Notes under the pieces: generated by a model
Database searches by the model: none
What the model was told of the DNA's origin: nothing
Seen by the model: only the letters and a program-made list of their open reading frames with translations
Assembly (NCBI RefSeq): GCF_001194135.2
Contig: NC_068993.1
Location: forward strand, 1,234,629 to 1,298,628
DNA length: 64,000 nucleotides
Direction: 5' to 3'
Origin: Octopus bimaculoides
Lineage: Eukaryota
Translations under genes and position numbers: made by a program
Shown here: positions 1 through 64,000 of the stretch, piece by piece
How the letters are laid out: the number at the start of each line of letters is the position of its first letter
Position numbering within the stretch: position 1 is the first letter of the stretch

Positions 1-26903: not shown

Positions 26904-27223
26904 GTGAACTTGTGACTTAATGGTTAGGCAATTCGGCTCCCAATCTTAAAGCCATGAGTTCGACTCTCAGCGACGCGTTGTGTCCTTGAGCAAGACACTT
27001 TATTTCACGTTGCTCCAGTCCACTCTGCTGGCAAAAATAAGTTACACCTGTAATTCAAAAGGACAGTTTTGTCACATTGTGTCACGCTGAATTTCCCTGA
27101 GAACTACATTAGGGTACGCATATCTGTGGAGTGCTCAGCTACTTGCACGTTAATTTCACGAACAGGCTGTTCCGTTGATCGGATCGACTGGGACACTCGT
27201 CGTAACCGACGGAGTGTTACTTA
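26904..27223 (+). mobile_element. tRNA-derived SINE (family C) with 8-bp target-site duplication
   Basis: A/B-box head (TAATGGTTAG...GAGTTCGACTC) and CCTTGAGCAAGACACTT. ATCGAACA occurs on both sides (26896-26903 and 27224-27231). Confidence 0.85.
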
Positions 27224-27454
27224 ATCGAACATCTCGCTGTTTTTTAAATCTCTTGACTTACATTTCATGTCGATTAGTGCCAATGATTTTGATATAAGAC
27301 CAAATGAAAAACAACCGATACGTTTGATAATATCGATATGTGATTGTGTAAATACATTGACAATATATTCACTAAGTCATTTGTAGAATAATAAATAGAA
27401 TCCGAGGATGATCGGTAGAGAGGGAACTGGAACACTTTGCAGTGAAGTGGAATA

Positions 27455-27520
27455 ATTTTACGGCGAGGAAGAGAAATATTAACGTTTCGGACGGAGGGTT
27501 CTTCGTTAAAGAGAGAGGAA
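27455..27520 (-). mobile_element. Degenerate Penelope-like terminal remnant
   Basis: Minus strand TTAACGAAG...CCGAAACGTT resembles the 44.6-kb motif, but the core and stem II are disrupted. Confidence 0.3.
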
Positions 27521-27675
27521 ACATGTACGACTAGTGAATGAAATAGATTTAGAAGTAGTAAAGGAGCGGGAAATTTAGTGATGTAGTGAAGAATTATGGA
27601 GAAGGACGAGAGGTAACAATGAGAAACAGATGCTTGTGAGAAGACAACGGCAGTCAGAGCGAGGTTGACTTTAAT

Positions 27676-27728
<53 letters not shown>

Positions 27729-29870
27729 GTAGTAATATCTATTGAATGCCATTCACATAACGCTGGAACCAGGTAAATTGAATGCGATTAAGATACGCTA
27801 CCGACAAGTGTTTCAGTTAACGGTATATATATATATATATTTTTTTTTTCTTAATTTTTTTTTTTTCAGAACAGTTCCAGAATTATGTTTTAACTGCTTT
27901 CTTAGAGCATTTTTTCTATTATTAATGTAAATTGGTAAAGAATAATAAAAGAAAAAGAAAAACGAAAACAAATTATAGCGAGAGAATGAAAGGTCAAGAA
28001 TCTATACAGAAAAAAAATAATAATAGAAAAACACAAAATTATAGAAAAAATTTGGGGAAATATCTTCTAAAGACTATTGAATTATACTCCATCTTCATTT
28101 TTACAACGGATGTTTTCAAATTAAAACAACAAAAACAGACAAAATATATCTTTTCTTCGTCAGAATAGATATAGGTTATTGTTGTTGTTTTTGTTGTTGT
28201 TTTGGAGTTAAAAGGTTTTGAAGCCATTCTATTGTTTATCATTGTTCTCGAATTTACCTGCCGATATGTTTTTTCTTGCCAACATCTTTATAGAGCTCTT
28301 TTCTTCGTTGTATCCCATCTCTTATCAATTTCGCCATCTTTTGTGGTCATCAGACGACAATATGGAAACTATTTAGCCAAGCCTATTTCGAAATCGTATT
28401 TCCTCAACATTTACTCGTTCTTTCAACCTGCCTCAACATCCGGCAATACATCTTTATTCGAGACTTGATTCTCATTTGTTTATTGTTTCATTTATTTTCT
28501 GTGAACACTCGAACGGAGCAAGACTGGCTTGTAGGACAATAATCGTTTAAGAATTGAAGAAAGCTGCTGACACAAGCTAAACGGAAGTATACTTCGATTA
28601 GATTATTATTATTATTATTTTCTTAAAAATAGATATGAAACGACTGAAGTCTCAACATAGAAGCAAAATCGTTAATTAAATAACGGATATTGCATAAAAG
28701 CAACAAAGAATTCACTGTTTTCAGCACCGATGAATCTTTATTTCTCTTTTCTTTAAATTGTTCCGACATTTAGAAATTATTTCAGATCTTATCCCAGTTT
28801 TTTTTCCCCTCCATTTCACAATGACTTTTATTTTTTTACCTCAATAATCTGCCTCTCTATTCAATATGTTGTTACCAATTTCTCTCATCCACCGGACTTT
28901 TCCGTAGATTTTTGAGTCGCAACTGTTTTTGAAGATTTTTTTCATACTTTTTTTCTGAAAAATTTTCTTTCGTTTCGAATAAACGAATGAAAATTCTCAT
29001 TTTTGAAGTAAAATTATTTTAAACTTCAAGCGGTTTATTTTTATTTACTTTGACGCAATTTTAAAACTGTAAATAGTATTTATCTCACATTTGAATTTGA
29101 ACCCCAACAAAACTGGACGAAATGCCAGAGATAAAAGGATCGATTTCAGCTGAGATCACAGAAAAATGAAATAATTTCAAGTCATACTAATGTACTTAGA
29201 AACGGTATGAACATTACATCATCCTCTTTTGCCTTCTTTCATCAAAACCATGGCCTCACAACCACTTTAGCTATAAGAAGTCTTTACGTTGATGATTGAC
29301 CTGAAACCATGTCTCCCTGAATTAACACCCTAGTGTCTTAATAAAAGAGAACGGTTCATCAAATCATAGCAATCCTCGCTATCACTAAACAACTGAAATG
29401 ATCACAGTATGGAATGGCTTTGATCATGAGGTCTACTCTATTGGGCTTGACCTGGGGCTAAACTACTACATATATTGTACTATTTAATTTTCTCCTTTCC
29501 GTTTTGAATATCAGATTTGTGATATTTCGATAATTGTGATTCCCCTTTAAATGTAGAAACCCTGACCTTAGATAAGTTTCTTTACTTTACCTTCCAACCT
29601 ACATTTCCTTCCTCTGTTTGGTTCCCTGAGCCTAGGCAATTTCACATTTCATCGTGAAATAACAGTTCCCTTAACACGACAATCTTCTCCCCCATCCCAC
29701 CTTAGATATTAAATATAGTATTTCTGAACCCAAGCAATTACATTTTCCCTCCTTAGATATTTTGATTATCAAGAGAGAGGAACCCTTTATTCAGTGCAAA
29801 TCAACATGTCAGTGTGTCGTAGTTTCGATTCCCAACTGTGACACCACTCCCCGCTTACACGTTCGACTTA

Positions 29871-29928
<58 letters not shown>

Positions 29929-30129
29929 TTTTTTTGGAAGGGCAAAATAAGCCACATTACATAAATATTACTTGAAGCCACTTGCTTGTCATAATAGATA
30001 ATCGAGTGAAAACTGCTAGCATATGGTTACCCAGTGATTCATCTGATATATCTGTCTTCAACAAAGAAGTCTTATATTGAAATAATAAAACGCAGTAGGT
30101 TTTAGGATAAGATTAATTACTTAATAAAT

Positions 30130-30600
30130 AAATATTAATTCTCAGATACGGTAAATTAGAAAAGGTAGCATTTGATGATTTAATTCACCTCAAGTCTTTT
30201 GGATCGGAACGTTTTTGTTATATCGCATCATCGCAATGTATACGCTGAATTCTCTTTGACTTGGAGACCAATAACTGTGGTATGCACCAAGGTTCCATTC
30301 TGCCCCCAACGCTTTTCCTCATTTATTTTCTTACAGAAAAGCTCCTTCCTTTACAGACAATATCGGTTTTTGCGTCCCCTTATACAACCTAGACAATTCA
30401 TTTTAAACTTGCACAGCATCCGTGATCATAGTTCTCAAAAACTGGGGTCAAAAGTAATTATATTTCCTTCAGTAACATGAAACAGTTTTTCCACTCCAAC
30501 CCCTCTAATGTCACATTACACACAGTTTAAACCTTAAAGTTCACAATTACCGTTAATCTCTCCTCTTACTCTCCTCTGATGTTTTCATATGTCTTACATA
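30130..30600 (+). mobile_element. Decayed reverse transcriptase fragment (CR1/L2/Jockey-like LINE)
   Basis: KVAFDDLIHLKSFG near 30162, NCGMHQGSILPPTLFLIY at 30273-30326 (GVPQGSIL.P.LF motif) and a downstream SFTDN (YADD-like) occur in the expected order, with frameshifts. Confidence 0.7.
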
Positions 30601-31899
30601 AAAATTCTCCACAACGGACTGAACCTCTATCAGAACATACTTCAGTATCGAACAAGTAGCTGAGCCTCTAGACAACTCAAATATGACCTACACAACGGAA
30701 TACATTTTCTTTAACGGAAAGAACAAGAAGTTAGATGACCCAGGTGAGAATTTCAGATGTGATCGATACAATAAACCGACCAGATGCGCATTCTTCAATA
30801 TCGATCATATTGATCAGTAACGCTGTCCTAATGAAATATCTACTGTTAATGATCGTTTATAAATGTTTGAAAAAACATTCTATTCGTGACGTCAATTAAT
30901 TCTTACATTACAATATTTGCAACACTGAAGTAACATTTGATTAAAAGAGATTTAATTGTTAATTAAAGTGAATTTAAGTAGAAACAGTTGTTTGTTGCAA
31001 TATGCAAGTCCGTTTGAAGAAAGACATAATTTTATTTTTATTTTCTATTTTAAACGCAAACTTTCCACCAAGATTTTTAGACTTTCAATCGCTTTATTTG
31101 GTGACATTTCAGTGTAGAGAGTTAAAATTATAGGTTAGTATTTGTTAAGCCTTTCTTCTTCCTTTCTTTCTTTTTGTTTGTTGTCATTTATTCCTATTTA
31201 AGGAAGCAAAGGCCAGCTCGGAATTTTCTATGACTCAGAATCGGAAATAATAGCTGTAGAATTTGCATTTTTTATGAAAATTTCGCGTTTGATGGTGTAT
31301 CAATTTGAATGCATTACATACAGGAGTAGATTTTTGTTTTGTGCTACGTTTAGGTACAACAATTAATCGATATTTTACTGTTTGTTTGTGAAATTCGGTT
31401 CATAGCGGCCATTTTGCTTCTTTTTTTTCTCTCTCTCCCTTTCTCTCTCTCTCCCTCTTGCTGCATTCTATATTTCCTTTGATGATATCCTTCTGACATT
31501 TTGCCGCCCCTTCATAGGTGTCACTAGCTCTGCCATAATCCCACTTCATTCAACGCTATTATTACTTTTTCTACACAATTTGTTATACATATATACATAT
31601 TTATACATACATATATATATACATATACATACTTATATGCATATACATACATATATATACATACACATATATATATATATATTATATGTATTATATATAT
31701 ATATACACACACACTGGCGATATTATTTAAAGCTTTATCGATCGAACTCAACCAAACAAAAGTTGTGATAATGTTTAAATATTTGCTAGTTTCTTTGTTT
31801 TATTCTTTTATGTGGATTCTGTTTTGTTTCAAGATGGAGGAGTTTATTGTTCCCCAAATGTAAAAACTCATCGCTACCCGAGTCCGTAGCGGAGCCGTC

Positions 31900-32330
31900 A
31901 TGTGGTCGTTCAACTTTGTAGAAATAGCAGCCAAATCAACTTCAGGTTACACACAACCATCTTAAAATGCAGTTCTTTATATATATAAATATATGATGTA
32001 GTCGTAGTTAGAACGCCTTTGATCACAGATTTGCTCGATGACCGATGACCTGCGGTTAAACATCACCATCATCATGAACCACGTAAATTACATGTCTTAA
32101 CAGGGGAACCGCTACATAACCTTTCAACTTGTTAGAAATAAGAGCTAGGTCTACCTTAAATCACAACATACCGTCTTAAATAAGAATGACACTTTGAATC
32201 ATGTAGTCCCAGATATATGATGACTGTATAAAAGATGAGATGGTCAGAGCTGGAATGTCTATGACCTTGTATGCTATATTAACGTCAGGCGAAATAACAA
32301 GGAACACATTAGATAATGTAGTTCTTTACA
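31900..32330 (+). repeat. Two adjacent copies of an unclassified interspersed repeat (family D)
   Basis: TAGAAATAGCAGCCAAAT...GGAATGCCTTTGATCA-type motifs recur at about 361-400, 4835-4890, 19495-19552 (-), 26620-26722 (-), 29310-29465, 32915-33045 (-), 40860-41075 (-), 41310-41410 and 56325-56450. Confidence 0.7.
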
Positions 32331-33639
32331 AGTTTACGATAAATTAACTGGAAATCTCAAATATCTTCAATTTCATATGACTGTATTTTAGTGGGGTCAT
32401 ATGGACAATAAGAAGCTCACACTGGTTCTGGTTTACTTCTTTTTATTATTACTATTAATCAACTAGTTATCCAATTAATCGATTGATCAATCTGCAGATT
32501 TGTTAGCGTCCTTTCGTCTCTATATCCGTGACCTCATCAATAACAGGCCCTCGCCCTACCAGGTCTGACTTAATATTGACATTTGGTAGTTAATCTAATT
32601 TATATCATTTATCAATTGTTGTTGTGTTTTCTCGAACGACCAGTTTCTGTCATGTGACTCACTGTTTTGTTTGGGGTTTGGTTTAATATACTCTAAGAAT
32701 GAGAACGGGGTGAGGGTGGCACCGTGTTGTATTTTCGTCCAACATAGTCAACCCGCAAATGGTTCAGTCTGCCTAGCTGCAAACATGTACCACCACAACT
32801 TTATAGAGGAATGAATCACTTCTATAAACAATTGCCTGTTCACTGTCTTGCAGTGTTGACTCCAAACTACATTTGGGAGCAGTGGTGCGGTGGTTGGCGG
32901 AGTAGACCTATGATCAAAAATGTTCCAGCCACGACCATCCTGTCTTTTTTCACACTCATAGCACGTGGTCTTATGTAGCTATTTCTTCTTAGGCAATATG
33001 GTGTGGTTTTAAAGGCAATGGGCTGTTATTTTTAGCAAGTCCGACATTGGTCCTTGGCTCCTCTGCAATGAGTACTTAGCCCAGTCTGTTGGGTCGCTCG
33101 CCTGTTTCAATTATTCCTTCTTATAATAGGAAGTTTCGAAATCTGCAGTAATTAAAAACCGAATTATCAAATAGTTTTTTTTTTTTTCTGTTTCAGATCA
33201 ATAATTAACAATTTTAGCCCGCTACACTCAAAATGGTCAAAACTACGATTCCACAGAACTGTCAATAGAGAATCTGTTCTTTAGAAGACAATCGTTGGTC
33301 TTCCTCGACGATTACAAAAGTTACTGGAATTACGAAAATTTATGTAATCTTACAGTATTCTACAGAATTCTGCAATAATTCTAGTCGTCAGTGGTTCGTT
33401 CATAAATACCTTCGACTTGGTGTATAAATCTGGAAGGCTCTTCTTGTTTCTATCATTAGTCATTATTCTTTATTTATAATCCACTTTCCCGTTTTGTTTA
33501 TGTTTAATGTAGACGTAGATATAACAGCAACTAAGTAGATAATCCATACTGTTTAACTTTCTTCTATAATCCATAATCCCACAGATATATAACTGAAGCA
33601 TTAATCCACCAGCCTCTGAGCTATTGTTTATCTTGATAC

Positions 33640-33910
33640 CAGTTTATCCATGTTTTGTATGTTTATCACATCAATATCAACCTCATTATGTTTGTATCCC
33701 CATCAATATCCCCATGTTTATATATTTATCCCCTTCCCTATGTTTATATCTATATCAATTCCATTATCTTTATATATTTATCAATTACTCCATCAATATC
33801 AATTTCACTGTGTTTATATCGACATCAGCTCCCCTATATTTCTATATATTTTCATGTTTATAGCGATATCAATTTATATGTTTATATCCATATCAACTTC
33901 CCTGTATATC
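33640..33910. repeat. Degenerate minisatellite with ATGTTTATAT and ATATCAA units
   Basis: Repeated ATGTTTATAT(C) and CATCAATATC/TATCAA sub-units. Confidence 0.65.
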
Positions 33911-34165
33911 GCCAGCAATTTCCCATTCCACACGATTATTCACGCTAGAATGCTGAGATAAGTAACAGTTTGATATTAATTTACAAGAACCGCGGTTATG
34001 TCAATCCCTAAGGTGTGTCTACAGTACATCGCATATCAATCGAAGCCAAGTAAGCCGCTGTTTTCACCTGTTGCTTTTTGTTGTTCTTGTAGTTCATAAA
34101 CAATGCTAACGTTTCCCTCTTAGATGGAAGCTGGGTTTCTTTGAAGGACTCTATAGGATGTCCTA

Positions 34166-34304
34166 TGAGTCAAACAACTGTTTAGTGACGCGTATGCCGC
34201 TCCACGAGTGCAACTCAGCAACAGTTCTATACAACCACTCTCAGCGAAGATACTGAGTCAGTGACGCCGCACTTACACTGACGCGGACGCCACAGTGACG
34301 TCAC
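34166..34304. promoter_or_regulatory. Cluster of bZIP sites (2 AP-1, 1 full CRE, 3 CRE half-sites)
   Basis: TGAGTCA at 34166 and 34254; TGACG at 34186, 34262 and 34279; palindrome GTGACGTCAC at 34295-34304. Confidence 0.45.
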
Positions 34305-34605
34305 AGCAAAGAAATGATTGTAGAATGTTCGGCTATGTTTTCCAGTAAAAGAACGTGACCAGCTAACACACAAATACCTGTAAAAGATATGCAGGAATTT
34401 TCTAAAAGTACGCAATTTTGGTAACAATTCTTATGGGCTAAATTCCAGCAATAGAGCTTCCAATGAAACCAGATCTTTCTTTAGAAGAATTCAGTCGGTA
34501 GAAACAAAAAAACAAGATCAACTTCAAGGCATAAAATTATCAAAACCTATAGAGTTTGGTGGTACCCACAATATCGATATAATGGTAATACGAAGGTTGA
34601 TAGAA

Positions 34606-34810
34606 AGGCTGCGGTTTAGTGGGATTGTTAGAACATTGAGCAAGTACTTTGCGATGTTTATTGATGGGTCCTTTACGTTATAAGTTCAAATCCCACCGCA
34701 GTCGATATTATTCCAGTATTTGGGGTCGATATATTTGACTAACTTCTCTCCCCCACCATCTCTAGCAAATGCCTGGCCTTGTGCCTATTAAAAAAATCGA
34801 TATTATTGTT
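34606..34810 (+). mobile_element. Degenerate family A SINE with internal deletion
   Basis: TTTACGTTATAAGTTCAAATCCCACCGCAGTCGA, GGGGTCGATATATTTGACT and CTGGCCTTGTGCC segments. Confidence 0.7.
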
Positions 34811-35932
34811 AGTACACAATGTTTGGTGATATTCATAGTGTCGCTATCAAAACATGGCTGTTATTCTAGACCAGTTCACAATTTATCTCCCCTGAAGCTG
34901 TGAAATAAATGAAATGGATATATTCTAATTGTGACCAAAGAAAATATAGTTTGGGGGACGATAAAAAAATGAAAGAAACAAACAATATTATAATATCAGA
35001 AGAAAAACAAACATAAAGACAATAACAAGGTAACATTGTTTCTTCTTCAACATTGTATTTGTTGTTGTATTTCAATATCATCTCATTACAGAGCGAATAT
35101 TGAAAGACAAAACTTTCTGGCCTGCAGCGATGTAAAACAGCGTTAGAAATGTTTTCCTTTGAGTTTTCTGCCAGTAGTATTGTGTCAGGAATATTATTAC
35201 TGCGACATCAATTAGATTAGCTTTAAGTATATATTTCTATTAATCCCCATTACAACACTCGTTTCCCAAGTGATTCGAACCAGTCAGAAGCACGTTTAAA
35301 ATGCTATGATAATATTTATAAATATATCATAATACAGTTTTTTATTAGTTATTATATTAATGATTACAATAATGTATAAAAAAAAGCAAAAATATTGTTT
35401 CCTTTTTTTTTTTTCGATTTATCGTCTTCTTAAGAAAGTTAACTGTACGAAATCTTAATGGAACGACTAATCCTTCACACTAACTCGAATGAAAAGTGTA
35501 TCAAAGATGGCTTTTTTTTGTGAATATAGGAAAAGAAAAATGGGAGAAAAAAAATTGTGTAAGTTCTAGGAGTTAGAACAAGAAAAGCTATTTGAAAGTT
35601 TGGTCTTTTCTTGAAGTTATAAGTTAATCAAGCCTAAATCAGCGTCTAACAGTGAAGACTTCATTTGTGTGCAGCAACAAATACGTTTTGTATATTATTT
35701 TTATCCATAATGGTAGCCTCCAGCAAACGGATGTCTCTGTTGCTAAAGAAATGTCTTGACAGCAGCACTGAGTGTGTTTATCCACTGAACATCAGCAACA
35801 TCATAAATAAACACACAATATCTCTTATGAAAACAAAAGTAAAAACAAAAAAAAACACACCAAGTGTATTACATATACACCCATATACATACATATAGGC
35901 ATACATGCATACATACATATATACACACATAT

Positions 35933-36008
<76 letters not shown>

Positions 36009-36227
36009 GTTGTTTGTGTGTGTGTGNNNNNNNNNNNNNNNNNNNNNNNNNNNNNNNNNNNNNNNNNNNNNNNNNNNNNNNNNNNNNNNNNNNNNNNNNN
36101 NNNNNNNNNNNNNNNNNNNNNNNNNNNNNNNNNNNNNNNNNNNNNNNNNNNNNNNNNNNNNNNNNNNNNNNNNNNNNNNNNNNNNNNNNNNNNNNNNNNN
36201 NNNNNNNNNNNNNNNNNNNNNNNNNNN

Positions 36228-36290
<63 letters not shown>

Positions 36291-36459
36291 ATAAAAATGT
36301 TCGGTTAAATCGGGGTGTATCAGTGGGAAGAGGGTATTAGATGCCAATCTCTTCTGCTGTCACTGAGTTATATTACTTACATCAATGGCTGGTTTATGGT
36401 GTTGGTTGCTGTTGCTGTCACTGTTTATTGGTTGTGTGCTCAGTAACTGATTTATAATG

Positions 36460-36790
36460 TATAGCAGCAGCACCGGCAGCAGCACCGGCAGCAGCAGCAG
36501 TAACGCTAAGTAAAATAGGTTTCAATTACACAGCCATTTAGTTCACTAAAATAGCTTTAAATTACATTGTTGACTCTCCTTCTTCTTTGTCTTGCAATTG
36601 AACAACAACACCGACAACATCACCGACAACGACGGTAATAGAAGCACGATAATCAACAACAACAACAGCGATAGAAGTACTAACGATACCAGCAGCAGCA
36701 GCAGCAGCTGAGCAATAAGAACAGTCCACAGCGACAGTACTAACAGCAGCAGCAGCAACAGCAGAAGCACCAAAAAGACGACAGAACCAC
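36460..36790. repeat. Degenerate (CAG)/(CAA)/(CGA) triplet region
   Basis: Triplet-periodic low-complexity sequence, including a duplicated AGCAGCACCGGC. Confidence 0.75.
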
Positions 36791-36891
36791 TAGTTATATC
36801 AAGAGAACCTAACACATACACACCTTAAAAATCCGGCACACAGGTGTAGATTTACTTGTCCTCTACCCCGTCCGAAACTTTTCCATTTCGA

Positions 36892-37803
36892 CAGTAGTTT
36901 TATTTTTATAACGTGCTGTTTTCTACAAGTGCTCCACCCTTTTTGCAGCCCATATTTCTTCCATGTACTTCTCAAGATTGTTACTCACTGTTCCCAGGGC
37001 TCCAACAATTATTGGTACTACTACCACCTTTTTCAAAAATCAATGGATATGACCTGTCATATCTCTCAACTTTTCTTTCTTCCTTATCACATACCTTGTT
37101 GTCAGCGGTAGGGCATGCTATATCTATAACCCAGCATCGTTTGCTTTCTTTCTCAACACTATGTCTGGTTTCCTATTTTCCTTTTTGCATTATCATTTTC
37201 GAAGATGCCTTCGGGTTTGTGTTCGTACCACAGTTTGCTCTCTCAAGTCCATACTTGTTGCAAAGTGTCCAATGGACAAGCCTGGCTATATTGTCATGAC
37301 GGCACTTATATTCTTTCTGGGCTAGTAGTGCACATTGACTGGTAATATGCTATACGGTTTCATCATTTTGTCCACAGATTCTGCACTTATCACTTTCTGA
37401 TGTGTTGTCTATTCTGTATTTGATGTAATTGGTTCTTAATGCTTGCTCTTGGGCAGCACAGATTAGAGCCTCCGTTTCCGATTTTAAATCAGTTTTAGTC
37501 ATCCATATCCATCTTCTTTCTCCGTCTGTCTTATCTTCCCTATGAAATTGTCCAAGCATTCTTTTTTTTATCCACCTATTTTCAGTTTCATTCATTCTCA
37601 AGTGCCTGTACAGTACTTTATCTTTGCAATCTTCCATCCTACACAAGCATTTGTTTACATTTATATGGAGTATCCCATATCTAGTCAGCAACTCCCTTGT
37701 CTTTCTTAAAGACAGACCGGTTATTTGTTCCAGATCTGTGCCATTTGAGGAGTTCAATTCCCACCGAGGTAGCCTTTCTTCTTCATTCTTCTGGATTCTA
37801 GAT
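36892..37803 (-). mobile_element. Decayed R4/Dong-clade non-LTR retrotransposon, C-terminal part (end of RT region, CCHC finger, restriction-like endonuclease)
   Basis: Translation across stops and frameshifts gives KSETEALICAAQEQALRTNYIKYRID, CRICGQNDETV*HITSQC (CCHC), YKCRHDNIARLVHW, ENRKPDI, CWVIDIACP and KKVVVVPIIVGALGTVS. These are hallmark motifs of RLE-type LINEs. The 5' part is missing. Confidence 0.9.
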
Positions 37804-37833
37804 ATATAAAGTATCAATTAAATGCTGGGTATA

Positions 37834-37864
<31 letters not shown>

Positions 37865-38735
37865 CTTGGAGTTGGCGACGTCGAAAGAGCCAAGAGAAGA
37901 GCGTTCACATTTCGGTGCTTCCAGTCCTTCCCCGCTATTTTGTAGACTTGCTAAGGAGTGAGATTACTCAATCATATCCCAAAATTAATTGAATGTATAT
38001 GAAACATCATTGAGACGCTGTGCCGGTGGTTAAATAGATTTACTCCAATAAGAAAGAACGGTCATAAAATATAAAATGTAAAGAAAAGAATAAAGTATTT
38101 TAGTATGTTATTGCTGTGTCTGCTACAAGACTTCACACTTCAGTGTTTTTGGACATGAATTTGGTTCCAGACCATAGAATATGTTCACTCTTTTGACAAC
38201 ATAGTTTTTCTTACTTTTAAAATGTCTAGTCAGAACCGATGCAATTATAATCCCAAACCTCTCCCCGCCCCTTTCCTATCAGGGAAATCTCTTCTGTGAA
38301 AGATTATTGCTTCTATATTTACGAAGGTCTTAAAGTAGATGTGACATATATCACTTAACATTGTCATAATTCAGTTAAGGAAAAACTATTTAGAATAAAT
38401 AAAATATGCCCGGTCGTCTGTATGGTTTTACTCATTATTTTAAGATTAGGGTAACTAGGATGGGTCTCTTCCTCACGACATATAAACAGAATAATTGATC
38501 TGGAAAATGGAAGAAAAGTTCTAGACGGTTTCTGATTAATGTTTAAATATAGTTTATTCAAAACTCAAATTCCATTTTAGCATTTTCTTTAATATAGAAT
38601 TATTATTCTTTTAAAGAATTACGAGCCGAAGTAGCAAAGCAATAGATTAGTAAATATGAACTATATTGTGGCTGTATGCTAACATTTGGCTGCTATGAAA
38701 ATGTTAAGCAATAAAAACAACAATTCATTCGCCAA

Positions 38736-39130
38736 CCAATGGCCGCATAACACATAAATATTTCACGTCAGCTTATCAACCAATGAAAAAGCTAGACGTA
38801 ATCTTTGTTCGGCACGGTGTTACAGATGGGTTAATACATAGACGAACGTTGACAGTTATTGAGTCGTTAGAGGAGAATTGGCATTCTCTCCGCTAGTTCA
38901 TAACATGACCACTTTGCCAAGGTCGTCAACTATATTTCTGGCGTTTATTGCAAAGTCAATTCTTCTCGTTCACTAATTTGTGTCGTGTTCGTTCGCCATT
39001 ATTTATTGTCTGAGCCAGTCACAGCCTGCGGCAAGCACCATTGCCAGCAAAAGTGTTGCTATGCTCTCGGCTATATAACATCGACTTTACTGCACAGAGT
39101 TGTGACAGAAGATAGGAAAATCGAGTAAGC
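38736..39130 (+). promoter_or_regulatory. Candidate Pol II promoter and short first exon
   Basis: CCAAT at 38736 and 38780, CACGTCA at 38764, TATATAA at 39072-39078 and a donor-like A|GTAAGC at 39125. Confidence 0.35.
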
Positions 39131-39363
39131 AGACGATAGATCAAAATGAAATGAAGTGGTTATTACTTGAATGAAGCCATATTTTATATTTTATCGGAAA
39201 AGTTGAAGTAAAATTGGAACATACTTTTAGAAACATAAATATCTCAAAATCATATAATACATATAATACATATAAGTAAACCTATACATATATNNNNNNN
39301 NNNGAGAGAGAGAGAGAGAGAGAAAGAGAGAGATCTATGCATGCATATATACAAACACATACC

Positions 39364-39394
<31 letters not shown>

Positions 39395-39432
39395 ATACAT
39401 ACACATATATTTATTTATACATAAATACTCAT

Positions 39433-39477
<45 letters not shown>

Positions 39478-41084
39478 AAACTACATACACACACATACAC
39501 ATTTTGTCGCTTGTCCGAGCACCAAAAGATGAACTAATTGGGAGCTTCCAAAGATGCGTCGTACTTTTCATTAGTGAACATTGGTCACATGTTATAGTTA
39601 AGGGTGGTAGACTTGTGTGATCTCTTTTGTACAACAAGTGGACATTGAATGACAGAAACATTACTGGCCTGTTCTATATCTTATTACTTACACCAATGAC
39701 CGGTCGTTTGCAAGAGTGTTTCAATACATATAGTTTCCGATCTTGTTCTTTTATATTTTCAACTGTTACATTATTGTATTTCCCAGCTTGGTTGCATCTT
39801 TCGAATCAATTTGACTCTTGTATCAACTATATTTGTTTGAGATTTTAATTCATATTTCTGCCTTACCTCCGCCCTGACCCTTTCACCCTCCCCTCTGCCC
39901 ACTCTTCCTCTCTTCTCTCTCCCTCTCTCCCCTCCCTCTCTATGTTTTGTATTTGCTCTGTTAACCCAGTTCTCGTATTTATCTACATATTATTTCATAT
40001 TCCCTTATCTGAAGGGAAACCACATCGAGAGTAAAACAGACCCCAAAATTCAATAATATTCCCTAAAAAAAAGTATGAAAAACACCAAAACAAACCCGGA
40101 ATATTTCCGAGTGCTAAAGTAATTAGCTAATCACTCATTAACTCTGACTCATAACTCCATCACATTAATTCTGCTAAATTGCTGCAGATTAAAATAAAAT
40201 GATCGATTATAACAATTATATTTTCAACATTGCAATCTAATTTTTCCCAATCATTTTTTTTTTCTTATCCTTCTCCATAAACAGTTACTTTCTCTATTTT
40301 TCTTCTTATTTTTAATTCCGTTTTTATTGTTTTTAATTATTGACATGGAATTTAAGGTTATTATATGCATACATGGCCATTTGGGTTTCGGAGATAGAAT
40401 CGGTCTTATTAAAATCGCATAATATTTTCAAGAGATATCGTTCGCTTGATATTCTCATATTTCATTAATTAGAAATGGTTTCCCATTTCTGGCGAATTCA
40501 TACCAAATTGAAAACATTTCTCTTTTATAGATTCAAAACTATGAATGAAGTAAATTCATTGTCAAATTCTTTGTTTTTACAAAGAATTATGACAAAGCAA
40601 GATGTAGCAGCTGTAATGGGACATTTTTAGCGCATTCTCTAACGAGAAACTAAAACTTTTAAGAGAATTTGATGAATTTTATTAACGGCTGGAATAAAGT
40701 TTGGCATCGGTTGTTTCTGCATTTAAATGGAATTGGCACAAATAAATAACGCAATAAATTGGTTAGACTGGTTCTGAAAACAATCAAAGGTTGTTGTTGT
40801 TGTTGTTGTTGTTGTTTTGTTGTTGTTGTTGTTGTTGCCGCTGCTGCTGCTGCTACTCTTGTTGTTGATTAACCCCAGATCAGGCTTGAATAGCAGACAA
40901 CCGGTGATCAAACACATTCCTAATATGACCATCACGTCTTTTCCTTATAAGCAAGGAAGCCAGAACGACATTATCTAATGTTTCCGTTTCTCTGACTGTT
41001 GGTTCTAATTGGAGGGAGATTTGGCCGTTATTTTTAGCAGATCAAATGACCATGTACAGATTAGACCGCTTTTTTACGGATCTG

Positions 41085-41121
<37 letters not shown>

Positions 41122-41612
41122 ACACATTCACAAACATACACACATACTCATACATTCACACATGCATATACACACACACACTCATATACATTCGCACATG
41201 CACACACAAACACGCTCAGCTTAAGTAACAGGACAGCTGTAAAAAAAAAACAGCTAGCCACGTAAAAAATTACACAAAAAAGAACCAACAAAAAGAGATT
41301 AAACGAAAACCTGACTTAGTAGAAATAACAGCCAAATACCCCTGATAGTACACTCAAATTTTGTAACAGAATAGAATGCATTAGATAATGTAGACCAAGG
41401 TTGACCATGCCCCAGTGAAAATCTGGGGCGAAACAACACAAAGTACAGACCCAGAAACAAGGCCAAGAGTGACTTAGCCACCAATGGAATGTGTGCACTA
41501 TCGCTACCTCCGCCGCCGCCACTAGTACTACCACCACGCCACCACCACCACCACCATTAGTAGCACCACTAAAAATATTTCTAGTTAATAAAAATTTTGT
41601 AGCATAATTATT

Positions 41613-41643
<31 letters not shown>

Positions 41644-42023
41644 TATGCAATAGACAAGTTGATAAACATGGACGCATACCAATATCTACACACACAGATA
41701 CGCCCAGACACGTGCACATACACATACGCAGATACACATCGGCACAGATAAACACACACTCACACGTACCTGCATACACACAAACATATTTGAACATGAG
41801 CAAACATCATATATTAGTTCAAGTTCGTAACCATGGATACTACCATTAGCCCTACCCTGTAACCATGGATACCTTCCAGGAACCCAACCTCATGAACACA
41901 ACTGTTATAATTATCCTTAGATTGTTCTCTCCTTGAACCGGACGACACTCGAAACAAACAAAATAGCTTTTGGAGTGAGACTGTTTCTGTTTATATAAAC
42001 ATCTTTTCATCTGATCTGTTTCG

Positions 42024-42066
<43 letters not shown>

Positions 42067-42592
42067 TGTGTGTACACAAACAGACAGACATAAAGACCCT
42101 GAACGAAGCAGCACAGAAAATTACGCCCGATTACACATGCAACTGCCCATACTCGGTGCATTGGAAACACGTGTAGGTCGTCGTAATCGAAAGAAAATTA
42201 TGTTGCATGATATTGTGAAATACAAGGAAATAAATTTAGGATGTACCAGTTTCCGTATCTCTCTCGCTATAATTGTTGCAAATATACACTCCAGATAAAA
42301 TTACCATTCAGTGAAGCGAACACGGAATTACCCAGGAGAGGAATCTACAGCGTGAGTGACGACTCCCAGTATGCATAGACGTTAAATACTAATCGATGCG
42401 GTTAGCCGTAAACGGGAACATAATAGAGAGCTACCACAGTATCCACCCGGATAATATTTCCTTCATTTTAATGTGTGTATGTGTGTATGTGTGTCTCTGT
42501 GTGTGTCTGTGTGTGTATCACAGTGTTGACCAGACAATTGCATGTTGTTATATATTGCTGGTCACAATGCGCTTTACATTGTTTTAATTTTT

Positions 42593-42936
42593 GATCCGAT
42601 CAACGGAACAGCCTGTTCGTTAAATTAACGTGCAAGTGGCTGAGCACTCCACAGACACGTGTACCTTTAACGGAGTTCTCGGGAAGATTCAGCATGACAC
42701 AGAGTGTAACAAGGCTGGCCCTTTGAAATACAGGTACAACAGAAACAAGAAGTAAGAGTGAGAGAAATTTGTGGTGAAAGAGTACAGCAGGGTTCGCCAC
42801 CCACCCCCTGCCGGAGCCTCGTGGAGCTTTAGGTGTTTTCGCTCAATAAACACTCACAACGCCCGATTTGGGAATCGAGACCGCGATCCTATGACCGCGA
42901 GTCCGCTGCCCTAACCACTGGACCATTGCGCCTCCA
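42593..42936 (-). mobile_element. tRNA-derived SINE (family C variant)
   Basis: Head TGGTCCAGTGGTTAGGGCAGCGGACTC...TCGATTCCC. The 3' about 145 bp closely matches the 26904-27223 copy (GTGGAGTGCTCAGCYACTTGCACGTTAATTT..CGAACAGGCTGTTCCGTTGATCGGATC). Confidence 0.88.
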
Positions 42937-43902
42937 TATATATATAGAATGCATGTATGTATGTATGTATGTATGTATGTATGTATGTATGTATGTATGC
43001 ATGTATGTATGTACCACAATCGGCGAATACAACATACATGTGAAATAAGTGACCAAAATGTTGTTAGCGAAAGCTCTGAGTAGTGGTCAGTCCGTCATTT
43101 CAGACTTGGATAGTCTCAAGAAATGAAACAACAACAACAACGATCCAAGTTATTTGCTGAGACTGCAAAAACGTGTGTTGCTTCGTATCTTTTATGAAAA
43201 AGAAAATACAGGAAGTCGGCAGGAAAATTCATTATTTTCTTCTAATTGTGAAAACAATATTTCTGAAAATGTATTGCAAAGTTAAATGGGATTCTGAATG
43301 AAGCTGGACTACAATTCACCAAAGCAATCTTTTCAACACAATTAAAAAACTTGTATTAATACATTATCTTCTCTCGTTCTCTTTTTCTATATACACATAC
43401 AGCATACATATATACACACACACACATATGTACATAAATACACACATTTATACATACATATATATATATATATACACACGCACACATATATGCATGTATA
43501 GTTATATATATAATTTTTATGAACGTGTACCTGTATATGTCTCTTCACTTACACTCATGCACTCACTCACGTGTGTGTGTGTGTGTATGAGGTGTGTTGA
43601 TATATGTATACGTATATATGTGCGTATGTATGAAGTCATTGTCGAGGTAACTACTTTTCCATTACTTGTATGTATATATATATATATATATATCTGTATA
43701 TAATTATGTATGTATACGTACACGCGCGCGCACACACACACACACATATCTATATACATATACACACAGCATTCTATGAATGCCAGTCTGGTGCTAAATT
43801 TCAAGTCATTATACAGCAGCGATCTTTAATAAAACTAATCATTTTATTTACTCTGACACTCGGAGGTCATATTTTTCCTGGCAATCATCGTAACACAATA
43901 AC

Positions 43903-43957
<55 letters not shown>

Positions 43958-44483
43958 NNNNNNNNNNNNNNNNNNNNNNNNNNNNNNNNNNNNNNNNNNN
44001 NNNNNNNNNNNNNNNNNNNNNNNNNNNNNNNNNNNNNNNNNNNNNNNNNNNNNNNNNNNNNNNNNNNNNNNNNNNNNNNNNNNNNNNNNNNNNNNNNNNN
44101 NNNNNNNNNNNNNNNNNNNNNNNNNNNNNNNNNNNNNNNNNNNNNNNNNNNNNNNNNNNNNNNNNNNNNNNNNNNNNNNNNNNNNNNNNNNNNNNNNNNN
44201 NNNNNNNNNNNNNNNNNNNNNNNNNNNNNNNNNNNNNNNNNNNNNNNNNNNNNNNNNNNNNNNNNNNNNNNNNNNNNNNNNNNNNNNNNNNNNNNNNNNN
44301 NNNNNNNNNNNNNNNNNNNNNNNNNNNNNNNNNNNNNNNNNNNNNNNNNNNNNNNNNNNNNNNNNNNNNNNNNNNNNNNNNNNNNNNNNNNNNNNNNNNN
44401 NNNNNNNNNNNNNNNNNNNNNNNNNNNNNNNNNNNNNNNNNNNNNNNNNNNNNNNNNNNNNNNNNNNNNNNNNNNNNNNNNNN

Positions 44484-44515
<32 letters not shown>

Positions 44516-44521
<6 letters not shown>

Positions 44522-44690
44522 ATTTACGAAAAAAACAACAGACGAAGACAGGTGGTGTAAACAACAAATGGATGTATTAGTTTAACGCTCGGGAATAGAG
44601 AAAGTCTTTGACGTTTCGAGCTACGCTCTTCAACAGAAAGGAACACAGAAAGAAACAAGGAGAGACACAAGGAGAAAAAAAATATAAATG
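44516..44690 (-). mobile_element. Penelope-like element terminal fragment next to (TA)n, containing a hammerhead-like motif
   Basis: Minus strand reads CTTT-CTGTTGA-A-GAGC-GTA-GCTC-GAAA-CG-TC-AAAG, the minimal hammerhead layout typical of Penelope-like termini. It abuts a (TA)n array. Confidence 0.55.
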
Positions 44691-44711
44691 TAGTGGTCAG
44701 CGATCTAGCTT

Positions 44712-44895
44712 TATCTTTTATTGTTTGCTTGTTTCAAGCATCCAACTGCGGTCATGCTGGAGCGCCGTCTTGATGAATTTTTAATCGAATGAATCGACCC
44801 CAGAACTTTTTTCTTTTAAGAATTGTATTTATTCTATCGGTCTCTTTTGCCGAACGCACAAGTTACGGGGACGTAAACACACCAACCCTGGTTGT
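44712..44895 (-). mobile_element. Family B SINE 3' half
   Basis: CTGCGGTCATGCTGGAGCGCC...TATCGGTCTCTTTTGCCGAAC...GTTACGGGGACGTAAACACACC. Confidence 0.85.
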
Positions 44896-45431
44896 AAAGT
44901 TTAAATAAGGAATATTGTTCCTTCTGTTTCTTTGAACGAGCAAATTTATGGTGTGCAAAGATGCTGCACGCTGCTAAATAGATTATGGAATAGTCCATTA
45001 TGTTGAATTGGGGGTAGGATGTTTGGTTTGGCCTGGCGTACGTTGCAGTATGCTTCGAATCTGTTCACTTTAAAGATACACCAGACGATGGCCTTTTATC
45101 CCAATGTAAAATGAGCTGCATAAGTAATGAGTGAGCATACCGAGCGCAAATTACATAGATAGCAACTTAGCGACAATGCGCTGTCAACTGGCTGATTGAA
45201 TTTTGAAACCATTCAGATCACGGAAAAACAGGAAGAAACTACGTTGGTTTTTGTGGAGAACGTTTGTTCTTGATGGCCTGGTCGATTGCTGCCAATCATG
45301 ATTAGCGCAGCGTCAAACTAACCACGGGACTCGACGTAATAAAACGTTATTACACGAAGATTACTTCGGTACAGCAGAGAGGACTGAGGGTCTACGAAAG
45401 GTATGCAGTGACGTGTATAAATGTGCATGTA

Positions 45432-45468
<37 letters not shown>

Positions 45469-45541
45469 AACTCAGTCAGTTGCCCATAAGTCAGGAAAAA
45501 AACGGTCCCTCTAAAAGAAATTGTGACCAGTTATATTTTAT

Positions 45542-45620
45542 GTAGTATATCCTTGGTTGTGGCCGGTCAAAAAGTGACTATTGGTATCTTTCTGACTGGC
45601 CATAACCACGGATATACAAC
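45542..45620 (+). ncRNA. Candidate microRNA precursor hairpin (predicted pre-miRNA 45555-45609); family not recognised
   Basis: Arms 45542-45574 and 45588-45620 pair over 33 positions: 28 Watson-Crick, 2 G-U, 3 mismatches, with a 13-nt loop. With a 5p cut at 45555, UG falls at -14/-13 (45541-45542), the 3p end at 45609 has a 2-nt overhang, and CTAC (CNNC) starts at +16 (45625). Confidence 0.6.
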
Positions 45621-45629
45621 TCGACTACA

Positions 45630-45680
<51 letters not shown>

Positions 45681-46314
45681 ACACACACATATATATGTAG
45701 GTGTGTGTGTAGCTCTGTGCATATATCTGTGTATACATACTCATTCGTATACATATATGCCTGTATGTAAGTTTATATATATGTGTGTGTGTTTGTGTGT
45801 GTGTGTCTGTCTGTGTGTGTGTGTGTGTGTGTATGCACAATCTGAAGTGAAAACAACCAGACAAACACCAGATAGACAGAAAATGGTCTCCTATCTCGCA
45901 AAAATATATGTAATTTGTACCAGTGTACTTATACTTGTGTGTGCACGTATGCATGTTTGTCTATATATATATATGAATGCTATCTGTGTGCGTGAGTGTA
46001 TCTAACTATCTATCTCTCTCTCTCTATATATATATATGTATACATATATATGTGTGTGTGTGTGTGTGTATGTATGTATGCATGTGCACGTGGATATGTG
46101 TTCGTTTGTATTTATTCATGTCTGTCTTCCCCACCTCCACTTATTTTCCCAATTGTAGAAAGTACTCGTTTTCAACGGTCTTCTTCTGTCAAAGAGTATT
46201 AAACTCTGCAGCAAAAGATGGGTTGGTGGGGTTAGGGTGGAGGAATTATGTCTACATGCATCTTGGTCGCCCATCGCAATGTTCAACAGAAAAATAAATC
46301 ATTTGTGTGTATGC

Positions 46315-46385
<71 letters not shown>

Positions 46386-47444
46386 GTAGTAGTAGTAGTG
46401 AGGTGGTATATTTTTCTGGTGATAAGCTAAATCTATTGAGACAACGTTTTCATGAATTATTTCAGATACGTAAAAGTTAAGAAACAAATGAATTAAGCTC
46501 GGTGAGAATTGAAATGAAATATGATAAGTATTAAAAATAATAATAAGCAAGCTTAGGAAGTGGTGAATTATTTATTATATTGTTTGTTTATCGTCTTTAT
46601 GTTGGTTGTTCTTGTTAAAAACTCATCGGAAAGTCCTTCTTAACAGACCCACCGCCAATATTATCTTTTATTTTATTTCACAAACCGGTTATATTCTCGA
46701 TTTGTAACCCAAAGAAACTGTTTATTACCCTTCAGCGCGTATAGAACAGTCTTATCTATATTCTCCAGTCTCACTTTTTGATATGTTACAGCAGCCATAA
46801 TGGGAACAAGTGCTTCTGTCTGCTGCTAAGATCGACTGATTGCTAACTGCTTACTTCAGTTAATATGCGGCGTCACGACTGCTTTTCGGAGTCAAGTCTC
46901 GCCAACTTGCCATAAATCTCACACCAACTACCTGATCCGACAATCTCAAAACGCCATGACCTAACTCCTAAGAACAAATATATTATGTTTAAGAGACTAG
47001 GAAAGTTTATATGTTTGTATTTTTTGCTCGAAATTTGTCTAGTTTTTATTCCGTTTTCAAGAAAATAATGTCGTAAAAGAAAATAGATAAATATAGACAA
47101 CTAGCAATCGTATAACCATCCGAATGTATTATCCATGTCATTTAATTCGAATTAGCTGGTTGCTGTTACAAGTGACCACCATGAAATATCGTATAACAAT
47201 CTTTTGGCTCTCTGCACCCGATTACACAACAGCAGCCGATGAGAAGCACTGGAATATTTGGGAGGAAGAAGAAGACACAACCAGCGAGAATTGTTGTTAC
47301 TCTTAGAATTTATCTCGTTCGTAAAATTTATTGTACAGATATTGACCAAAATTGCCAATTAAACCTTATTCCAGGTGAAAAATACTGAGGCAAAGGTTTT
47401 CTCTATTTCGCAGTTACCTTAATTACACAACCAAGTGTTGCCTA

Positions 47445-47625
47445 TTACATCAATAATTTCATATTCGGGCTCAAGGGCCATATATATGTTGGGGATAAGG
47501 AAGTCTATAGTCAATAAGACAGGCACCCCCACCCCGCAAGTATTTAACTGGAAATTATTTTTGACTACCCCGGAATGATGAATTTCAAAGTTGATCCTCG
47601 GCGCGTTTTGAATTCACTAAAATGA
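47445..47625 (-). mobile_element. Degenerate family A SINE
   Basis: Reverse complement contains GAATTCAAAACGCGCCGAGGATCAACTTTG and a CCAGTTAAATAC..GGGGTG body remnant. Confidence 0.5.
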
Positions 47626-47641
47626 TCTCACAAAATGGTTC

Positions 47642-47753
47642 GAAGAAGAAGAAGAAGAAGAAGAAGAAGAAGAAGAAGAAGAAGAAGAAGAAGAAGAAGA
47701 AGAAGAAGAAGAAGAAGAAGAAGAAGAAGAAGAAGAAGAAGAAGAAGAAGAAG
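47642..47753. repeat. (GAA)n microsatellite running into an assembly gap
   Basis: Pure GAA array; source of the poly-K/R/S ORF artefacts. Confidence 0.98.
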
Positions 47754-48674
47754 NNNNNNNNNNNNNNNNNNNNNNNNNNNNNNNNNNNNNNNNNNNNNNN
47801 NNNNNNNNNNNNNNNNNNNNNNNNNNNNNNNNNNNNNNNNNNNNNNNNNNNNNNNNNNNNNNNNNNNNNNNNNNNNNNNNNNNNNNNNNNNNNNNNNNNN
47901 NNNNNNNNNNNNNNNNNNNNNNNNNNNNNNNNNNNNNNNNNNNNNNNNNNNNNNNNNNNNNNNNNNNNNNNNNNNNNNNNNNNNNNNNNNNNNNNNNNNN
48001 NNNNNNNNNNNNNNNNNNNNNNNNNNNNNNNNNNNNNNNNNNNNNNNNNNNNNNNNNNNNNNNNNNNNNNNNNNNNNNNNNNNNNNNNNNNNNNNNNNNN
48101 NNNNNNNNNNNNNNNNNNNNNNNNNNNNNNNNNNNNNNNNNNNNNNNNNNNNNNNNNNNNNNNNNNNNNNNNNNNNNNNNNNNNNNNNNNNNNNNNNNNN
48201 NNNNNNNNNNNNNNNNNNNNNNNNNNNNNNNNNNNNNNNNNNNNNNNNNNNNNNNNNNNNNNNNNNNNNNNNNNNNNNNNNNNNNNNNNNNNNNNNNNNN
48301 NNNNNNNNNNNNNNNNNNNNNNNNNNNNNNNNNNNNNNNNNNNNNNNNNNNNNNNNNNNNNNNNNNNNNNNNNNNNNNNNNNNNNNNNNNNNNNNNNNNN
48401 NNNNNNNNNNNNNNNNNNNNNNNNNNNNNNNNNNNNNNNAATCTTGAAATAAGTTTTATAGAGAACAATGAATTAGTTTAATGCAGCAAAGAACAAAAGA
48501 AGCAAAAACAAATGAAGTAAAATAAAGAGAAAATTAAATATTTTATAATTATAAATTTGAAGAGAAAATTATAAAAACTATCTACTTTTTTTAATCGATA
48601 AATTTATTTCATATACTTGGTATAAACTTTCAGTGGATCGATGATTTTTAACTATTTTTAGCCATTGAAATTAG

Positions 48675-48744
<70 letters not shown>

Positions 48745-49280
48745 AAGCCCTGAGGCAATACCAGGCAGTGGCTCTCATGACGTTGGATCATAACCGATTG
48801 GAAGTGTTATCATGTACATTGTTTTATCTTGGTGTAAAAGATAGCCTACAGCAAATATTCTGCTCAATACCACAGATTTACTTGTCTATTGGTTGACCTT
48901 AATCAGTTGAACATGTCCCTTAGTGCATCGTTGATCACGGGCAAGGGTAGTGAATGGGGTGCAATATAGCCATGTCTTGAGAGGAATTGAATAATTCACC
49001 CCTGGAAGAATGGGTATTTCATTCATCATCATTAAACAAGCCGTACTCAGGGACCTTTTAGGCGGGTTGGGCTACTCGACCCGAAGAAAACCCTAACTGG
49101 GTCCCATCTGCAAGCTCATGCGCTGTTTATCTTGATATAAGGTCACCATGTCGTGCACATATGGTTGTGATGCATGTGCTTGGTGGACCCTTAACAGAGG
49201 GTAATCATGATGGGTATATTGGGCTTCACATATTGGGCTTCACCCCAGCGTCACTTTGATGGTGTTTTGTTCTGTCATTC
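48745..49280. mobile_element. Putative unclassified insertion flanked on both sides by (AAT)n
   Basis: About 535 bp of GC-richer sequence between two pure (AAT)n arrays (48675-48744 and 49281-49330). Only one copy is visible here, so repeat status is inferred. Confidence 0.5.
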
Positions 49281-49330
<50 letters not shown>

Positions 49331-49332
<2 letters not shown>

Positions 49333-49525
49333 TAAGTACGAAATAGCCCGGCTTTGGAAAATGAAGAAAGTGAGAATAGTGCCAATTATTGTTGGGTCTT
49401 TGGGGACAATAGAACAGATAACATGGTACCGTAAGCCGCAGGCAGCAAGCCCGCTACGCATGCGAGACTCCAGGAGTTCCAACAAAACCTGAGATAAAAA
49501 GAAATTTCTGCAACAAGAGAATAAA
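49331..49525 (+). mobile_element. Short R4/Dong-type LINE 3' fragment
   Basis: 49331-49417 translates YKYEIARLWKMKKVRIVPIIVGSLGTIEQ, homologous to the KKVVVVPIIVGALGT segment of the 37-kb element. It starts directly after an (AAT)n array. The remainder is a presumed 3' UTR. Confidence 0.75.
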
Positions 49526-50014
49526 AGAATGTGTATGTATATGTGTGTTTGTAAGCATGCTATCGCATCTGCTCGTTTATACACTAGGAGCTTATGTTGT
49601 CGTGGCTAAGTTGAGCAAAATCGTCCAAAGGTATTGAAATTGTGATGATATCTAGTCGATAACTGATGAAGAGCTTGTCTGCATCATTGTGTATGTGCAT
49701 CATTTTACTTTCAGTTTGTGTTCATATGTTACAATGTCCTTCATATGGAACATATTTTTCAGTGTGTGTATGTGTGTTTCTGTGTCTGTCTGTCTGTCTG
49801 TGTCTGTGTATATGGCTTTGTCTGTGTGCGTGTGTATGCATGCATATACGCACACACAAAATTCCATTTAGCAAACTCCGCTCTACCAACATTTGGCAAT
49901 TCTAGGCTACATGTCCAAGATACCAAATAATATATACCCAGGGTACCACACAGTCGAATCGCACGAAGCCACATGGCTGCAAAACCAATTTCTACACCAC
50001 GCAGCTATGCGCCT

Positions 50015-50350
50015 GCTTTAATATACATGTTTATATATAAACCTGTGAAATATGTGAAGCTGATTTTACATGTTTATATAACTACATGTTTATATATCCA
50101 CGTATATAAAACCAGTGAAATATATAACGCTGACGTTTTATATTTAAACAGCTACATGTGTAAAACATATCTACACATGTACATATCTACATGTTTATAT
50201 ACCTACCTGTTTATAATACAAACCAGTAATCAGTGAAATACAGATACATAGCATTACACAGTGAAATCTATACGCTTATGTGTCTACATGTTTATATATC
50301 CGCATGTTTATATATAAACCAAGTAACCGGGGAAGTATATGAAACTGATA
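50015..50350. repeat. Degenerate minisatellite with CATGTTTATATA core
   Basis: Six CATGTTTATATA copies interleaved with AACCAGT/GTGAAAT sub-units. Confidence 0.75.
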
Positions 50351-50352
50351 TC

Positions 50353-50403
<51 letters not shown>

Positions 50404-51431
50404 ACCTAAATATCTATATGTAACTCTAGTGAAATAAATAGAGTTGATATCTACCTCATTGTCATAAAGATATACAATTTTCTTTTTTGCTAAAACAATG
50501 TCTTTCCAAACAACGCCGACCCCTGACCCCTTCTCAGTATGATTTTTATTTCTATTTTCCTGAACTACACCCCAAATCAAGTAGAATATATGTCATATTC
50601 GCTTGTTTTTTTGTGCTGTTGTTTTATCTCGCTCCTTGATCAGCAATAGACTTTTCCCACAATTCAGCAGCAGTTTTCTTTCTTTTCTTATTATTTGTGT
50701 GTTTTTGTTTCTCTATAATTCATTAAACGTTCCGTCAGCCTCAAGGAATAGTCATTTACAGTCATGTTTTAATTCTGTCATGAGTGAATGATATCCAGCG
50801 CACTTTTCCAATTTACATTGACTACGCATGGCTAGTGAGGCAGGCCTGTACTAGAATTTCTCCACCCTTAGGCGACGAAAAAGATGGCTTGATGAAGATT
50901 GTTGAAATGTTTCTACTACGGAGGCAAATTGAGAGGCCAACTGGAAGAAAAGCGATCATGGCATTTGAAAAAAGAAAACAACAGATTCCTTTTATCAAAA
51001 AACAAACATATAAGACGACAACGAATGGCTGAATATGAAAAATCTATCAAGTAAATAGACAAAAAGAGTAAAATACAATATCGGCAATTGGTTTGTATTG
51101 TCTGTTTTTTTTTCAATCATAACTACAATTTTTAATCATCGTATTTGTATCATTATATTGTTTTGACTAAAAAAACTAATGAGCTTCAATCAAAAGTTTT
51201 CTGTTTGAATGACAAAATTAGTATCGATTAGTCACGAATATATTGTTATACAGGGGAAGACAAAGGGTATAGAGCGGCGCTTATACCCTTCAAATAACGA
51301 ACTGTATTGCGATAGAGGCTGACATTATACCAAATAAACAATGCTGAGGCTTATCAATATTTTATTTCTGAAATATATATATTTATATATGCATGTATGT
51401 ATGTATGTATGTATGTATGTATGTATGTATG

Positions 51432-51505
<74 letters not shown>

Positions 51506-51574
51506 CACACATATATATACATATACATTTATATGTCCGTATATATTTATTTACGTGTACATATATATATTCTT

Positions 51575-51790
51575 TTATTCTATTCTTTTATTTGTTTCAG
51601 TCAGTTGACTGCGGCCATGCTGGAGCACCGCCTTTAGTCGAACAAATCGACCCTAGAACTTATTCGCTGTAAGCCCAGTACTTATTCTATCGGTCTCTTT
51701 GTCGAACCGCTACGTTACGGGGACGTAAACACACCACCATCGGTTGTCAAGCGATGTTGAGGGGACAAACACAGACACACAAACATACAC
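51575..51790 (-). mobile_element. Family B SINE 3' half
   Basis: TGACTGCGGCCATGCTGGAGCACCGCCTTTAGTCG...GAACCGCTACGTTACGGGGACGTAAACACACC. Confidence 0.9.
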
Positions 51791-51819
51791 ACATATATAC
51801 ATATATACTTACATATACT

Positions 51820-51858
<39 letters not shown>

Positions 51859-53859
51859 TGGAATCCCAACAGACTTTGAATTCAGAACCGAGATATATGG
51901 AGTATTGAAGCATTGAATCTCGGTCATTTCCACCGTTCTAAAATATAGTTTTGGTATTGTAAATAGTAAATACATTAATAATGGTTCAACAAATGATGTA
52001 GTTTGCCTCGTTATACGTGTTATGGTGTTGCTGTGGTGCCTTTGACAGCCCCACACCGCCTTATCTTGTGTTCGATCCCCCGTTAGAATTGCATTTCCTT
52101 ATTGAAGTCTGAGATGCCAGGGGAAAATACATAAATGTCACATTTTCATATCAGTTTAACCCCACCAAACCACCCCTGTTCACATTTCTGGCCAATAATT
52201 CTTAGTTTCTCGTTAAAAACTCTTCAGATTACAGAACTATTCTCTCACAACTTAATGCAACAATTAATTTGTAATTTCCACGATAATTATTTCGTATGCA
52301 TGGTTAATGACTCGAGTCGAGTTGTTTTCACGTTAGCAATGTGAATTATTGTTTCTATGTCCACCATGCAATAATTTTGCCTCGTACAGGACGAAATGAG
52401 CGCACTGATAATGTGTGGAACCTTGTCAACTACATGTCAGCTTTACCGTATTATGTTGGTTAAGCGCCAGCATTGATACATTCGACAAAATTCTTATTTA
52501 ATGGGCTTCGCTGAAATAAAAATTGCAATTCAATAGAGAAAGATACTGATCGATAGTCTCTATCTATGGAGTTTGGCAGTTTTTCAGCTATCTGTCACAT
52601 GTCTATGTCTATCTGCCTCTATCTGTCTCAACATAGTGATAAGGATTCAAAAGCCTCCACTGGCGAACCACCAACTGCTAACATAATTTAGTGACAGGGG
52701 GAGATAACTGTTTCCCCACTTACTACAATTTCGTCAAACAAAATTGACGTCCATTGTTGACTTCGCTGAAATTGATCTCTCAACACATCAAGTTGATTTT
52801 ATTTAGGTTTAACAGATCCAGTGGAGACAGTAATTACTGCAAGACAACCAAACACAATAAAGGAAATACTTCTTTAAATGAAACAATAGTTGTATTGGGT
52901 ACAGTTGGGTTTCACATATCAATAATTCCGGGAAGAAGACACAAAGAAGTAGAACGAAGGTGAATGGTAGAAGCCTTGTATAGTTGAGTTGTTGTAATAG
53001 AAATGAAATATCAAAATATTTCCGGCTTACGGCTGGAGGATTTATAAGTAAACCTGACCTAACTTCAAGATATAACTGATCTTATATAAATGCAATTGTC
53101 GTATTACTCTTAATTCTTCATATCGTCTTCTTTTGGGGGTGTTTTCTGTGATTCGTGTCCTTTTACTTTAAAATTTCACCAGTTCCATCTCTGATGGATT
53201 CTACGATGTTTTACAATTCTTTCTGTAACCAATTTCGCTCTTAGTGTTGTTATTTTTTTTCTTTTTCTGCCTGATGTTCTTGTTTAATCTTAAGTCGGCC
53301 CTTTCTTGGTTCAAAACCGGTCCAAGAGTGACCGCCCTGCCAAGAACTTCTTAACCGCGTAGCCATGCCTTTGGTTAAATAACTTTAGTCGTCATACAAT
53401 CATGCCTGCGGCCAGTTTACTGTAATCTTAGGTTATAAAATTAGCTCCAATTGTGTTGTGAGACAATCTCCTTCCTGTCCTAAAGCAGGGATTTGTGTGG
53501 AACAGTTTGTGGTGTGGGGAAAAATAAACATTTGATAAATATATGTATGTATGTATGTATATATACAAACACACACACACACATATACGCACACATACAC
53601 ACACACATGTGTACATATATATATATATATATAATGTAGAAAGAACATTTCAGTTGAAAGAAACATTATTTGGGATATTTTCGATAAAACTTATAATTAT
53701 TTGGATCGTGTGAAGCGGAATGATTTTGTATCTAATCTATCAAGAATTTCTTTCACTTTACCAAAAATATTTGCTCAAATGCCAACTGTTGTCTACAGTC
53801 TACGCTATAATGTACTTATATACACACACACTTTTTTTTTTAATCTAACATTGTGCGCA

Positions 53860-54170
53860 AATTAAACAGAACAGTTGTAAGCAGGAAGAGGGATCAGTTC
53901 TTCTGGGAATTTATCAGGGAATGAGTTCCAATCTTTGTTAAAGAAGAAGAGGACATACAGCAATTAGTTACTGAATTGTGACGATGATGATAAATGGGAT
54001 CTAACGAAATAAGGGATGATTGTCTATAACAGCCATTAGGGAGTATGAGTAGTCTATAAGGGGGAAGAAAATGACTTGCGGTGGTAAAAGGGAATGGCTT
54101 GATATTCCTTGCAGGACTATTTATAAGAGAATTCAGTAGAGTTCCTAAAACTGGAATTGTTTATTCTCAT
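53860..54170 (-). mobile_element. Possible decayed LINE C-terminal fragment
   Basis: Minus translation contains FFFNKDWNSFPDKFP, resembling the SFF.R...WNSLP motif at the end of CR1/Jockey-type ORF2. Weak. Confidence 0.25.
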
Positions 54171-54961
54171 TCTGCGACCAGGTAACATCACTGACCGATG
54201 GATTCACACACCTACATACCTTCGCACGCACACATTCTCATACACACATTCACACATACACATATAAACATTCACACATACAAGTACCTTTTAAATAGTA
54301 CCTCGATTACTGTCTCTCCAGTACCCCTGATTAACCAAAATGCTACAATCTGAGACATCTTCCTTAATTCGTTTAGCCATTTATTGGCGATGTTAAACAG
54401 ATGGACGAGAAAAGAATTAGAACCACCGAATATACACTGAAATAACACAAAATTTAAACAACATTCAACTCTGAGTATATTGCTCCAGTATGACTTTAAT
54501 TCTGATGACCAAAATATTCCCCATGTCTAAGGAATTAAATAACTATCCCTTCACAGAAAATGGCTTTGTGCCATTTCTCAAGAAAGTACTTTGTCCTGTA
54601 ATTTGAACCAAATATCAAATTGCATCCAACATAAAAGTTTCTGTTAATATTCTTTGAAAGTAGAAACTTTTTCTTTGTTTTTCAAAGAAAGTAGTGCCAA
54701 ACAAAATATATTTCGTAGATAGCAATGGCTGTCTTTGGCGTTCGTTCTGTAAACCATCATACCTGTTAATATTCTTACATTTATTGCAACTCCAAATCCG
54801 TGTTTCAATATAAAGGGAAAGATGAGATATCAAGATGACCAATTCAATTCATGTGCGAAATTATGCATCGAGAAATTGAGTCGGAATATTCCCCGAAGCG
54901 ATCCAAAAATGAGACAACAACGTTTTTGCCAACCTTTCTACAACTCTCCAACTACTGCCGT

Positions 54962-55009
<48 letters not shown>

Positions 55010-55473
55010 TCAGTCTATACTTTCTTTCACCGTATCTTCATGTCTACACTTCTTTATTATTTCTCGATTTCTTTCTTTCTTTCTCCTCTTTGCATTCTTT
55101 TCTTTTTACTTCACAATCCCTCTTTCTTTCTTTCTTTCTTTCTTTTATTTTCTCATCTCTAATTCCACCATTTCTTTCTCGTTCCAAACAAACATTACAT
55201 GCAAGTATTCATGAATTCTTCACTTCTTCTGGAAGTTAGAAAGTAGAGGGTAGAGGGTAACTGGGTGGAGCAGTAAAGGTGAAAGTAGAAGGTGGTGTGT
55301 AAGAAGGATATGAATTGTATTGCAGACTGTTTCCATGATTAAATACAAATTATTCAAATATGAACTTTAATTTTTAGCAATTATTGGACACAACATTCAC
55401 CGTCCATTCATGGGACAAAACCGATGCTTCATTGGAGATAAGATATCCTAAGATGTAATTTATATCACTGATC

Positions 55474-55515
<42 letters not shown>

Positions 55516-55560
55516 CCATCATCTTCTTCTTCTTTCTTCTCTCTCTCTCTCTCTCTCTGT

Positions 55561-55655
<95 letters not shown>
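55474..55655. repeat. (ATC)n followed by (CT)n microsatellite
   Basis: Adjacent arrays. Confidence 0.95.
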
Positions 55656-55658
<3 letters not shown>

Positions 55659-55835
55659 ATCTCGTCAGTTTAGTCACAATCTTCTTAAACATTACTATTT
55701 TAACCAGTCAACCGTTAACGCAAACTCTCTTTTACTTGGGACAGAAGTGCAATTGCTGTTTTCTTAGATTTCTAAATAATCTTTGAAAATTCTTCAATCC
55801 CACTAATAATTAGACAGCTCTCCAGCAATTATTAT

Positions 55836-56052
55836 TGGTAGAATCGTTACCGTGCTAGACGAAAAGCTTAGCAGCATTTCGTCCGTCTTTACGTTCTGAG
55901 TTCAAATTCCACCTTAGTCGACTTTACCTTTCGGGGCCGATAAAATAAGTACCAGTTGAATACTGGCGTCGATATAATCGACTCATCCCCTCTCCCAACA
56001 TTGCTGCCCTTGCGGAAAAATCTGAAACCACTATTATCATTATTATTATTAC

Positions 56053-56118
<66 letters not shown>

Positions 56119-56120
56119 TA
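55836..56120 (+). mobile_element. Family A SINE with (ATT)n/(ATC)n tail
   Basis: GGTAGAATCGTTA head, TTACGTTCTGAGTTCAAATTCC, ATAAGTACCAGTTGAATACTGGCGTCGAT; tail at 56030-56120. Confidence 0.9.
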
Positions 56121-56135
56121 TTCCTTTGTAATATT

Positions 56136-56302
56136 GGTAGAAAGTCGCAAATTGTGTGGGGTGGGGCTATTTGACTAAATCGATCCCGTTTTTAATTGGT
56201 GTTTTACTTTGTCGACACTGAAAGAGTCAAAATAACGTTAACCTCAGATTTGAACTCAGCTAACGTATTTTGTTCTTGACTCAAATGATTCTGCTAATCA
56301 TT
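56136..56302 (-). mobile_element. Degenerate family A SINE, tail-to-tail with the preceding copy
   Basis: Reverse complement has TAGCAGAATCATTTG and CTGAGTTCAAATCTGAGGTTAAC segments. Confidence 0.55.
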
Positions 56303-56488
56303 CGCCCTTACAATGACCGCTCTATATTCTAGAAATAGCACATATATATATCTCCTTTAAATCACGCTCTACCTTGTTTAAATGGAAGGAGCGGCCATCG
56401 CTGGAATGTCTTTGATTGTAGGATTTTACTGGAGCTGAACAACGACAATATTTAAACAAAGATTTCTCTCATTTCCACTGATCTCTTT

Positions 56489-56741
56489 TCAGAACATATT
56501 CGAGAAAACCAATGAAATATTTGCAATGAACCGTCGTCTTTGTTGCTGAGAAGACCTCAATTTCATTATTTGTATTTTCAGAAGGTAATAACAGGGTAGC
56601 TTTGCTTTTACAATGGACTTGTGTAAAAGCTGTTCGATTCCTCTAGAAATAGCAGTGGTTCCATATAAGTCTACAGGTCCGAAGATGTGGAGTTCTTGTA
56701 GGCTCAATACTTCTGTATGTATAACTGTACCTTGGTATCCC
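56489..56741 (-). CDS. Candidate (terminal) coding exon, unknown protein
   Basis: Acceptor TATTTGTATGTTTTGCTAG, phase-2 entry compatible with the 58101-58388 exon, open to a stop (GYQGTVIHTEVLSLQELHIFGPVDLYGTTAISRGIEQLL...). Confidence 0.3.
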
Positions 56742-57131
56742 CTAGCAAAACATACAAATATATATATTTGACCCTTTTTAATCTTATTCTGGAACAAATA
56801 GCCTCCAAAGTAAGCCAGTACACGAAATTGATATTTTATAGACCAAAACAAGCATTCACTATTTCTCCCCGAACGTTAAATGGCAGCATTTTTTTCCCAT
56901 CCATTATTTATGCTGCTCCCTATTGTTACCCTTACGCCCCACCCCACCCCACCCCCTATCTAGTGGGACCCGAGCAACGTCTGTCAAACAGGTATCACTT
57001 TATAAATCCAATAATTGTTTCTGCTTCTCATTTCTGACACCATCATTTATTTCTTCATTTTTATGCACATCATCTCCTATTTAATGGGTTTTACTTCTAT
57101 CTGTGAGGTTGGTGACATCAGGAAGGTACTG

Positions 57132-57172
57132 ACAGGAAGTTGTGCTCACTTAAAAACATTGACGCCATCTTG
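57132..57172. promoter_or_regulatory. ETS plus YY1 motif pair
   Basis: ACAGGAAGT at 57132-57140 and CGCCATCTTG (reverse complement CAAGATGGCG) at 57163-57172, overlapping a TGACG. Confidence 0.3.
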
Positions 57173-58100
57173 ATTCGTTTTAATAATAAAAAAAAAGGCT
57201 TATTGTGTTTAAAACACATGGAACATTAAAATATTGCTACTTTACAAAACAATAACTAGATAGATAAAAACTGTAAAACAACCCCTAAAAGGTTTTTGTG
57301 TAAAAATTTATCTTTAATATAGAAATGGAAAAGAAAGTTGAATATAATTGCTTGTGTAGGGAAGTTGCTTCTTTTCAAGTCATCCTATTTCTCGACATTA
57401 TTTCTTTTTACGTCTTTAAGAAGTTCGATCAGAAATTTTCTACCGTAAGAAAAATTTTGTTTTTTTATTTGTACAAATATTGATAACATATTCAGTAAAG
57501 CAAAACGGCATCGATTAATTGATTTTTGTCGACTTCAAAAGAAATGCAGTAATGTAACGAGTTTTCGAAAGCCATGAGAAAAATAAGTGCTGCTCCCAGT
57601 AATTACTAAGAATTTCTGAAAGAGCAGATCAATGTAATGATGGGAGAAGGTTAATGATGAGGTGTTTAAGTGAACGTACAAACCATAAGTGGAATATTTT
57701 AACATTTAATTTGCTGGCATAAGCAGAGGTTGATGTGTTAAACATGGATACCTTAATATATTCACGCTGAATCTATATAATTTCTGAGATTCAAAAGGAA
57801 ACGTGTTCAAATTCTTACTTAGACAATCGCTGTGACGATTTATGCTGGAAACAATCATCTTCTTCATCGTAATATGATTTCTATTATTCTAAAGTTTGAG
57901 TCTTCTTAACTTTTCACTGCAAATATTATTTTGTAAACTGTTCAAAGAGATTACAGTTTCATCATGTTGTTCACTTTTTCTCTCTCCAATTCTAGTTTCA
58001 TCCTCCCACGTTTTTCTTTTGATTACCTTCCCACAACACCTCTCCCGGCCTTTCTCATCACTGCCCACCCCCACATTCAATTTCTTTATAATTTACTCAC

Positions 58101-58388
58101 CTACAACCAACGTTTTGTCCTTTCTTTGAAAAGCAAGATGCTGAAACAGGATCTCCTGCATTTCGAGATACAAAAACGTGTTTTTTTTCTTTTCTTGTCA
58201 CCGTTCGATAAGGCATTAAAGTATGGATGCATTTTCCTTTGTCTCCTAGTTCTGCTAGGGAAGTCCTTTTCCCTGCCAGATATTCCTTATTTGGGATTCT
58301 TCGATAGATCGTAACTTCCAACGAAAAACGGTTGGAATTGCTTTCTACATCGCTTTCATTTGTCAAACAAATTGGCGGGAAGTTTGAA
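58101..58388 (-). CDS. Candidate internal coding exon, unknown protein
   Basis: Acceptor CTTTTTCCTTCGCTCAG, donor AG|GTGAGT, 288 nt open, phase 2-2 (SNFPPICLTNES...SKKGQNVGC). No homology recognised. Confidence 0.35.
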
Positions 58389-58591
58389 CTGAGCGAAGGA
58401 AAAAGCTATTCCAATCTCCGTTTAGCAAAACTAGTATCTAAATACAATTGCTATTGATGTTATTTTCAATCGTGTGGCTCAAATTGTTCAAAATAAAGTT
58501 TTCTGTCATACAAACAATATCTTTTCCTGGTTGCCAAATTTAGTCTACTGGGACACTAAATTCATTTTATTTCTTTCCTGTTTATTCCCAG

Positions 58592-58873
58592 TTAAATCCT
58601 TTCTTTTCTGCTGAATCAGGCAGGGGTACTTTCTGTCCTACTTCTTTGAATGCTGAGCTAGAATCGATTCGACATCGGGAATTCTTTGACGAGTCAGACA
58701 ATCGTGAATTCAAAGCAGCCCAAAGTTTGTTTGGAAAAACCTCACCACCTTATATTTATTCTGTGTTTGTTTTATTTTTTTTTTCTTTGCTAACAGTTCC
58801 TTACCCCCACAGTAGTCAATTCCTTCTCATTCTCTGTTTCTTGGTACTCTGCCTTTTCGCTAGTCCTTGGTGA
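58592..58873 (+). CDS. Candidate exon with hydrophobic C-terminus
   Basis: Strong acceptor TTTCTTTCCTGTTTATTCCCAG, 93 sense codons to a stop (LNPFFSAESGRG...LFASPW*). The hydrophobic tail may only reflect T-rich DNA. Confidence 0.2.
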   Translation, partial: LNPFFSAESGRGTFCPTSLNAELESIRHREFFDESDNREFKAAQSLFGKTSPPYIYSVFVLFFFSLLTVPYPHSSQFLLILCFLVLCLFASPW

Positions 58874-59431
58874 GAGCGCGCCCTTCCACTCAAGCTATCG
58901 ACAGATGGTACTCCAGCTCATGTGACGGTGTATTACCTCCAAGATTTACAATCTTTCAAACCAGACATACTCTTCCATATGCCCTGCCTCTGTCGAGAAC
59001 CCACACATCGGACGAAGCTTTTCTTTGGATTGCATATGTAATCTTAACTGTTACTTGAATAATAAGGGTATGACACCTTACTTCAAATCTTTTCTGGGTA
59101 AATTCTTCGTGTAAGGAGATTTCTTCTGACAAACCTCTCCTTTCGCTTTTCCTTGAACCAGCTCATCTCATGGAGCTCTTTGTGACTCACAACACTTGCA
59201 AAAGAATTGTGTTGTTCTTGTTGTTGTTGTGTCGTTGATATTGATACTATTTATACTGTCTTTTCTTTTCCAGTTAAATTAATGTTTCAAAGCTTTTCTT
59301 GTCTTTTCCATTATACAACTATAAATCATTATATTTCGAGCTCTGATTTTTTTTATTTTGTTTAATCTTTACATTTTTTTTTTTCCTTTTAATCTGTTTT
59401 CGTTGCTGGGAAGTATATTTATTTACGTTAA

Positions 59432-59491
<60 letters not shown>

Positions 59492-59572
59492 AGCTGCTGC
59501 TGCTACTGCTACTGCTGCTGTTGTTGCTGCTGTTATTACTCCTGCTAAAACTAATACTACCACTATTGCTGC

Positions 59573-59636
<64 letters not shown>

Positions 59637-59637
59637 A
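59432..59637. repeat. Compound trinucleotide microsatellite (ACT)n-(GCT/GTT)n-(GAT)n
   Basis: Continuous 3-nt periodicity with successive unit changes. Confidence 0.95.
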
Positions 59638-61393
59638 CCACCACTGTAGCACAGGGCTCTTCCTACTAATCTGGAAGGTTACTTTTGGACTATGAATAAT
59701 AACACAAATGACTACGGGAGGGAGGCGGACAATAATAGACACCCGGATGAAGATAGAGGCTTGACGAATATTTTTCCACCCCCGGGACAATGAGGACAGG
59801 CTTTCAAATACTCTGAAACCTTTTGTTGATAAACGAAATAAAGAAAAACATGTTCCACCCAGTAATACTGGAAGAAATCACTTTCTCAGCAGAAACTCTG
59901 GAAACAAATGCGTTGATGGCAAACAATAATAATAAACATATTTTATCAGCTCAATTCATCTGTCACCTTATCATATATGCATGTGCGCTCGCGTGCGTGT
60001 GCTAGTGTGTGTTTGCTCAAACCACCGTAACATTACATGAATGTATAGTAAAGTGTGTTGTAATTAGACGGTCATCTCTGCTAATTATATAGTTATCGGT
60101 GTTATAATTACTGTCTGTCTGAGGCAAGGTAATCAGACAAGCAATGACAAGGTACTCGTTAAAAAGCATCAGATGTCTTTTGATAGGAACGGTTTATGAA
60201 GTTGATTAAAAGTGTCTTTCCAATAATTACTGTTCTGTTCTATCATACCTCGAAGATTTCCTGCTAATCACTTGACAAGAAATCTTTCAACTATATCGTT
60301 ATTTTACTTTTTTTCTTTTCGTTTTGTTGTTGTCGTTGTTGTTTGTTATTATTATTATTATTTATTTATTATTTTTTTTTTTTTTTGCTTTTGTTGTTTC
60401 ATTCCTGAAATAATACTCATTGGAATCAACAGCCTTTATGGTAATGGCATCTCTTTACAATAAAAAAATATATTTCGTGGATATTTGATGTTTGTTGTCG
60501 TTTTCATACCAACCAAACATGTTTAAATAAAATGTTAAGCTCCATAAACTTAATAAAACTTTTCTACTCCAACAAGTGCAAAACAAATTAAAATTTTCAA
60601 AGAATGCCAATAAAACTTTTTTTTTTAATTTAAATATAAGCTCAATTTCTAAAAAGCTGTTTATAATTATTTGCTTGCAACAAAACAAAACAGAAACTAA
60701 TCAATANNNNNNNNNNNNNNNNNNNNNNNNNNNNNNNNNNNNNNNNNNNNNNNNNNNNNNNNNNNNNNNNNNNNNNNNNNNNNNNNNNNNNNNNNNNNNN
60801 NNNNNNNNNNNNNNNNNNNNNNNNNNNNNNNNNNNNNNNNNNNNNNNNNNNNNNNNNNNNNNNNNNNNNNNNNNNNNNNNNNNNNNNNNNNNNNNNNNNN
60901 NNNNNNNNNNNNNNNNNNNNNNNNNNNNNNNNNNNNNNNNNNNNNNNNNNNNNNNNNNNNNNNNNNNNNNNNNNNNNNNNNNNNNNNNNNNNNNNNNNNN
61001 NNNNNNNNNNNNNNNNNNNNNNNNNNNNNNNNNNNNNNNNNNNNNNNNNNNNNNNNNNNNNNNNNNNNNNNNNNNNNNNNNNNNNNNNNNNNNNNNNNNN
61101 NNNNNNNNNNNNNNNNNNNNNNNNNNNNNNNNNNNNNNNNNNNNNNNNNNNNNNNNNNNNNNNNNNNNNNNNNNNNNNNNNNNNNNNNNNNNNNNNNNNN
61201 NNNNNNNNNNNNNNNNNNNNNNNNNNNNNNNNNNNNNNNNNNNNNNNNNNNNNNNNNNNNNNNNNNNNNNNNNNNNNNNNNNNNNNNNNNNNNNNNNNNN
61301 NTTTTGTTTTTTTTTTGTCATTTTAATAAAGAAATGAAAGCATGGATAGATATTTGTAGATATACACACATACACACATTCACACACACACAT

Positions 61394-61428
<35 letters not shown>

Positions 61429-61558
61429 GAGGTGATGGAAACGGGAAGAATGTGGATAAAAAGAGAATATAAGCAGAGAAAATAGATCAGGAAGAAAAAA
61501 TGAAATAAAACAAAAGAAATAATAGAGAATTAAATATGAAAGTTTATCTCGAAAACCG

Positions 61559-61590
<32 letters not shown>

Positions 61591-62871
61591 AGTGATGACT
61601 GCTGCAACTTCTCATGTTGTTCACCAACGCTAACTGTCGTCTGCCTGAATCAATAGTTGCCATGTTTATATATTGAAATACTAACACACACACAAACACA
61701 AACGCTTGCATGCATGTATGTATGTATGTGTATTTATATACATNNNNNNNNNNNNNNNNNNNNNNNNNNNNNNNNNNNNNNNNNNNNNNNNNNNNNNNNN
61801 NNNNNNNNNNNNNNNNNNNNNNNNNNNNNNNNNNNNNNNNNNNNNNNNNNNNNNNNNNNNNNNNNNNNNNNNNNNNNNNNNNNNNNNNNNNNNNNNNNNN
61901 NNNNNNNNNNNNNNNNNNNNNNNNNNNNNNNNNNNNNNNNNNNNNNNNNNNNNNNNNNNNNNNNNNNNNNNNNNNNNNNNNNNNNNNNNNNNNNNNNNNN
62001 NNNNNNNNNNNNNNNNNNNNNNNNNNNNNNTATATATATATATATATATGTGTGTGTGTATGTATGTATGTATGTATGTATGTACGTGTGTATATGTGCG
62101 GATTTGTATGTTTTATTCTATGCATGTATTCTCGCGCCTATAGTTCCATGTCCAGACGTGCCCATATATACTTGAACGATAAACCTCTGGTAAGTTTTAC
62201 AGATTTTTACAGTTCCCGTGATGGCTTGGATCTGCAGTCTTCCTGTGAGGGCTATGGGCTCTAGCTCTTCCCCCAAACCCACTAAGTTAAGAACATTATT
62301 GTACATGTTTTGGGACAGCTTGATGAAGGAAATACTTCTATGACCGTCACGCGACTGTTATGTGACTGTCACATCTGTTTTTGGGCAGGTGAATAAACAT
62401 AGAATTCTTGAATTCTTCGGGAATGAATCTTGCTGACCACGTCAAGGAAAACAGTTCAATTTTATAATGAGCGTTTAATCGCCATATACATATCTTTTAG
62501 CAGGAAGTGAGCCTTCTACTTGTCTTGCATTAAAATGCAATGATCCCTATAGCTTCATGGGTTTTTAAAAGAAAATTTCATTCAGGTCTGCATTTATGGG
62601 GATCTGCAGCAGATTGTCAATAAATTCTTCATTGATTCTTGACAATCTATTGTGAACGTTGTAAAAGAGTTCAGTCCATCTTTTTATGCATTACTTGTCT
62701 ATGATATGGGGGCTGTCACCTGCTATGAGCAGGAATAAAACATCCACACAAGCTGAGTCATAGATGGCAGGAAGGTCTTCGAAATAATTTCGTGAATTGT
62801 GTCCAGCATACAATTCTATCTTCCGAACCTTTTTCTTTGCACCAATTATTTTCTCCTGACCTTTAGTTATT

Positions 62872-62911
<40 letters not shown>

Positions 62912-63353
62912 NNNNNNNNNNNNNNNNNNNNNNNNNNNNNNNNNNNNNNNNNNNNNNNNNNNNNNNNNNNNNNNNNNNNNNNNNNNNNNNNNNNNNNNNN
63001 NNNNNNNNNNNNNNNNNNNNNNNNNNNNNNNNNNNNNNNNNNNNNNNNNNNNNNNNNNNNNNNNNNNNNNNNNNNNNNNNNNNNNNNNNNNNNNNNNNNN
63101 NNNNNNNNNNNNNNNNNNNNNNNNNNNNNNNNNNNNNNNNNNNNNNNNNNNNNNNNNNNNNNNNNNNNNNNNNNNNNNNNNNNNNNNNNNNNNNNNNNNN
63201 NNNNNNNNNNNNNNNNNNNNNNNNNNNNNNNNNNNNNNNNNNNNNNNNNNNNNNNNNNNNNNNNNNNNNNNNNNNNNNNNNNNNNNNNNNNNNNNNNNNN
63301 NNNNNNNNNNNNNNNNNNNNNNNNNNNNNNNNNNNNNNNNNNNNNNNNNNNNN

Positions 63354-63421
<68 letters not shown>

Positions 63422-63734
63422 GTGTGTATACTCGCACAAAGAATGCTTCATTAAACCAATATGTTTCGAGTCAGATCTATAAACATCCATGTTTCTCGTC
63501 ATATTCATTGAAGTCTACAGTTTTATATTTTCTTCAATAGATTCTTTCTGTCTTTCCTTAGATTCACAACAAAAATGTTTAATGTATTTACTGACATCAA
63601 ATTTTATAGACCACCCACCCACACACCTCCAACCCACCTTTCTGTCCCATTCCAACGTTGCTTGTTCGCTAACAACTTCTATAAATATACATATTTCTAC
63701 ATCACACGAGGACACACTCCGACAAGAAAGTAGC

Positions 63735-63790
63735 CAACATGGCCGCCAGAGCAATAAAACAAACATACGTCATGCAAATTATACGTCATG
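63735..63790. promoter_or_regulatory. YY1-like, octamer and duplicated CRE-like half-site cluster
   Basis: CAACATGGCCGCC at 63735-63747, ATGCAAAT at 63772-63779, ATACGTCATG at 63765 and 63781. Confidence 0.35.
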
Positions 63791-64000
63791 AAAATAATTA
63801 GCAAAGTTACCAGTTGAAACTTGATTATTTTAATAATGATGAGGGTTGATATAAACCTTTATTTTCAATTAATTAGTAATCACCACCCCCATGTATATTA
63901 CATAAGGTAGCTCAAACATTGAGTACATATCAAACACGTTGCTTATATATTCAATGTACTTGGAAATACGCGTCTCTTTATTTCGATCTATCTAATAATA

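What the first reader, a model, noticed from the sequence alone, without database searches (positions are those of the whole stretch)
45541..45628. Hairpin with canonical Microprocessor geometry: candidate unrecognised microRNA
Seen in sequence: GTAGTATATCCTTGGTTGTGGCCGGTCAAAAAG (45542-45574) pairs with CTTTCTGACTGGCCATAACCACGGATATACAAC (45588-45620), giving 28 WC pairs, 2 G-U pairs, 3 mismatches and a 13-nt loop. The G-U pairs become A-C mismatches on the minus strand, which favours a plus-strand RNA. A cut 13 nt into the stem places UG at -14/-13 and CNNC at +16, and gives a 55-nt precursor with a 2-nt 3' overhang. Established: a stem of about 35 bp, basal UG and CNNC are Drosha/DGCR8 determinants, and coleoid cephalopods carry many lineage-specific miRNA families. 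Inferred products: 5p about GGUUGUGGCCGGUCAAAAAGUG, 3p about CUUUCUGACUGGCCAUAACCAC. I do not recognise either. No apical UGU motif is present.
Basis: partly seen in the sequence, partly recalled or inferred. Interest (0 to 1): 0.8.

Follow-up and report, generated by a model that had tools for sequence, protein, structure and literature searches.

The report
Lone miRNA-shaped hairpin, function unproven
A real and unusually stable 79-base hairpin with the right shape to be cut into a microRNA sits in repeat-rich non-coding DNA, but no expression or conservation evidence could be obtained, and most such hairpins are by-products of local DNA copying errors rather than genes.

Summary
Bases 45542-45574 pair with 45588-45620 (28 WC pairs, 2 G-U, 3 mismatches, 13-nt loop; -49.7 kcal/mol, z = -6.55). 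It is the only exceptional complex-sequence hairpin in the 58.5 kb of resolved sequence.

The stated geometry also holds. A cut at 45555 puts UG at -14/-13 and CNNC at +16, and gives a 55-nt precursor with 19 paired duplex positions. That cut was chosen to fit the motifs. It gives G and C as 5' nucleotides, and three other processing motifs are absent. The plus-strand call rests on a 2:1 count.

No Rfam family matches. There is no second copy in the window or in metagenome contigs, no target-site duplication, no exon within about 8 kb, and no neighbouring RNA gene. The organism could not be identified, so "cephalopod" is unverified. The defining miRNA tests (small-RNA reads, orthologue conservation, MirGeneDB look-up) could not be run.

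The most likely reading is a locally generated inverted duplication at the edge of a microsatellite cluster, Microprocessor-competent only if transcribed. A published base rate is about 0.9% of such hairpins annotated as miRNAs. I estimate about 10% that it is a genuine miRNA. It is a legitimate but ordinary candidate.

The parts
45542..45574 (+). 5' arm of the inverted repeat (33 nt).
45575..45587 (+). 13-nt spacer or apical loop (UGACUAUUGGUAU). RNAfold adds a weak 3-bp helix inside it. GUG lies at the junction (45574-45576) and there is no UGU.
45588..45620 (+). 3' arm of the inverted repeat (33 nt).
45541..45542 (+). Basal UG, at -14/-13 only if the 5' cut is at 45555.
   Evidence: the only one of 11 cuts that registers it.
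45625..45628 (+). CNNC (CUAC), starting at +16 from a 3p end at 45609.
45435..45463 (.). Upstream (TG)n microsatellite. In a long transcript it is predicted to pair with the downstream (CA)n.
45627..45689 (.). Downstream (CA)n microsatellite, starting 7 nt after the stem. It is the edge of a microsatellite cluster of about 1 kb.
45465..45626 (.). The 162-bp unique segment between the two microsatellites that carries the hairpin. It has no paralogue elsewhere in the window.

Best explanation
This is a genuine, apparently single-copy imperfect palindrome of 79 nt: two 33-nt arms that are 85% complementary (91% if G-U counts), separated by 13 nt. It lies in non-coding, microsatellite- and retroelement-rich DNA. 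Its most likely origin (inferred) is a local inverted duplication, such as a template-switch or fold-back replication error at the edge of a microsatellite cluster. The arms would then have accumulated five substitutions and no indels. It is most likely not an established miRNA gene. Shown: the structure, its exceptional stability, the lack of copies in the window, and the lack of a TSD. Inferred: the origin, and that if the locus is transcribed on the + strand the stem has the length and some of the motifs to be a Drosha/DGCR8 and then Dicer substrate. In that case it would behave as a proto-miRNA, yielding low-level small RNAs of uncertain function.
For: Structure and significance. Not a repeat-family member as far as can be seen: it is single-copy at up to 3 mismatches, by blastn-short and by Smith-Waterman (score 28 against a shuffled-null mean of 27.5). 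Two metagenome scans found nothing, and no called ORF in 5.8 billion proteins shares the peptide read across it. No TSD of 3 bp or more exists at any boundary. The arms differ only by substitutions, with a perfectly symmetric stem, as expected of a diverging inverted copy. The hairpin abuts about 1 kb of TG/CA/TA microsatellites. No known RNA family matches. No tRNA and no protein-coding exon within about 8 kb were found, so there is no evident host transcript. Base rate: 0.9% of suitable template-switch hairpins in genic regions are annotated as miRNAs (PMC10710096). None of the candidate seeds is listed among O. vulgaris miRNA target 8-mers in the held, truncated supplements, and one is labelled a non-seed k-mer.
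Against: No outgroup sequence was available, so the template-switch origin is untested. Genome-wide copy number is unknown, because only 64 kb of the source genome was visible. The co-registration of UG and CNNC at one cut has a chance probability of about 0.0065 per fixed cut, or roughly 2-3% allowing a few plausible cuts. With a mid-duplex G-U at 5p position 11 and 19 paired duplex positions, this is somewhat better than expected of a random inverted repeat and leaves room for a real miRNA.
Confidence: 0.55

Rival explanations
1. It is a bona fide, lineage-specific canonical miRNA gene, either unannotated or annotated in MirGeneDB but unrecognisable with the tools here. Drosha/DGCR8 would cut about 11-13 bp above the basal junction, Dicer would then cut, and one arm would be loaded into Argonaute.
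For: The stem is 33 bp. UG sits at -14/-13 and CNNC at +16 for a cut at 45555. The duplex has 19 paired positions, the inter-arm loop is 11-15 nt and the precursor is 55-59 nt, all inside MirGeneDB ranges. A G-U lies at 5p position 11, matching the mid-BMW motif. A cut at 45553 would give a mismatched U1, typical of 5p matures. If the organism is a coleoid, 90 novel families are known there and the authors state their count is an underestimate (PMC9699675).
Against: No single cut satisfies both the motifs and the U1 preference. The CmR, bulged-GWG and UGUG motifs are absent (sequence compared). The stem is fully symmetric. There is no Rfam hit and no seed match in the held octopus tables. No nearby exon or evidence of transcription was found. 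Flanking microsatellites may close the basal single-stranded region. The base rate is low. The organism is unverified.
Confidence: 0.1
2. It is a relic of a very short palindromic MITE, Made1-like, with two terminal inverted repeats around a few internal bases. It may be one of many genomic copies and might feed siRNA- or miRNA-like pathways.
For: [quoted passage not shown] The window is rich in other transposon remnants.
Against: There is no TSD. There is no second copy in 58.5 kb, even at low stringency, although other repeat families recur several times in the same window. The public collections searched gave no hit.
Confidence: 0.2
3. It is a long double-stranded RNA element rather than a miRNA: a hairpin-RNA or endo-siRNA source, or an ADAR editing substrate. 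The (UG)n and (CA)n flanks would extend it into a larger fold-back.
For: The 321-nt fold gives -145.5 kcal/mol, with an outer helix of about 31 bp of perfect WC pairs enclosing the hairpin.
Against: There is no evidence of transcription. The two helices are separated by an asymmetric 77/7-nt junction. A (TG)n/(CA)n pairing of this kind would arise anywhere such microsatellites lie in opposite orientation.
Confidence: 0.08
4. It is a chance pairing or an assembly artefact.
For: The scaffold is a draft with 14 gaps.
Against: z = -6.55, with 0 of 200 shuffles as stable. Artefactual palindromes are perfect, whereas these arms differ at 5 of 33 positions. The hairpin lies more than 1 kb from the nearest gap.
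Confidence: 0.02

Closest known systems
Canonical bilaterian miRNA precursors as curated in MirGeneDB
   Same: It has a stem of about 33-35 bp, and arms of 22 nt are possible. The duplex has 19 paired positions, the loop is 11-15 nt and the precursor is under 80 nt. Basal UG, CNNC and a mid-duplex wobble are present at one cut.
   Different: There is no expression or conservation evidence. The stem is perfectly symmetric, and the CmR, bulged-GWG and UGUG motifs are absent. At the motif-registered cut the 5' nucleotides are G and C. No Rfam family matches.
Template-switch-mutation (TSM) hairpins that occasionally become de novo miRNAs (Monttinen et al. 2023, PMC10710096)
   Same: It is a near-perfect inverted copy that forms a miRNA-sized hairpin in otherwise unstructured, unique sequence. 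It is single-copy with no TSD.
   Different: The ancestral, pre-event state cannot be reconstructed here. The locus shows no host gene or promoter, which that paper identifies as the limiting factor.
Made1 MITE / hsa-mir-548 family (PMC1784062)
   Same: It is a palindrome of about 80 nt made almost entirely of two long inverted arms with a very short spacer, and it forms a very stable hairpin.
   Different: There is no TA or other TSD, no further copies were detected and no related autonomous element was seen.

Membership tests
Canonical animal miRNA (MirGeneDB criteria) | A hairpin with extensive arm complementarity, about 19 +/- 1.6 paired positions in the 22-nt duplex | tested here: met
   19-20 paired positions for cuts 45552-45555; yardstick.
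Canonical animal miRNA (MirGeneDB criteria) | A loop of at least 8 nt and a precursor length within the clade range (molluscs under 80 nt) | tested here: met
   The unpaired spacer is 13 nt, the inter-arm loop is 11-15 nt and the precursor is 55-59 nt.
Canonical animal miRNA (MirGeneDB criteria) | Reads of 20-26 nt from both arms with 2-nt 3' offsets (the Drosha and Dicer signature) | not testable with these tools
   No small-RNA data are accessible.
Canonical animal miRNA (MirGeneDB criteria) | Homogeneous 5' ends of the mature product | not testable with these tools
   No small-RNA data are accessible.
Canonical animal miRNA (MirGeneDB criteria) | Presence in a second species, which is required for a family name | not testable with these tools
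   No related eukaryotic genomes are searchable by DNA. Indirect routes found nothing.
Canonical animal miRNA (MirGeneDB criteria) | Processing motifs (UG, CNNC, UGUG, CmR, bulged GWG, mid-BMW), which are supportive rather than defining | tested here: inconclusive
   Three of six are present at cut 45555: UG, CNNC, and a G-U at 5p position 11. CmR, bulged GWG and UGUG are absent.
Canonical animal miRNA (MirGeneDB criteria) | U at positions 1 and 9 of the mature arm, which is a propensity rather than a rule | tested here: inconclusive
   Cut 45555 gives G1/C9 and C1/C9. Cuts 45553 and 45554 give U1 but lose the UG and CNNC register.
Any Rfam RNA family | A covariance-model score at or above the gathering threshold | tested here: not met
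   The best hit is mir-582 at 24.9 bits against a gathering score of 84, and it hits both strands. There are no hits at gathering score anywhere in the window.
Annotated Octopus vulgaris miRNAs (Zolotarov 2022) | Seed identical to a listed miRNA | tested here: inconclusive
   Twelve candidate 8-mer sites are not listed as seeds, and CAGAAAGA is labelled 'Non-seed kmer'. The files are truncated and hold no mature sequences.
MITE (Made1-like palindromic element) | Terminal inverted repeats making up most of the element | tested here: met
   The arms are 33 nt and 85% complementary, with a 13-nt spacer.
MITE (Made1-like palindromic element) | A target-site duplication flanking the element | tested here: not met
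   There is no direct repeat of 3 bp or more at any boundary combination, and no TA/TA.
MITE (Made1-like palindromic element) | Multiple dispersed copies | tested here: inconclusive
   No copy was found in the 64-kb window or in metagenome contigs. The source genome itself could not be searched.
Template-switch-generated inverted repeat | An inverted copy adjacent to its template that is absent from the ancestral or outgroup sequence | not testable with these tools
   The structure is compatible, but no outgroup is available.

The most novel reading that the evidence does not exclude
The hairpin is a very young, lineage-specific miRNA caught near its birth. An inverted duplication at a microsatellite boundary would already carry a correctly spaced basal UG and CNNC, and would be processed into roughly 22-nt RNAs in the source animal. 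If the animal is a coleoid cephalopod, this would add to the exceptional miRNA expansion reported there.
Probability: 0.1. Interest if true: 0.45.

Novelty: new member of a known kind. Interest (0 to 1): 0.22.

Why it matters
If small-RNA data showed precise processing, this locus would be one more lineage-specific miRNA. It would also be a clean example of how a single inverted duplication next to a microsatellite can create a Microprocessor-ready hairpin, which bears on how miRNA repertoires expand. If not, it is one of the many inert genomic hairpins. It then shows why structure and motifs alone are insufficient for miRNA annotation.

Tried and rejected
(1) Rfam: the local permissive scan and the whole-window gathering scan gave only sub-threshold, strand-symmetric or microsatellite-driven miRNA hits, which I rejected.

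(2) Literature: the arm sequences appear in no paper full text and not in the Zolotarov 2022 supplements. A positive control showed that those files hold no mature sequences, so this null is uninformative. The MirGeneDB 3.0 supplements are not held.

(3) Seed test against the octopus target-site tables: no match, which is weak evidence because the files are truncated.

(4) Using the mechanical ORF that reads through the hairpin as a handle on orthologous or repeated DNA: the exact look-up found nothing and the homology search found no candidate.

(5) Looking for a protein-coding anchor near the hairpin to fetch orthologous loci: a 3,663-aa concatenate of non-repetitive ORF pieces from 38-53 kb gave no hit.

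(6) Identifying the organism through the LINE reverse-transcriptase tail at 37353-37817(-): the best relatives are 57-64% identical, on unnamed ENA contigs. I did not proceed with a Pfam scan of all ORF pieces, judging it a lottery for short exons.

(7) Two metagenome-contig DNA scans returned 0 hits.

(8) A tandem unit of about 1 kb, suggested by a 16-nt motif at a spacing of about 975 bp, was rejected, because the hairpin segment has no paralogue.

(9) The second strong hairpin at 36371-36510 is a CTG/CAG-like composition effect with z = -2.3.

(10) I considered a LINE/SINE 3'-tail stem-loop followed by a microsatellite tail, and rejected it. The stem is far longer than such signals, and no other copy exists in a window that carries several LINE and SINE fragments.

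Full report
OBSERVATION. An ungapped inverted-repeat scan of the whole window reproduced the counts exactly: arms 45542-45574 and 45588-45620, with 28 Watson-Crick pairs, 2 G-U pairs, 3 mismatches and a 13-nt spacer. RNAfold of 128 nt gives -49.7 kcal/mol on the + strand (z = -6.55, with 0 of 200 dinucleotide shuffles as stable) and -47.9 kcal/mol on the - strand (z = -5.30). In a 321-nt context the stem pairs keep probabilities near 1.0. Only the two outermost pairs (45542 and 45543) drop below 0.05, which puts the effective basal junction at about 45545.

IS IT MORE THAN CHANCE? Yes. Of eight loci in the window with at least 26/33 complementary stems, seven are AT or GT microsatellites folding on themselves, and this is the only complex sequence. 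In a gapped, energy-based scan of 100-nt windows on both strands it ranks first among 9,016 complex windows (-47.1 kcal/mol against a mean of -14.9, sd 5.8). The next-best single hairpins are composition effects. The one at 36371-36510 is a CTG/CAG-like tract with z = -2.3, and those at 34181-34300 and 41411-41530 have z = -0.6 and -1.4.

Among cuts at 45550-45560, only a 5' cut at 45555 puts UG at -14/-13 (45541-45542) and a CNNC start (45625) at +16. With local base composition the chance of both is about 0.07 x 0.09 = 0.0065 for a fixed cut, or roughly 2-3% if a few cuts are considered plausible.

I compared that cut with the MirGeneDB 3.0 yardsticks: arms 22 +/- 1 nt, loop minimum 5 and median 15-16, 19 +/- 1.6 paired positions, and mollusc precursors under 80 nt (PMC11701709). 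It gives 22-nt arms, 19 paired positions, an 11-nt inter-arm loop, a 55-nt precursor and a G-U at 5p position 11, which is the 'mid-BMW' position. The hairpin therefore passes every structural criterion.

Three points count against over-reading this.
- The cut was chosen to fit the motifs. It yields G1/C9 on the 5p arm and C1/C9 on the 3p arm, whereas mature arms are strongly enriched for U at positions 1 and 9. Cuts at 45553 (a mismatched U1, typical of 5p matures) or 45554 restore U1 but lose the UG and CNNC register. No single cut satisfies everything.
- The CmR (mGHG), bulged-GWG and apical UGUG motifs described are absent. There is no bulge at all. Positions -6 and +4 pair, and -5 is U. 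Only a GUG sits at the stem-loop junction (45574-45576).
- The stem is perfectly symmetric, while these motifs characteristically break the symmetry of real pri-miRNAs.

STRAND. The five arm differences are two transversions (A.A at 45544/45618 and U.C at 45553/45609) and three transitions. Two of the transitions are G.U on the + strand (45559/45603 and 45565/45597). The third is A.C on the + strand, which would be G.U on the - strand (45570/45592). A 2:1 split and a difference of 1.8 kcal/mol do not establish a strand.

IS IT A KNOWN RNA OR A REPEAT? No Rfam family matches. The best hit over the hairpin is mir-582 at 24.9 bits against a gathering score of 84, and the - strand scores almost the same. 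The whole window has no Rfam hit at gathering score and no tRNA, so there is no known miRNA neighbour.

Both arms are unique in the window at up to 3 mismatches. A degenerate arm consensus matches only the two arms. Blastn-short finds nothing longer than 12 nt. Smith-Waterman alignment of the 162-bp unique segment 45465-45626 against the rest of the window scores 28, against a shuffled-null mean of 27.5 and a maximum of 32. Other repeat families do recur several times in the same window.

No direct repeat of 3 bp or more flanks the palindrome at any boundary. Two scans of the metagenome-contig collection found nothing. The peptide that the one open frame reads across the hairpin has no relative among 5.8 billion predicted proteins. 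A MITE is therefore not supported, although genome-wide copy number remains untested.

CONTEXT. The window is a gap-rich draft scaffold (14 N runs, GC 35.7%) dominated by microsatellites. The hairpin lies 77 nt after a (TG)n tract (45435-45463) and 7 nt before a (CA)n tract (45627-45689) that opens about 1 kb of TG/CA/TA repeats. In a long transcript these two tracts are predicted to pair into an outer helix of about 31 bp that encloses the hairpin (-145.5 kcal/mol). That would remove the single-stranded basal flanks that Microprocessor prefers.

A concatenate of all non-repetitive ORF pieces from 38-53 kb has no protein relative, so no exon lies within about 8 kb and no host transcript is evident. 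The only recognisable coding remnants are LINE pieces. The ORF at 37353-37817(-) is a reverse-transcriptase zinc-binding tail (PF13966). Its best relatives are 57-64% identical on unnamed ENA contigs, and one lizard protein is 41% identical.

LITERATURE. The general statement that coleoids have many lineage-specific miRNA families is correct. Ninety novel families are reported, of which 12 are cephalopod-wide, 43 coleoid and 35 Octopus-lineage. The authors stress that this count is an underestimate, and also that many lowly expressed small RNAs are background products of the pathway (PMC9699675).

The arm sequences occur in no paper full text. They are absent from that paper's held supplements, but a let-7/miR-1/miR-124 control showed that those files hold no mature sequences. 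The same files list 8-mer target sites per miRNA. None of 12 candidate sites, for 5p starts at 45552-45557 and 3p starts at 45586-45591, is listed as a seed, and CAGAAAGA is explicitly labelled a 'Non-seed kmer'. The files are truncated, so this is only weak evidence against identity with an annotated O. vulgaris miRNA.

WHAT IT MOST LIKELY IS. It is a single-copy, indel-free inverted copy with 15% arm divergence and no TSD, at the edge of a slippage-prone microsatellite cluster. That is what a template-switch or fold-back replication error leaves behind. Such events are frequent and only rarely become genes. In primates, only 0.9% (57 of 6,054) of suitable template-switch hairpins in genic regions are annotated as miRNAs, and a pre-existing promoter is the limiting factor (PMC10710096).

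Starting from that prior, I raised it for the UG/CNNC/mid-wobble registration. I lowered it for the lack of any evident transcript, the unfavourable 5' nucleotides, the missing motifs and the possible closure of the basal flanks. The result is about 10% for a bona fide miRNA, about 20% for a MITE relic, about 8% for another dsRNA role, about 2% for an artefact, and about 55% for a locally generated inverted repeat with no established small-RNA function. The origin step is inferred. The structural facts are shown.

COMPARISON AND NOVELTY. The closest known kinds are canonical MirGeneDB-type miRNA precursors, which have the same shape but whose defining evidence is missing here, and template-switch de novo hairpins, which show the same pattern but whose ancestral state cannot be tested here. 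[quoted passage not shown] It has almost the same architecture, but this locus lacks a TSD and further copies. Whichever reading is right, this is a new instance of a known kind, not a new kind.

VERDICT. Interest is low to moderate (0.22). The decisive tests are cheap and lie outside this toolset: small-RNA read mapping, a genome-wide copy count, alignment to sister species, and a MirGeneDB look-up.

Noticed in passing
window 45435-45463 and 45627-45689: The (TG)n tract upstream and the (CA)n tract downstream of the hairpin are reverse complements. In a 321-nt fold they pair into an outer helix of about 31 bp of perfect pairs (-145.5 kcal/mol), which makes the whole of 45435-45689 an interrupted fold-back.
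   Followed up: partly
window 36984-37817 (- strand): This is the 3' end of a LINE. The ORF at 37353-37817 is a reverse-transcriptase zinc-binding tail (PF13966). Frame-shifted continuation pieces lie at 37176-37349 and 36984-37172. The best relatives are 57-64% identical on unnamed ENA contigs, so it is an old or lineage-restricted copy.
   Followed up: partly
window 49331-49489 (+ strand): This looks like a second LINE C-terminal fragment (pseudo-translation ...IVPIIVGSLGTI...). It was judged by eye and not tested.
   Followed up: no
window 3791-4069, 4381-4614, 6801-7169, 19659-19942, 20441-20878: A dispersed short repeat family recurs at least five times on both strands. It is recognisable by the shared pseudo-translation '...STGTYFIDPERMKGKVNLSGI...' and is probably a SINE. 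The hairpin is not part of it.
   Followed up: no
window 36371-36510 (+ strand): This is the second most stable complex hairpin in the window (-51.4 kcal/mol over 140 nt). Its z-score is only -2.3, because it is GCU/GUU-rich sequence pairing with (CAG)n-like sequence. It is a composition effect and not a candidate RNA gene.
   Followed up: yes
window 43925-44516: The 'inverted repeats' I1-I7 reported by the repeat finder (about 296-nt arms, 98% complementary) are an artefact of the 526-N assembly gap at 43958-44483, which is flanked by (AT)n on both sides.
   Followed up: yes
window 45521-45535: Just upstream of the hairpin, UUGUGACCAGUUAUA resembles the first 14 nt of miR-2001 as I recall it (UUGUGACC-GUUAUA...), apart from one inserted A. 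This rests on memory. No separate hairpin forms there and no Rfam hit appeared in the permissive scan, so it is probably chance.
   Followed up: partly
window 44521, 45488, 46474: A 16-nt A-rich motif (AAKTYASGAAAAAAAC-like) recurs at spacings of 967 and 986 bp, which hints at a period of about 1 kb. The hairpin-bearing segment shows no such periodic paralogue.
   Followed up: yes
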